From contig OY762069.1 in the NCBI GenBank assembly GCA_963665095.1, forward strand, positions 288,001 to 352,000: a stretch of DNA of 64,000 nucleotides. Direction: 5' to 3'. Shown one piece after another: positions 1-64,000 of this stretch; position 1 is the stretch's first letter; each line of letters begins with the position of its first letter. This DNA comes from an uncultured Desulfobacter sp. GTDB lineage: Bacteria > Desulfobacterota > Desulfobacteria > Desulfobacterales > Desulfobacteraceae. Made by a program: the position numbers and the translations under genes. The notes below the pieces were generated by a model. The model made no database searches. It was not told the DNA's origin and was given only the letters and a program-made list of their open reading frames with translations.

Positions 1-1
1 T

Positions 2-358
2 GTGACCTGCAAGCAGTTTTTATCCCAGCCCTATATTGCCAGAGAACAGGGGTCCGGAACCTGGAAGACTATCCTTGCCAGCATGGAAAAAGCAGGCGTT
101 GACGTGTCCCGGCTTGAGCCGGCCGTCACCATGGGTAATTCCGTGTCCGTAATTCAGGGTATTTTAAACAATGTGGGGATTTCCATTCTCTCCACCATTG
201 CAGTGGCTGATGAACTGGCCAGCGGACGGCTTGTTGCCCTGAGTGTGACAGATCTTGATCTTTCCAGGAGTTTTTACCTGACGCTATCCCGGAAAAGAAC
301 GCGGTCCCCCATATGTGAAAAATTCATTGAGTTTGCCCGGCTGGTCTCTTTGCCCTGA
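2..358 (+). CDS. LysR-family regulator, C-terminal substrate-binding domain (partial, runs off window start)
   Basis: REQGSGT motif and GISILSTIAV..ELASGRLVAL pattern typical of the LysR substrate-binding domain (CysL/selenium-associated subgroup-like). Confidence 0.8.
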   Translation: MTCKQFLSQPYIAREQGSGTWKTILASMEKAGVDVSRLEPAVTMGNSVSVIQGILNNVGISILSTIAVADELASGRLVALSVTDLDLSRSFYLTLSRKRTRSPICEKFIEFARLVSLP

Positions 359-533
359 TTTTGGTTTTGGCGTCAGGCAGGGGACAACACCGCCGGTTGA
401 ATTGATTACATTGCAGTAATGCAGCAGAACATGGCGGCGCACCGCGTTGGGACGCATTATCCGGCCCGACCGGCCCTGATTAAAATTCAGTCGAGAACCC
501 ATTCTGAATCCAGGGCCGGCACATGCCGATCTT

Positions 534-1256
534 TTATTCGTTTACAAACAGATTTAACGCATCAATGAATTCCGGATCTTCTTCATCAATCACCCGGATC
601 AGCTCCTTGTGAATCCGCTTTTTTAGTTCCTGGAAAATTCCCCGCTTTTTATCAAACCCTTGTGCAAAGGCACGGGCATCCCTCATCAGTTCCTCCTGAT
701 TTTCGCTTGCCTTGACAAGGACATTGGCCTGTTCCAGGGCATCGGCCGTCATCCGCTGGCCGGACAGCAGCATATAATTGAACTGGTATTCAGGCACTGC
801 CTTGCGTACAAAGCCGATCATGCCGGGCAGGAAGGGAATGCTCACATCCACTTCAGGAAAGCAGAAAAATCCTCTGTCTTTTTTCATGAGCCGGAAATCG
901 CAGGCGCATGATATAATTGCGCCGTTGCCAAAGGCGTGTCCGTTAATGGCGGCAATCACCGGCACCGGAAAGAGCAGCAGTCGTTTAAATACATTGTTCA
1001 TGCCGTACATGAAATTAATAACTGCCTGGTTTTCCTTTGCGGCAAGCTTTCCGCCGATCCACTCCACATCAATCCCCTGTGAAAAATTTTTATCATCTGT
1101 AGAGGTCAGAATGACGGATTTTACCTCTGTATCCGCTTCCACCTGGTCCAGAACAAGATTCAAATCCCGGGCAAACACTTCGTTCATCCGGTTGGGACCA
1201 TTACACATTTCAACCACAGCCACAGCGCTTTCTTTTTTCCATTGAACAACAGCCAT
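534..1256 (-). CDS. Enoyl-CoA hydratase/isomerase (crotonase) family protein
   Basis: NFSQGID and PVIAAINGHAFGNG..CDFR crotonase motifs; RBS AGGAG upstream. Confidence 0.9.
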   Translation of the reverse strand: MAVVQWKKESAVAVVEMCNGPNRMNEVFARDLNLVLDQVEADTEVKSVILTSTDDKNFSQGIDVEWIGGKLAAKENQAVINFMYGMNNVFKRLLLFPVPVIAAINGHAFGNGAIISCACDFRLMKKDRGFFCFPEVDVSIPFLPGMIGFVRKAVPEYQFNYMLLSGQRMTADALEQANVLVKASENQEELMRDARAFAQGFDKKRGIFQELKKRIHKELIRVIDEEDPEFIDALNLFVNE

Positions 1257-1425
1257 AATGTTGTACTCCTATTTATTAAAAAAACAGAACAATATCCTGG
1301 GGAAGATAAATTAAATCACCCTGTATTTCAAGGGGCTAAAACTTCATTGACAAGCTTTGCGATTTCTGAGAAGCTTTCCAGACACCGTATAAAGCGGTTC
1401 AATTCATAATGCCAAGGAAGACGCC

Positions 1426-3120
1426 ATGATTTTAGGATTAGATGTCGGTGGCACACACACGGATGCTGTACTTCTGAGCAGCAAAGGTGTTCAAAAACGA
1501 GTAAAAGTTCCCACTCAACCGGACAATTTATTTAAAAGCGTGCTTTCAGGCTTTACTCTGCTTCTGGAGGATGTTGATCCGGGTCAGGTTGAGCGGGTGG
1601 TCATTTCAACCACTCTGACCACCAATGCCATTGTCCAGCAGACTGTAACACCGGTGGGGATGATCGTATCGGCCGGTCCCGGCATTGACCCTGAAAACTT
1701 CAGGACAGGGGAACACTACTATGCCGTGGGCGGATCCATCAACCACCGGGGCCGTGAGAAAGAAGCGGTCAATGAGATGGAAATTGAGGACATCGGCAAA
1801 AAGCTGAAGAAAGCCGGTATTGAATATGTGGGCGTGGTCAGTAAATTCTGCGTTAGAAACCCATCCCATGAAATCCTGATCAGACGGATTTTAAATAAGC
1901 AGTTTAAAAATATTTTCCTGGGCCACCATGTCTCAGGGAACTTAAATTTTCCGCGCCGGATTGCCACCACCCACCTGAACGCGGCTGTTTTTTCCCTTCA
2001 TAAGGATTTCTTTGAGGCGGTGGAACAGTCCCTTGAGGAAAAAGGCCTGACCGTTCCCATCCAGATCCTCAAGGCAGACGGGGGCACCATGTCCCTGGAA
2101 GCCTCCATGAGCTTTCCGGCCCAGACAGTACTCTCCGGCCCAGCAGCCAGCATCATGGGCGCTATTCCCTATGCCCCTGAAGGCCAGGATGCAGTGGTCC
2201 TTGATATTGGCGGCACCACCACGGATATCGCCTTTCTGGTGGATAAGACCCCGTTGCTGGAACCCGTGGGTATTCAACGGGGGCGCTATAAGAGTCTGAT
2301 TCGCTCCCTGCGCACCGATTCCAAGGGGATCGGGGGGGATTCCGCCCTGCGGGTAAATGACGAGGGCAAGCTCACTGTGGGACCGGACCGTATGGGGCCG
2401 GCCATGGCCTTTGGCGGGCCAGTCCCCACCCCCACCGATGCCCTGGTGGCACTGGGGTTGATGAATGAGGGGGATAGGGAAAAAGCCCGGCAGGGGATCA
2501 GTGCCATTGCTGAGAAACTGGAAATGGACGAAGCTGGAGCAGCCGAGCATATATTTAAGATCTGCTGTAATATCATTTTGAAGAAAACCTTCGAGATGAT
2601 TGACACGCTTAATTCCCAGCCGGTGTATACGGTGCATGATTTTCTTGAGGGATATACATTCAGCCCGGACAAAATATTGCTTATGGGCGGACCGGCGGGA
2701 TTTTTTGCTGAAAAAATTCAGGATATGTACCAGCTTGAAACCATTGCAGTGCCTGATGCTGCCGTTGCAAATGCCATTGGCGCGGCCCTGGCCCGGACAA
2801 CCTGCGAGGTGACCCTGAATGCCGATACAGAGCAGGGGATTGTCACGGCCCATGAAGAGGATTTTGCAGAACCTGTATCCAAATCCTTTTCCAAGGATGA
2901 CCTGATTGAAACCGCCTTAAGCCTTCTTAAAGACAAGGCGGAAAACGCAGGTGCGGATACTGACAACCTCGACGAAGTGGAGGTGGTGGAGTTTCAGGAA
3001 TTCAATATTGTGCGCAATTTTTCACCCAAAGGGAAAATTCTGCGGACAAAAATGCAGCTTAAACCCGGCCTGATTCAGGGGTATGAATCAGTACTCAAAC
3101 TGCAGGCACAAGAAAATTAA
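1426..3120 (+). CDS. Hydantoinase/oxoprolinase family protein
   Basis: GLDVGGTHTD, SGPAAS, DIGGTTTD, PTPTDA and ANAIGAA motifs. Confidence 0.9.
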   Translation: MILGLDVGGTHTDAVLLSSKGVQKRVKVPTQPDNLFKSVLSGFTLLLEDVDPGQVERVVISTTLTTNAIVQQTVTPVGMIVSAGPGIDPENFRTGEHYYAVGGSINHRGREKEAVNEMEIEDIGKKLKKAGIEYVGVVSKFCVRNPSHEILIRRILNKQFKNIFLGHHVSGNLNFPRRIATTHLNAAVFSLHKDFFEAVEQSLEEKGLTVPIQILKADGGTMSLEASMSFPAQTVLSGPAASIMGAIPYAPEGQDAVVLDIGGTTTDIAFLVDKTPLLEPVGIQRGRYKSLIRSLRTDSKGIGGDSALRVNDEGKLTVGPDRMGPAMAFGGPVPTPTDALVALGLMNEGDREKARQGISAIAEKLEMDEAGAAEHIFKICCNIILKKTFEMIDTLNSQPVYTVHDFLEGYTFSPDKILLMGGPAGFFAEKIQDMYQLETIAVPDAAVANAIGAALARTTCEVTLNADTEQGIVTAHEEDFAEPVSKSFSKDDLIETALSLLKDKAENAGADTDNLDEVEVVEFQEFNIVRNFSPKGKILRTKMQLKPGLIQGYESVLKLQAQEN

Positions 3121-3130
3121 AGGGGATACC

Positions 3131-4441
3131 ATGTTACAAGCATCTCATAAAACCGGACTGGTCTTTTTTCCTGCATTTGACTGGGCCATTGATCCCACCC
3201 ATCCGGAACGGGAAGAGCGGCTGCTTTATACCCAGGACCAGGTGACTGAGGAGGGTGTCTTTGATATTCCCGGAATTGTGGAATATAAGCCTGACCTGGT
3301 GACTGCCGAAGACATTCGCAGGACCCATTTCTGCGTGCCTGACGAACCCAGTGTGACCACTGAATCCCATCTGATCTCTGCCGGGGGGGCCAAAGCCATT
3401 GCCAATGCCGTCATGAGAAAAGAGGTGAAAAACGGATTTGCCCTGGTCCGGCCACCGGGCCATCACTCCATGCGGGTCTCCCACGGGGGCAGGGGATTCT
3501 GTCATATCAACATTGAGGCGGTGATGGTGGAATACCTGCGGTCACAGTTTGGTGTCAAGCGCATTGCCGTCATTGACACGGACTGCCACCACGGAGACGG
3601 TACAAATGATATTTTCTGGCATGATCCGGATGTGCTGTTCATCTCTTTACACCAGGACGGACGGACCATGTATCCGGGCACAGGCTTCCCCGGTGAGCTT
3701 GGAGGCCCCAATGCCAAGGGGTCTAACCTGAATATCCCGTTGCCCCCGGGTACATCCACCAAAGGATATCTTTACGTAATTGAGCATTGTGTCCTCCCGG
3801 TGCTTGAGGCATTCAAGCCTGAGATCGTGGTGAACTCCGCCGGCCAGGACAACCACTACACAGACCCCTTGACCAACATGAATTTTTCAGCCCAGGGCTA
3901 TGCCAAACTGACCACGCTCCTAAAGCCCGACATTGCCGTGCTTGAGGGGGGGTACTCCATAGAAGGGGCGCTTCCCTATGTCAACCTGGGCATTATACTG
4001 GCCATGGCCGGCATTGACTATTCAGGCGTGGTGGAGCCGGATTACAATCCTGAAAAACTTAAACAGTCCGTCAGCATCACAGACAAGATCAAAAAGACCT
4101 GTGACCAGATCATGAATTACTGGGACCAGCGGTATGAGATGAGGGAATCGGCCGGGGAACCCGGTCAGATTCTGGTACGCCATCGCGAGGTCTTTTATGA
4201 TACAGACAACATTTTTGAGCGCCAGAAGGAAAAGGTGCGGGTATGCAGGGATTGTGGCGGCAGTTTTGAGGTGGATTCCAAGGCCTCTCCCGGGCACCAT
4301 ATTCTGGGTGTTCATATTCCTATCAATGCCTGTCCCGCCTGCAGGGAGAAGGGGTATGAGTTTTATGACCGGGCCGACAAAACCCGGTATGACCGGATCT
4401 ATCTACAGGACAGGACCAAGGACCTGTATGAGATTAAATAA
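3131..4441 (+). CDS. Zn-dependent histone deacetylase-family amidohydrolase with C-terminal CxxC..CxxC extension
   Basis: HPE, RPPGHH, GFC, DCHHGDGT, SAGQD and LEGGY motifs; start reassigned to ATG 3131 after AGGGG RBS. Confidence 0.9.
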   Translation: MLQASHKTGLVFFPAFDWAIDPTHPEREERLLYTQDQVTEEGVFDIPGIVEYKPDLVTAEDIRRTHFCVPDEPSVTTESHLISAGGAKAIANAVMRKEVKNGFALVRPPGHHSMRVSHGGRGFCHINIEAVMVEYLRSQFGVKRIAVIDTDCHHGDGTNDIFWHDPDVLFISLHQDGRTMYPGTGFPGELGGPNAKGSNLNIPLPPGTSTKGYLYVIEHCVLPVLEAFKPEIVVNSAGQDNHYTDPLTNMNFSAQGYAKLTTLLKPDIAVLEGGYSIEGALPYVNLGIILAMAGIDYSGVVEPDYNPEKLKQSVSITDKIKKTCDQIMNYWDQRYEMRESAGEPGQILVRHREVFYDTDNIFERQKEKVRVCRDCGGSFEVDSKASPGHHILGVHIPINACPACREKGYEFYDRADKTRYDRIYLQDRTKDLYEIK

Positions 4442-5360
4442 TAGGGAAGGGGGGTATGCCTTCCCTTGGGAAAACCTTAAAAAAAGAGCCCTTGTCATTG
4501 ATTTGACAAGGGATTTTTTTCGCAGTCTGGGATATCTTGAGGTGGAAACCCCGTTAAGGTGCCCGGTGGTAATCCCGGAAGCCCACATTGACCCGGTGAC
4601 ATCGGAAGAGGCATTTCTTCAGGCCTCACCGGAGCTGTGTATGAAACGGCTGCTGGCCGGGGGGGCAGAAAAAATTTTTCAGATCTGTAAATGCTTTCGC
4701 AAAGGTGAACGGGGAAGCCGGCACCTGCCGGAACTCTCCCTTCTGGAATGGTATGCCGTACACCAGACCTATGAAGACCTCATGGAACAGTGCCAGGGGC
4801 TTTTACGCCACATTGCTCCGGGTTTAGGCGCTCAGGAGCAAATCCTGTTCCAGGGAAACCATATAGACCTGTCCGGCCCCTTTGACAGGATTACCGTTTC
4901 TGAAGCGTTTGATCAATTTGCCGATTTGTCTTTGGATGCGGCGCTTGCAACCGGGAAGTTTGATGAAATCATAAGTTTCGATATCGAACCAAACCTGGGG
5001 CGTACCCGGCCCTGCTTTCTTTATGATTATCCTGTAGAGCTGGCGTCTCTGGCTGCGTCGCATCCTGAGAAAGACGGGGTGGCCCAGCGGTTTGAACTTT
5101 ATGTTGCCGGCATTGAACTGGCCAATGGTTTTACGGAACTGACCAATCCCGACATCCAGAAAGAGCGATTTAAGAAGGAAAACCAGATTCGTGTCCAACA
5201 GGGAAAGCCTGAGCTGCCCCTGCCTGAAAAATTTCTGTCCGATCTGTCCCGAATGCCGGATGCCGCCGGCATTGCCCTTGGCATGGATCGCCTGGTGATG
5301 CTGTTCTGTGATACCATAGATATTGGCAATGTTGTTGCCTTTACGCCTGAATCGCTTTGA
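4428..5360 (+). CDS. epmA: EF-P lysine aminoacylase (LysRS catalytic-domain paralog, EpmA/GenX/PoxA)
   Basis: LEVETP, SPELCMKRLLAGG, FRKGE..HLPE, RFELYVAGIELANGFTEL and GIALGMDRL motifs; no anticodon-binding domain; likely ATG 4428 overlaps the HDAC gene end. Confidence 0.85.
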   Translation: MRLNNREGGYAFPWENLKKRALVIDLTRDFFRSLGYLEVETPLRCPVVIPEAHIDPVTSEEAFLQASPELCMKRLLAGGAEKIFQICKCFRKGERGSRHLPELSLLEWYAVHQTYEDLMEQCQGLLRHIAPGLGAQEQILFQGNHIDLSGPFDRITVSEAFDQFADLSLDAALATGKFDEIISFDIEPNLGRTRPCFLYDYPVELASLAASHPEKDGVAQRFELYVAGIELANGFTELTNPDIQKERFKKENQIRVQQGKPELPLPEKFLSDLSRMPDAAGIALGMDRLVMLFCDTIDIGNVVAFTPESL

Positions 5361-5469
5361 TTCCGTGCCAAAAAATTAGGATGTTGGGATTAGCGTCTTC
5401 TATTAAGATACAAGGCCGGTATGCTGTGTGTGAATTAAAAATACCGGATAAATAATTTACAGGAGAATC

Positions 5470-6682
5470 ATGCTTCAGACTAAGTCCGGCTTTATTGGAA
5501 AAGACAGACGGTTAAGCATTCCAGGACAACTGCGCAAATTATGGCGTCTGGATCAGAATGATAACGATTTCGTCTAGGTCTTAAGTTTTGGTGATGCACT
5601 GTATGTGATACCGGATAAAACCTGGCAGGATATTGAAAAATCGCTTATGACGGCAACAGATGAGGCAACCAGTAAGATCCGGCGGTTGAGAATCGGAAGC
5701 GCCGTATATTGCCGGCTGGATAAACGGGGACGGGTCCGGATTCCTGCCGGCTTTTTAAAACGGGGAATGCTTAAGGCCGGATTAATCCGTTTTGGCTGGA
5801 AACAGGACATTCTGATGGTTTTTCCTTTGGAGACTTCGGCGTTATTTTCAGAATCGTTATACCCGGATTTCATTGAGTTAAGGCTGACGGCTTTATATGA
5901 TTATACCCGGCTGCTGACCCGCAACAGGGATCTTCTCATTCCCTTATTCGAGGATGGCCGGCAGCAGGAGTTGGCAGATCGGATCGCGACTCTTTTCAAT
6001 ATCGAAACTGACAGCTTATCCATCCAGATACTTGATGAGCAGGATCCGGATGTATCCGCAATCGCCTTAATCCGGCAAGACAGCCATTGTGAGTGTTTAT
6101 GGGTACGGTATGATCCTAAAACAAACAAGTTCCGGATTTCTGATATCTTTGATTTTATCGGAGTCGAGTTCCCTTTTGAGAATAGTCCACACACTTTTTT
6201 AAAGGATCAGCACTGCACGGTTCAGCCACCAGTCATGGCAGACTGGGACATTTTGGAATTCAAGCTGCCGCTATCGGTTTCGTATGCTGTCCCGGCATAT
6301 TTCCATGTCCAATTATGTGGCTTCAGCCAGCAGACCCAACTCAATGTGTCATTTCTATTTTCTTCTTGACAATATTTCTGAAGAGCTGGAGCGCTTGACT
6401 GTACGCATATACAGTGAAAATAGCAGCAGTTATGAGAAAACGCTTCATCGCAACCGGGACGGTATGGCAGACGTACTTTCCTGTGTCAGGCGGAATCCGC
6501 CTCAAAAAGGGGAACCCTGCCGCGATTATGTGGAACGGCTTCAATCTCTGGTGGAAAATTACAGAACCATGACTGCAGCCGTTCTGGAAACGGAAAAGGG
6601 GGAAGAGTATGCCAGATTCTGGAACAGTGGCGCCAGGTCTGCCCGGAGCCTGATTGAGGCCCCTGAAGTGCCAATGGCGTAA
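5470..6682 (+). pseudogene. MraZ/AbrB-like two-repeat DNA-binding domain fused to an unknown C-terminal region; in-frame TAG and probable +1 frameshift
   Basis: AGGAG RBS then ATG 5470 in frame with ORF 5605-6369; repeats KDRRLSIPGQLR and LDKRGRVRIPAGF; TAG at 5575-5577; removing one T near 6358-6361 joins it to ORF 6284-6682. Confidence 0.55.
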
Positions 6683-6748
6683 TCCCTTTGTAATATTGGC
6701 ATGTAATTTAGCCGCTGAACGGAAACCCGTGTTTGGACGGCTCGCAAG

Positions 6749-6960
6749 CTATGCTTTAAACTGAATTACGGTTTTGCTGAGCCCTTTGGAGAACCTGTTT
6801 AATACATTGGTGCTGTTGTTAATCTGTAAATTTTTTTAAAAATTTTCGAAGATGCCTGATTTACGTCTGTGATGTCCCTGGCAATTTCATCTGCCAGGGC
6901 AGGGCTGTTGGTGAGATTTTTCGCTTCCGCCATGATTCCCCGGACTATTTCCATAACATT
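6749..6960 (-). pseudogene. Remnant of a methyl-accepting chemotaxis protein C-terminus
   Basis: Manual translation EIVRGIMAEAKNLTNSPALADEIARDITDVNQASSKI / LQINNSTNVLNRFSKGLSKTVIQFKA* resembles the C-terminus of the intact MCP at 38426-40150; frame change in an A-run. Confidence 0.45.
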
Positions 6961-7221
6961 GGGTAGTGCTTTTTTTATTTTTTCCCCGCCTGGTCATCAA
7001 CCGCTATCGCTATATCCAGGGGTGTTATCCCAACAATTTTTATTGTTTCAACAAAATAAATTGTTATTTATGTAACTCCTTATTTTAAGTGCATTTTCTT
7101 TCTATACCGCACTTCTACAACTTTTATTGTTACAACTATATTTGTACTGCCTTTGGGGCAGTTAGGGGTGTTTTGTTTATATTGTAATTATTATCAATTG
7201 GTTACCTATTGATAGAACCAC

Positions 7222-7238
7222 CTGGCATAGAACGTGCT
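7222..7238 (+). promoter_or_regulatory. Sigma54 (-24/-12) promoter upstream of acs
   Basis: CTGGCATAGAACGTGCT with exact GG-N10-GC spacing, ~90 bp before the acs start, AT-rich upstream region. Confidence 0.65.
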
Positions 7239-7326
7239 GGGATAGATTATAGATCAATAGCATTTATTTGGTGAATGTCATTCATTCTGTTGGCTTTGCC
7301 AACCTTAACAAAAAAGGAGAATTATT

Positions 7327-9363
7327 ATGAGTGAAGAAAAACAGGCCGCAGTAGAGACAACTGAAGCGCAGATCGCAGTTCATTGGCAGGAAGAAGAGTA
7401 CTTTTATCCCTCAACCAAGTTCATTGGTCAGGCCAACCTGACAGATCCTGAAGTTTTTGACCGGTTCAGTCTTGATAATTTCCCCAATTGTTACACTGAG
7501 TTTGCCGAGCTTCTGACCTGGTATAAGTACTGGGATGAAGTGCTGGACACCAGTGACGCGCCCTGCTGGAAATGGTTTAAGGGTGGAAAGATCAATGCAA
7601 GCTATAACTGCATTGACAGGCATTTAAAGGATAATAAAAATAAAACCGCCATCCATTTTGTCCCGGAACTGGAAGATGAACGCATTGACCATATCACCTA
7701 CCAGGAGCTCTATGTCCGGGTAAATGAAATGTCGGCTATGCTAAGGGATTTTGCCCAGCTGAAAAAAGGCGACCGTGTTACCATCCATATGCCCATGAGT
7801 GCGGAACTGCCAATCACCATGCTGGCCTGCGCCCGCCTTGGCGTTATCCATTCCGTTGTGTTCGGCGGTTTTTCCGCCAGTGCCTGTGCCGACAGGATTG
7901 TTGACTCCAATTCACGGGTGCTTATCACCATGGATGCCTACTACCGGGCCGGCGGCCTTTTGAACCATAAGATCAATGCCGACGAAGCTGTGCAGCTGGC
8001 TGCCAAGGAGGGACAGAAAGTGGACAAGGTGCTTGTATGGCAGAGATACCCGGGCAAATACTCCTCAGAAACCCCCATGGTGGACGGCAGAGATTTCTTT
8101 GTCAACGAGATGGTCAAACAGTACTATGGGAAGATCATTGAACCCGAGCAGATGCTCAGTGAGGACCCGCTGTTCCTGATGTACACCAGTGGCACCACAG
8201 GCAAGCCCAAAGGCGCCCAGCACTCCACCGGCGGCTATCTTGCCTATGTCACGGCCATGAGTAAATATATCCAGGACATCCATCCCACGGATGTATACTG
8301 GTGCATGGCGGACATCGGCTGGATCACCGGCCACTCCTTTATTGTATACGGCCCTCTGGCGCTGTGCGCGTCATCGGTTATTTATGAAGGGGTTCCCACC
8401 TATCCGGATGCCGGCAGATCCTGGAGAATCGCCCAGGCACTGGATGTCAATATTTTCCATACAGCGCCCACAGCCATCCGGGCGTTAAGGAAAATCGGTC
8501 CTGATGAACCCGGCAAGTATAATTACAGCTTCAAACATATGACCACCGTAGGCGAGCCCATTGAGCCAGAAGTATGGAGATGGTATCAGTCGGTTGTCGG
8601 CCGGGGTGAGGCTGCCATTGTGGACACCTGGTGGCAGACGGAAACCGGCGGCTTTCTGTGCAGCACCGTGCCGGGCATCAGCCCCATGAAACCGGGCAGT
8701 GCAGGGCCGGGCGTTCCGGGCATTCATCCCATTATTTATGATGACGCAGGCAATGAGATCAAAGAAGCAGGCATTGCCGGTAATGTCTGCATCCAGAATC
8801 CGTGGCCCGGCCTGATGCAGACGATCTGGGGCGATAAACAGCGCTTTATTGACACCTATTATGCAAAATTCTGTAAAGATCCCCAAAGCAAAGACTGGCG
8901 TGACTGGCCCTATGTGGCCGGTGATGCTGCCATGCGGGCCGAAGACGGCTATTACCGGATTCTGGGCAGGATTGACGACGTGATTAATGTCTCCGGTCAT
9001 CGCCTGGGCACCAAGGAGATTGAGTCCGCAGCCATGGTGGTTGAAGAGGTGGCGGAAGCGGCCGTTGTGCCGGTTGCCCATGAAATCAAAGGCAAGGAGC
9101 CCGATCTGTATATATCCCTGAAACCGGGTGTTGCTCCCACCGAGGAGATGGCCAGGAAAATATCAGATATGGTATGCACTCAGATCGGCAAAATCGCCAA
9201 ACCCAGAAAAGTATGGCTCGTGCCGGATATGCCTAAAACCCGTTCCGGTAAGATCATGCGCCGGGTCCTTGGCGCCATTTCAAACAAGGGAGATGTCGGC
9301 AACGTCATGACGCTTGCCAATCCTGAAATTGTGGAAGAAATCCGGCAGATGGTTCAGAACTGA
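7327..9363 (+). CDS. acs: Acetyl-CoA synthetase (AMP-forming)
   Basis: YTSGTTGKPKG, DTWWQTETGG, GRIDDVINVSGHRLGT and PKTRSGKIMRR motifs. Confidence 0.95.
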   Translation: MSEEKQAAVETTEAQIAVHWQEEEYFYPSTKFIGQANLTDPEVFDRFSLDNFPNCYTEFAELLTWYKYWDEVLDTSDAPCWKWFKGGKINASYNCIDRHLKDNKNKTAIHFVPELEDERIDHITYQELYVRVNEMSAMLRDFAQLKKGDRVTIHMPMSAELPITMLACARLGVIHSVVFGGFSASACADRIVDSNSRVLITMDAYYRAGGLLNHKINADEAVQLAAKEGQKVDKVLVWQRYPGKYSSETPMVDGRDFFVNEMVKQYYGKIIEPEQMLSEDPLFLMYTSGTTGKPKGAQHSTGGYLAYVTAMSKYIQDIHPTDVYWCMADIGWITGHSFIVYGPLALCASSVIYEGVPTYPDAGRSWRIAQALDVNIFHTAPTAIRALRKIGPDEPGKYNYSFKHMTTVGEPIEPEVWRWYQSVVGRGEAAIVDTWWQTETGGFLCSTVPGISPMKPGSAGPGVPGIHPIIYDDAGNEIKEAGIAGNVCIQNPWPGLMQTIWGDKQRFIDTYYAKFCKDPQSKDWRDWPYVAGDAAMRAEDGYYRILGRIDDVINVSGHRLGTKEIESAAMVVEEVAEAAVVPVAHEIKGKEPDLYISLKPGVAPTEEMARKISDMVCTQIGKIAKPRKVWLVPDMPKTRSGKIMRRVLGAISNKGDVGNVMTLANPEIVEEIRQMVQN

Positions 9364-9378
9364 TTTTTTTAAAAAATA

Positions 9379-9410
9379 TCCGGGAGCTGGCCGATATCAC
9401 GGCTCCCGGA
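9379..9410 (+). terminator. Intergenic hairpin between acs and the MFS gene
   Basis: TCCGGGAGC..GCTCCCGGA inverted repeat; weak U-tract, so it may be a stabilising hairpin instead. Confidence 0.4.
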
Positions 9411-9452
9411 ATTAAAAGCTTTCCCCATAATAATCAAAAAAGGAGCTTTGTT

Positions 9453-10775
9453 ATGACATTACAAACCATCACCGAGCCTTCCGACAATCAAGTCGATGAA
9501 AAAGTGCCGACTCAGGCATGGATCACCACTTTTTCAGGCACGGCCGTCAACTTGTGCCTCGGCATTTTATATGCCTGGAGTATCTGGAAGTCCGCATTGG
9601 TCAACGTGGATATTGCCGGCCAGGCTATGACCGGCATAAATGAAGGCTGGACCTATCTGACAAATGCCCAGGCCGCAACACCGTATTCTCTGTGCGCCAT
9701 CATATTTGCGGTGTTTATGATCCCGGGCGGTAAAATTCAGGACAAAATCAGCCCGAAATTCGGTGCCACAGTGGGCGGCCTGCTGCTGGCCATCGGCTGT
9801 ATCCTGGCTGGCTACATGAAGAGCTACACCGGCCTGATACTTGGCTTCGGTGTTCTTGGCGGTGCCGGTATGGGCATCGGTTATGCCGCACCAACCCCTG
9901 CGGCCCTTAAGTGGTTCGGCCCGGAAAAACGCGGGCTGATCGCGGGCCTGGTGGTAGGCGGGTATGGCGGAGCAGCTCTTTACATCGGTTATCTGGGACA
10001 GTATTTAATTAAAGCCTACGGCATTTCAGGCAGTTTTTATGCCCTGGGCACCCTTTTCTGTATTGTGGTTGTCATTGCCGGGCAGATGCTAAAAACCCCG
10101 CCGGAAGGGTATACGCCGCCAATGTCAGCAAAACAGGCCGCTGCCCAGACAAATATGGCAACAGAAAAAACCCATGACTGGGAAGCCGGAGACGTTTTGA
10201 AAACCTGGCAGCTCTATGCCCTGATATTCATGTTCATTCTTACCACCCAGTCCGGTCTTCTGATCATCAGCAGTGCCAAAGGTCTGATGGTAACAACGGC
10301 AAAGGGCATGCCCTTTTTTGTAGCCAATGCCTGGCTTCTGGTCTCCTTCGGCGGCCTGGTCAATGCCTCGGGCCGGGTGGGAACCGGATGGTATTCCGAC
10401 CGGATCGGCCGGTTGAATGCCTATTGCATTAACTGCGGTGTTTCCGCACTCTGCCTGTTTTCTCTGCCCTATGTCATTTCCACCCAGAACCTTTTGCTGC
10501 TCTTCATCGTGGTGGGAATTGCCTACTGGCAGTATGGCGGCGGTCTGGCCCTCATGCCTTCCTTTACGGCTGATTTCTTCGGTGCAAAGAACTTAGGATT
10601 TAACTATGGTCTGGTATTTATCGGCTGGGGTTGCGGCGTATTTATCGCCAGAATCGGCGGCTGGATTCAGGACGTCACCGGCAGCCTGGACAATGCGTTT
10701 TATCTGTCAGGGGGCCTGCTCGTCGTGGGCGTTATCCTGGCGAAAATGACCAAGAAACCGGTTTATAAAGGATAA
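9453..10775 (+). CDS. MFS transporter, OFA (oxalate:formate antiporter / monocarboxylate) family
   Basis: LGILYAWS, GMGIGYAAP..KWFGPEKRGLIAG and FFGAKNLGFNYG motifs; about 12 hydrophobic segments. Confidence 0.85.
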   Translation: MTLQTITEPSDNQVDEKVPTQAWITTFSGTAVNLCLGILYAWSIWKSALVNVDIAGQAMTGINEGWTYLTNAQAATPYSLCAIIFAVFMIPGGKIQDKISPKFGATVGGLLLAIGCILAGYMKSYTGLILGFGVLGGAGMGIGYAAPTPAALKWFGPEKRGLIAGLVVGGYGGAALYIGYLGQYLIKAYGISGSFYALGTLFCIVVVIAGQMLKTPPEGYTPPMSAKQAAAQTNMATEKTHDWEAGDVLKTWQLYALIFMFILTTQSGLLIISSAKGLMVTTAKGMPFFVANAWLLVSFGGLVNASGRVGTGWYSDRIGRLNAYCINCGVSALCLFSLPYVISTQNLLLLFIVVGIAYWQYGGGLALMPSFTADFFGAKNLGFNYGLVFIGWGCGVFIARIGGWIQDVTGSLDNAFYLSGGLLVVGVILAKMTKKPVYKG

Positions 10776-10832
10776 GTGTATGCTTTCCTGATTTCTTTCT
10801 TCTCAAAGAGATCGTAGACTTTCGTAACAACT

Positions 10833-10874
10833 AAGGCGGCTGTTCCTGCAGAATATGCAGAGACAGCCGCCTTT
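10833..10874 (+). terminator. Rho-independent terminator
   Basis: AAGGCGGCTGT..ACAGCCGCCTTT hairpin after the MFS gene. Confidence 0.65.
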
Positions 10875-10962
10875 CAAAGTTGGTCAATTCCGTCCAACGT
10901 ATTGGTTTCCAACGCTGCAATGTCCTGCCCCCCTTATACGAAGAGAAAAAAAGGTTGCCCAT

Positions 10963-10979
10963 CTGGCACGACACTGGCT
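10963..10979 (+). promoter_or_regulatory. Probable sigma54 promoter upstream of the hybrid kinase
   Basis: CTGGCACGACACTGGCT with GG-N10-GC spacing and canonical TGGCACG. Confidence 0.5.
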
Positions 10980-11051
10980 ATGATAAAAAATTAACCCCTT
11001 TTACCTTTAAGACCGGTCAGATATTTTCCTGGACATGGGAGGGTATGTGAT

Positions 11052-14000
11052 GTGACAGCACTGGAGTATATAATGCATTTGCCAGCCCTGTATTTTTTTT
11101 GTTCATTGATTCTGTATAGCTGTCTGTACCCTGGCAATGCCTGTGCCCACATCCCGCCCATGGCTGACAAGGCGCAACTGGAGGATAGGGTTTGGGGGGA
11201 GGAAACACTTACCTTACTTGAGCGGCAGTGGCTTAAAAGCCATCCCGTGATACGGATCGGCGTCCACCCCAATGTGCCCCCCTTTGAATTTATTGACGAC
11301 CAGGGCCGCTACCATGGTATTACCCCGGAATATTTACGCCTTATTTCAGATCGGCTTCAGGTGACGTTTCAGCCGGAGTATAAAAAGGACGGCACCCCGT
11401 ATGCCTGGGACGAGGTTCTGGCGGCCGGTCGCCGCAGGGAACTGGACCTTATTCCCTGTATAGTGAAGACCGAAAGTCGTGATTTCCTGGAATTTACCCG
11501 TTCATATATGGATTTCCCCTGGGTTGTCATCACCCGTGAGGACCATAAGAAATCCGGGGATCTGTCCTATTTTGCCCGGGAGAAAGAGACCGTGGGGATT
11601 GTAAAATCCTATCCCCTTCACGAAGAGTTGGCAGACCGATATCCCGGCCTTAAGATCATTCCGGTTAAAGACTCCTTTCAGGGCCTGACCAAGGTGGCAC
11701 AAGGCCGGATGAATGCGTTCATCGATATTGCCGCCGTTACCGTGTATCTGATGAAAAAGCACGGTCTTAAGCAGTTGAAAATTGCCGGCTCTTTAAAGGA
11801 ATATGATACCATGCTGCGCATGGGAGTCAGATCAGACTGGCCGATTCTTGTGACCATTCTTAACAAAGCAATCGATTCTTTGACCCCGGAAGAGCAGGCT
11901 GTGATTCACAATCGCTGGGTCTCCGTTGAACTGACATCACAGATCAACTGGAAAAAGATTGCCACAGTGGTACTGCCCGTTATCCTGTTGGGGCTGGCTA
12001 TTCTCATGGTGATCCTGGCTGCCAACCGGCGTTTGAAAAAAGAGGTTCTGCTGCGGCGTCACGCAGAAGATGAGTTTCGCATCATTGCCGATTACACCTA
12101 TGGGGCGGAAAGTCTTCATGATGAATGCGGGAAGCTGCGCTGGGTAAGCCGGGCCGTGGAAGGTGTGACCGGATATACCGCACAGGAGTGCATGCAGATG
12201 CCTGATTATCCGGTGCCCATTATTATTGCCGATGATCTCCCCAAGTGGCAGGATGTCTGCCAGGCCGCCATGGACAACAGGGCAGGCAGTGATATCAGGG
12301 TCACTATACTGCGAAAAGACGGGGCCAGGCGTCAGGTCGCGTTATTCTGGAATCCTGTTTTCAGGAAAGACGATGAATTTTACGGTTTCCGCGTCAGCAC
12401 CTTTGATATTACAGACAGGCTTAAGGCTGAAGAGGCAATACGAAAAGGTGAGGAGCGTTTTCGTTTTATTCTGCTGGCTGCCGGAGCTGTTTACTGGCAG
12501 TATGACTGGGTCAAAAACCGGTTTATTTATGAACCCCTTCAATTCTTTACCCATTACGGGTATTCCCAGGAGGAAATTCCTGAAACCATAGAGGCACTTT
12601 ATGACCTGATGCATCCGGATGACCGGGAAAAGGTGGCCCTGGTTATCCGGAAACACGCCCGGGGCGACACGTTTTTCAGGGTTGACTACCGAATTGAAAA
12701 CAAGCTGACCAATGGCTACATCTGGCTGAATTCCTCCGGCAGACTGCTGGAAAAGGGTGCAGATGGCAGGTTTTCCATGACAGCCGGTCTTACCGTGGAT
12801 ATCACAGAACGACAGCACTTGCTTGAACAGATCCGGCAATCCCAGGAACGCTTAAGGGTCCTGGCTGAGCATACCCATGACTGGCAGACATGGCGCAGCC
12901 TTGACGGTGAATTGCTCTGGGTGAATAAGGCCATGGAGCGTATCTCCGGATACTCGATTGATGAGTACAAGGCCATGGGAGACAGTATTGTTGAGATTAT
13001 TGATGAGCGAGACCGGGAACGTTTCATTGAACACCTCCGGCGGGCGTCCCAGGGAGAGGCCGGGCAGCAGTGCCATGTGCGGTTTCATCGTAAGGATGGG
13101 ACTATAGCCTGGGTGTCGGTGGTGTTTGAGCCTGTTTTTGGCAAGGATGGGCAGATTATCGGAATTGCCAGTTCTGCAAAGGATATCACCGATCAAAGGG
13201 CGGCTGAACAGGAGTTGCGGTTGATGTCCAAGGTATTTGAAAACGCTGCCGATCCCATACAGATCCAGGATTTAAAGGGCCGGATCATAAACATGAATGA
13301 AACCTCCGTGAACATGTATGGATATTCCAGGGAAGAGGTTCTTGGCCAGCATGTCTCCATGCTTGTGGGGGAAGATACAATGCCGCGTGCCCGGGAGTTG
13401 TTTCATCGCTGCCTGAACGGGGAGATTATCCGTAATGTTGACTGGGAACGTAAAGGGAAAGACGGTAAGATCTATCCTTTACTGCTGACCATGTCCCTTT
13501 TAAAGGATGATGATGACAACCCCATTGCCGTGGCATCCATTGGGAAGGATATCAGTGATCTTAAAGAAGCTGAGAATAAACTGAAAGCATATAAGGACCA
13601 CCTTGAGGAGCTCGTGGAGAAGCGCACTGCAGAGCTGGTAAAGGCCATGCAGATGGTTCAGGCGGCTTCCAAAGTAAAAAGTGAGTTTTTGGCCAATATG
13701 AGCCATGAGATCCGCACCCCGCTCAATGCCATCATCGGGTTTTCCCATCTGGCAACCCAGACCCGGCTGGACGCCCACCAGCATGATCTGCTTGAAAAAA
13801 TTCAGAACAGTTCAACCATCCTTCTGGGGGTTATCAACGATATCCTTGATGTCAGTAAGATTGATGCCGGAAAGCTGGAGCTTGAGTCCACCACCTTTGA
13901 TCTGGATGAAGTGCTGAACAATGTGTCAAGCCTGGTGAGCCTTAAAGCCCGGGAAAAAGGGCTGGAGGTAATTCTGGATATTGAACCGGACACCTCCCAT

Positions 14001-15893
14001 ATGCTCGTTGGTGATCCCTTAAGGCTTGCCCAGATCCTGACCAACCTTGCCAATAATGCCGTGAAATTTACGGACAAAGGCCGGGTGGTCATGGGGTGCA
14101 GGGCCCGGAGCAGTGAAGCTGAACTGGTTGAACTGGAGTTTTTTGTCAGGGACAGTGGTATCGGATTAAGCCGGGAGCAGCAGAACAATCTGTTCCAGGC
14201 CTTTTCCCAGGTAGATACCTCCACCACCCGTAAATACGGAGGCACAGGGCTTGGGCTTTACATTACCAAGACGCTTGTGGAGATGATGGGCGGCCGGATC
14301 TGGGTGGATAGTGAACCGGGCCATGGCGCCACGTTTTTCTTCACTGTGTGGCTGCACACGACCCAGGATACCTCACTGCTTCCTGCACAGTCCGGTGCCA
14401 GGGACAGCCAGGGCCGGATTCTGCTGGTGGAGGATGACCCTTTATGCCGCAGAAGCATGAAGCGGGTGCTTGCCGCCATGTACTTCCGGGTTACGCCCAT
14501 GGATAATGCCCAGGCCGGTCTTGAGGAACTTGAAAGTGCCCTGGCGCAGGATCCCTATGATCTGGTTATGATGAACTGGAATATGCCGGGCATGGACGGC
14601 CTTGAGGCGTTTAAGAAAATAAGACACACGCTGAACCTGCCCTTGCCCTTTATTCTCATGATGTCTGTGTTTGACCGGGAAGACTTGGGAGAAAAGATTG
14701 ATAAAATTAAAATTGACGGATCTCTGGTGAAACCGGCGACCCCGTCGGCAATCCTTGATACCGTGATGACGGCCCTTGGCAGACAGTACGTTGCAACGCA
14801 CATTGCCTCACGCCTGTATGAGAACCTGCCCCCTGTTGAGGCCATTGCCGGTGCAAAACTTCTTGTGGTGGAGGACAACGAGATCAACCAGGAGGTGATC
14901 CAGGGGCTGCTGGAAAACCATGGATTTGTCGTCAGTCTCGCCGATAACGGGAAAAAAGCCTTGGCCGCCCTTGAAGAAAACAGCTATGACGCGGTGCTTA
15001 TGGATATTAATATGCCCGAGATGGACGGGTACACCGCCTGCCGGAAGATCAGAGAAAATATGAGCTTCAAATTTTTGCCCATTATTGCCACCACCGCCAA
15101 TGCCATGGCCGGCGACCGGCAGAAAGCGCTGGATGCCGGAATGAATGATCATGTGGCCAAACCCATTGATTTAAGAAATCTGTTGACTGTGCTGCGCCGG
15201 TGGATTGCCCCTGCCGGTAATGAGACACAGAGTCCAAAGGAGATGGGCCGGTCTGACAAGCGCAGCCCCTCCACATCTCTGGGGCTTGATACGCTGCCGG
15301 GCATTAATTTACAAGCCGGACTTGAGCGTCTGGGCGGGGATATTGCCCTGTACCGGGAGATCCTTCGAAAGTTTGCCTTAAATCAGGCCGGGGTGGCTGA
15401 GGAACTTCGAAAGGCACTGGAAACGGGGGATATTGAAACGGCCCGGGTACTGTCTCACACCATTAAAGGGGTGGCCGGAAATATCAGCGCAGACAAACTG
15501 TTCGTGGCTGCGGCCAAACTGGACAGGTCGTTGAGAAGCCAGAATATAGAAAGAGCGCTGGAACAGCTGCCGGTTTTTGCCTATCACCTGGAACGTATTG
15601 TCAACAGTGTTAAAGCCCTTGAAAACAACAATTCAAATAGTGCAGAAAATGATGGCGGTCTGGATTCGTTCGGTAAAATCAATTCGTTACTGGAATCACT
15701 GGCCCGTATGCTCAAGGCGAATGATACCGCAGCAAGGTCTGTCATGCAGGCGCTATCCGGACACTTTAAAGATCCTGCCGTTGAAAAGATATATGACCGG
15801 TTGGCCGGCCAGGTGAGCAGTTACGAATTTGAAGAGGCGAAAAAGAGCCTTGATACACTTTGCAGCATACTTGACATCAGGATTGAAAGGTGA
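11052..15893 (+). CDS. Hybrid sensor histidine kinase (periplasmic binding domain - 4 PAS - HisKA - HATPase - REC - REC - Hpt)
   Basis: [19 protein letters not shown]-box; NAVKFT, DSGIG and GGTGLGL boxes; two receivers; [11 protein letters not shown]pt; exact start uncertain. Confidence 0.92.
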
Positions 15894-15896
15894 CCC

Positions 15897-17003
15897 ATGA
15901 CCCATGATAAAAGAGTTGTTCTTGTGGTCGACGACACAGCTGAAAATATCGATGTGCTGGTGGGAACATTGCAGAACCAGTACCGGATCAAAGCCGCACT
16001 CAACGGCAAGAAGGCGTTGGAAATCGCCCGGGGGGAGGACCCGCCGGATATCATCCTGCTTGATATTATGATGCCGGGAATGGATGGCTACCAGGTGGCG
16101 CAGGCCCTGAAGGAGGATCCGAAAACAGCCAATATCCCCATTATTTTCGTCACGGCCATGGATGAAATGGAAAATGAGAAAAAAGGGTTTGAGTCAGGCG
16201 CTGTGGACTACATTCTTAAACCTGTCAGCCCGCCCATTGTCAGAGCCCGGGTAAACACACACCTGGAACTGAAAATGCACCGGGATCACCTGGAAGAGAT
16301 GATCCACCTGCGGACAAAGGAGTTGGAACTGACCCGTGAAGTCACTATCTCAAGTCTTGCGTCTCTGGCTGAAACCCGTGATAATGAAACCGGCGGCCAT
16401 ATCCGCCGCACCCAGTTTTACGTTAAAATTCTGGCAGAAACGCTTCAGTCGAATCCTGCATTTTCGCCTTTTTTAGATGACACAACCGTGGGCCTTCTTT
16501 ACAAATCAGCACCACTGCATGATGTCGGCAAGGTCGGCGTTCCTGACGCCATCCTGCTCAAACCCGGAAAACTTAACGATGACGAGTTTGAGGTGATGAA
16601 GAAACACACCGAGTTCGGCCGTGACACTATCCTGCGGGCCGAAGAGGGTATGGGGCATGAGCATGTGAGCGGGTTTTTGCGGTTTGCCCGGGAGATTGCC
16701 TATTCCCATCATGAAAAATGGGATGGAACCGGGTATCCTTTAGGGCTGACGGGACGGGAAATTCCTCTGCCCGGACGAATCATGGCAGTGGCCGATGTCT
16801 ACGATGCCCTGATCAGCCGAAGGGTTTATAAACCGCCCTTTTCCCATGCCAAAGCCAGGGGCATTATTCTGGAAGGCAGCGGTGCCCATTTTGACCCGGA
16901 TATCATCGACGCCTTCATGGCCCGGGAGGAAGGTTTCAGGCAGATTGCCCTTGAGTTTGCCGATCACGAGGAGGAACGCATTCTTTTGCAGCAAAAGGAT
17001 TAA
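15897..17003 (+). CDS. Response regulator with HD-GYP c-di-GMP phosphodiesterase domain (RpfG-like)
   Basis: LLDIMMPGMDG receiver; ETGGH, LHDVGK, HHEKWDGTGYP and ADVYDAL motifs. Confidence 0.92.
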   Translation: MTHDKRVVLVVDDTAENIDVLVGTLQNQYRIKAALNGKKALEIARGEDPPDIILLDIMMPGMDGYQVAQALKEDPKTANIPIIFVTAMDEMENEKKGFESGAVDYILKPVSPPIVRARVNTHLELKMHRDHLEEMIHLRTKELELTREVTISSLASLAETRDNETGGHIRRTQFYVKILAETLQSNPAFSPFLDDTTVGLLYKSAPLHDVGKVGVPDAILLKPGKLNDDEFEVMKKHTEFGRDTILRAEEGMGHEHVSGFLRFAREIAYSHHEKWDGTGYPLGLTGREIPLPGRIMAVADVYDALISRRVYKPPFSHAKARGIILEGSGAHFDPDIIDAFMAREEGFRQIALEFADHEEERILLQQKD

Positions 17004-17807
17004 TTTCTCCAGAAAGTGCTGGTATTTTTGCCTGCCTTTTTGGATTCATAAAGGGCCATGTCCGCTCTTTTGAATCACTCCCCGAAGTCTTTGGCTGGCT
17101 CAACATCCATGGCAATGCCGATGCTGACTGAAATACGGGTATGGGCAAACTGCCGGGCGAGCTGTGTATTGAAGTTGATCAAAAAAGACAGGTTTTCTTT
17201 TTATTCAGGACCACCACTTCCGACGCCAGGCAGATATATTCCCCCTTGGCATATTCGTCCGGTTCAAGGTCCCAGATATAGTAGTGCCCCCGGCCTTCGA
17301 CCATGGCCTTGGTTTTATTGACAGCCCGGCAAAAGCTGTTGTTGACTTTCACATGGGAGCCGCGTGCATCCTTGAACCAGATCAGGTCGGGCAGACTGTC
17401 TATGAGCGTGTCCAGATATCGCCGGTTCAGTATTAAATCCTCCTGTTCCTTTATATGTTTCAGAATCCTGGAAAAGGAAGCGCACACCTTGCTTTGGGTA
17501 AACGGTTTAACCCAGACCTGTTCAAAAAGATGGTAATTGTCGGCAAGAGCTGTAAAATTATTCGTTGAGAAACAGCCGATCACAACAGCGTTCTCCTCTT
17601 TGGCCAGAAAAATGTCCCCCAGGGACCCGGGATCAACCATGTCAAAATCAAGTATGATGATCCCGCATTGTTTCAGGTCGGCAAGTGTGATTTCCTGCCG
17701 GCTGAAAATCGATGGGCAAAATTGTCCATCGGTGGTACACCTTGAAGAAACATTTCCAGTTCAGAGTGCTGTGCTGCAATATAAATGTCTACTCTCCGGT
17801 GGTACAT
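17000..17807 (-). pseudogene. Degraded PAS-GGDEF diguanylate cyclase with internal deletion
   Basis: GGAG RBS and ATG 17807; frameshift near 17705; PAS motif DSLPDLIWFKD; then an abrupt jump to a GGDEF C-terminus (ISVSIGIA..RADMALYESK) that has an internal stop and no GGDEF motif. Confidence 0.7.
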
Positions 17808-18480
17808 GCCCGGCTCCTTGGCCTATGGAAATGACGGAACGTTATTTTGTATTTTACATATAAACTGAAAAGATGGCCATGGTTTAATCAAAGAATCAAG
17901 AAATGAAACATGGCTCAGATAATGGCGGTTATTTCATTGCACAGCATCATGTGCAGTTCGCACCTGCATATCCAAAGCAGTGATCGCTGAAACAGGGAAA
18001 AACAAGGCGGGTTCCCTAAGGCATTGCACAGAAATAAATTATGCAGATTGCGCCGAATTTTTATTCGTATTTAAGGCGGGGCAATGCGCGCATAACGAGC
18101 TATGTAAGTGTTGCCCCAACGAAAAATACGGATAAAAAGGCAAGCAAGATGTGTGATTTATTTTTTTGCAATGCCTAAGGGCCGCTATAAAAGAACGGTG
18201 ACCAACTGGACCGCAGTTTTTGCCGTTTAAAGGCGTACGTTTATCATTGACTCTGCAGAATGAAAGGTATAAGAGCAGGAGATGATGATAAAAATGATCA
18301 TATATCATCAGTAGCTTACAATCCATACCCGCACGTAACCCGGAACTGAAATATTGTAAGACCCCCCAAAAAAATGTTATTTTGTCTGTCAATCCACAGC
18401 CGGCTCAAACCTGTAAAACCGCCATCTCTAAAGTTCCGGCATTTGCTGATTTTATTCAACACCAACACCAAGGAGACCCC

Positions 18481-21400
18481 ATGGAAACCCTGACCCGGGA
18501 ACCTGTTTCAACAGGCTCTTATATCATTAACCAGGCACGACGTGTTAACCTGAACCCAAGTCTGCTCTATGAAGCGGTAATTGACCTGTCATCCGAAGGG
18601 CTGATTACAGCAGACTGTATCAACCGGGCAGCCGGTATTCTCCTCAACGATCTGGGCCTGCCGCCCAATTTTTTTGAAAACATTACCAAGGCTTTTTTAA
18701 AGCATATCCTGTCGTCCATTGCTAAAAGCCTGCGTGTCAGTGGCGACAGTGTGGATCTGTTTCCATGGGTGGCCGACATTGATTTCAGCCTTGCCCAGGG
18801 CCGGCAGGCCCAAAGGGTTCGCATCGCCACAAAAGAGACCCGGGATGCCATGGAGCTCCTTCTGGACAGCCAGCTGGTGGGCCACCGCAGGGAGTACTAT
18901 TATAATCCTGAAAAAGAGTACTACACCTATGTGTTCCGGCCCGAGACAGTGCTGGATATGCCCGAAGAAAAGGTGTCCGGGTCCCGCTTCCTTTTTGACC
19001 TGAACCGCAGATATCGCCAGACACCACGGCTCACCCGGAACCGGTACGAGCAGTTTTTAAAAACCATTGCCGGTCAGGTGACGCCGGTGATTGAGGTGTC
19101 CCGTCTGGCAGATATCGGTGAAACACGGTTTATGTTTAACTCGGATTTTGAAAAACCCCAGATGGCTGTCTTAAGACGGCTGTTTGCCGACCATGGCCTT
19201 ACGATCACCCAGGCCTACTGGGAGCCTTACAGAACCAAAACAGGCGTTCCCTCTTCCATCTGTTCCGTCTATGTCACGGGAAAACTGACAGGCACCGGTG
19301 AGAAGCTGATCATTGATGATCTGCGCGCCTTTTTAAGTTTCAGGATTTCCGGGGTCACAAAGCTATATGTGGACGGCAGCCTGAATTTCAGGCAGATGCT
19401 GTTTGCCGGTAATGCCGTGGATTTCACCCATATGTTTATATATAAGGAACGGGGCAACCACAGTGACCGGGAGATCATGAACAGCCTGGAAAAGCCGGAC
19501 CACAAGGCAGCCTTTTCCTCCAGGATCCACGAATCCAACAAGTTTACCTATGATTCGCGCACCATCCTTGAAACCGCCTGCGCCCATCCGGATCTGATCC
19601 GGCATCTGTTTGAACTGTTTGATAACCGGTTTAACCCGGCAGGCCCCTGTGATGCAGATGAGGACAGGCTGGAACAGGCCAGAGCTGAATTTGAGAAGAC
19701 CCTTTCCATCCGGTTCATGGACGATCCCCTGGACCGGGACATCTTCTCCTTTATGTTCAAGTTTATTGCCGCCACCCTGAAAACCAACTTTTACAAACCC
19801 GAGAAGCGCTCCTTTTCATTCCGGATGGACAACCGGGTTCTGGATCCCCTGGTGTTTGATCAGTTTGTGTTTGGCATTTTCTATGTCAACGGCCATTATG
19901 CCTGCGGTACCCACCTTCGGGCCGATGATATTGCCAGAGGGGGGCTGCGCATGATCCGGGTGACCCCTGCCAACCACTACAGCGAACTGGATAATGCGGT
20001 TCTGCTTAACTATGCCTTAGGCCCCAAGGCCCAGCGCCTGAAACACAAGGATATCTGCGAAAGCGGGTCCAAGGGTGTGGTGGTGCCCCATCCCCTCTAT
20101 GCCACCTACAGCATGGAAGCCCTGTATGACTATACCGACGGGATCATGGATCTCATGCTGCCCGATTTTAATGTGGTGGATCATTACAAAAAGCCTGAGA
20201 TGATCTTCTTTGGTCCGGATGAGGGCACTGCCCCCCTGATGGACAAAGTGGCCTTACGGGCAAGGGAGCGGGGCTATGATTACTGGCGCACCATCACCAC
20301 AGGTAAAAGCTTCGGTATCCCCCACGACACCTACGGGATACTGGACAATGGAGATGTGTTCGGACTGACTGCCCATGACGAAGAGAATACGGAACTTGCC
20401 GTAAATGGCGAGTCCCGGGTGATTACGTCGAATATGGACGAGATCTGGCAGCAGATCGGCAGCCGGGTGGAGATCAGCGGCATGACCACCACCTCGGTCA
20501 TGGGGGCGTTTCGTACCATGACCGGTCATTACGGGGCAAGGGAACAGGATCTGAACCTGATGATGACGGGAGGGCCGGACGGCGACCTTGGATCCAACGA
20601 GATTCAGTCATATAAGGGCAATATCTGTCTGATCATTGACGGCGGCTCCATCTTGTATGACCCGGACGGCCTGGATAAAGAGGCCTTGACCAAAATTGCC
20701 TTTATGCGCCATACCAGCCCCAGGGTCAATTCTTTGGGGTTTCCGGTGGAAAAGCTTGGGCCAAGGGGATTCCAGGTGCCTTTAAAGGCTAAGAACATCA
20801 CCCTTTCTGACGGGACCAAGGTGCCGGACGGGGCCATTTTCCACAGAAATTTCCTCTTTGATCCTGCCAACCGGAAATACATTGAACAGGCCAATATCCA
20901 GGCGTTCATTCCCTGCGGCGGGTTCAAAGATACCATCAACCGGGGAAATGTGGGGGCATTTGCCCGGAATTTTGCCGAGCTTAAATTCATTGTGGAAGGC
21001 GCCAATGTCTTTTTTGATGACGCGGCCCGGCGCTTCATTGCCTCATCCACCCCCATCAAGCAGATCAAGGACAGCTCTGCCAACAAGGGCGGAGTGTTCT
21101 CCTCTGCCGTGGCCGAGGTACTCACCGCCTTCCTTCTGGAGGACGATTATGAAGCGCGCCTTTTGGAGCATGTCCAGACCCGCTGGGCCCTGATCCGGGA
21201 TATCATGGATCTTGTGGCCACCTATGCCAGGCTTGAGGCCTCCATGCTGATCCGCATCCATGAGTCAGATCCCGCTGTGCCTCTGTTTGTACTGTCAGAG
21301 CGAACCAGCGAGCAGATTTTTGCCTTTCAGGCGGTGGTGGCTGAGCATATTGACCAGATTGTTGCGGATGAGGATCTTTTGTGGGCAGTGCTTAAAACCT

Positions 21401-21615
21401 ATATTCCAAACGTCCTTTCCCAAAGTATGGGACGGAATGCGATTTTGAATATTATGAACGCGGAAAAGCTTTTTTCTTATAGAAATGCAATAATAACGAA
21501 AAAAATGGCTTCCATGGCCTTCTACAGGCATGGTATGAATTGGGAGGCATATGTTCAGGAAGCAGCCGGCGATTTCGCCGGTGCCATGACTGATCTTTTC
21601 AAAAAAGACCAATAA
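18481..21615 (+). CDS. Large NAD-dependent glutamate dehydrogenase (Gdh2-like)
   Basis: ARGGLR, KHKDICESGSKG, FGPDEGTA, TGGPDGDLGSNEI, EGAN and NKGGV motifs; start reassigned to ATG 18481 after AGGAGA. Confidence 0.85.
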   Translation: METLTREPVSTGSYIINQARRVNLNPSLLYEAVIDLSSEGLITADCINRAAGILLNDLGLPPNFFENITKAFLKHILSSIAKSLRVSGDSVDLFPWVADIDFSLAQGRQAQRVRIATKETRDAMELLLDSQLVGHRREYYYNPEKEYYTYVFRPETVLDMPEEKVSGSRFLFDLNRRYRQTPRLTRNRYEQFLKTIAGQVTPVIEVSRLADIGETRFMFNSDFEKPQMAVLRRLFADHGLTITQAYWEPYRTKTGVPSSICSVYVTGKLTGTGEKLIIDDLRAFLSFRISGVTKLYVDGSLNFRQMLFAGNAVDFTHMFIYKERGNHSDREIMNSLEKPDHKAAFSSRIHESNKFTYDSRTILETACAHPDLIRHLFELFDNRFNPAGPCDADEDRLEQARAEFEKTLSIRFMDDPLDRDIFSFMFKFIAATLKTNFYKPEKRSFSFRMDNRVLDPLVFDQFVFGIFYVNGHYACGTHLRADDIARGGLRMIRVTPANHYSELDNAVLLNYALGPKAQRLKHKDICESGSKGVVVPHPLYATYSMEALYDYTDGIMDLMLPDFNVVDHYKKPEMIFFGPDEGTAPLMDKVALRARERGYDYWRTITTGKSFGIPHDTYGILDNGDVFGLTAHDEENTELAVNGESRVITSNMDEIWQQIGSRVEISGMTTTSVMGAFRTMTGHYGAREQDLNLMMTGGPDGDLGSNEIQSYKGNICLIIDGGSILYDPDGLDKEALTKIAFMRHTSPRVNSLGFPVEKLGPRGFQVPLKAKNITLSDGTKVPDGAIFHRNFLFDPANRKYIEQANIQAFIPCGGFKDTINRGNVGAFARNFAELKFIVEGANVFFDDAARRFIASSTPIKQIKDSSANKGGVFSSAVAEVLTAFLLEDDYEARLLEHVQTRWALIRDIMDLVATYARLEASMLIRIHESDPAVPLFVLSERTSEQIFAFQAVVAEHIDQIVADEDLLWAVLKTYIPNVLSQSMGRNAILNIMNAEKLFSYRNAIITKKMASMAFYRHGMNWEAYVQEAAGDFAGAMTDLFKKDQ

Positions 21616-21643
21616 TCATCCAAACGAACAGGAGACATGTAAC

Positions 21644-22993
21644 ATGGGAACCATAATGGACATTGTCAGTAACAGAGATCCTTATGAAAAGGAATTTCAT
21701 CAGGCAGTTCATGAGGTGGCAGAGTCTGTAAAACCGGTGCTGGATAAAAATCCTGAGTACCGGCATGCCGGGATCATGGAAAGAATGGTGGAGCCGGAGC
21801 GGGTGATCCAGTTCCGGGTTCCCTGGGTGGATGACCAGGGACGGGTACAGGTGAATCGCGGATTCAGAATCGAGATGAACTCCGCCATCGGACCGTATAA
21901 AGGCGGACTGCGGTTTCACCCTTCGGTAAACCTCTCCATTCTCAAATTCCTTGCCTTTGAACAGGTGTTTAAAAACGCCCTGACCACACTTCCCATGGGG
22001 GGCGGCAAAGGCGGATCTGATTTCGATCCCAAGGGCAAGTCTGATTTTGAAGTGATGCGCTTCTGCCAGAGTTTCATGTCTGAGCTGTACCGCCATATCG
22101 GCCACGACACCGATGTGCCGGCCGGAGATATCGGGGTGGGGGGCCGTGAAATCGGTTATCTGTTTGGCATGTATAAGAAACTGAAAAATGAGTTTACAGG
22201 GGTTCTCACGGGCAAGGCCCTGAACTGGGGCGGTTCCCTGATCCGGCCAGAAGCCACGGGCTATGGATCGGTGTTCTTTGCCGATGAAATGCTGGCCACC
22301 CGTAACGAAAGTCTTAAAGGAAAAATTTGTCTGGTGTCCGGTTCCGGGAATGTGGCCCAGTACACCACGGAAAAGATCAACCATCTGGGGGGCAGGGTGG
22401 TGACCTTGTCAGATTCTTCAGGATTTATCTATGATGAACAGGGCATAGACGCAGATAAACTGCAATGGGTCATGTATCTGAAAAACGTTAAACGGGGAAG
22501 AATCAAAGAGTATGCGGAAAAATTCCCCTCTGCCCAGTACACCCCCATTGACGGCAATGAAGATCACAATCCGTTATGGAATCATAAGGCGGATTGCGCA
22601 TTCCCTTCCGCCACCCAGAATGAGATCAATGATAAAGATGCCCGGAATCTGGTGAATAACGGGGTGTATCTGGTATGCGAAGGGGCCAACATGCCCTCAA
22701 CGCCCGAGGCCATTGACATTTTTCTGGACAAAAAGTTCCTTTATGCCCCGGGCAAGGCTTCCAATGCCGGCGGGGTGGCGGTTTCCGGGCTGGAGATGTC
22801 CCAGAACTCCATGCGGATCAAATGGTCCAGGGAAGAGGTGGAAGCCAAGCTTAAAGGGATTATGCAAAGCATTCACCATGCCTGCCTGGATTTTGCCGAA
22901 GAGTACGGGACGCCTGGCAATTACGTGAATGGCGCCAATATTGCCGGCTTTGTCAAAGTGGCTGACGCCATGATGGACCAGGGCATTGTCTGA
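21644..22993 (+). CDS. gdhA: NADP-specific glutamate dehydrogenase
   Basis: GPYKGGLRFHPSV, LPMGGGKGGSDFDPKG, DVPAGDIGVG, RPEATGYG and GSGNVAQY motifs. Confidence 0.95.
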   Translation: MGTIMDIVSNRDPYEKEFHQAVHEVAESVKPVLDKNPEYRHAGIMERMVEPERVIQFRVPWVDDQGRVQVNRGFRIEMNSAIGPYKGGLRFHPSVNLSILKFLAFEQVFKNALTTLPMGGGKGGSDFDPKGKSDFEVMRFCQSFMSELYRHIGHDTDVPAGDIGVGGREIGYLFGMYKKLKNEFTGVLTGKALNWGGSLIRPEATGYGSVFFADEMLATRNESLKGKICLVSGSGNVAQYTTEKINHLGGRVVTLSDSSGFIYDEQGIDADKLQWVMYLKNVKRGRIKEYAEKFPSAQYTPIDGNEDHNPLWNHKADCAFPSATQNEINDKDARNLVNNGVYLVCEGANMPSTPEAIDIFLDKKFLYAPGKASNAGGVAVSGLEMSQNSMRIKWSREEVEAKLKGIMQSIHHACLDFAEEYGTPGNYVNGANIAGFVKVADAMMDQGIV

Positions 22994-23022
22994 TCCGGTC
23001 CAGACGTCTGAAATGTTTATCC

Positions 23023-23057
23023 GCCCCCGTCAGTGAGATTCACTGCCGGGGGCTTTT
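23023..23057 (+). terminator. Rho-independent terminator after gdhA
   Basis: GCCCCCG.CAGTGA gat TCACTG.CGGGGGC followed by TTTT. Confidence 0.75.
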
Positions 23058-23172
23058 GCCACAAGGCTTTTCCAACCAAAGGTTCTGTGTGGTTGAGATC
23101 TCAGTGGTGTTGTTTTTTTTAAAGGAAAATCCAACAGCATTTTTCCCTTGGCTGGTATGTGTCCAGCCTGGC

Positions 23173-24264
23173 TCAGGCGCAGATTACCTGGTTTCTTCCA
23201 TGGTTTTTCGCTTCATACATGGCCATATCCGCCTTTTCCAGTGCCTGCTTTAACGGCTGATGCTTGTTTATTTCATACACACCGCAACTTATGGTGACGG
23301 TCAGTTCTTCATGTTCCCAGCGCAGCGCTTCAACGGCCTGTCTCATTTTATCGGCCCGTATCTGGGCGATGCCTGACGGTGCGTTTTCCAGGATGATCAG
23401 AAATTCCTCCCCTCCGTACCGGCCAAAATAATCTGTTTTCCGCATCTTTGAGTTGACTTCCCGGCTGATACCAACAAGAACGGTATCCCCAAAATTGTGG
23501 CCGTAGGTATCATTAACGGATTTAAAGTGGTCAATATCGAACATGATAATGGAGATGGGAAAATTGTCCTTGTGTTCTTTCATGATTTCCAGTCGGTCCA
23601 TGATAAACCGGCGGTTGTAAATGCCGGTTAAAGGATCTTTGATGGACTTTTCACGCAGGTCCTGGTTGATGTTTTCAAGGTTTTTATTTGCCCTTTCCAC
23701 AATGCTTAACAAACGGTTATATTCTGCTGTTAACCGGTGGAGCAGAATAAACAGGGTGACTGCCAGAAGGAACAGGGCAATGGTGATGTCAATGTCCTGG
23801 GATTTCACATCCGGATAGCGGGTAATTACATGGGGAAACGATACTTCTGCCAGAATAAGTCCGCATAAGATCAGCATCTGCAGGGAAAATAACAATGATC
23901 GCCGTTTCAGTCCTTTGAGCATCACAACGGTGCAGCCTATATTTATGATGTAGTAGTAAGGCATTGCACCTGTCAGTCCGCCGCTTGCCAGCCACATACT
24001 TGGAAGCGTGTAAATGCTTATTACCGATATCAGAATGGCGGCCGGTATCACATTGCTGTGTTTATAGTGATAAAAGTAGAAGGCGGTAATGGAGGCAGCA
24101 AGCAGGATCAGCAAGGGGAAAATTGATGAAAAACCCAGTCCCATGAGTAGGTTGATGATGATGCAGATGATGGAAAGGAAAAAGGCTGTGGCACAGGTCA
24201 CTATAAGCATTCTATGCTCAATGGAGATCTGATGGAAATTTTTAATGTAATGCATGATCGTCAT
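23173..24264 (-). CDS. Membrane-bound diguanylate cyclase (GGEEF)
   Basis: N-terminal transmembrane segments; DPLTGIYNRR, DIDHFKSVNDTYGH and RYGGEEF motifs. Confidence 0.92.
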   Translation of the reverse strand: MTIMHYIKNFHQISIEHRMLIVTCATAFFLSIICIIINLLMGLGFSSIFPLLILLAASITAFYFYHYKHSNVIPAAILISVISIYTLPSMWLASGGLTGAMPYYYIINIGCTVVMLKGLKRRSLLFSLQMLILCGLILAEVSFPHVITRYPDVKSQDIDITIALFLLAVTLFILLHRLTAEYNRLLSIVERANKNLENINQDLREKSIKDPLTGIYNRRFIMDRLEIMKEHKDNFPISIIMFDIDHFKSVNDTYGHNFGDTVLVGISREVNSKMRKTDYFGRYGGEEFLIILENAPSGIAQIRADKMRQAVEALRWEHEELTVTISCGVYEINKHQPLKQALEKADMAMYEAKNHGRNQVICA

Positions 24265-24485
24265 TCCTGAATAATGGTTTAAGATTCATAACCCCATAAA
24301 TATCGTGTACAGACGTTCCATTAAGAGAAACCCTGGAAAGAAAGTCACTGTCAAAAATTATGAAATGGATTTAATGGCTCTGCTGCGTCTGTTATGAGTC
24401 AATCAATAATAACAAAAAGCTGTGAAAATGTGTAAAAAATATTACTTTTCAGAAGGCGAATTCGTAAGAATGAAATATGGCAGGT

Positions 24486-26711
24486 TCAGGCGAACAGATC
24501 TGCATCGCCGATGGACGATACCATGATCAGTGTCGGCAGGTTGGCCAGGGTGGCCGTATACCTTGCCTGAAACGTTTCTGCCTGGTCCTGTTCCGGGACA
24601 TTAAAGCCGATGAAAACAACCGATGAGTCGGCAGACATGGATTCCAGCACTTTTTCAAAGGGTTCCGGGGATACAATCACCCTTGTTTCGGCCTTTACCC
24701 GGGCTTTTTGCAGCAGCCTTTCCATGGCGTCCCTGGCTGGCTGTTCAGAGGATGACTCCCGGATGATCCTGAACAATCGCAGGGTGGCACCGGCCCACTG
24801 CCGGTTCAGTGTGAGCAGATGGGCAAGGATGAGCATCAGGGAACCGTTTTTCCGGCCCCGCCACCAGATATCGATACACCCTTTGTCCCGGGGTGGCAGT
24901 CCTTTGTCATTAATAATAACAAGGTTCATGCCCATGGCCTGGACAATGCGCAGGTGCCGTGTAAAGGAACAGGCTCTGGCCGGATCCGATGACCAGCCGA
25001 AAATTACCGTATTGGGCTGGAGCGGCCCCTGGGGGTGGGCCTGGAGGGCTGCCGTGATGCCCTGATCAAGATCCTGGGAGACCATGACCGTTGAAAATCC
25101 GCTGAAACCGTGATCCTGGAAGAATTTTTTAAGCTGGATCAGGGCGGCCTGCCTCATCTCCATGAGATCCTGGAGATTGCCGGGAAGGATACGGACCAGG
25201 GTCACGATGCCCCGGTCCTCACCGATCCACAGGGCATACTGGACCAGGGTAAACCGGGTCCGGGGGCTTCCTGAAAACACCAGAATTGCCGGACGCCAGT
25301 TCTTGGGATGGGTGGGCATCAGGGATAACTGGAGAAGATGGGCTCTCAGGCTTGAGTAAAAGAACCCCCACCGGGCATCCCCGAAACGGACTTCCAGGGA
25401 TTTTCGCCTGAGATGGGCGACCATTGCCGATATAAGCCCTGCCGCGCAGACCGCTGTGAGCGGATTGATCAGAAACGCTGTGGCAGCACACCCTATGGCG
25501 GCTATCATGGCCGGGATCCAGTGATAATACTTGAATCCCGGCCTGAAAGAGGGATTGCCGGCAAAGGACTCCACAAAAGCTGCAATATTGATCATTGCAT
25601 AGGTGTAAAGGAAAAACATGGTGACAATGCCGGCCAGGACGTTAAATGCCTGGCCGGTGTTTCCATTGCCGGCCCACAGGATGATGCAGATGGTCACAGC
25701 CAGGGTCAGCCATAGGGCCCTGACCGGTTCGTTGGCCCGGCCAGAACCTTTTTCAAAGGGGTGCAAAAGATGAATCAGCTCGTCCCTGGCCACGGCCTGG
25801 ATAACCCTGGGCGCTCCCATGAACGAGCCGATGGCGCTGGAGAGGGTCGCGGCAAAAACACCGGCCACCACCAGAAAGTCTGCGTTGAAAAGGGCCTGGC
25901 TGCACAGTGTTTCAAAGGAGGCATGAACCAGTGCCTGTCTGGACTGGGCTCCCCCGCATAAAAGGATCTGGAGACCATACACGGCAAATCCGGTGGCAAC
26001 CGCGCCAAGGGTGCCGGCAGGGATAGCCTTGCCGGGATTTCTCAAATCGCCGGACATGCTGATGCCGGCCATGATGCCGGTAACGGCTGGAAAATATATG
26101 GCAAAGACCCGCCAGAATGAGTACGCGTTGCTGGAATAGCCCGGGGGCAGGTTCTGCAGAAATATGTTGATGTCAAAGTGGGTCAGTGCCCCGCCCATGA
26201 AGGCAAGTATGGATAGCACAAGGATGGTCATGATCAGATACTGGGCACGGATGGCCCATCTGGCACCGGCCCGGGTGATGGTGAACAGGACAACCGCCGT
26301 TATCAGGGCAATGGTCCTGAAGTGGGGAACCAGACCCGGCAATGTCCGGACCAGGGATTCTGTGAAGCCTAAAATATAAAAGGGCACGGATATCGCCTGG
26401 GAGCAGAACAGGGCAAGACCGATGGCGCCCCCGAGCTCCGGTCCAACAGACCGAGATATCAGAAAATAGGCACCTCCCCCTGACACCGGTGTATTGGTGG
26501 ATACGGCGGAAACAGACATGGCTGTCAAAAGCGTAATGGCATGGCTCAGGCACAGGATCAGAAATGTCTGCAGAATGCCGGCCTGACCAATGACGAATCC
26601 TGCCCGCATAAACAGGATAACCCCCAGAATTGTCAAAATGGAGGGGGTAAAAACACCGCCAAAGGTGCCAAGTCTGTTGCCCTTATGGTTCTGTCCGGAT
26701 CTGATTTTCAT
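24486..26711 (-). CDS. Cation-chloride cotransporter (SLC12/CCC)-like APC transporter
   Basis: LGTFGGVFTPSILTILGVILFMR, GGAYFLISRSVGPELGGAIG, YFPAVTGIMAG, KNWRP and IDIWW motifs; start taken as ATG 26711. Confidence 0.85.
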   Translation of the reverse strand: MKIRSGQNHKGNRLGTFGGVFTPSILTILGVILFMRAGFVIGQAGILQTFLILCLSHAITLLTAMSVSAVSTNTPVSGGGAYFLISRSVGPELGGAIGLALFCSQAISVPFYILGFTESLVRTLPGLVPHFRTIALITAVVLFTITRAGARWAIRAQYLIMTILVLSILAFMGGALTHFDINIFLQNLPPGYSSNAYSFWRVFAIYFPAVTGIMAGISMSGDLRNPGKAIPAGTLGAVATGFAVYGLQILLCGGAQSRQALVHASFETLCSQALFNADFLVVAGVFAATLSSAIGSFMGAPRVIQAVARDELIHLLHPFEKGSGRANEPVRALWLTLAVTICIILWAGNGNTGQAFNVLAGIVTMFFLYTYAMINIAAFVESFAGNPSFRPGFKYYHWIPAMIAAIGCAATAFLINPLTAVCAAGLISAMVAHLRRKSLEVRFGDARWGFFYSSLRAHLLQLSLMPTHPKNWRPAILVFSGSPRTRFTLVQYALWIGEDRGIVTLVRILPGNLQDLMEMRQAALIQLKKFFQDHGFSGFSTVMVSQDLDQGITAALQAHPQGPLQPNTVIFGWSSDPARACSFTRHLRIVQAMGMNLVIINDKGLPPRDKGCIDIWWRGRKNGSLMLILAHLLTLNRQWAGATLRLFRIIRESSSEQPARDAMERLLQKARVKAETRVIVSPEPFEKVLESMSADSSVVFIGFNVPEQDQAETFQARYTATLANLPTLIMVSSIGDADLFA

Positions 26712-26890
26712 TCTGTCCCCGCCCGGGCCCGGGTGACTTTCCGGAAACCGGCCGGCCATGACAGGGCAATTCTGCCCGTGGTATTGACGGGGCTATGCTG
26801 TTTCACCACCTTCATCCAATACTCCTGCGCTAAGAGATTCTATCATATCTCCTTTATCCGGCCATGTTCGGCCTGTCAATGGGGATAATG

Positions 26891-27285
26891 GTTGCCCGCG
26901 GGGTAACCGCATTATAATAATAAATAATACACGCAATCTCCAATAAAGTTGATTTTTAGTTTTTGAAGGCTGGCACCATCATATAGTGGCTGGATATTTT
27001 GCAGAAAAGAGTTCAATCATCATTGTGGTCTACTAAAAAATTTGAATTGAGAGGAATCGGAAACCCCGTGCTACACGTAATATTGCTCGCCGGTTTGAGG
27101 ACTTAAAAAGTGTGGAAGTACAGGGAAAGTCTGGGGGCGTTGTTCGACCGAAAAACGGGGACTGGCCGAAGGGTAGTCTTCACCTCAGCCCCTTGGTTTG
27201 ATTTTCCAGATTTACGATCCAGGTCACCAATAACAAAAGTAGTGACCCCGTCTCAAATAGGCTTAGGAGTTCTTAAATACCATTA
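26891..27285 (+). repeat. Left, uninterrupted copy of a ~400-bp non-coding sequence repeated in inverted orientation at 45106-51325
   Basis: Identical blocks: 26949-26975 = rc 51249-51275; 26980-27020 = rc 49290-49330; 27255-27285 = rc 45106-45136. Confidence 0.85.
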
Positions 27286-27472
27286 AAGCTCTCCCTAAAA
27301 TTACTTAATTTATCTGCAATCATTAGTTTTGTCATAATAGAGAAAAATCGAAGTTTCAACAAAATCCAATACAAGATTTCCTGAAGTCAACTTTTAACCC
27401 TAATCTTTACTCAAAACATTTCCCTTTTGACAAAAAAATTAAATCTAACTGTATATAAGCGCAAAATCCTAC

Positions 27473-27532
27473 TTGACAAAGAATAGAAACATTGTTTTAT
27501 TATTTAGCTAATAAATAAAACAATGTTCCTAT
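27473..27532 (+). promoter_or_regulatory. Promoter -35 plus tandem palindromic operator (probably for the operon TetR)
   Basis: TTGACA at 27473; ATAGAAACATTGTTTTATT..AATAAAACAATGTTCCTAT inverted repeat, each arm itself an AAACAwTGTT palindrome. Confidence 0.65.
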
Positions 27533-27548
27533 TTGCACAGGAAGCCAT

Positions 27549-28445
27549 ATGATGATGACATTAAACTCCGATCTTGTCGGAACCCAGCTTAAACCTTATG
27601 AAACCACCATCACCATGCGGCAGACCAAAAATCATGCTGCATCCATTGACGATGGCAACCCCCGATATTTTGACGATACGAACAAAAATGGGATTCTATC
27701 CCATCCCATGTTCCCGGTCACTGTGACCTGGCCTGTGCTCAGCCATCTTGACCGATTTATTGAGGCAGATAATTTCCCCACCGAGGTGCTTTTAACCCAG
27801 GTGCATTACTCAGAACATTTGATTTTACATCGTCTTGTGCAGCCAAATGATGCGTTGACCGTAAAAGGAGTGTTACAGGCATTCATTCCTCATCGGGCAG
27901 GCACCCATGCTGTCATCAAGCTTGATACCCTCGATAAAGCTGGAAAACCTGTATTTACAGAATATATAGGCGCAATGTTGAGAGGAGTTGACTGCGGTAA
28001 AGGCGGGATAGCAGACTCTATCCCTGTTGTTCCCGAAGGCAACAAAAATAATGATACCTCCGTTTGGGCCTCGGATGTCCACATCCATCCCCTCATGCCA
28101 TTTCTCTATGACAGCTGTACTGATATTGAATTCCCCATCCATACATCTGTACAATTTGCCAAAGCCGTTGGACTGCCAGGTATAATACTTCAGGGCACAG
28201 CCACACTTGCCCTGGTGGTAAGGGACATTGTAGACAGGGAGGCTGATATGGATCCATCCCGGGTAACCCAAATCGGCTGCAATTTTACCGGAATGGTCAA
28301 ACCTGATACGGACATCCGGATTCTCTGTACAGACAGAGTATGCCATCAAAACCATACGGATGTCTTTTTTATTGTGCTAAATAATGAAAACAAAAAGGCA
28401 ATCCGCAATGGATTCGTCCAAATCAAAAGGGGAAACCATGGCTGA
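27549..28445 (+). CDS. MaoC-like double hot-dog (R)-enoyl-CoA hydratase/dehydratase
   Basis: D.NPRYFD and D..PIHTS..FAKAVGLPGIILQG hydratase-2 motifs. Confidence 0.85.
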   Translation: MMMTLNSDLVGTQLKPYETTITMRQTKNHAASIDDGNPRYFDDTNKNGILSHPMFPVTVTWPVLSHLDRFIEADNFPTEVLLTQVHYSEHLILHRLVQPNDALTVKGVLQAFIPHRAGTHAVIKLDTLDKAGKPVFTEYIGAMLRGVDCGKGGIADSIPVVPEGNKNNDTSVWASDVHIHPLMPFLYDSCTDIEFPIHTSVQFAKAVGLPGIILQGTATLALVVRDIVDREADMDPSRVTQIGCNFTGMVKPDTDIRILCTDRVCHQNHTDVFFIVLNNENKKAIRNGFVQIKRGNHG

Positions 28446-30141
28446 ATCCGCACGCTTACCGCTTGTTAATTCATACATTGATCTTTGGGCCGAGAAAAGA
28501 CCTGATACCATTGCGATTGTCCAGTATGAGGATGGGCGGAAACTGACCTACAAAAAATTTGCGTCATTAATTGATTTTTTTGCACTGAAACTGATGGACA
28601 TGAACATTCGCAAGGGAGATCGCATCGCAACACAATTGGTACTGGTTCCCGAACATATGGCCCTAATGTATGCCTGTTTTAAAATCGGAGCCATTTTCGC
28701 TCCTCTTGATGTGCGGCTTAGTGAAAGCGAAATCGTCAGGGATATTAACAAGATTGCCCCCAAAGCCTTCTTTTTTCTGGGCGAGACCCCTGTGCGGGAT
28801 TTTAGACAGATTGGTTCTGCCGTTCAAAAAGGTTGCCCGTCTGTGGATCACCTAGTTCAATTTACCCCAGACCCAAAACCCGGAGATGTTTTGGATGGAG
28901 CGACGGCCATCACACAAATGATGAGCAAACCTCGGCTCATTTGGCTAAAACTGGCGGACATGGTAACAGGAAGACTTAAAAAAGCGTACCAAACCCTTGA
29001 TACCAGGACACCAGCCCTGATCATCTTTACCACCGGTACGACCGGAGAGCCCAAGCCAGCACTGCTATGCCATGAAAATATCCTTGTTCAGAATCAAGTA
29101 TTGGAACGAGGGCTTGACTACAAAGGCAGTCCGGAAGAATTCTCTATTCTGGTCAACCTACCGCCCAGCCATGTGGGATGTATCACAGAGACCTTCATGA
29201 CAACCATGTTCATTGGTGGCAAAGCGGTCTTCCTTCGGATATTTGATGCCAAAGCGACCCTCGAAGCCATTGAAAAGTACTCAGTAAAGGCCATCGGCCA
29301 AATCCCCACCATGTTCCGAATGCTGTGGAATTTACCTGAGTACGAAAAATATGACCTGTCCAGCCTGGAATTTGTTGCCTATGCCGGTTCAGCCGTTGAT
29401 GTCACATTTTTAAAAAAGCTGTCAACCATGGCTCCAAAATTTGGCACGGGGCTTGGCATGACGGAAAATGCTGGTTTTGCAACCTTCACCCCTCCTGGCA
29501 TCTCCATTGAAGAGATGGCAGGCCAGGTTGGTACTGATTTCCCGGATCTTGCCCGTGTAAGTGTCCGAAAGCCCATGAATAGCGACGGATCAGCAGGGGA
29601 GGAATTGCCGGATAATGAAGTTGGCGAAATCTGTTATCATCCGCCCATTGTATTCTTAGGATATTACAATAAACCTGACCAAACCAAGAATACGATTTCC
29701 ACCGAGGGAATCCTTTATACGGGTGACGTCGGATATTTTAAATCCATGGACAATTACAGAGCTCTTTATCTTGCCGGAAGAAAAAAATTCGTTATCAAGC
29801 AAAAAGGATATAATGTTTTTCCCGGTGAAGTTGAGGATCATATTGCAGGTATGCCCGGCGTCAATACCGTTGATGTGATCGGTGTGAAGCACGAGCTTTT
29901 TGATGAGGGTATATTTGCTTTTGTGAGGCCGGCACCCGGGGTTGATCTCAGCCAAAACGCCGTGATGAACCATTGTAAATCTATTGCGGCCTACAAGCGC
30001 CCTCAGCACGTTGAAATCTGGCCGTCTGATACAGAGTTACCGTTGACAAGGAGTGCCAAAGTGGACAAAATGGCGCTCATTGAACTGGCAGAAAGCATTG
30101 TGGAAGACTTAAGAAAAAATGGACGGTGGGATGCCGATTAA
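28438..30141 (+). CDS. AMP-dependent acyl-CoA ligase (class I adenylate-forming)
   Basis: IFTTGTTGEPK, GMTE, YTGDVG, GRKK..KGYNVFPGEVE and SAKVDK motifs; start ATG 28438 overlaps the upstream gene. Confidence 0.9.
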   Translation: MAESARLPLVNSYIDLWAEKRPDTIAIVQYEDGRKLTYKKFASLIDFFALKLMDMNIRKGDRIATQLVLVPEHMALMYACFKIGAIFAPLDVRLSESEIVRDINKIAPKAFFFLGETPVRDFRQIGSAVQKGCPSVDHLVQFTPDPKPGDVLDGATAITQMMSKPRLIWLKLADMVTGRLKKAYQTLDTRTPALIIFTTGTTGEPKPALLCHENILVQNQVLERGLDYKGSPEEFSILVNLPPSHVGCITETFMTTMFIGGKAVFLRIFDAKATLEAIEKYSVKAIGQIPTMFRMLWNLPEYEKYDLSSLEFVAYAGSAVDVTFLKKLSTMAPKFGTGLGMTENAGFATFTPPGISIEEMAGQVGTDFPDLARVSVRKPMNSDGSAGEELPDNEVGEICYHPPIVFLGYYNKPDQTKNTISTEGILYTGDVGYFKSMDNYRALYLAGRKKFVIKQKGYNVFPGEVEDHIAGMPGVNTVDVIGVKHELFDEGIFAFVRPAPGVDLSQNAVMNHCKSIAAYKRPQHVEIWPSDTELPLTRSAKVDKMALIELAESIVEDLRKNGRWDAD

Positions 30142-30748
30142 ATCACCCTCTGAAGTGCAGGAAAACCAGCCTCAGATACCCGAAAAACTTAAACAAAAAC
30201 TCTATCCCATTGTATTAGATCTGTTTGCCAACCATGATTTCCATCGGGTCAATATCCGTGAAATCAGCAAACGATCCGGTGTGAGCACAGGTACTATTTA
30301 TAAATATTTTGCCTCAAAAGAAAACCTGATTTTTAAAATTTTGGATGAGCAGATTGATCAGATCAGCTGTCGTATAGAGCGGCATATTGCCGGTATGAAG
30401 GATATTAAGGAGATCTTCAGAAAAGTATTCTGGGTTACAATGGATGTTTATGACAGCAATCCGGGGGTGGCAGTCACGGCATTCATTACCGTTCCCATGA
30501 GAACCTGGATGCAGGACAAAAGCTACCGGAGAAAAGATGACCTAAGCATATTAAAACAACATATCCAGGTAGCCAGGGCTAAAGGAACCATTGATACCTC
30601 CCTTTCCTCAAGACAAATTGTGGATGCTTACTATATGGTTTGTCACAGGTATATCCATAATTGGTATTATGAAAAAATGGCATTCAGATTGACCGATCGA
30701 TTAGATGAATATTTCAACCTTTTCTGGAAAATCCTTAAGCCGCAATAA
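30131..30748 (+). CDS. TetR/AcrR family regulator
   Basis: IREISKRSGVSTGTIYKYFASKENL helix-turn-helix. Confidence 0.9.
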   Translation: MPIKSPSEVQENQPQIPEKLKQKLYPIVLDLFANHDFHRVNIREISKRSGVSTGTIYKYFASKENLIFKILDEQIDQISCRIERHIAGMKDIKEIFRKVFWVTMDVYDSNPGVAVTAFITVPMRTWMQDKSYRRKDDLSILKQHIQVARAKGTIDTSLSSRQIVDAYYMVCHRYIHNWYYEKMAFRLTDRLDEYFNLFWKILKPQ

Positions 30749-30977
30749 GCAATTTTATTAATATCAATAGGGTACAAACCGCATCAGATTCCTCTGAGTT
30801 TGACATTTTTTTTAGAGAGATCAATTGTTCTGTTATTTCCTGGTGAGAATTTATTAGAAATAAACCCGATTAATACGATTAAAGCTCAGCTTCAAAATCA
30901 AGTTTAAACGGTTGTTTTGTTTCTTAATTTGATATAATTTCCCATTTGTCTATATGTAAATTTACACAAGGTAGAAC

Positions 30978-31430
30978 ATGAAAGTACGAAGAGCAACGGT
31001 CCAGGATCTTCAGAGTTTAATTGAGTTTACCAACAACGAAGCCAAGGGAGCTGAAGGGATTACAAAATCACCGAAAAAGCTTGAAACGGGTATTAAATTA
31101 GCCCTTGAAGATGAAACCAAAGCTATATACTGGGTGCTTGTTAATGGTTCTGATGTGCCCGTTGGCAGTGTGTCCGCTCTCAAAGAATGGAGTGATTGGA
31201 ATTCAGGATATTACTGGTGGATACAAAGCATGTATATTGATCCGGCATATAGAGGTAAAAATTACATGACACTTCTTTTAGCAGCAGTAGAACAAGAGAT
31301 GGATGAACAAAATGGTTTGGAATTAAGACTATATGTTCATGAAAAAAATCAAGCTGCAATTAAGGCTTATAAAAAATCCAATTTCAGAGACACAAATTAT
31401 AAAATAATGGTACGGAATCGAGCTACATAA
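30978..31430 (+). CDS. GNAT family N-acetyltransferase
   Basis: YIDPAYRGKN and LYVHEKNQAAIKAYKK motifs. Confidence 0.85.
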   Translation: MKVRRATVQDLQSLIEFTNNEAKGAEGITKSPKKLETGIKLALEDETKAIYWVLVNGSDVPVGSVSALKEWSDWNSGYYWWIQSMYIDPAYRGKNYMTLLLAAVEQEMDEQNGLELRLYVHEKNQAAIKAYKKSNFRDTNYKIMVRNRAT

Positions 31431-31481
31431 ACATCTGTTGTTTTATTTACCCACGCGAAACAGCGAGGAACCAAAAAGGAA

Positions 31482-32000
31482 ATGTTATTGATGATCGAAA
31501 TCCGTAAAGAAGAACAAAGTGATAGTGGCGCCATTCACCAATTGAATATGGCCGCATTTGATAATGGGCCAGAAGCAGACCTTGTGGATAAACTCCGTGC
31601 CTCATGCAAAGACTATCTATCATTTATCGCAGTTGAAGATGGTTCTATTGTCGGCCACATTTTGTTCACTCCAGTTACCGTGAATGGTTGTTCCACAGCA
31701 GGAATGGGTTTGGCGCCAATGGCAGTATTGCCATCCTACCAAAGAAAAGGCATTGGATCTGAGCTTGTACGTTATGGGCTTGAGTTCTTGCGCAAAGCCT
31801 TTTGCCCGTTCGTTATTGTTCTTGGGCATCCCGAGTATTACCCAAGATTTGGCTTTGAGCTTGCGTCAAAATATCAGCTTATCTGCCAATGGGAAGGGGT
31901 GCCTGATGATGCATTCATGGTTGTCATTTTCGATAAGGTGGCCTTGCCAGAATCCGGCGGTATTGTAAGATATCTGGATGAATTCAATGAGGCTATGTAG
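31482..32000 (+). CDS. GNAT family N-acetyltransferase (YhbS-like)
   Basis: LAPMAVLPSYQRKGIGSEL and VLGHPEYYPRFGF motifs. Confidence 0.9.
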   Translation: MLLMIEIRKEEQSDSGAIHQLNMAAFDNGPEADLVDKLRASCKDYLSFIAVEDGSIVGHILFTPVTVNGCSTAGMGLAPMAVLPSYQRKGIGSELVRYGLEFLRKAFCPFVIVLGHPEYYPRFGFELASKYQLICQWEGVPDDAFMVVIFDKVALPESGGIVRYLDEFNEAM

Positions 32001-32004
32001 GCTC

Positions 32005-32063
32005 GGCTAACAAGGCTAATCAGCCGACGCAAAAAGCCGCGCGGCTGATTAGCAGCGTTAAAT
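32005..32063 (+). mobile_element. Integron attC recombination site
   Basis: GGCTAAC..GCTAATCAGCCG..CGGCTGATTAGC..GTTAAAT, 59 bp, imperfect palindrome ending in a GTTRRRY core, 4 bp after the GNAT stop. Confidence 0.8.
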
Positions 32064-32205
32064 TTTACACTTTAAAAAGTTGATTCTGATTTGCATCCCC
32101 ACCTGTTGAATATGTCTATGAAAAAACTCTATTGGTCCGAAAAACCCCATGAGCACTGGCGTTTCTATTGTTGGGGATTGGAATCACCCCAATCCCCTTC
32201 GATTT

Positions 32206-33040
32206 TTACCGGTAAATATTCTCAATCCATACATGGCCTCGGTGTCGCTGATTTTTCCAAGATACCTCTGGGTGGTGGACAGGTTAGAGTGCCGGAGGAT
32301 AATTTTTGAAACGATTTCAATCGGAACTCCTGATCGGCTGGCATAAGTGGCTGCATGCCGTCTAAGATCATGTGGCTTTACATCAATTCCGATTTTCTTG
32401 CCGGCGCTTTTAACAATCTCTCTGGCCCGGGTATATCCCAGAGGGAAAATACGCTCATCATCCAGGAAATTTTCAGCGGCAATATAATCACGCAGCCGGT
32501 CTGCCACCTTTTGGGGAATAAAAACAACTTCGGAGGTACGGCCACTCTTTGGATTGGGCAAATGAAGTTTTCGATCCTGGACATCCTGAGGCTTCAATTT
32601 CAGAACTTCACCGATCCTCATTCCACCCCTTGCCATCAGTTCAAGCATCAGTCGGTTTCTGGGGCTCTCTGTTTTGAAAATGAATTCATCAACGGCATCT
32701 CGTTCCAAAATTGTCCAGGGTGACAACTTCGAAACTCGAAATGTTTTTTGATAGGACAGCAGAGTCGCATGGATTGGGAAGATCGGGCACGGCAGTATTT
32801 TTGACAAAATTGAAGAGGCTTTTGAGAAGGGAATATTTGAGTTTCTTGGTTGAGGGTTTCAGGCCTTCAGTGATTTTTACCAGAAACTCCATGATTTCAT
32901 CCGGCGTTATTTCCGATACATCCCGCCTGCCGAAGTGCTTTTGGAAGACCGCTAAGAAATACCGATAGTTTTGGATGGTGTTTTTTTGAATTGAGTTCTT
33001 GATACGCCAGAAAATTTTTGATTGCCTGTGACATTTTCAT
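32206..33040 (-). pseudogene. Tyrosine recombinase/integrase (not IntI) with three frameshifts
   Basis: GGAG RBS and ATG 33040; MRIGE, PKSG, HDLRRH, LRHSN and TQRYL catalytic motifs; frame breaks at T7 32981-32987, T6 32744-32749 and near 32230. Confidence 0.8.
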
Positions 33041-33269
33041 GATGATGCTCTCCGTTAAAGATGTTGGAATCATCCTGATTGTCAGGGCCGTCTTGAAAAT
33101 GCAGCCAAATCCCCGGTTTGAAAATGTATGTTCTTAGCTGGTTTTTCTTCTCTTAAAAATCAAATTTAAAAATTTCGTCTTCTTCATTTTTTTCCTTTCT
33201 TTGCCCTCTGCTTTTTTCCGTACATACTGATCTTATTCATGTCTGATTTGAATCGGAGGCAATATGTAG

Positions 33270-33836
33270 ATGGGACTACTCAAGAAAAGAAGGTGCCGAA
33301 ATTGTAGAAGATTATTCGCTCCTAATCCAAGAAATATAGACTCTCAAAAATACTGTTCCAGATCTGAGTGCAGAAAAGCCAGCAAAAGGTGCAGCCAGAA
33401 AAAATGGCTGAACAAGCCTGAAAATCGAAACTACTTTTGTGGGCCTGCCCATGTTGAACGTGTTCAGGAATGGAGAAAGAAGAATCCCGGATATTGGAAG
33501 AAGACCAAAAGCCCAGATACGTTACAAGACTCGATATTGCCCCAACAGGCTGAAAATAAACAGGATTCAACGCAATTCATGGACAATGCGTTACAAGATT
33601 TCTTACGGGCGCAACCTCCTGTCATTATAGGGTTAATCGCCAACTTTACAGGCAGTGCGTTACAAGATGACATCGCTTCCACGCTCCTTCGTATGAAAAA
33701 ATACGGGCAAGACATTTTATGTTCACAACCCCAAAAAGAAGGAGAGCAAAATGATTGCAAAGGCCCCCATTTTACCATCCAGGGTTCGAAAAACACCCCA
33801 AAGCTTCAGTTGGATCGATCATCGCCTGGTGCGTGA
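33270..33836 (+). CDS. IS21-internal accessory protein with Cys-rich (Zn-finger-like) N-terminus
   Basis: CRNC..YCSRSEC; GGAGG RBS; lies inside the IS ends. Confidence 0.7.
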   Translation: MGLLKKRRCRNCRRLFAPNPRNIDSQKYCSRSECRKASKRCSQKKWLNKPENRNYFCGPAHVERVQEWRKKNPGYWKKTKSPDTLQDSILPQQAENKQDSTQFMDNALQDFLRAQPPVIIGLIANFTGSALQDDIASTLLRMKKYGQDILCSQPQKEGEQNDCKGPHFTIQGSKNTPKLQLDRSSPGA

Positions 33837-34137
33837 ACGGCACATTGACAGGTGTACACACTCCCAGTCCGCCCTATATCTGTTTCTGGTGTGTGTGGCC
33901 GACAGTCAAGGCATCAGCTACTATGGAGATAAGGCGATCATGGATCGGCTGTGCATGGATTCTGATGGCCTGAAGACAGCACGTTCCGGGTTAATACAGA
34001 ATGGGCTGATTGCCTGGCAGAGACCTATTTACCAGGTGCTTGCCCTTGACCCTGCTCCTGGTAAATCAAAACGGCACGGCTCCATGCTGCGTCTTTCAGA
34101 TATTCTAAAAGCAGCAGCGGAGGGCAACCATGATTGA
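33751..34137 (+). CDS. IS21-internal accessory protein, possible winged-helix
   Basis: GGAG RBS; ALYLFLVCVAD..SYYGDKAI..ARSGLIQNGLI pattern; stop overlaps the istA start. Confidence 0.7.
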   Translation: MIAKAPILPSRVRKTPQSFSWIDHRLVRERHIDRCTHSQSALYLFLVCVADSQGISYYGDKAIMDRLCMDSDGLKTARSGLIQNGLIAWQRPIYQVLALDPAPGKSKRHGSMLRLSDILKAAAEGNHD

Positions 34138-35605
34138 TTACGAAACCTATGTTCAAATCAGAAATTACTTTACCCGAGACGGCCTGACATACAGCCAGAT
34201 TGCCAATGCCCTTGATCTGGACCCCAGGACAGTTGCCAGGTGGGCCAACCTGAAAAGGTACCAGCCCAGACAGTCAGCCCCCAGAGAAAGCAAGCTTGAT
34301 CCGTATAAGAACGCCATCCTGCATATGCTTGAAAAACATCCCTACAGTTCCCGCCAGATATTTCAACGAATCACCCAGGATGGTTTTGCCGGGGGCATCA
34401 CCATTGTTGAGGATTATGTCAGGAAGGTGCGGCCGCCCAAAACAAAGGCGTATTTGAAACTGAGTTTTGCTCCGGGTGAAGCTGCCCAGGTGGACTGGGG
34501 TTCTTATAGTACAGTAAGGGTGGGCAACACGACCCGGCGGTTGAGCTTTTTTGTGATGGTGATGTGCCACAGCCGCATGATGTACGTTGAGTTCACGGTC
34601 TCCCAGACCATGGAGCATTTTTTAGGCTGCCACCAGAATGCATTTGAGTTTTTTGGAAAGGTGCCGGAAAAGGTCATGGTGGACAATCTCAAATCCGCTG
34701 TTCTAAAAAGACTGCTGGGGAAAGCCCCGGTCTTCAACCCCAGATACCTTGATTTTGCAGATTATTACGGATTTACAATTGTTCCCTGTAATGTGCGCAA
34801 GGGTAATGAAAAAGGCCGGGTTGAAAATGCTGTGGGCTATGTCAAAAAGAATCTGCTCAACGGTCTTGAAATCCCTGATTTTAAGATCATGGAGCCCACC
34901 TGCAAACACTGGCTTGATACTGTCGCCAATGTCAGAACCCACGGAGAGACCGGTCAAAAGCCCGCAGAGATGTATGCCCTGGAATTGCCCCACCTATACC
35001 CTCTGCCGTCAGAACCCTATGATATCGGTGTGGTAAAGCAGGTACGGGCTTCAAGACAGTACAGGGTAGTCATCGATACAAATGCTTACACAGTACCCGC
35101 CCAGCTGGCAGGGGTGGCTTTGACTGCCAAGCTTTACCCTGATCGGATCTGCTTTTACCATGAAGACAAGTTGGTTGCCCGCCATGTCAGATCCTATGGC
35201 CGCAAAAACGACCTTGAAGATCCTGATCACTCTAAAATCCTTTTGAGCCAGCGCAAAAAGGCCAGAGACCAGGCAATTTATATGCGTTTTTTAAGCCTCT
35301 CTGACAAGGCCCGGGAGTATTACAGGCAATTGCAGAACAGGCGGCTTAACGCCTCCCATCATGTACGGCAAATCGTGGCCTTGAGTGAAATCTACTCCCG
35401 GGAACAAGTTGCCATGGCCATTGAAGATGCCTTTAAGTTCTCTGCATTCTCATGTGAATACATCGCCAACCTCCTTGAGCAGCGGGTTCGGTCTCCCCAG
35501 GAGCCCGGAGCCCTGCATGTTACACATAAAGCAGATTTACTGAACCTGACAATCCAGGAGCCTGATCTTAATATTTATACCGCCATAGGAGATAAAAATG
35601 CCTGA
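34130..35605 (+). CDS. istA: IS21 DDE transposase IstA
   Basis: N-terminal HTH; PGEAAQVDWG, VMVDNLKSAV and EKGRVENAVGYVK motifs. Confidence 0.95.
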   Translation: MIDYETYVQIRNYFTRDGLTYSQIANALDLDPRTVARWANLKRYQPRQSAPRESKLDPYKNAILHMLEKHPYSSRQIFQRITQDGFAGGITIVEDYVRKVRPPKTKAYLKLSFAPGEAAQVDWGSYSTVRVGNTTRRLSFFVMVMCHSRMMYVEFTVSQTMEHFLGCHQNAFEFFGKVPEKVMVDNLKSAVLKRLLGKAPVFNPRYLDFADYYGFTIVPCNVRKGNEKGRVENAVGYVKKNLLNGLEIPDFKIMEPTCKHWLDTVANVRTHGETGQKPAEMYALELPHLYPLPSEPYDIGVVKQVRASRQYRVVIDTNAYTVPAQLAGVALTAKLYPDRICFYHEDKLVARHVRSYGRKNDLEDPDHSKILLSQRKKARDQAIYMRFLSLSDKAREYYRQLQNRRLNASHHVRQIVALSEIYSREQVAMAIEDAFKFSAFSCEYIANLLEQRVRSPQEPGALHVTHKADLLNLTIQEPDLNIYTAIGDKNA

Positions 35606-36332
35606 TCTTGAGAAATGCCTGTCCCACTTAAAACTACCTTATATCAGGGAAAACTATGAGTCAGTGGCTACCCTGGCTGCCCAGAAGCAATGGAGCCACG
35701 TTCAATATCTATCAGAGCTTGCCAGGCATGAATCACTACTGCGCCATGATAAAACCATCCAGCGCCGTATCCGTATGGCCAAGTTCCCGGTAATCAAAAC
35801 CCTGGACCAGTTCAACTGGTCATGGCCCAGAAAAATCAATCAGGCTCAGATCCAGAATCTGTTCAGACTCAAGTTCATTGAAGAAAAGGGTAACATTATC
35901 GTGATCGGCCCGGTCGGTGTTGGGAAAACACATATTGCGACTGCTTTAGGTTACCAGGCCTGCCTGAAAAACCATACGGTTCTGTTCTCTTCTGCCATTG
36001 ATATCGTCAACAATCTGGTGGCAGCCCAGAAGGCGGGTCAGTTAAAGCAGGAACTGAGAAAATACCTCAAGCCAACTTTGTTGATCATGGATGAACTGGG
36101 CTACCTGCCCATTGACAAGATTGGGGCAGACCTGTTGTTCCAAATTATCAGTCAGCGCTATGAGCAAGGAGCCATCATAATAACCACAAACCGGGTGTTC
36201 AAAGATTGGCCGGAGATCTTCAACAATGACATGACATTAACATCAGCTTTGCTGGACAGGCTTCTTCACCACACCGAGCCTGTGGTCATTGAGGGTAAGA
36301 GTTTTAGAATGAAAGATGTGACGGAAGAATAA
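35598..36332 (+). CDS. istB: IS21 AAA+ helper ATPase IstB
   Basis: GPVGVGKT Walker A, LIMDELGY Walker B, ALLDRLLHH. Confidence 0.95.
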   Translation: MPDLEKCLSHLKLPYIRENYESVATLAAQKQWSHVQYLSELARHESLLRHDKTIQRRIRMAKFPVIKTLDQFNWSWPRKINQAQIQNLFRLKFIEEKGNIIVIGPVGVGKTHIATALGYQACLKNHTVLFSSAIDIVNNLVAAQKAGQLKQELRKYLKPTLLIMDELGYLPIDKIGADLLFQIISQRYEQGAIIITTNRVFKDWPEIFNNDMTLTSALLDRLLHHTEPVVIEGKSFRMKDVTEE

Positions 36333-36431
36333 CAAAGCCGAGGCCGGTCTACATGCATCTGGAGGCCGGCCCTTTAATCGCCTACATTTTTAAACCGGGA
36401 GATTTATGACATGTTCACGCCCCGCCTGACA

Positions 36432-36874
36432 CTTCTGCCATTGATATCGTCAACAATCTGGTGGCAGCCCAGAAGGCGGGTCAGTTAAAGCAGGAACTGA
36501 GAAAATACCTCAAGCCAACTTTGTTGATCATGGATGAACTGGGCTACCTGCCCATTGACAAGATTGGGGCAGACCTGTTGTTCCAAATTATCAGTCAGCG
36601 CTATGAGCAAGGAGCCATCATAATAACCACAAACCGGGTGTTCAAAGATTGGCCGGAGATCTTCAACAATGACATGACATTAACATCAGCTTTGCTGGAC
36701 AGGCTTCTTCACCACACCGAGCCTGTGGTCATTGAGGGTAAGAGTTTTAGAATGAAAGATGTGACGGAAGAATAACAAAGCCGAGGCCGGTCTACATGCA
36801 TCTGGAGGCCGGCCCTTTAATCGCCTACATTTTTAAACCGGGAGATTTATGACATGTTCACGCCCCGCCTGACA
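36432..36874 (+). repeat. 443-bp tandem duplication of 35989-36431 (istB 3' half plus right inverted repeat)
   Basis: Sequence after the first CCTGACA end (36431) restarts at CTTCTGCCATTG (=35989) and repeats through to a second CCTGACA. Confidence 0.92.
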
Positions 36875-36966
36875 TCCTGATGGATCAGGACAAAGACAGT
36901 ATACAAAATTTCCGGGGTAAAAAGCTGGGATTTTTCAGAAACACTCGGGAAATGCTTGCACAGTGT

Positions 36967-37218
36967 TTAATTTTTTTTCTTCATATCGGCTTCTGCAAGT
37001 TTGCTAAGTTGTGCAAAACCCATGAGTTTGTTTGTCGCAAGTCCATTTTCGGTAATTAGACTCAAATCTGTTGAAATTGCTTGCAGGCAAGCTGCAACAG
37101 TTATTTTATGACATTTATCAAAAATTTCACATTTCAGACATTTGTACGGTGCTTCACCATGGAGCACATCTTCAGCTTGTTGACCAAAACATTTTTTAGA
37201 ATCCCACTCATTTTTCAT
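36967..37218 (-). CDS. Hypothetical protein (CxxCxxxxxC)
   Basis: GAGG RBS, 83-aa ORF; no family recognised. Confidence 0.55.
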   Translation of the reverse strand: MKNEWDSKKCFGQQAEDVLHGEAPYKCLKCEIFDKCHKITVAACLQAISTDLSLITENGLATNKLMGFAQLSKLAEADMKKKN

Positions 37219-37242
37219 GATGGCACCTCAATACTTTTTTCA

Positions 37243-37476
37243 TTAAGTCTCCTCGTTGTCATATGTTATGTTTAGATCCCGGGCCAATATCAGGAGTCCG
37301 TATTTCTTTCCGAGTCCGTTTATTTTGTCATGAGTGTTTTTACCGAATATTTCTCCAGTAAGAATCAAACAATTTTTTATTTCATCCGATAACTCAAAGG
37401 ACGCATACTCTGCACCGTCAATCATCTTTGCAGCCAAAATGAATTTATTTATCGTATTTTGAAGTTCAGCGTTCAT
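37243..37476 (-). CDS. Hypothetical protein
   Basis: 77-aa ORF co-oriented with the neighbouring small ORF; no family recognised. Confidence 0.5.
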   Translation of the reverse strand: MNAELQNTINKFILAAKMIDGAEYASFELSDEIKNCLILTGEIFGKNTHDKINGLGKKYGLLILARDLNITYDNEET

Positions 37477-37694
37477 TTATTTCATTTTCCTAAAAGATCA
37501 GCGTATCATAATTATTTCAAATGATCTCAATCAATCGGATTGATTATCCTTGCTGTAGCACAAATAGCAAGGATAATTTTGAATTTTACATAGGGTTCAA
37601 TGGTTTTGGCATTCCTGTCTGGCAAAAGTCCGGTAAATGTCTTTAAAAATACCATTATTGTGGACCTTGGTATTACTTGCTTTTGTCATGGATA

Positions 37695-38108
37695 TTACAT
37701 GTTGTTTTGATTTGGCAATTGGTCGAATTTGGCAACCTTTTCCAAATTATTGTCCCAATTTGCTTTGTTCCTCCAATAAATATGGCCTTGAGGTTCCATT
37801 TGCACATCACTGTCAAGACTTCCGGCTGGAACAACCAACAGATCTCCATCCATCTGTATATTGGGAAGAGCTGATCCACAATTCGAGCAAAAGCTTTTTA
37901 TATGCCCCTCTGATTTGAAATCAAAGGTTTTAGCTTTATCTTTGCCCGATAGCCATATTAACTTAGCTGAAGAAGAAAATAAATTAGCAGCATGTGCTGA
38001 GCCAGTATCTTTTCTACAACGTTCGCAATGGCAAAGAAAAAAGCTTTCAAATTCTCCGATTATTTCAAAAGTAATTTCACCACAAAGGCAAGATCCTTTA
38101 TACTTCAT
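37695..38108 (-). CDS. GFA/CENP-V family Zn-binding protein
   Basis: GSCLCG, CHCERCRK and FCSNCGS motifs; start ATG 38108 after AGGGG. Confidence 0.9.
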   Translation of the reverse strand: MKYKGSCLCGEITFEIIGEFESFFLCHCERCRKDTGSAHAANLFSSSAKLIWLSGKDKAKTFDFKSEGHIKSFCSNCGSALPNIQMDGDLLVVPAGSLDSDVQMEPQGHIYWRNKANWDNNLEKVAKFDQLPNQNNM

Positions 38109-38425
38109 AACATCCCCTAAATTCTGTTTAATTTTAGTGTTTCGATATAGAATCAATTTTTAAGAGGCTTTCTTTTTAACCTTCAGTCAATTGGAGAATA
38201 TCCTGATTATCGCCTGGGTCGCAACGGGAAATTTGAATCCACGAAGCATAATTTATAGGACGTTACTTTGATCTATTATTAGTCATGGCATCAGAATTTC
38301 AAATAGCCCGGTTTAATACCATAAATCAACGCAACTATTCGATTTGCTTGAAACCAATGAAGATGTTAAAATACGATTTCATTTTCTGTAAAAAGAATAC
38401 CATTTTAAATCTTGGGAGGAGAAGA

Positions 38426-40150
38426 ATGTTAAATCGCATTTCTATCAAACAACGTATGTTTTTGATCATTGCTTTGTTTTTTGTCCTATTTGTAGGAATG
38501 GTCTGGTTTTCAATCAATGGCTCCAACAATGTCAGGGACATTGCTGTTTCTGATGTTGCCAAAGTAATGCTTGAGGACCAAAAGGACAAATTGAAGGTGG
38601 CTACACACTCAACAGCCCTGGCGATTGGTGCAAGTATTAAGGCCTTGGAGGATGGACAAAATAAGATTGAAGCCATTCGCTTGGCAGTGGATAAGATTCG
38701 GTTTGAAGAAGATAAATCCGGATACTACTTTGTTTACCAGAACACTACGAATGTTGCCCTCCCTCCTAAAAAGGAATTGCAAGGAAAGGATCTTAAAGAT
38801 TTAAAAGATAAGAATGATGTTTACCTGGTTCGGGACTTGAGGGATAAATCCAAAGCTGGCGGGGGTTTTGTGCAATATATTTGGCCGAAACCCGGAGCTG
38901 GTGATGTGCCTAAATTAAGTTATGCAGAGATGATTCCCGGAACAGATTTTTGGATAGGAACAGGGGTGTATTTGGATAACATAGACGCATACATAGCGGC
39001 TATGGAAACAAACATCGGTGAAAAGGTTAAGTCTATGAGAATCCAAATGCTGGGTACCACGGGCCTCCTTTTTACCGCCATCGCAGTGTTATGCCTTTTT
39101 ATTGTCTTTGGTATCACCAAATCCTTGGGGAGCATGATTTTGAGCGTCCAGGATATTGCCGAGGGCGAAGGAGACCTAACAAAACGGGTCGAGATCAATT
39201 CAAGAGATGAGTTGGGAGAGCTTGCAAAATGGCTCAACCTTTTTCTGGAAAAACTTCAAGATATCATTAAACAGATTTCAAAAGAATCCTTTGGGGTCGA
39301 TGAGTCATCCAATGAGCTTACAGATATATCCGACGCTATGACCAATGTGGCGCAAAACACATCAAATCAGGCCGATAGGGTAGCCTCTGCCTCTGAGGAG
39401 ATGAGTTCCAGCCTTAACAGTGTTGCGGCTGCCATGGAAGAATCCTCTCAAAATGTAAACCTGGTGGCTTCTGCCGCAGAGGAGATGAATTCCACGATAA
39501 ATGAAATTGCAGGTAATGCAGAAAAGACCAGAGGAACTTCAGAAAACGCTTCTTTAAAAGCGGCCGAGGCTGGGAAGATGATAAAAGACCTTAGCGATGC
39601 CGCAAAGTCAATCGGACAGGTTACGGAAACGATCACAGACATTTCCAATCAGACCAACCTGTTGGCGCTGAACGCCACGATTGAGGCTGCCAGAGCTGGA
39701 GAATCTGGAAAAGGGTTCGCAGTTGTGGCAAATGAAATTAAAGATCTGGCGAGTCAAACAGCAGATGCAACGCTTAACATAAAAAAGCAGATTGAAAATG
39801 TTCAAACAGTTTCTGCCTCTACAGCAACCTCCATCAATGAGGTAATTAAAGTTATAGACGAAGCTAAGGAGATGATATCCACTATTGCGGCGGCTGTAAC
39901 CCAACAATCGGCTGCCACGCAGGAAATCTCCAGCAATATTGAGCAACTCTCTTTGGGAATACAGGAAGTGAATGAAAATGTAAGCCAGAGTTCCATGGTC
40001 GCAACTAAAATATCAGAAGACATATCAAATGTTAATTCTGCATCCACAGAAATGACCTCCAGTAGTGAAACTGTGAGAGATAGTGCGGGTCAATTAAAGG
40101 AGATGGCCAAAAAGCTCAAGGCTATTGTTGACACCTTTATAGTTGAATAA
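38426..40150 (+). CDS. Methyl-accepting chemotaxis protein with Cache sensor and HAMP domain
   Basis: [22 protein letters not shown] Cache; [50 protein letters not shown]; start ATG 38426 after GGAGG. Confidence 0.93.
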
Positions 40151-41056
40151 GCAAATCAAAACTGTTATATTTTTACGTATACTTGCAGCCATTGACTTAA
40201 TTTTCAGTGGCTGCAGTCTCTTTTAGCAACCACTGAAACGATGTAAAATAAAATCGTCAATTACCTGGGGAATCGAAATTTTTCGAGTAAATTTGAAACG
40301 CCAGTAAGGGGTTGACTATATAGACATATCTGTCGCTTTGCTATTCCTCAGAAATATCATTATCCGGATAATATTTTTCCAAACAGTCGTCGCATATCCC
40401 GTGACTGAACTCTGCTTCAGAATGATCATGGATATAGGATTCAATCTGGGTCCAATACCCTTTATCATCACGAATTTTTTTGCAATGCGAACAGATGGGC
40501 AAAAGACCACTTAAAGTCTTAACCTTTTCCTGTGCTCTTTTAAGCGAAGTGATATCTTCTAATATTATAATGATTCCATCAAATTTGCCGCTTATATCTA
40601 AACTTTTAGAGAACTTTATGCTGTAGATAAAGGATTGTTGATTTAAGGCAATTTGTTTTTCGAATATCAATGAATCAAGATTGTTGTCTACATAATTATT
40701 AATTTCATGTTCAAGCCACGGCAAAAGTTCAGACAGAGCTGCTCCACCAAAACATGAAGGATCTATATGCTTATCTTCATCCAGATGTTGCTCTATTTCC
40801 AACTGGCGATCTCTACTTAGACAGTAATATTGAGACCCTGGTAAAATATTTGTTTTAAATAATTCAGCAGCCAAAAGGTTCATGTTATCAATCTTTTTCG
40901 CACGATTCAGAATTATCACTGGATTTGGTATACTTTCAAATATGGTCAGATATTTATTTTTTTCATTCGTCATTGAGAGGAAGCACGATAATCAATGGAG
41001 CGACAATCAGGATAAATCAGGGAAAGGCATAACTGTATTTTCAATGATTAGCAGAT

Positions 41057-41233
41057 GTCGCTGCGCTCCGACTGATTTTATTGGGTTTTTTAAGGCATGA
41101 GCAGGAAAGCTTGAATAATACAGAAAGGGGAAGCAGGTCAACCCCGCTTCCCCCGGCGCATTATTCAATGCTACCTGCTTTTGGCTATCCCTTGCCGGGT
41201 TTCCTCCCCAGGATGTCCCGGCTCCGTTTCACC
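41057..41233 (-). ncRNA. Candidate conserved structured RNA in the downstream end of transposon A
   Basis: Strongly similar to 45291-45460 in the divergent transposon B; multi-stem fold with G-U pairs on the minus strand and a compensatory pair. Confidence 0.55.
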
Positions 41234-41413
41234 AAAACCATAAAATTCATTTTCTCTTTGTTCCTCTTGTTTGATCTCCAGCAATTCTGTCAAAAGATGA
41301 TTTTCCGAGTTTATTTTTTTTAAACTGACAAGGATCAACTCCATGACCAGATTGCCCAGCTCGTCGACAATTTCAGCCATTGTTTTTTCAAGTTGTGTTT
41401 CATTGATTGTCAT
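41171..41413 (-). CDS. Small hypothetical ORF in transposon A
   Basis: GAGG RBS just after the ATPase stop; 3' end overlaps the conserved structured segment; absent from transposon B. Confidence 0.5.
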   Translation of the reverse strand: MTINETQLEKTMAEIVDELGNLVMELILVSLKKINSENHLLTELLEIKQEEQRENEFYGFGETEPGHPGEETRQGIAKSR

Positions 41414-41424
41414 TTTTATACCTC

Positions 41425-42249
41425 TTATCTGGTTGGCGACGGTTTCAGTGAAAAAAGCTCTATGAAAAGTTTCTCATCCAGTTGCGGCAGCTCTCTTTGA
41501 ACGCCCACTTCAAGCAGTTCTGCCGACATATTATTGAGGACCCGTAAGTTTCCTGTACAGTGCTCTACCAAAGCGGTGATTAAAGGTTTTGTCATGAGTT
41601 GAGGAGCTCCGGCCTGATTTAGGCAATGCGCTATATAATCCAACAATTCTTCCCGGGTATAAGGATCCAATTTTAACCGGAACCGGAGTCGACTCCCCAG
41701 GGCTACCAATGCACTGGTTCTGAACCGTTCCGGCAGCCGGGTATCACCACAGATAATGGTGGTCAATAAATTCTGGGAGTCAAAATCCATACTGTTGAGC
41801 AACCGAAGCTCATTCAGGCATCCGGTAAGCATTTCCTGAGCCTCATCAATGAGCAGGACGGGTCTGAACAGGGTTGTTTTAATATGATTTTTCCATCGTT
41901 GCCGCAGATCTTTGAACCCTCCGTAACGGTTGGCCGGACTCAAATTGACACCAAACAGTGTCCCCATTTCCCGATAGAAATCGGCCACGCTGCTTTGGGG
42001 GCGCTCCATAACGCCGACAACGACTTCATCAAGCTTGCCAAGCTGATGGGCAATCGCCTGTAGTGTCTTGGATTTGCCAAGACCGGGTTCACCGGCGATT
42101 AATGCAAATCCACCGTTCATGGTCATATTTTCAAGGCGTGTAATAAATGCCTCCATCCGGGGTGGATGCCATAATGAGTCCACAGGAATATTTGGTAAAA
42201 AAGGATTGTACTTCAATCCATAATAAGCCAATAATCGTTTGCTGTTCAT
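41425..42249 (-). CDS. ExeA-like AAA+ ATPase (TnsC/MuB/IstB-analogous transposition helper)
   Basis: YYGLKYNPF, GEPGLGKS Walker A, LLIDEAQE Walker B; start overlaps the transposase stop (TGATG). Confidence 0.88.
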   Translation of the reverse strand: MNSKRLLAYYGLKYNPFLPNIPVDSLWHPPRMEAFITRLENMTMNGGFALIAGEPGLGKSKTLQAIAHQLGKLDEVVVGVMERPQSSVADFYREMGTLFGVNLSPANRYGGFKDLRQRWKNHIKTTLFRPVLLIDEAQEMLTGCLNELRLLNSMDFDSQNLLTTIICGDTRLPERFRTSALVALGSRLRFRLKLDPYTREELLDYIAHCLNQAGAPQLMTKPLITALVEHCTGNLRVLNNMSAELLEVGVQRELPQLDEKLFIELFSLKPSPTR

Positions 42250-43694
42250 CACTTTTCCTCCATTGGCAAGTAGGCACAAGGCATTCCGGTTGCTGCATAA
42301 TCGGACAAGAGCTTTTTAAGCAGGGCCGGTTCTGATCCGGACAGGGTTTCATGGCCAGGGTTAATTTCATCCGGAGTGGATTTGATACGACGGATTGCTG
42401 AAGCATTCTTTGTCTTGTCCTGGGGATAAATTGCGGCAAGCTTATTTCCGGTTCGTTTATCTATCAGCCAGGCAACCGATTTATCCCAGGAGCAAAAACA
42501 GACATGAAGACGCTGGATATGATTAAACCGTGAAGGGATTTCAAACCGGATGCCCATCAAAGAGATGGTACCATCGGACAGACGCTGTTTTCTGGATTCA
42601 CAGGCTGTAAACGAAAATTGAAGCTGTTCAGGTTCCGGTGCAGGACGTGACACATCCTTGCCGTCAAGGGCGCATTGCAATGGCGACATATGAATTTCAT
42701 CATGGGTTGACTTGTTGTATTCCATCTCGATCCAGGCCTGGGAGACCTGATTTAAATATACCAGGGTCAAAGAATCCATCCGGCTCAGCATGGCGATCAA
42801 ACGGCCTTCAAGTGTACCCCAAAAGGCTTCCTGCTTCCCATTTTGATAGGGCGAGTATGGCAACGTGGTCTCATGACTGACGCCCAATCGTTTAAGTCCG
42901 TTGCCGGTTTCATGAGCAATCATGGCAGAACCATTATCTGTCATCAAGGCTCTGGGAAGCCCTCTTTTGTAAAACGCCTGGGACAAGCCGTGGATCAAAA
43001 CCTCTGCCGTTTCATTCAAATACCATTGAATATGACAACACAGACGGGAGCGATCATCAAGAATGCACAATGCCTTGGGCGTATGCCACTGACCTTTTTC
43101 GTCCACCACGCGCCTGCTGCATTCGTGAAAGTCCAGATGCCATAATTCATGGATGTTTTCGGTTTCATAACTACGGACTTCATACGTTTCTAATCGCTTA
43201 AAAGCTGATTTCTGTCCGGATGTTTGATTTTTGTTCTTGGAAGCCTTTTTTCTCCAACCCCGTTCAACCATACGCCTTCTCACACTTGCATAGGACGGCG
43301 GATTCTCACACAGGCCCTGTTCAGCGATTTCAGCTGCCAGGTTGTCGCAATGAAGCTGATAGCTCCATTGCGGATAAGTGTTGTACTGGACACCAAGAAG
43401 GCGGATCAATTCAGCATTCAATGCTGTGGATTTGCCCATATCTGAACGAACTTTACGGCCCAGAGCCAGAATTGGGTCCTGGCAATTTTTTGCCCTGTAA
43501 TACCAGGCCTCAATTGTGGAAAAATGAAAACAGGTCGGTTTGTTCGTCACAGGATGAGAATAGATTTGACCTGCGAGCCGGGTCAGTTCATTTTGCAACT
43601 CTCCCTTTGCCGGAGGGCGTGCCAGTAAACCGCCGATAACCGAAAAGCGAAATAATGCCCACAGGTCTGCCGGGTGCTGTGTTTTACCACTCAT
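42249..43694 (-). CDS. DDE transposase (rve core, Mu/IS481-like)
   Basis: WHLDFH, ILDDRSR, TDNGSAM and PYSPYQNGKQEAFW motifs; C-terminal Mu-like beta domain. Confidence 0.9.
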   Translation of the reverse strand: MSGKTQHPADLWALFRFSVIGGLLARPPAKGELQNELTRLAGQIYSHPVTNKPTCFHFSTIEAWYYRAKNCQDPILALGRKVRSDMGKSTALNAELIRLLGVQYNTYPQWSYQLHCDNLAAEIAEQGLCENPPSYASVRRRMVERGWRKKASKNKNQTSGQKSAFKRLETYEVRSYETENIHELWHLDFHECSRRVVDEKGQWHTPKALCILDDRSRLCCHIQWYLNETAEVLIHGLSQAFYKRGLPRALMTDNGSAMIAHETGNGLKRLGVSHETTLPYSPYQNGKQEAFWGTLEGRLIAMLSRMDSLTLVYLNQVSQAWIEMEYNKSTHDEIHMSPLQCALDGKDVSRPAPEPEQLQFSFTACESRKQRLSDGTISLMGIRFEIPSRFNHIQRLHVCFCSWDKSVAWLIDKRTGNKLAAIYPQDKTKNASAIRRIKSTPDEINPGHETLSGSEPALLKKLLSDYAATGMPCAYLPMEEK

Positions 43695-43800
43695 AAATCA
43701 GGCTCCTTTTTAATTTCAGGTTAAAATTTCGGATCAACGTCTGAAATCAGGTGGTAAAACAGCCTGCATATATTTGTCTATGTTCATCCTCTGCGCGAGA

Positions 43801-44376
43801 TTATCCGGCCCTGATTTTGGACCCGCCTGATAAGATTATCAGGCTTGATACAAGTGCGTTTTCGGCGTTGGATTTCACCGCCCGGCAATAATTGATGAAA
43901 CTTGACGGCAGACGGCTGTTACTGACACCAGCGGATATCTGCCCCCGAAGCCTTCGCCAGGTTCGGCTCACTGGAAATGTATCCTGAAAAAAGGCAAGCC
44001 AGCGGTTTATTGTGTTCCGGCTAATGCCAGTTCGTATGGACAAATCATAAACGGTGATTTTTTCATTGGTATTTTGCCAGTCTGTTAAAACACACAGAAT
44101 AACTGCAAACCAGTAGACTTTTCTCCCCAGAAAACGGCAGGACGGCGGCATCAATCTTTTGCGACACCCTTCGGTTCCACAACATAGGCTGAACTGAATA
44201 AAGAATTCCTCCGGCACGCCCTCAGGCTCTCCCCGGGGCTTGCGCATGTAATTGCTGAAATATAAGGGGCCTCCACAATGCGGACAAGGCAACTGTCTGT
44301 ACTGTTTTGCTGTATTTTTATCGATTTCGTAAAGATGGAAAAAAAGATTTTTGTTTTTAATAAGTTCTGATAGCAT
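43801..44376 (-). CDS. Zn-finger + HTH accessory protein (DUF6431-like) of transposon A
   Basis: CPHCGG..LCCGTEGCRKR and ISRNTINRW; AGGAG RBS; family assignment tentative. Confidence 0.7.
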   Translation of the reverse strand: MLSELIKNKNLFFHLYEIDKNTAKQYRQLPCPHCGGPLYFSNYMRKPRGEPEGVPEEFFIQFSLCCGTEGCRKRLMPPSCRFLGRKVYWFAVILCVLTDWQNTNEKITVYDLSIRTGISRNTINRWLAFFQDTFPVSRTWRRLRGQISAGVSNSRLPSSFINYCRAVKSNAENALVSSLIILSGGSKIRAG

Positions 44377-45290
44377 ATCTCCTGCCCTGTTAGGGTAATA
44401 GGGGCAGAAGTTCCATTGATTATTTGCGAGATAAACGGGGGAGCTTCTGCCTCATCCCTGGCATATCTTGCAAATTATCTTTAATTTTTCCATGATTTTT
44501 TGTGATCATTCTCAGTCATCATTCGATTATTGATTTGAAGTTCCAGGATGGCATTATCACCTTTCGAACCTGACCACTCCACACAAAAGCCAATCTCAAT
44601 GCGATCAAATATCCTGTTTAAAAATAATTCATAATCCCTAAGGACGGTCCGATCCGTTATTTTATCGTGGATTAAATCAATATAGGACTGTCGATAATAC
44701 TTCATTAACCCAAGAAACATGTTTAGACTAACTCCTCTTTCTCTATGTTTTTGTGCTTCAACAATGCCAAACATAGCGATTGGGTCATCATTCCTATCTT
44801 CTTCTGGGGTTAATTCTGGAGCAGTCGTATTTGCTTTAAGCCCTTGTAGAATGGAGCCAGTTAAGCCTGATATCGATAGTCGCCAAGCTTCCTTTAAAGT
44901 TGACGTGTAAGCTGAATACCCTTGCTTTAATGCATACTCAAGTATTCTGCTCATCAACCATTCTTCATTGTCTATGAAGATTGACTCTAATAGTTTATAT
45001 TTTGATTGTTCATTTTCATGTTGTGTTTTTTTCATACTTCTTATTTTACACAAACCAACGCTGAAAAACAATAATCCAAAAACTCAGCTAATAAGAACCC
45101 ATAAATAATGGTATTTAAGAACTCCTAAGCCTATTTTGAGGCGGCGGTCATTATTTTTGTTATTGGTGACATATATCGAAAATCTGGAAGATCAAATCAA
45201 TGTGTTGAGTCGCATTTTATCCTGACTTAAATTTTCTAATTATTTTGAACAGATTAAATCTTTTCCATATTATTTAAGACAGCTACAGAA

Positions 45291-45460
45291 GTCGCTGCGC
45301 TCCTTCTCAGTAGGTTTTTAAGGCATAGGCAGAACAGCTTGAATAAAGCAGAAAGGGGAAGCAGGTAATCCCCACTTCCCCTGGCGCATTATTCAATGCT
45401 GCCTGCTTCCGGCTATCCCTTACCAGGTTGCTCCTCAGCAGAGCCCGGCTCCGTTTCACC
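45291..45460 (-). ncRNA. Candidate conserved structured RNA in the downstream end of transposon B
   Basis: Homologous to 41057-41233; no ORF with a start codon here; same stems preserved by wobble or compensatory changes. Confidence 0.55.
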
Positions 45461-45495
45461 GAAATCGTAATATTCTGCTCTATGGCTGTTTTTTC

Positions 45496-46305
45496 TTAAA
45501 AAATCTCCGATGAAGCAATGCGGACATGCTCTGCAGATACCGTCATTGATTTTTCTGCCGCAGCAGCAATCAATGAGCCTCTGGCAAGATTATTCGCCTT
45601 TCGTAAAAGGCCGCCGGAGCCTTGATGAATCGCAGTCACCGCCTGGTCAGAAAAAAAGTTGGTGTCAACACCGCATAGTTTTAAATGATGGATCAGGTAA
45701 GTTTTCATTCCAGCCACATCCAGACCATCCAGATGGCTTTTAGCCACAATCCTGGATGCAAACGGGATTGACGTCCGGTACTGAAGCTTATCTATCAATG
45801 TCGGCTGACCTGCAAGGATCACAGGCAGCCAGGGCATGGCGTCTTTTTCAAATTGAACCAGGGTGTGAAGTTCGGCAAAGACTTCCATGCGAAGCAGAGA
45901 TGCCTCATCTATAATCAAAACGGTTTTGATCTTTTTTCCCAGGACGAATTCACGTATTTCATTTTTAATAATGGAGATCATAACAGCGCGGGACGTCGAT
46001 GTCCGCTCTATGCCCAGTTCTTCAACAATCTGCCGGTAAAGTTCCATGATGGAACCGCTTGAGGCCGTAACATAAAAGACTTTGTATTCCGAAGGGTGTA
46101 GGGATGAGGCGGCATACCTTAAGGCGGTGGACTTTCCGCTGCCCACATCCCCTGTGATAACCGCACTGCAGCCAAGTCTTAAGGAATAATCAATCCGATT
46201 TTTAACGCCCGAGACCTCCGGGGTGACCAGGATATCATTGATTTCTATCTGTGCCGGGAAGGCCTCCCTATATAAGCCAAAAAAGGTACGATACATTTCA
46301 CTCAT
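45496..46305 (-). CDS. ExeA-like AAA+ ATPase of transposon B
   Basis: YRTFFGL..AF, GDVGSGKS, VLIIDEA and ILAGQP motifs; ATGA overlap with the transposase. Confidence 0.88.
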   Translation of the reverse strand: MSEMYRTFFGLYREAFPAQIEINDILVTPEVSGVKNRIDYSLRLGCSAVITGDVGSGKSTALRYAASSLHPSEYKVFYVTASSGSIMELYRQIVEELGIERTSTSRAVMISIIKNEIREFVLGKKIKTVLIIDEASLLRMEVFAELHTLVQFEKDAMPWLPVILAGQPTLIDKLQYRTSIPFASRIVAKSHLDGLDVAGMKTYLIHHLKLCGVDTNFFSDQAVTAIHQGSGGLLRKANNLARGSLIAAAAEKSMTVSAEHVRIASSEIF

Positions 46306-47558
46306 AACAGTTGCCCTCCCTTGTAATTTGAGGGTTCAGGCATAATCCGGATATCATTTTCGTTCCAGCGGTGCCGCTTGACCCGACAGTTCACAGCAAG
46401 GTCCACCGGGGTTAACAAGCCATAAGACTTTGCTTTATAGATAACTTCAGCCTGCAAAGGGGTGTCCTCATGGTACTTTACATCCACATGTCTGCCGATC
46501 AGCGCAACCGGGGCCTCAAACATGTTGCCGTCAAGGGTTATGGTTCGGTCCTTTGCCACCTTGCGCCGGGCGGTTTTGCGGAAGTGGTCTTTCAGATCCG
46601 GTGGGGCGGTACGGATGCACTCCATGGCCGAGGTAAATCTTTTAAACGGTGATTCGCCTGTGGAGCTGTGTTTACGCTGATGGTACTCATTATGAAGCCA
46701 CTTCTCAAATGCCCCATTCAGATCATCCAGGGTCTTACCTGTAAATCTTTGCAGAAACTGAAGCCGAACCGTTCTGAACCAGCGCTCGATTTTACCTTTC
46801 CCCTGGGGCTTATATGGCCTTGCATGGATTAAAGCGATGGACAGAGACGCTGCTACATATTTTAAATGATGGGATCTGAACGCAGGACCGTTATCTACAT
46901 ACAGCTTGCGGGGAAGCCCACGGCTCAAAAAAGCCTGCTCCAGCACCATAAGATAGGTCTTCAGATTCTCAGATAAATAAAAACCTGCAGCCGTAACCAG
47001 CCTGGAATGATCGTCCATAATGGCAATCAGGTACGTTTTTCTTTGCTTATCCTGAACCAGGACTGTAGGGCCGTGCATGACGTCGCTTTGCCACATATCA
47101 TTGGGGTGCGGGGCTTCAAACTTTCTTCTATCCTCTGGCCGGGCCGTGTTCATTAGCCCCCGGCCGCGTAAAAAACGGTATACACTGGATGGACTGTATG
47201 TCTGGCATGTAGTTTTTTGAAGTGAACAGATCAATGTATCGACTGTCGCATCAGGCTGGTCTAACCGGAGTTTGATTAGTTGAGATGCAGTCTCGTCATC
47301 GAATACCCTTGATTTTCCCTGGTCTGAACGGTCTTTGGGGTAAAGAGACTCTATTCGACCGTTATACTGCCGGACCCATCCCAGAATCGTACTTCTGGAA
47401 AGCCTGGTCCTTCCAGAATACGGGATGGACCATTTGCGGGCGCACTTCTGCTGTAAAATTCGTTCTTTTTCACCGTAATCAAAATTTGTTCCGGTCACAA
47501 ATTCACAAATGACCCCAAACCTGAACACGGCAACCTCTTTTTTCTGATTTTCTGTCAT
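46302..47558 (-). CDS. DDE transposase (rve core, Mu/IS481-like)
   Basis: WQSDVMHGP, IMDDHSR, YVDNGPAF and PYKPQGKGKIERWF motifs. Confidence 0.9.
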   Translation of the reverse strand: MTENQKKEVAVFRFGVICEFVTGTNFDYGEKERILQQKCARKWSIPYSGRTRLSRSTILGWVRQYNGRIESLYPKDRSDQGKSRVFDDETASQLIKLRLDQPDATVDTLICSLQKTTCQTYSPSSVYRFLRGRGLMNTARPEDRRKFEAPHPNDMWQSDVMHGPTVLVQDKQRKTYLIAIMDDHSRLVTAAGFYLSENLKTYLMVLEQAFLSRGLPRKLYVDNGPAFRSHHLKYVAASLSIALIHARPYKPQGKGKIERWFRTVRLQFLQRFTGKTLDDLNGAFEKWLHNEYHQRKHSSTGESPFKRFTSAMECIRTAPPDLKDHFRKTARRKVAKDRTITLDGNMFEAPVALIGRHVDVKYHEDTPLQAEVIYKAKSYGLLTPVDLAVNCRVKRHRWNENDIRIMPEPSNYKGGQLL

Positions 47559-47661
47559 ACTTCCTCCTTAAAATTTGGTTCTAAGGGCTTGTATGACAGT
47601 ATGATCCTTCGGTAAATCACAGCCTTCGGTAGGGTGGTTTAACCCTGATCCAGCCCCATGG

Positions 47662-48108
47662 TTAAATTGAACTAGTAACCGGGATTTTACCCATACCGAT
47701 TAGCTTGATAAAACCAGCAACCACACCTTTGTCCCAACTGTTGGACAGGTAGGCCGCTATATTTCGTTTCAATGCAGTAAACCAAAAATGCTGTCGACTC
47801 CAGGAGAGTTCCGGCAGATACCGGTCTGTGTATAGACGACTCATAATGCTGGTAAGGATTTGCCAGATACTGGCCTGGAACCTCTTGAAAAAACCATATG
47901 GCTTCAATTTGAATACGGTTTTGCAATAGGGGCAGCGATATCGCTTCAAATACACCCCTTGATCAAATCCATCAAAAAAGGAGAGTACAAAGCCGTGTCC
48001 CCACAGCCTGGAGTCGTTGCAATGTGGACATCGTGACGGTTTTGGCCATGTAAAATTTTTGCCCTGCTTGAAAATTTGCTTGATATCAGCTTTGACCTTT
48101 ATTATCAT
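47662..48108 (-). CDS. Zn-finger accessory protein (DUF6431-like) of transposon B
   Basis: CPHC..LWGHG..RYRCPYCK; same position as the Zn-finger ORF of transposon A; family assignment tentative. Confidence 0.7.
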   Translation of the reverse strand: MIIKVKADIKQIFKQGKNFTWPKPSRCPHCNDSRLWGHGFVLSFFDGFDQGVYLKRYRCPYCKTVFKLKPYGFFKRFQASIWQILTSIMSRLYTDRYLPELSWSRQHFWFTALKRNIAAYLSNSWDKGVVAGFIKLIGMGKIPVTSSI

Positions 48109-48459
48109 TTTTATGGTTGTTTTGGGATTTTATAAATCCCGGTCTTAAGGGCGAGGCTCTGCAAAGCTTTTCGCCCTTTTCATTTTTGTCAGAATGCTTT
48201 GATCAGAACCTGTACAGGATAATTTGAGAAAAATGGAACTTTGTCAATTTAATATGAAAAATTTGGCGGGTTTTTGTTCAGGTTATTTCGGGAATCTACA
48301 AATGGATCTTAGGTGAAGACTACCCCAAGACAAGTACCTATCCCTGTCAATATTTTTTCAGGACTCTTATGGAAAAATTGGATTTGGATCTGATCAGGTT
48401 AGCGTTACACAAAGGGAAATAAAGAGGCCTGTCATATATCACTTGCTTTAAAATAAATT

Positions 48460-48740
48460 TTATGGCCTTTTTTGTGGATCCTGCCGATTATCGAAAACCG
48501 AATGAATTATAATTTCAAAATTTTCAATCGTATAAAAAATAGAAAAGGGGAAACGTCGGATCGGGCAGCCCCGGAAATGTGAATACCTTTTTTGATACAT
48601 CTTTGGGTTTTTTGAAATGTTTTTACTGCAGCTTCAACACAGTCCAGAAAGTCTGACCCCAATCCTCTTTTTTGCTCTTCGTACCATAAAATCCCCAGGT
48701 CGATTTCAGTCAACGCACGGTCAGTATAACGGGTGATCAT
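48460..48740 (-). pseudogene. RelE/ParE-family toxin with single-base frameshift
   Basis: WYEEQKRGLGSDF N-terminus; adding one A in the run at 48620-48624 gives ..NPKMYQKRYSHFRGCPIRRFPFSIFY..HSVFDNRQDP*. Confidence 0.8.
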
Positions 48741-48970
48741 TTGAATCCGTACTTTGTCCTTAACTCATCGTGAACGGACTGGCAGTCATAGGTTTTTAGT
48801 TTGCCTGCTTTGTATTCGACATATCTTTTGTCAAGCTCTTGTTTTTGCCATTCCGGCAATGGATGATTGCCAGTTTCCTGGGCTATGGAATCCCATATAT
48901 CGTTTACTAACAGCAGCTTTTCAGAAAAATTAAGTTTATCAATTTCCTGTCTTATTTTTTCCTGTCCCAT
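48737..48970 (-). CDS. Addiction-module antitoxin (TIGR02574-like)
   Basis: EKLLLVNDIWDSI..LPEWQKQELDKR motif; GGAGG RBS; ATGA overlap with the toxin. Confidence 0.85.
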   Translation of the reverse strand: MGQEKIRQEIDKLNFSEKLLLVNDIWDSIAQETGNHPLPEWQKQELDKRYVEYKAGKLKTYDCQSVHDELRTKYGFK

Positions 48971-49333
48971 TAATACCTCCTTCTGGTTAGAAGAACTGCC
49001 TAATTATAACGTCTAAGCGCTCATTTTGGCAATAATCCATTTCGACACATATATAAATCATTCAATGTCAGATGCCTTCCCATAATATCCTGAGATAATA
49101 CACATATGTTTCATATGTTTAGAGAGAGGACTACGTAATTGACCAGATCAATTTTCTGGGTCGTCGCCTACCCCGGACTTTCCCTGTACTTCCACACTTT
49201 TTAAATCCTCAAGTAAGGGAGCAATATTACGTGTATCACGGAATTTCCGATCCATCTCAATTCGAATTTTCCTGGAGAGTTCAAATGGTATGATTGAACT
49301 CTTTTCTGCAAAATATCCAGCCACTATATGTTG

Positions 49334-51248
49334 GTGCGCCACGAGGGCGCAGGATACCAGCGGATGAAAGTTCCGCCCGGGAAATTATCGGTTCATCCCG
49401 GTAGCGACCCAGACAGTGGGATAGGGAGACCTTCCTGCTGAAGCTCTGGGGACAGATGTAAGCCTATAGGGCTGCAGCAACCTGGCAGGCCGCAACGTGA
49501 GTGAACCTTGAGCAGGCCTCGAAAGGACAGTCGTGGATGCCGACCCGCCCAACATTCGGGGAAGGCCGAAGCGGAACGGGGATGTAACCGATCCACTCGT
49601 TTCGATCCACCGGGGTAATGAGGGCAGCATGCCAGGAAGGTATTCTGGGTAACGTGGGAGACCCGTCCCGAATGCGGAGTAGTGACCCGCAACAATCCAT
49701 TCGTGAATTGGTTCGGGCGGGAGTCGGAGAGGGCAATAGTACCGATGATTCCGGGTAATGCCGGTTGAGGGAAGTGCCCTTACTTCTGATGTTCTTTTGA
49801 AAGAAATGAGATGAGGTGATTGGCTATGGGCCTAGAAACACCAAACAGGATTCGGACTTTCCAGAGAAAGATTTACCTTAAGGCGAAGTCGGAACCGGAC
49901 TATCGATTTTATCTTCTTTATGACAAGATATATCGACCCGACATCCTTTTACATGCCTATTTGTCGGCAAAGCTGAATAAAGGCTCGGCCGGAGTAGATG
50001 GGGTAACCTTCAAACAAATTGAAGAGAAGGGGCTCGGAGAATGGTTGTCCGGGATCAGAAATGAATTACGTGAAAAGACATACAAGCCACAGCCTGTTTT
50101 ACGTGTAATGATCCCAAAACCAAATGGGGGGAGTCGTCCGCTTGGGATTCCTACCATAAGGGACAGGGTAGTTCAAACCGCAACCAAACTGGTCATAGAG
50201 CCTATATTTGAAGCAGATCTTGAGCCCAATACATTCGGCTATCGTCCAAAACGCAGTGCTTTGGATGCCATCCAAATGGTCCACCAATTGCTTTGCCAGG
50301 GTTACACCGATGTTGTTGATGCGGACTTGTCCAAGTATTTTGACACGATTCCACACAGCGAATTGATCAAGTGTGTAAGCCGCAGGATTGTGGATCGTAA
50401 TGTGCTCAGGCTGATTAAATTATGGCTCAAAGTGCCGGTAGAGAAGCGGGATAAAGATGGCCGGGGGCAAATGAGCGGCGGCCGGAAGAATCAACAAGGA
50501 ACGCCGCAAGGAGGCGTTATCAGCCCTCTGCTGGCCAATATATACATGAATCGATTTCTGAAATACTGGCGGATCAAAGGATGCAATGAAATCTTCCGTG
50601 CTCGGATTGTCTCATATGCGGATGATTTCGTTATCCTGAGCCGAGGCAGGGCGTCAGATGCGTTGAATCTGACCGATGCCGTTATGACGCGACTTGGACT
50701 CAAATTGAATCAGGACAAGACCGTCATTGTAAATGCCCAAAACGGGGATTTTGATTTTCTCGGCTATACCTTTGGGCAGATCTGGTTTCGGAAAACAGGA
50801 AGAAGGTATATGGGGGCAAGTCCATCAAAGAAGAGCGTGAAACGGTTGAAACAGAAGGTGAGAACTATTCTGCGCCCTGGTGAGAAGGGCGCATGGCCGG
50901 ATGTTAGAGATCGGCTGAACGACCTATTGCAGGGTTGGAGTGCTTACTTCTGTTACGGCACGACCCAGATAGCCTATCGTGCTGTTGAACGGCATGTCTA
51001 TAATCGCGTCAGACGTTTTCTGGTCAGTCGGCACAAAGTGCGTTCACAAGGCATACGCCGGTTTCCATCACAGAGAGTATTTGGTGAACTTGGGGTACTC
51101 TTACCGAGACCGATGAAACGTACCGTACGACGTGTGCCTTAAGGTGAAGTCAGTCGGAAAGCCGGATGCGGTAGCACCGCACGTCCGGTTTGATGAGCAG
51201 GGGCAGGAAACGGAACGGATTTGTCACCGCGCTTGCCCTTGACTCTAC
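49334..51248 (+). mobile_element. Group II intron (bacterial IIB-like, no endonuclease domain)
   Basis: 5' GTGCG; domain V AAGCCGGATGCG..CGCACGTCCGGTTT at 51159-51191; 3' end GACTCTAC; flanks rejoin to match the uninterrupted repeat at about 26965-26990. Confidence 0.92.
49820..51142 (+). CDS. ltrA: Group II intron reverse transcriptase/maturase
   Basis: AGVDG, RPLGIPTIRDR, GTPQGGVISPLLAN, YADD and FDFLG motifs; maturase X domain; no HNH. Confidence 0.95.
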   Translation: MAMGLETPNRIRTFQRKIYLKAKSEPDYRFYLLYDKIYRPDILLHAYLSAKLNKGSAGVDGVTFKQIEEKGLGEWLSGIRNELREKTYKPQPVLRVMIPKPNGGSRPLGIPTIRDRVVQTATKLVIEPIFEADLEPNTFGYRPKRSALDAIQMVHQLLCQGYTDVVDADLSKYFDTIPHSELIKCVSRRIVDRNVLRLIKLWLKVPVEKRDKDGRGQMSGGRKNQQGTPQGGVISPLLANIYMNRFLKYWRIKGCNEIFRARIVSYADDFVILSRGRASDALNLTDAVMTRLGLKLNQDKTVIVNAQNGDFDFLGYTFGQIWFRKTGRRYMGASPSKKSVKRLKQKVRTILRPGEKGAWPDVRDRLNDLLQGWSAYFCYGTTQIAYRAVERHVYNRVRRFLVSRHKVRSQGIRRFPSQRVFGELGVLLPRPMKRTVRRVP

Positions 51249-51627
51249 TGCCAGCCTTCAAAAACTAAAAATCAAGATTATTGGAGATTACGTGTATTAT
51301 TATAAGTATGTTACCCTGCGGCAACAGCCTCTTTGAACTGGTATTCAAAGAGGACCTGTCGTTTGTAGGACAGTAAGCCGTGGCAGGTATTCATGGACGT
51401 TCCGGCAATTGCAGGGAAGGATGAACTCTGATATATAACACTACCAATACAACCGCCAACTATCTGATACGGATTAATTAAGATAGCGCCGATAGAGGCC
51501 AGCGGTTCTGGCAACACGTTTGTAAGACTGCCGGAAGAAAATTTTTTAAGAATAGCTCCGATTCGGTGAAAAAAAACGATTTAATCCGCAGAATGAGTAT
51601 GTACCGTTCCATAAAAGGAGGCATGTC

Positions 51628-54120
51628 ATGAAAAGCAGCATCCGGGAACCTGACGCCCTTTCTTGCAGAATTCAATGGCTCAGGGACTATTATTTCAACG
51701 GGGCAGAAAGAGCGTGGAACAACGAATTTACCTGCTGGACCACCGGCACCCCCTGGGATCGCCAGTATCACGAGTTCACCTACTATATTGTCCCGGAAGC
51801 CTATGAGATGTTCGATGTCATGAAGGGCGGCTACCAACAGGCCGCCAGGCCTGTTGATCTGCCCAACCATTTCTGGGAAATGACGCTTCCTGAACGACGG
51901 GCCTGGTTTGTCCGTGAGACGCTGGTGAACCATGTGCCCCAGGAGATGCTTCCCGGGGATCTTCTGGCCGGTGCCCGCTTCAACATCCAGACCTCCATGT
52001 GCCTGACCCGAAAGGCGCAGAAAAAATATGACCGGCTGCTGACTGCCCGCAACGGGGCCAGGGCCAGGGTGAAATGGTTCCATGACCATGGCTATGGAAA
52101 TGCCGGCGCCACCTGCGGGCACCTTGTTCCCGGCCATGAAAGGGTGCTGAAACTTGGATGGACCGGTCTCTTGGAAGAGCTGGAGGATCGGTATAGACGC
52201 CTTACGGAAAAAGAGAAAAAAGGACCTAAGGGCGGCCAGCTTAGAGCCATGATAACTTCTGCCGGCATGCCGGGGGAACTGGCGCAGAAATATGCCGTGC
52301 TCTGCAGGACTCTGGCCGCTGCCGAAAAAGAAAGCGGCAGAAAAAAGGAGCTGGGGCAGATCGCAGAAAATCTTGTCAATATCACCCGGAAACCGCCCAA
52401 AACGTTCTGGGAGGCGGTTCAGGCCCTGTGGTTGACCCATATGCTGATCATGAGCGATGAAAATTACCCGGGGCCCGGTGTCTCTTTAGGCAGAATTGAT
52501 CAGTATCTCTATCCCTTCTGGGAGTACTCGAAAAACCAGGGCATGGACCGGGAGTTTGCCAAGGAGATTCTGAAATGTTTCTGGATTCACTGCAATACAG
52601 CCTATGACGCCACCATCCGTTGTGGCAACCAGGGTATCACGGCAGGCTACGGCCAGCTGATCACCCTGTCCGGCATGGGATTGGATGGTGAAGATCTCAC
52701 CAATGAGCTGACCTATCTGATCCTGGAAGTGATTGACGAGATGTCCCCCATCCTGGAACCCAAGCCCAATGTCCGGCTGCACAAAAAATCACCGGACCGG
52801 CTTCTTACAACCATTGTGGAGATGATTCAAAAAAGCCAGGGTGCCCCGTTCCTTCTCAATTTTGATGAACGTTCCATGGCCGGCATGATGCGTCAGGGAA
52901 AGCTTGCCGGTCTGAACAACCTGATCAGCCTGGAAAATGTCCATGAGTATGCCCCAGTGGGGTGCCTTGAAAATACCATGGTGGGAAACGACCGGTCCGG
53001 CACCGTGGACAACAACCTGAACCTGTTAAAGGCGGTTGAACTGGCCATGAACAATGGAAAAGACCTTGTTCCCTTTTGCGATCCCATGACTGGAAAAGTG
53101 GAAAAAATCCGCCGGGACGGACCTGCCACGGGAGAGCCCGGGGATTTTACAACCTTTGATGCCTTTTATAATGCTTTTGAACGGCAGATGGCCTTCATAG
53201 TAGAAAAGTGCGTGGACCTTTATGAGGCCTCTGAGTCGGTCCGGGCACAGTTCTTCCCCACCCCGTATCTCTCCTGCCTGGTCAAAGGCTGTGCGCAAAA
53301 AGGGCGTGATATCACCCAGGGGGGCGCGGAAATCAGTTTTACCACCCTTGAGGCAGTCACCTACGCCACCACAGTTGACTCTCTTCTTGCCATTAAATAT
53401 CTGGTGTACGACACCAAAGAGTGCACCCTTGAAGAGTTGTCAAAGGCTTTGGCTGCCAACTGGGAAGGGTATGAAATCCTTCAGGCAAAGGCAAAAAACA
53501 GGGCACCCAAATATGGACGGGACGATGACGAAGCCGATGCCATGGGCCGAAAGGTCATGGAACTGTGGTGCAATGAGGCCTGGAAGCACACAACTAAATC
53601 CACGGGCCGGCGATTCCGGCCGGGTATGCTCAGCTGGAATTACTGGGCCTCGGACGGCTATGTCATGGCGGCCAGCGCGGATGGCAGAAAACGGGGGCAG
53701 TTCCTTTCCAATGCCATCTGCCCCTCAAACGGGGCAGACATCAACGGGCCAACATCCAACACCAACTCCGTGGGAAAGGTCCTTGGCGGAAAAGCGGACA
53801 ACGATCAAAGTGACTTCAACGGATATGTCAATTTCCTGCCCAACGGTGCCAGCCACACCATGACCTTTAACCCTTCCATGATCCGGGATGCGGAACATAA
53901 AAACAAATTCATCGCCTTTCTCAAAGGCTATACTCAAAACGGCGGCACTGCCCTTCAGATCAATATGCTGGATCCGGCCATGCTCCTTGATGCCCAGAAG
54001 CATCCCCGTGACTATCGCCATTTACTGGTGCGGATTACCGGGTACAATGCCTACTTTACAACCATCGGCAAAGAGCTGCAGGATGAGGTGATTCACCGGC
54101 TCTCCCACAGCCGTTTTTAA
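51628..54120 (+). CDS. Glycyl radical enzyme (PFL superfamily), substrate unknown
   Basis: Cys loop YAPVGCLENT, Gly loop LLVRITGYNAYF, SLGRIDQYLYP and APKYG motifs. Confidence 0.92.
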   Translation: MKSSIREPDALSCRIQWLRDYYFNGAERAWNNEFTCWTTGTPWDRQYHEFTYYIVPEAYEMFDVMKGGYQQAARPVDLPNHFWEMTLPERRAWFVRETLVNHVPQEMLPGDLLAGARFNIQTSMCLTRKAQKKYDRLLTARNGARARVKWFHDHGYGNAGATCGHLVPGHERVLKLGWTGLLEELEDRYRRLTEKEKKGPKGGQLRAMITSAGMPGELAQKYAVLCRTLAAAEKESGRKKELGQIAENLVNITRKPPKTFWEAVQALWLTHMLIMSDENYPGPGVSLGRIDQYLYPFWEYSKNQGMDREFAKEILKCFWIHCNTAYDATIRCGNQGITAGYGQLITLSGMGLDGEDLTNELTYLILEVIDEMSPILEPKPNVRLHKKSPDRLLTTIVEMIQKSQGAPFLLNFDERSMAGMMRQGKLAGLNNLISLENVHEYAPVGCLENTMVGNDRSGTVDNNLNLLKAVELAMNNGKDLVPFCDPMTGKVEKIRRDGPATGEPGDFTTFDAFYNAFERQMAFIVEKCVDLYEASESVRAQFFPTPYLSCLVKGCAQKGRDITQGGAEISFTTLEAVTYATTVDSLLAIKYLVYDTKECTLEELSKALAANWEGYEILQAKAKNRAPKYGRDDDEADAMGRKVMELWCNEAWKHTTKSTGRRFRPGMLSWNYWASDGYVMAASADGRKRGQFLSNAICPSNGADINGPTSNTNSVGKVLGGKADNDQSDFNGYVNFLPNGASHTMTFNPSMIRDAEHKNKFIAFLKGYTQNGGTALQINMLDPAMLLDAQKHPRDYRHLLVRITGYNAYFTTIGKELQDEVIHRLSHSRF

Positions 54121-54132
54121 AAAGGCCTGTCC

Positions 54133-55101
54133 ATGAGCGGGAATTGTACAGGAAGCGTCCTTGACATTCAACGCATGTCCACCGAAGACGGCCCGGGCCT
54201 GCGGACCACTGTCTTTTTAAAGGGGTGTCCGCTTCACTGCACCTGGTGTCACAATCCGGAAAGCATTGATCCGGCACCTGAGCTTTGCTGGCATGCCACT
54301 GCCTGCATCGGGTGCCGAACCTGTATCGACGCCTGTGAAAAATCGGCCCTCTCTTTGAACGAAACAGGGGTTTTTATTCACAAAGATCTGTGCACAGGGT
54401 GTGGGAAATGTGCGGATGCGTGTCCTGCCCTGGCCCTGGTGCTCTCCGGGACAGAATGGACAGTCGAAGATCTTGTGGCCGAGCTTGTTAAAGACCGTGC
54501 CTTTTTTGAGCATTCAGACAGCGGTGGCATCACCCTTTCCGGTGGAGAGATGACCCTGCAGGCCGATTTCTGCGGCAAGGTTCTGGAGGCTCTTGGCCGT
54601 CACAGCATCCATACCGCCATTGACACCTGCGGCCAGTGTGCCCAATCCTCTCTGGAAAAAGTCCTGCCCCACACTGACCTGGTCCTGTTTGACTTAAAAG
54701 AGATGGATCCTGGAAAACATAAGGCGTTTACCGGACTGTCCAATACCAGCATTCTTGAAAATGCCCGGTTTGTTGCCCACTGGATCCAGAGCCATGAACG
54801 GCCGAAATCCATGTGGATCCGCACCCCGGTTATTCCAGGGGCCACCCTGGACCCGGATAGCATTAGGGCCATGGGGCGGTTTATTGCAGAAAATCTAGCG
54901 CTTTCGGTTTCCCGGTGGGAGCTGTGTACCTTTAATAACCTGTGCCGGGATAAATATGAGGCCCGGGGGGTATCATGGCAACACAGCCGGACAGAACTGG
55001 TAACAAGGGAAGAGATTGAACATCTTGTGACACTGGCAAAGGATTCCGGCATTGATCCAGCCATCGTTCACTGGAGCGGTTCAATCCGTAATGAAACCTG
55101 A
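54133..55101 (+). CDS. Glycyl radical activating enzyme (radical SAM with ferredoxin-like insert)
   Basis: DGPGLRTTVFLKGCPLHCTWCHNPE; CIGCRTC..C and CTGCGKC..C; GGITLSGGE. Confidence 0.95.
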   Translation: MSGNCTGSVLDIQRMSTEDGPGLRTTVFLKGCPLHCTWCHNPESIDPAPELCWHATACIGCRTCIDACEKSALSLNETGVFIHKDLCTGCGKCADACPALALVLSGTEWTVEDLVAELVKDRAFFEHSDSGGITLSGGEMTLQADFCGKVLEALGRHSIHTAIDTCGQCAQSSLEKVLPHTDLVLFDLKEMDPGKHKAFTGLSNTSILENARFVAHWIQSHERPKSMWIRTPVIPGATLDPDSIRAMGRFIAENLALSVSRWELCTFNNLCRDKYEARGVSWQHSRTELVTREEIEHLVTLAKDSGIDPAIVHWSGSIRNET

Positions 55102-55134
55102 AATCAGGATAAAACTTATAAAGAAAGGGGAGAT

Positions 55135-55983
55135 ATGGAACTGGTTACCACATTTGAGCAGCAGGATATTCAGGCAATGGCCCCCCTTGAAAAAATCGGC
55201 CTTTACGCCACCATCAATCCGGAGGGGCTTCCCCATATCACCTTTGTCAACTCTTTGATGGCAAGCGCTGCAGATGAACTGACCTTCGGGCAGTTTGTCC
55301 GGGGGCGAAGCAAATGGTTCATGCAGCTCAACCCCAAAACCGCCTTTTTCATTCTCGCCCCGCAGCAGAAACAGATGTGGTTTGGCACAGCCCTGTGGAA
55401 GGCAAAAAAAGATGAGGGACCAGAGCTGGATAAATACAAGGCCATGCCCATGCAGCGGTACAACTCCTATTTTCCCATCTACAGGGTCCATTATCTGGAT
55501 CTGGTCCGGACAACCAGCGCGCTTAAAATACCTGTTTTTTCGGTTCTGACCTCAGTGCTTGGTGCACTGGCTGCCAGGAGAAGCGCTAGGACCCGTATTG
55601 AGAAAAGGGTGATGAATCCATATAGTGAAGCATTGTTCAACAGGCTTAACGCGCTTAAATTCATGGCCTTTAAAGGGGCCGACGGGTTTCCGGTATTGAT
55701 TCCCGTCTTTGGTACCTTTGCCGCTGACAGCCGGCGTATTGTGTTTCATCCGGGACCCTTTGGTACGCTTCTGTCAGGGCTGCAGGACGGCCAGGACATT
55801 GCCGTATTTGCCCTGAGCCTGAAGCTGGAAAACGTTCTGGTCCGGGGAACATTCAAGGCGTTTAGAAACAAATTCGGCTTTCGCACCGGCATCATTGATG
55901 TTGTTTGGGTTTACAACTCCATGCCGCCCAATGCCGGCCAGATTTATCCTGAAGTCCCTTTGTCACCTGTGACCCGGTTTTGA
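55135..55983 (+). CDS. Tandem pyridoxamine-5'-phosphate-oxidase-like (flavin-binding split barrel) protein
   Basis: LYATINPEGLPHIT and a second FMAFKGADGFPVLIP repeat; GGGGAG RBS; co-oriented with the GRE genes. Confidence 0.6.
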   Translation: MELVTTFEQQDIQAMAPLEKIGLYATINPEGLPHITFVNSLMASAADELTFGQFVRGRSKWFMQLNPKTAFFILAPQQKQMWFGTALWKAKKDEGPELDKYKAMPMQRYNSYFPIYRVHYLDLVRTTSALKIPVFSVLTSVLGALAARRSARTRIEKRVMNPYSEALFNRLNALKFMAFKGADGFPVLIPVFGTFAADSRRIVFHPGPFGTLLSGLQDGQDIAVFALSLKLENVLVRGTFKAFRNKFGFRTGIIDVVWVYNSMPPNAGQIYPEVPLSPVTRF

Positions 55984-56145
55984 TATTTCAGTAACCGGAT
56001 TAAAGGGCGTTTTCTGCAGTTGATTATCGCCCTGTCTGGATTCAGGAATGTGATTGATATTGGCACATTCACCGGATACCATAGCCTTGGGCTATGGCCG
56101 AATCAATGAGAGTGCTGCAAAAAAGCGGTTTTATTGCTGTTCTGT

Positions 56146-57378
56146 TTATCGCAAAGATTTCGGCATGGCACGCACCACCCAGGTCAGAAGAGCGCAGCAG
56201 AATACGGCAATACAGATGCTCATGATGCCGAACACCAGAGCCCTGTTGTCCCATTCCAGGGAGACAATGCGCATGCCGATGCTGCCAACCAGAAGTCCGA
56301 AAAAATTGATGACTGAAGATGCGGCGCCTGGATTCTCTTTTACTGCATCCATCATGGGATCCATTGCCAGAGGCCGCTGCATGGCCGATGCTGCCGATCC
56401 CGGAAGTACGCAGATAATAAAGAGGAACGCATTTGACAGGCCAATGGTTGAAATCAGCACCCCGCTGATACCGATGGTTAAAAAAGTAAGAAAGGCCAGC
56501 CGGTTAAAGCCCAGCCTTCTGTTCAGGGGAACAAAGAGCAAAGGACCTATGATGCCGGCACCTGCGTTCAGGGCAAAAAGGAGGCTGAAGGTGCCGGCAG
56601 AAACCCCGAATTCCTTCATTAAAATAACGGCGGACCCGCCGATAAATCCAAAAATATAGATAAACGGCATGGAAAAGATGAGCAGTGCCCGGCTGAAAAA
56701 GGCGTTTTTAAATACGGAAAACAGGCCTGAAAAAACAGTGATCAGTGACAGATCATCTTGTCTGGTCTTGTTTTCCAGTATAAAAAAGACCCCGACAAGC
56801 GAAATGATTCCCACAAGTGTAAGCAGAACAAATACAATCCGCCACTGGCCAAATGCCAGAATGGCCGAACCCAGTGACGGACTGATCACAGGCGCCACCA
56901 TGGTGAGCGCGCCAAGGATGGCAAGGATCTTCTTTTTGGCATCTCCGGTGTAAGTGTCCTGGACAATGGCCAGGGATATGGTCAGAGGCGCGCCTGAAGC
57001 AATGGCCTGGATCACGCGCCAGATAATCATCTGGTAAACAGTCGCTGACACAACGCATCCGGCACTGGCAATGGTGAAAAGTGCAATGCCTGCAATCAGT
57101 GATGGTTTTCTGCCGTACTTTTCCGATACCGGGCCCCAGAGCAGGGTGGAAAAGGCAAAAAATACAAAAAACAGGACCAGGGTCAGGCTGGCGGTACTGT
57201 CCGAGGTGTTGAAGTTGGCGGCCATCTGGGGCAGTGCCGGCAGATACATATCTGTGGCCAATGGAGGGTAGGAGCCCATGAGGATGAGCAGTGCAGGTAA
57301 AAAGAAGCCTGTTTTCCGGTCTTGGGTCTGTGTGCTGATTTCTGACGCGGATTCTCGTATGCTTGCATTTTGGATCAT
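56146..57378 (-). CDS. Bcr/CflA family MFS efflux transporter
   Basis: TDMYLPALPQMA, GPVSEKYGRKP and RVIQA motifs. Confidence 0.88.
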   Translation of the reverse strand: MIQNASIRESASEISTQTQDRKTGFFLPALLILMGSYPPLATDMYLPALPQMAANFNTSDSTASLTLVLFFVFFAFSTLLWGPVSEKYGRKPSLIAGIALFTIASAGCVVSATVYQMIIWRVIQAIASGAPLTISLAIVQDTYTGDAKKKILAILGALTMVAPVISPSLGSAILAFGQWRIVFVLLTLVGIISLVGVFFILENKTRQDDLSLITVFSGLFSVFKNAFFSRALLIFSMPFIYIFGFIGGSAVILMKEFGVSAGTFSLLFALNAGAGIIGPLLFVPLNRRLGFNRLAFLTFLTIGISGVLISTIGLSNAFLFIICVLPGSAASAMQRPLAMDPMMDAVKENPGAASSVINFFGLLVGSIGMRIVSLEWDNRALVFGIMSICIAVFCCALLTWVVRAMPKSLR

Positions 57379-57672
57379 GTTTAAACCTATAGAAGACTAT
57401 TTGTATAAAATTATAAAATAAAGTCTGGGTTATACCTGTATCCATTTAGTTCTTCAAGGATTATTAGCGATTTGTAATTAAAAAGTTGACCAAGGTAATC
57501 ATCTGCCGGCCACAGCCGAGGGTGAACGCCTCTGACTTCAAGAAAGAAAGGGAATGTTTGGGCAGGTTCGGGCTTGAGATTAGATTTTGATTGCTCTATG
57601 ATTTGTGCAGAAATCAGGGCAAAAATCAAAGTGACGGAACGGTTATTTAGCGCAAAAGGATACCAAAAGACC

Positions 57673-58392
57673 ATGGCGGCACCGAAATACAGTAAAAAAA
57701 AGTTGATCCGGGAATCCATCAGACTCTTTTATAAAGACGGATATCAGAATACCACCATGCGCAAAATTGCAGATGCCAGCGGCATCTCACATCCGGCCAT
57801 ATTTGCGCATTTTAAAAACAAAGCCCAGATCGGTACGCTATTAATCTACCGGTATATAAACGGGGTGGTGACCCTGACCCGGCGTTACATTGCCGATACT
57901 GGCATTAACCCGGCCATGAACCACGAACCGCTTGTCTTTTACTGGACCATCCATTTTCATATGATGAAGGAGGATCAACGGCTGTTTAATTTTTCCAGGG
58001 AATTTTATGCGTCCCAGGATATATATGAAAATGAGTCCAGTCCGGTTTTTTTGCAGATGTTTCTGGACCTGCTGCAGGGTAGCCACTCCCAGGACCTTGA
58101 GCAGAACCTTGAGGACCTCAAACTGCAGACCCAGCTGGTCTCCACAGTGGCTTCCATTATGGTGTACAACTGTTATGCAAAAAGGATTTCACTTGAAAAG
58201 GCAGTGATAGAGTACTTCAATCTTCTCTATTCCATTCTGAAAATTCAAAGAAACATATCTGTCCGGGATATTGAGGCCTTTCTTTCCCGGAAAGCGTATC
58301 TTCAATACCTGAACTTCAACCTGCTCGAAGAAGTTCTGCTCACCGATTTTGGCCGGGAGTATCCACATCCACCGGCTCTGTCCCTGGCTTGA
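57673..58392 (+). CDS. TetR/AcrR family regulator
   Basis: GYQNTTMRKIADASGISHPAIFAHFKNK helix-turn-helix; start taken as ATG 57673. Confidence 0.85.
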   Translation: MAAPKYSKKKLIRESIRLFYKDGYQNTTMRKIADASGISHPAIFAHFKNKAQIGTLLIYRYINGVVTLTRRYIADTGINPAMNHEPLVFYWTIHFHMMKEDQRLFNFSREFYASQDIYENESSPVFLQMFLDLLQGSHSQDLEQNLEDLKLQTQLVSTVASIMVYNCYAKRISLEKAVIEYFNLLYSILKIQRNISVRDIEAFLSRKAYLQYLNFNLLEEVLLTDFGREYPHPPALSLA

Positions 58393-58873
58393 TTATTTTT
58401 ATCTCCCGGATTCAAACACAAATGCCCTGACCCGATATGTATCCATCCATTTGCCGCAGGGCAATCATTGATGCTGCAATGGACGGACACAAGTTATGAG
58501 CCTGTCCGTGCCGGTCGCCCACTGCGGACAATTTCAAATGTCGGGCCGTCAGCGGTTGCTGCCGGTCGGCCGCAGCGGCACCAAAAAGGTTTATAGTTAA
58601 ACTCTTCATTCAAAAAAGCAAAGCCCTGTTGAAAAAACTGTCATAGAGGGCATATCTGCGTGCAATATCTTATTTCGTTTGTTTTAGCACTTCTCGTCCT
58701 CGGACTTTCAGGTGCACCGTATGAAGGTGTCTTTACACTCACAATGGTAAAATCACCTAATGTTCGGCTGTATGCTGCCCCAAAGTCGATGAGTTTGGTC
58801 AACCAAACTGTGATAAACGGTAAGATGACGGTTCTATTTTAGGGATATATCTGATTTTTTAAATTAGTAACTA

Positions 58874-58934
58874 TTGACAAATAAAACAGTTTTTTTTAAA
58901 AGCTTACCATGGTAAATAAACATTACCACGGTAA
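58874..58934 (+). promoter_or_regulatory. Promoter -35 with two palindromic operators upstream of the methyltransferase
   Basis: TTGACA at 58874; TTACCATGGTAA (58904-58915) and TTACCACGGTAA (58923-58934). Confidence 0.7.
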
Positions 58935-59003
58935 TCTATAATTTTGAAGGATCCGGCTTATAAGCCTGAAGATCGGTTTGCCGTATAGAATGGAGAGTAC
59001 TGT

Positions 59004-59807
59004 ATGATAATTATCGGAGAAAAGATCAACGGAGCGATTCCTTCCGTTGCAGAGGCCATCAGCAAGAAAGACGAAGCGTTCATTAAAAATCTGGCAATAA
59101 CCCAGTCTGAAGCAGGGTCCACCTTTATTGATGTCTGTGCATCTGTGGATGTAAAAATTGAGCTTGAAACAATGAAATGGCTTATTGACCTGGTACAGGA
59201 TGTCACCGAAACCCCCATTGCGGTGGATAGTCCTGATGCCGGCATCTGCGCTGCAGCCATTGATTTCTGCAACAAGCCGGGCCTGGTTAACTCCGTGTCC
59301 ATGGAAGGGGACAAGATTGACGTGGTGTTCCCTAAGATTGCCGACACCAAATGGGAATGTGTCGCACTGCTCTGTGACGATACCGGCATTCCCAAAACCG
59401 CTGAAAAGCGTTTAGAGGTCTTTTCCGATATTATGGAAAAAGCCAAAGCGTATAATATTGACCCTTCCCGTCTGCACATTGATCCTCTGGTTGAAATGCT
59501 GTGCACATCAGAAGATGGTATCAAACCCATCATTGAGGTGATGCTGGAGATCAAGCGCCAGTATCCTGCCATTCATATCACTGGCGGTGCCTCCAACATC
59601 TCCTTTAACCTGCCAGCCAGAAAATTTGTGAACCAGGCGTTTCTCATTCTTGCCATGGGGGCTGGCATGGATTCTGCTATTATCAATCCGCTGCATAAGC
59701 ACATGATGGGTCTGATTTACGCCACTGAAGCCCTTAAGGGTGAGGATGAGTACTGCATGGAATATATAGAGGCCTACAGAGAGGGACTTTTCGGGCCGGT
59801 GAAATAA
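59004..59807 (+). CDS. Methyltetrahydrofolate:corrinoid methyltransferase (AcsE/MT2-like pterin-binding protein)
   Basis: IIGEKIN, PIAVDS, NSVS, HIDPL, GASNISFNLPAR and GMDSAIINP motifs. Confidence 0.88.
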   Translation: MIIIGEKINGAIPSVAEAISKKDEAFIKNLAITQSEAGSTFIDVCASVDVKIELETMKWLIDLVQDVTETPIAVDSPDAGICAAAIDFCNKPGLVNSVSMEGDKIDVVFPKIADTKWECVALLCDDTGIPKTAEKRLEVFSDIMEKAKAYNIDPSRLHIDPLVEMLCTSEDGIKPIIEVMLEIKRQYPAIHITGGASNISFNLPARKFVNQAFLILAMGAGMDSAIINPLHKHMMGLIYATEALKGEDEYCMEYIEAYREGLFGPVK

Positions 59808-60056
59808 GTGCCGGGGCGTGTGACCATGCTTGCCCGCCGCACATCCTTAATTGAATATAATGAAATGTACTAACAGAATCATGAGTGAATAAGTTTTTAG
59901 ATATATGCAGTGCCTGTCCACCCCCGGCCTTTTATCCCAATTTCAGGCCTGGGGATCCGACCGGGATGGGCGCTGTTTTGCAGGGCATACCCCTCCATGC
60001 AATGCAATCTTTGATTGCATACATGCCCTGTAACCACTGAGCGCTCCTGCTTGCCT

Positions 60057-60106
60057 CAGACAGAAAAACCCGGACGGCCGTCAGGCCGTCCGGGTTTTTC
60101 TGTCTG
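60057..60106. terminator. Perfect long hairpin between convergent genes (bidirectional terminator)
   Basis: CAGACAGAAAAACCCGGACGGCC gtca GGCCGTCCGGGTTTTTCTGTCTG. Confidence 0.8.
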
Positions 60107-60126
60107 GGGTTTTGGGGGCTTTGAGA

Positions 60127-61416
60127 TCAGGCGACTTTGTTAAGGGTCTCTTTTGCGATGTCAAAAACTTTCGGATTAAAGCGCGATGCCAGGGCCGATA
60201 GCAGCAGGTCCTTGGTCAGGAACAACTCCTTTTGAGCCAGGATGCCTAAGGAGGCAAGTGCCCAGTCCGGCTTGCTGATTTTCAATGCCTTGAAATCAAT
60301 TTCTTCCACATGGGCCGGCGTGTCCGGAATGTCTACGCTTTTTTCTTTGAGAACAAAGGCATCGGGCCGCAATGTGGCAAATATTTTTTTCCTGCGGGCC
60401 ACGCCCTCATCACTCAATGCCAGGACCACGCCCGGGGATTCAAGGCCTGTGTACCCGATGGGCTCTGGGCTGAGAAGGATTTCAGATACAGACTGGCCCC
60501 TGAGCACTGTGATATTGTAGTCATTTTTAATGGTAGCATTAAAGCCTGCCCCAATACCGGCATAGCAGACAATATCCCCGGCTGTGACAATGCGCATGCC
60601 TGCAGAGCCTAAAATAACAATTTCCCAGCGCCGGCTCTCTTTGGGCTCATACTGCTTTTCAATGATCAATGGTTCTGGGAATTTTGTTTTTTGGGCTGCC
60701 AGGGCGCGATAGCGATCACCGTATTCAGGCCGCGCATTTTCCGGGACCACGCCGCCTTCAGGAGGTGCTGCCGCAATCATCTCGTCAATGGCTTTGGGCG
60801 TCAACTTGTTGCGTTTGGTGTACCGGCCTGTGCAAAGCCCTAAGGTTTCCACAACGGAAAAGCCTTTGTGCAGAATGGCCCGTTCAATTTCAGCGGACAG
60901 ATCCGGGTCCATGCCCGAGTACCGGGAGACATAGGTGGCGCCGGCTGCCTTGGCGATTTTGCAGATATCAATGGGCTTTTCCGCCTGGTTCAGGAATTCG
61001 GATCCCACCACAGCATCCTCAGGGGTGGTGGCAGAATACTGGCCGCCGGTCATGCCGAAATTGAAGTTGTTCAGAATCAGAAGGGTGATGTCCAGATTTT
61101 TCCGACAGGCAGACAGCACATGGGCACCGCCGATACCAAGACCACCGTCTCCCATGGTGACGATCACGGTTAAAGAGGGATCGGCCAGTTTCAGTCCGGA
61201 CGCATAGGTCAATGCTCTGCCGTGAACCCCGTGCAGGGCATGGACATTGAAAAAGGTATCAAACAGGCCGGAGCAGCCAATGTCCGTTACAATCACCGTT
61301 TTGGCAGGGTCAAGGCCCATGTTGACAAAGGTTTTGTCAAGGCTTTTGGTGATCCGCTCGTGGGTACAGCCCGGGCAGAACACCGGGGGACGGTTTTCAT
61401 TTAAAAAACTACTCAT
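60127..61416 (-). CDS. 2-oxoacid:ferredoxin oxidoreductase, fused beta (TPP-binding) + gamma subunit
   Basis: FCPGC, DIGCS, HGRA and GDG..NN TPP motifs; C-terminal ILGSAGMRIVTAG..RGQSVSEI gamma-like domain. Confidence 0.85.
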   Translation of the reverse strand: MSSFLNENRPPVFCPGCTHERITKSLDKTFVNMGLDPAKTVIVTDIGCSGLFDTFFNVHALHGVHGRALTYASGLKLADPSLTVIVTMGDGGLGIGGAHVLSACRKNLDITLLILNNFNFGMTGGQYSATTPEDAVVGSEFLNQAEKPIDICKIAKAAGATYVSRYSGMDPDLSAEIERAILHKGFSVVETLGLCTGRYTKRNKLTPKAIDEMIAAAPPEGGVVPENARPEYGDRYRALAAQKTKFPEPLIIEKQYEPKESRRWEIVILGSAGMRIVTAGDIVCYAGIGAGFNATIKNDYNITVLRGQSVSEILLSPEPIGYTGLESPGVVLALSDEGVARRKKIFATLRPDAFVLKEKSVDIPDTPAHVEEIDFKALKISKPDWALASLGILAQKELFLTKDLLLSALASRFNPKVFDIAKETLNKVA

Positions 61417-62524
61417 TTTCAATGGCCTCCATAATCTTTGCCGGCGGAATCAATACCCCGTTCATTTGTCCGTAAAAATCAACTTTTTTGCCTGACAGGA
61501 TGCGGCGGATATCATTGACATACTGTCCAAGATTCATCTCCACCACCAGGATGCGGGAGAAGCGCCGGGCGGCATCTGTCAGCACTTTTTCCGGTACAGG
61601 ATAAAGGGTTTTCAAGGAGAGCGTGGATACTGGTCTGCCTTTTTCAGCCATGGCCTTTGCGGCATCATCCACAGCCCGGCTGGTAATACCGTAGGAAATC
61701 ACCAGGGTATCGGCATCAGGGATCAGATTCTCTTCATACAGGGCAATTTCGTTTCTGTATAATTGTATTTTATTTCTCAGGCGGTTCTGAACTGCAGCAA
61801 TGGCATCCGGGTCAATGGTGATATATCCGTCTTCACCATGGGTGGATGACGTCTGACGGACTAGCTGCGGGCTTCCGATGGGAAGAAAGGGCGGGGCTTT
61901 ATCCGGGTCCGCTGCAAAGGGAATATAGTTTTTCCCTTCAAACCGTGTCCGTTCAATTTTTTCCGGCAGGACCAGGGCGTCCATGTCAAAACTCTCTTTG
62001 GTCATGCCGATTTCCTTGTTGGATGCCACAAATACGGGACAGCGGAATCGTTCAGCATAGTTGAAAGCGGTATATGTCAGGGTGTAACAGTCCCGTACAT
62101 CTTTGGGTGCCAGCACAATCACCGGTACCCCGGAAGTGGAGCCCCAGCGCATAAACTGAATGTCTGAGTCCGCGCCACGGGTGGCAGACCCTGTGGATGG
62201 CCCTAACCGCTGGACATCGGCAATCACCAGGGGAATCTCACTGCCGATGGCAAAGGATATATGTTCCGAATACAGACTGATACCGGGACCGGAGGTGGCG
62301 GTCAGTGCCTTTTTCCCGGCCATGGACGCACCGATGCAATACCCCATGGAGGCAATTTCATCTTCCCCCTGAATGCAGATGCCGCCAGTGGGTGGCAGCA
62401 TTTTGAGCATACTGTTAAAGATCGTGGTGGCCGGGGTGATGGGATACCCTGCAAAAAAATTGCAGCCCGCAGCGATGGCCCCCCTGGCAACGGCTTCATT
62501 GCCTTCCATGAATGCTAACGCCAT
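61409..62524 (-). CDS. 2-oxoacid:ferredoxin oxidoreductase alpha subunit
   Basis: EGNEAVARGA, AGYPITPAT, EDEIAS, TATSGPG, QRLGPSTG and VEMNLGQ motifs. Confidence 0.92.
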   Translation of the reverse strand: MALAFMEGNEAVARGAIAAGCNFFAGYPITPATTIFNSMLKMLPPTGGICIQGEDEIASMGYCIGASMAGKKALTATSGPGISLYSEHISFAIGSEIPLVIADVQRLGPSTGSATRGADSDIQFMRWGSTSGVPVIVLAPKDVRDCYTLTYTAFNYAERFRCPVFVASNKEIGMTKESFDMDALVLPEKIERTRFEGKNYIPFAADPDKAPPFLPIGSPQLVRQTSSTHGEDGYITIDPDAIAAVQNRLRNKIQLYRNEIALYEENLIPDADTLVISYGITSRAVDDAAKAMAEKGRPVSTLSLKTLYPVPEKVLTDAARRFSRILVVEMNLGQYVNDIRRILSGKKVDFYGQMNGVLIPPAKIMEAIENE

Positions 62525-62548
62525 TTTTTACTCCTTGAATCTTCGATG

Positions 62549-62581
62549 TTAATGCATTAATTATTTAATCAAATATTTGAT
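62549..62581. promoter_or_regulatory. Palindromic operator(s) in the divergent oxidoreductase/GntR intergenic region
   Basis: TTAATGCATTAA (62549-62560) and ATCAAATATTTGAT (62568-62581) perfect palindromes. Confidence 0.5.
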
Positions 62582-62726
62582 CAGATAATAAGGGTGTTTA
62601 CCTGTAAACCCAGTATTTGTCAAGGAATAAGCAAATAAATTTGTATGGTTTTTCAATGCAAATTTGGATAAAACAAGGGTGAAATTCGTTGCTTTTCACC
62701 CGCTGTTAGTATATTGAAGGAGGGCT

Positions 62727-63416
62727 ATGGGAACAAAATCAAAAAGATCAAAAGAGGACTTCACCCGGGAGGCTTACAACGGCATCCGGCAGATGTTTTT
62801 TTTAAACGAGATCATCCCGGGTCAGAAAATTTCTTACGGGGATCTGGCCAAGCGGCTGAACATGAGTACGACGCCTGTTATTCAGGCACTGAAGCGCCTT
62901 GAATTCCAGGGCCTTGTCCGCCATGAGCCCAATCGGGGATATTATACGGAAAACATCAGCCTGGAAGAGGTCACGGAAATTTATGATTTCAGAGAGCTGA
63001 TTGAGTTGTCCCTCCTGCCGGGTACCATTGCCGGCATGACAAAAACCAAGCTTAGAAAATTGAAAAAAGCCCTGGACAACCACCTGGATGCAGTCCGGGA
63101 TGTGTTTTTAAAAGACCGGCTGGTGGCGGACATGGTGTTTCACATGACCCTTGCCGAACTTTCCGGCAACCGTATCAGGATCTCAACCCTTAAGGATCTG
63201 TTTGATCTGCTCTACCTGAAATACCGCGGGAATATTCTTTTTGTCACGCCCATGGAGATGGTGGATGCTGAGCATATCGAGCTCTATGACCACATTGCTG
63301 CGGGCAACCTTGAAGGCGCCCAAAAAGTTTTAAGCTCTCACATTGCCAATGTCCGAAAGCACGCCGTTCTCAGCATTGAGCGCATGAACCGCGAAAAAAG
63401 TCTTAAAAAAATCTGA
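62727..63416 (+). CDS. GntR family regulator (FCD domain)
   Basis: LAKRLNMSTTPVIQALKRLEFQGLV HTH; FH..SGN and EH..H FCD motifs. Confidence 0.9.
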   Translation: MGTKSKRSKEDFTREAYNGIRQMFFLNEIIPGQKISYGDLAKRLNMSTTPVIQALKRLEFQGLVRHEPNRGYYTENISLEEVTEIYDFRELIELSLLPGTIAGMTKTKLRKLKKALDNHLDAVRDVFLKDRLVADMVFHMTLAELSGNRIRISTLKDLFDLLYLKYRGNILFVTPMEMVDAEHIELYDHIAAGNLEGAQKVLSSHIANVRKHAVLSIERMNREKSLKKI

Positions 63417-63495
63417 TAAACCGTTTTCCGGTCCTATAGGCCTTTAAAATATAGACCGTTAACATCAATATCAAAACAGACTGACCAAAAAGTGT

Positions 63496-63554
63496 GTTTG
63501 GACGCAAACTTGCCCCGTATGCAAGCCGCATATGGGGCAAGTTTGCGTCCAAAC
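63496..63554. repeat. 27-bp-stem palindrome between convergent genes (REP-like or terminator)
   Basis: GTTTGGACGCAAACTTGCCCCGTATGC aagcc GCATATGGGGCAAGTTTGCGTCCAAAC. Confidence 0.7.
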
Positions 63555-63570
63555 GTTTTTCAGCCAAACG

Positions 63571-64000
63571 TTATTCCGATAGTTCGAGCCAGTCAAACCA
63601 GATGGTATAGTTCTCCTTATACCAGGCCAGAATTTCTTTTAGCATCTCCTGCTTTTCCAAAGAGATGGTGCCGTCGGCCATCTGGTCAAACCGCACCACT
63701 ACTTTATCCCCGAAATGTTCAAGTGCTTCGGTGCAAAGCGTCTGGAGTTCATTACGGATTCTTCCTGAGTCTGAAATTTTAACGGCCCGGTTTCTAAAGT
63801 CTTCACCTTTGAAAAAACGGTTAAGCAACGGAGAGAAGATCAGTTTGCTCTGCTTTAACGGTTCCACCAGGCGCAGGGCAAAGGTAATTGCCTTGTCCCC
63901 GAATTCCGATGTGACCCGCACAGTAACTTCCCAGGTGTCCTCGCTGATCTGCCGGACGCCTTCTGCACCGCTGTAAGGATCGGGCAGCATGTATCCGGAT
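63571..64000 (-). CDS. Hypothetical protein, C-terminal part (probably begins beyond the window end)
   Basis: Frame is open to the window edge; no family recognised. Confidence 0.6.
   Translation of the reverse strand, partial: SGYMLPDPYSGAEGVRQISEDTWEVTVRVTSEFGDKAITFALRLVEPLKQSKLIFSPLLNRFFKGEDFRNRAVKISDSGRIRNELQTLCTEALEHFGDKVVVRFDQMADGTISLEKQEMLKEILAWYKENYTIWFDWLELSE

Follow-up and report, generated by a model that had tools for sequence, protein, structure and literature searches.

This locus raises the question of why two transposons that differ in most other respects should share a segment beyond their ATPase genes, and what that segment might do. The window, meaning the whole stretch of 64,000 nucleotides analysed here from an uncultured Desulfobacter sp., holds the two elements and their genes as follows.

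40974..44514, minus strand: element A, 3541 bp, TG...CA ends, 5-bp duplication at the window site
43801..44376, minus strand: Cys-rich (Zn-finger-like) ORF of A, 191 aa, weak HTH matches only
42249..43694, minus strand: DDE transposase of A, 481 aa, rve, nearest to IS481 but below cut-off
41425..42246, minus strand: AAA_22 (ExeA-type) ATPase of A, family match
41171..41413, minus strand: small acidic ORF of A, stop lost, frame entering the RNA by ~25 codons
45203..48300, minus strand: element B, 3098 bp, TG...CA ends, 4-bp duplication at the window site
47662..48108, minus strand: Cys-rich (Zn-finger-like) ORF of B, 148 aa
46302..47558, minus strand: DDE transposase of B, 418 aa, rve, nearest to IS481 (208.7 bits)
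45496..46305, minus strand: AAA_22 (ExeA-type) ATPase of B, family match

The limits that an earlier note on this DNA had given for the two elements agree with their genomic copies (13 full copies of A, 14 of B) and with empty sites in public contigs (runs X6 and X10 for A, run X6 for B), whose skips of 3546 (A) and 3102 (B) equal element plus duplication. Element A splits a PAS-domain gene (parts 44481-45071 and 40341-40973). A and B resemble IS481 and IS21 elements in their rve-type transposase, two-gene layout of transposase plus AAA+ ATPase, and TG...CA ends, but have an AAA_22 instead of an IstB ATPase, an additional Zn-finger gene and a cargo slot. Membership in IS481 was rejected (transposases at 89.9 and 208.7 bits vs. 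the NF033577 cut-off of 224), as was membership in IS21 (AAA_22 ATPases with no IstB match, below the IS21 cut-off). The two transposases are only 27.6% identical, the ATPases 22.6%, and the Zn-finger ORFs do not align, whereas the segment in question reaches 80.2% identity over 197 nt; the earlier observation of a shared segment in otherwise divergent elements is thus sound.

Within that segment we delimit an RNA of ~155 nt, with six helices and two pseudoknots.

41083..41237, minus strand: structured RNA copy A, model match 127.6 bits
41231-41237/41179-41185, minus strand: copy A, helix P1
41226-41229, minus strand: copy A, conserved AAAC linker
41217-41222/41194-41199, minus strand: copy A, P2
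41210-41212/41203-41205, minus strand: copy A, P3
41206-41209 (loop) with 41083-41085, minus strand: copy A, pseudoknot PK1
41186-41192 with 41093-41098, minus strand: copy A, pseudoknot PK2
41174-41178/41101-41105, minus strand: copy A, P4
41161-41168/41111-41118, minus strand: copy A, P5
41127-41154, minus strand: copy A, P6
41086-41091, minus strand: copy A, A-run
45312..45464, minus strand: structured RNA copy B, model match 126.1 bits
45458-45464/45407-45413, minus strand: copy B, P1
45444-45449/45422-45427, minus strand: copy B, P2
45437-45439/45430-45432, minus strand: copy B, P3
45433-45435/45312-45314, minus strand: copy B, PK1
45414-45420/45321-45326, minus strand: copy B, PK2
45402-45406/45329-45333, minus strand: copy B, P4
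45389-45396/45339-45346, minus strand: copy B, P5
45355-45382, minus strand: copy B, P6

All four stems listed in the earlier note, with their substitutions, recur in our alignment. Its AAGG/CCUU helix does pair, but is better read as PK2, and its conserved 3' GCGCAGC is present (41060-41066 in A) but outside the RNA core; P1 had been missed, and so had the pseudoknot that the 4-nt loop forms with the 3' end (GGG/CCC in A, AGG/CCU in B). A tree-aware test in the larger alignment that had been proposed as a check gave significant covariation at 23 base pairs (90 sequences), upholding a structured RNA that the transposons encode on the strand of their transposase genes, and the A and B segments fold better than 200 of 200 shuffles (z –4.66 and –4.07). 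The core is invariant and contains an apparent tertiary swap: AAAC occurs together with AGGGAUA in nearly all copies, while AAGC accompanies AGGAAUA in L014, L202, L203, L206, L214, L335, L350, L351 and L353. The variable part pairs with itself. We conclude from the alignment that the segment folds as an RNA around an invariant core, with two pseudoknots, and that its conservation is driven by structure rather than protein. The latter had been argued from the small ORF of A, which is nonetheless no chance frame but a real member, with a lost stop, of a ~56-aa family whose last residue is normally an SSB-tail-like Phe (no family for it in Pfam or NCBIfam). An intrinsic terminator was rejected as an account of the whole segment, fitting P6 alone (which in A scores as a terminator) and leaving P1–P5 and the pseudoknots unexplained.

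The same fold could act as single-stranded DNA, namely as a single-strand origin seen by host RNA polymerase or primase on a looped-out strand. Such an origin would account for the swap with primase, the indifference to orientation and the DNA-type mini-hairpin described below, and ssDNA cannot be told fully apart from RNA by comparison alone (PMC5737381). The helices, however, hold 227 G-U against 78 A-C pairs across the alignment, cUUCGg occurs in 9 of 103 copies vs. 2% of shuffles, the pseudoknot linkers are A-rich, and predicted promoters would start transcription at the first helix; we regard action as ssDNA as improbable.

The RNA is previously undescribed and matches no Rfam family, as the earlier note had supposed. 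With Rfam 15, the only match in the window was a group II intron, off the RNA; 16 loci at E≤5 gave nothing on the RNA, and 12 divergent loci at E≤2 gave one overlap (L20_leader, 24.3 bits vs. a gathering score of 58.7). We found no description of the RNA, its motifs or the A/B-type elements in the literature searched, a body that mostly excluded subscription papers and the supplements of motif surveys (e.g., PMC5737381). A blastn search of 72,556 plasmids with three variants returned no match, chance matches and one partial match (55 nt, Acidisarcina plasmid), and in viral contigs the strict RNA pattern had no hits and a looser one five stretches in four contigs.

The suggestion that the RNA is a dedicated fourth component of a Zn-finger, DDE and AAA transposon family is not supported, because it is optional there and occurs in seven other IS families (IS3, IS256, IS110, IS21, ISL3, ISNCY and, with one copy, IS1634). 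It was present in 7 of 17 A-type loci and, as full copies, in 12 of 30 B-type loci (14 of 81 in a larger set), scattered over the ATPase trees; the proposed check for absence from homologous elements thus came out as absence from most relatives, yet wide occurrence in other element types. Fifty-seven of the 69 distinct copies sit where a transposition gene ends, across eight element types and several phyla and in either orientation, beside both DDE and DEDD enzymes of unrelated folds. All 11 IS256-variant loci carry it (10 full, 1 half), and for 21 of 80 labelled copies the nearest relative sits in a different element family. Plasmid-like islands and two viral contigs contain a variant that lacks the AUGCCU strand and has no adjoining transposase. 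No partner protein common to all host families was found. From these placements we conclude that the RNA is independent of transposase type, orientation and element end. A link to the reverse-transcriptase-like protein beside L352 was rejected (RNA in one of seven homologue regions, ~5 kb away), as was L107 as an RT-associated copy, since it belongs to an IS3 element.

Where the RNA is not at an operon end it appears to have its own promoter, with +1 predicted at its first helix: 7 of 8 IS3-sense and 4 of 6 antisense copies scored among the top 5% at a single fixed distance, and an exact TAnnTTTG precedes 10 of 19 Bacteroidota copies vs. ~1% background, scoring having used consensus promoter motifs (TAnnTTTG for Bacteroidota). 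None is shown for A- and B-type copies (2 of 36). Relative to interrupted host ORFs, 27 copies showed no orientation bias (10 same strand, 8 opposite, 9 intergenic), and relief of polarity by outward transcription was rejected on that ground.

These features bear on whether the RNA is a ribozyme or RNA-level control device (self-processing, stabilising, antitermination or a stable antisense RNA) unrelated to priming. The compact invariant core with its swap would suit such a device, as would the at least five U that follow P6 in 51 of 103 copies, the terminator score in A, and the position at operon ends or directly behind a promoter. But no ribozyme or riboswitch family in Rfam matches, antisense copies have no downstream gene, co-orientation bias is lacking, and exclusion by primase (below) is left unexplained, so that we consider this rather unlikely.

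RNA-guided IS110 and IS200/IS605 systems exist, and with that precedent the scaffold plus variable-domain layout could suggest that the RNA guides or targets the Zn-finger/DDE/AAA machinery. IS110 bridge/seek RNA, TnpB and IscB omega RNAs and RAGATH-18 are, like the RNA here, structured non-coding RNAs near IS ends, with pseudoknots and often their own promoter. IS-borne guide RNAs, however, each belong with a single protein family and have segments that match the target, whereas this one, outside Rfam, is shared by families with unrelated transposase folds and has no adjoining nuclease gene (no TnpB/IscB among 80 neighbouring ORFs scanned, nor in A or B). Its variable part is self-paired, most relatives lack it, and identical RNA is found in the 13 and 14 copies of A and B, whose targets (27 sites) have no long consensus in common and nothing beyond a short ATGG-like preference, seen in B. 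A guide is thus highly improbable, and the earlier note had already found guiding unsupported by the window; the possible role in targeting or mRNA processing that it raised gives way to evidence that points instead to DNA priming.

Part of that evidence comes from the cargo slot. A-type loci were picked by their ATPase; 17 were scanned, and 16 were informative, the other having no DNA downstream. The RNA was present in 7 of the 16, a RepB primase gene in 7, both intact in none and neither in 2 (Fisher p 0.003, overstated because the loci are kin). All 8 ORFs scanned were confirmed as primases by Pfam PF16793, and no RNA match was found in four B-type primase loci or a CHC2 zinc-finger locus. 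Sister pairs record exchange. L373 (primase) and L374 (RNA), with ATPases 96% identical, align up to a common hairpin, diverge, and rejoin at the primase gene's last codons; L383 (primase), the sister of L384 (RNA), retains a decayed 3' half of the RNA; B-type L170 (primase) and L172 (RNA) group as a 100/99 pair, and window element A sits beside a primase clade in the ATPase tree. In A/B relatives the RNA is, on this comparison, an optional occupant of the same slot as the RepB-type primase gene, the two being mutually exclusive, and the scars indicate swaps in both directions. The RepB-type plasmid DNA primase (PF16793 + PF22448), exemplified by RSF1010 RepB' with its ssi sites, differs from the RNA in being a protein enzyme; its role within these transposons is undescribed in the literature searched.

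Neither RNA nor primase is essential, since most B-type elements have neither: 40 non-redundant RNA-free loci with a recognisable right end held 1 primase, 28 small ORFs and 11 nothing. That observation, and the broken state of three primase genes (L373, L391, L295), weigh against priming. Other slot cargo includes a DnaG-type CHC2 finger (L164), an AAA_25 protein ahead of the RNA (L221) and small acidic proteins ending in F in 43 of 54 distinct ORFs and in PF in 14 (compared with 373 and 25, respectively, among 6110 genomic ORFs). The host's own SSB terminates in DDDIPF, and the SSB C-terminal peptide binds DnaG and others (PMC5872125).

Exclusion could also reflect competition for one cargo slot, which again tells against priming and would suit a passenger with some other benefit (host-protein decoy or scaffold, anti-defence, addiction) or a selfish cassette, displacing primase through slot sharing alone. 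Its optional, scattered occurrence, its cross-family nearest relatives and the transposase-free variant would fit. Yet the small ORF coexists freely with RNA and likewise with primase, so room in the slot is not limiting; the RNA is fixed in the IS256-variant loci, and no common partner protein emerged. We hold a passenger to be unlikely.

We tentatively favour, at somewhat under an even chance, the reading of the RNA as a portable module that would prime the replicative step of transposition, an analogue and not a homologue of ColE1 RNA II. It is suggested by the exclusion and swaps with RepB primase in the same slot, the slot's other cargo (CHC2 finger, AAA_25 protein, SSB-tail-like small proteins), the occurrence in both orientations with its own promoter, a strand-specific mini-hairpin behind the RNA, and the families involved: 42 of 44 copies beside non-ExeA elements lie in IS3, IS256, IS110, IS21 or ISL3 (as bare counts), which bioRxiv 2023.06.07.543989 lists as circle-forming. 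The module would start DNA synthesis in the copy-out/circle-forming step, doing the job of the sister elements' RepB primase; in A and B it would form the 3' end of the transcript made from the operon. About two thirds of our credence in priming goes to the RNA's 3' part remaining hybridised to the template, with RNase H cutting the primer as for ColE1 RNA II, and about one third to recruitment of host primase or restart proteins. The 3' end is pyrimidine-rich and held in two pseudoknots, which does not favour an RNA-DNA hybrid and counts against priming. The broader claim, that many IS families carry an origin of DNA synthesis made of RNA, which makes or positions the copy-out primer and can be exchanged freely for a protein primase, we put forward with yet more reserve.

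ColE1 RNA II (PMC5043065, PMC5935869) shares with the RNA here, by eye on the record NC_001371, a long hairpin, short spacer, A-run and C-rich end, and is likewise non-coding, made by host RNA polymerase and a replacement for protein primase, the role proposed here. It differs in length (~550 vs. ~155 nt), in the two 3' pseudoknots found here, in carriage by insertion sequences, and in its promoter, ~550 bp upstream of the origin there, directly before P1 here (IS3 and antisense copies; none detected in ExeA copies). Homology was rejected: covariance models R1 and R2 (without filters) and nhmmer gave no significant match at the ColE1 origin (NC_001371), leaving a likeness by eye only and weighing against priming as well. 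The mini-hairpin behind the RNA lies as follows.

41060..41066, minus strand: GCGNAGC mini-hairpin 3' of RNA A
45294..45300, minus strand: GCGNAGC mini-hairpin 3' of RNA B

C-GNA-G triloops are stable in single-stranded DNA, and on the displaced strand the hairpin may serve as a loading or priming signal. Such hairpins occur on the RNA strand in 38 of 128 distinct tails vs. 2 of 128 on the other strand (shuffles 2.5%), and at B-type ends in 8 of 14 RNA-bearing vs. 2 of 40 RNA-free cases. ColE1 has a 7-mer of the same type (1334-1340, RNA II strand) downstream of its A-run (1193-1197). The hairpin is missing in 90 of 128 tails and cannot follow the antisense copies, which run into an ORF; its absence there, the IS1634 copy and the A/B-type copies without their own promoter speak against priming.

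To our knowledge, how replication in copy-out transposition is primed and handed over to host enzymes is poorly known. If the priming reading is true, this would be the first case of a transposon known to carry a priming RNA, primer supply would limit replicative transposition, and a 155-nt protein-free module would be useful as a minimal replicon part; the natural RNA/primase swaps (96% identical ATPases) are ready paired constructs for direct tests. Even without priming, a widespread, strongly covarying fold mobile among unrelated transposon families is a candidate ribozyme or RNA machine. The IEE PrimPol-helicase (bioRxiv 2023.06.07.543989) has in common a priming activity, the same circle-forming families and the replication step, but is a protein that acts in trans, has its gene elsewhere than in the element and promotes excision. 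Two further observations are not counted as evidence. No end-to-end joint of A or B free circles was seen in the contigs from four DNA runs, which drop rare forms. Depth in run X2, which is not copy number, was ~11–12x that of the flanks across A and B, near the 13–14 genomic copies.

Elements A and B, two minus-strand transposons with ExeA-type ATPases, each carry on that strand a Cys-rich ORF, an rve transposase and an AAA_22 ATPase, and behind the ATPase gene a structured RNA of about 155 nt (hereafter, the RNA):

40974-44514, minus strand: element A
41083-41237, minus strand: the RNA, copy A
41171-41413: small acidic ORF of A; L287:1657-1824 and about 50 relatives are similar (L numbers denote loci of the comparison)
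45203-48300, minus strand: element B
45312-45464, minus strand: the RNA, copy B

Protein identity between A and B is remote (27.6% for the transposases, 22.6% for the ATPases); a 197-nt stretch behind the ATPase gene is 80.2% identical, and all 27 of its genomic matches fall inside A or B. Full copies with TG...CA ends number 13 for A and 14 for B, with exact-match target duplications of 3-7 bp and 4-5 bp, respectively (one copy of each has none), and empty sites for both are present in public contigs. The shared fold that the earlier note had proposed was borne out, and each copy folds better than 200 of 200 shuffles. Among all A and B copies of the source genome, duplication length varies within one element, and B prefers ATGG-like sites; one B copy (G000:C1:1967081-1971497, on the contig whose positions 288001-352000 make up the window), adjoining an A copy, reaches 4417 bp with an insertion near its left end.

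The predicted covariation also appeared in a larger alignment. Our own tree-aware G-test was run on 90 rows (99 aligned less 4 partial and 5 near-duplicates), with 40 null alignments for calibration. At E ≤ 0.05 it found 23 covarying pairs, every one of them in helices P1-P6 or in PK1, the pseudoknot of a 4-nt loop with the 3' end. In anchored counts over 103 copies of <90% identity, for which the search pattern left that loop free, PK1 is paired at two positions in 100 and 97 copies, variously as G-C, A-U or C-G. The covariance-model alignment of 99 matches, which was itself fitted to the structure, has 90.7% of cells paired; shuffled controls reach 63.5% and slid ones no more than 50.1%. For a second pseudoknot, PK2, the support consists of near-invariant bases and one compensated case (L189). 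Base 3 of the AAAC linker and base 4 of AGGGAUA swap jointly in nine loci from at least three phylum-level groups, with L122 as an exception, a likely tertiary contact. At the P4-P5 junction a short local hairpin (in A, 41169-41172 with 41158-41160) was seen by eye in many copies to compete with or stack on P5, suggesting a folding intermediate or a third pseudoknot. Since G-U outnumbers A-C in the helices by 227 to 78, and cUUCGg occurs in 9 of the 103 copies vs. 2% of shuffles, an RNA on this strand (the minus strand in A and B) is favored; action as single-stranded DNA we judge quite improbable. A ribozyme or regulatory role seems to us rather unlikely.

Comparison with Rfam 15 gave no match on the RNA, in keeping with the earlier note, which did not recognize it as an Rfam family, and we found no description of it, its motifs or its elements in the main texts of the literature searched. 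Of 301 genomes from the order, 38 contain the shared segment by blastn. When one genome was taken for each species, a pattern scan yielded at least 118 loci, those listed belonging by title to Desulfobacterales and relatives, Planctomycetota, Bacteroidota, Verrucomicrobiota, Acidobacteriota, Armatimonadota, Nitrospirales and others. In phylum samples of 151 genomes each, with at most 18 candidates scored per genome, 3, 8 and 15 genomes had matches, several weak ones proving false on inspection.

Wide flanks were available for 80 loci (69 distinct copies), and a transposition gene lay within 450 nt of 57 distinct copies. Twenty-four of these are sense copies behind the last ORF (13 ExeA-type, 6 IS3, 5 IS110), 32 are antisense and convergent (15 IS256 zinc variant, 9 IS3, 3 IS110, 3 IS21, 1 ISNCY, 1 IS1634), and one is divergent at the left end of an ISL3; the remainder are on short contigs (6) or have no transposition-gene neighbor (6). 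The RNA had been taken for a dedicated component of a Zn-finger + DDE + AAA family, a view not supported, given its presence in IS3, IS110, IS256, IS21, ISL3, ISNCY and IS1634 elements as well. The nearest relative is in a different element family for 21 of 80 labeled copies. A promoter predicted at one fixed distance in IS3 and antisense copies would place +1 at P1; it is found in 2 of 36 ExeA copies and none of 6 IS110-sense copies, these two groups presumably being co-transcribed. Judged from these sequences, the RNA is a module that moves between elements and does not belong to any single transposase system, because it occurs in several element families, has cross-family nearest relatives, and has its own promoter in IS3 and antisense copies. 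A guiding role we regard as very improbable indeed.

Several neighborhoods had further features. Eight IS110 loci (L008, L009, L012, L013, L014, L021, L035 and L072) have, behind the RNA, a second conserved structure that may be the bridge RNA; in L008 and L012 a 14-nt direct repeat flanks the RNA on both sides. A variant without the AUGCCU strand (L363:5078-5224, L364:8070-8216) lies, with no adjoining transposase, in plasmid-like islands of a planctomycete-phylum genome; by eye, these islands have integrase, ParA, Rep-like and small SSB-like genes. At L331:2298-2424 an IS256-variant element ends in half an RNA, followed directly by CRISPR-array-like sequence. The hypothetical protein family at L352:2306-3028 has a predicted reverse-transcriptase-like fold (TM 0.55-0.58); 7 genomes have it among the 301 examined in that phylum.

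Presence of the RNA is optional. Loci chosen by the B ATPase had it in 12 of 30 cases (one more is truncated at the edge of its contig) and, in a larger set, in 14 of 81 (two truncated; one further copy is degenerate), scattered over the tree; Chitinophagales IS256-variant elements had it in 11 of 11 (10 full). Some other passenger benefit is an unlikely explanation. In RNA-free relatives the slot, the cargo position behind the ATPase gene near the element end, holds a terminator-like hairpin alone, an acidic ORF of about 56 aa, a CHC2 finger, or a RepB-type plasmid DNA primase gene. The unannotated acidic proteins are of at least two sequence types and matched no Pfam, NCBIfam or Atlas family; in A the stop of the small ORF is lost. 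C-termini of small slot proteins resemble the SSB tail, with terminal F in 43 and PF in 14 of 54 ORFs (some of them spurious or read-through frames) vs. 373 and 25 of 6110 in the genome background, and these proteins probably serve as adaptors that bring in restart or priming proteins of the host.

Among A-type loci the RNA and the primase exclude each other (RNA 7, primase 7, neither 2, both 0). Behind its RNA, L374 keeps the last codons of the primase gene of its sister L373, whose ATPase is 96% identical; in L383 the primase gene is followed by half of an RNA, now decayed. Counting L373/L374, L383, L170/L172 and element A, RNA and primase have been exchanged independently about four times, each replacing the other in some cases. 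Intact-looking primase genes lie within the ends of DDE + ExeA transposons at L170:2379-3179, L175, L254, L372, L375, L377, L378 and L383, an arrangement of which we found no description in the literature searched.

The simplest account, which we hold tentatively and somewhat short of probable, is that the RNA would provide, or prepare, the primer with which the replicative step of the element begins, because of its independence of family and orientation, its own promoter, its apparent bias toward circle-forming families (IS families as listed in bioRxiv 2023.06.07.543989) and its exchange with primase. ColE1 is a precedent for priming by an RNA that the host polymerase makes (PMC5043065). Loading of restart proteins takes place at a hairpin priming site and also at ColE1-like forks (PMC5778457). 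The mini-hairpin behind the RNA is strand-specific and travels with it. Against priming, the RNA has no homology to ColE1, its 3' end is paired and pyrimidine-rich, many relatives have neither RNA nor primase, and some primase genes are broken. On our reading the RNA would be like RNA II in its way of working, not a member of that family.

Also in the window, a Group II intron (RF02005 match) lies at 49367-51142 and has a reverse transcriptase ORF of 440 aa (49820-51142). Two 77-aa ORFs at 48507-48970 resemble, by eye, a toxin of RelE/ParE type paired with an addiction-module antitoxin.
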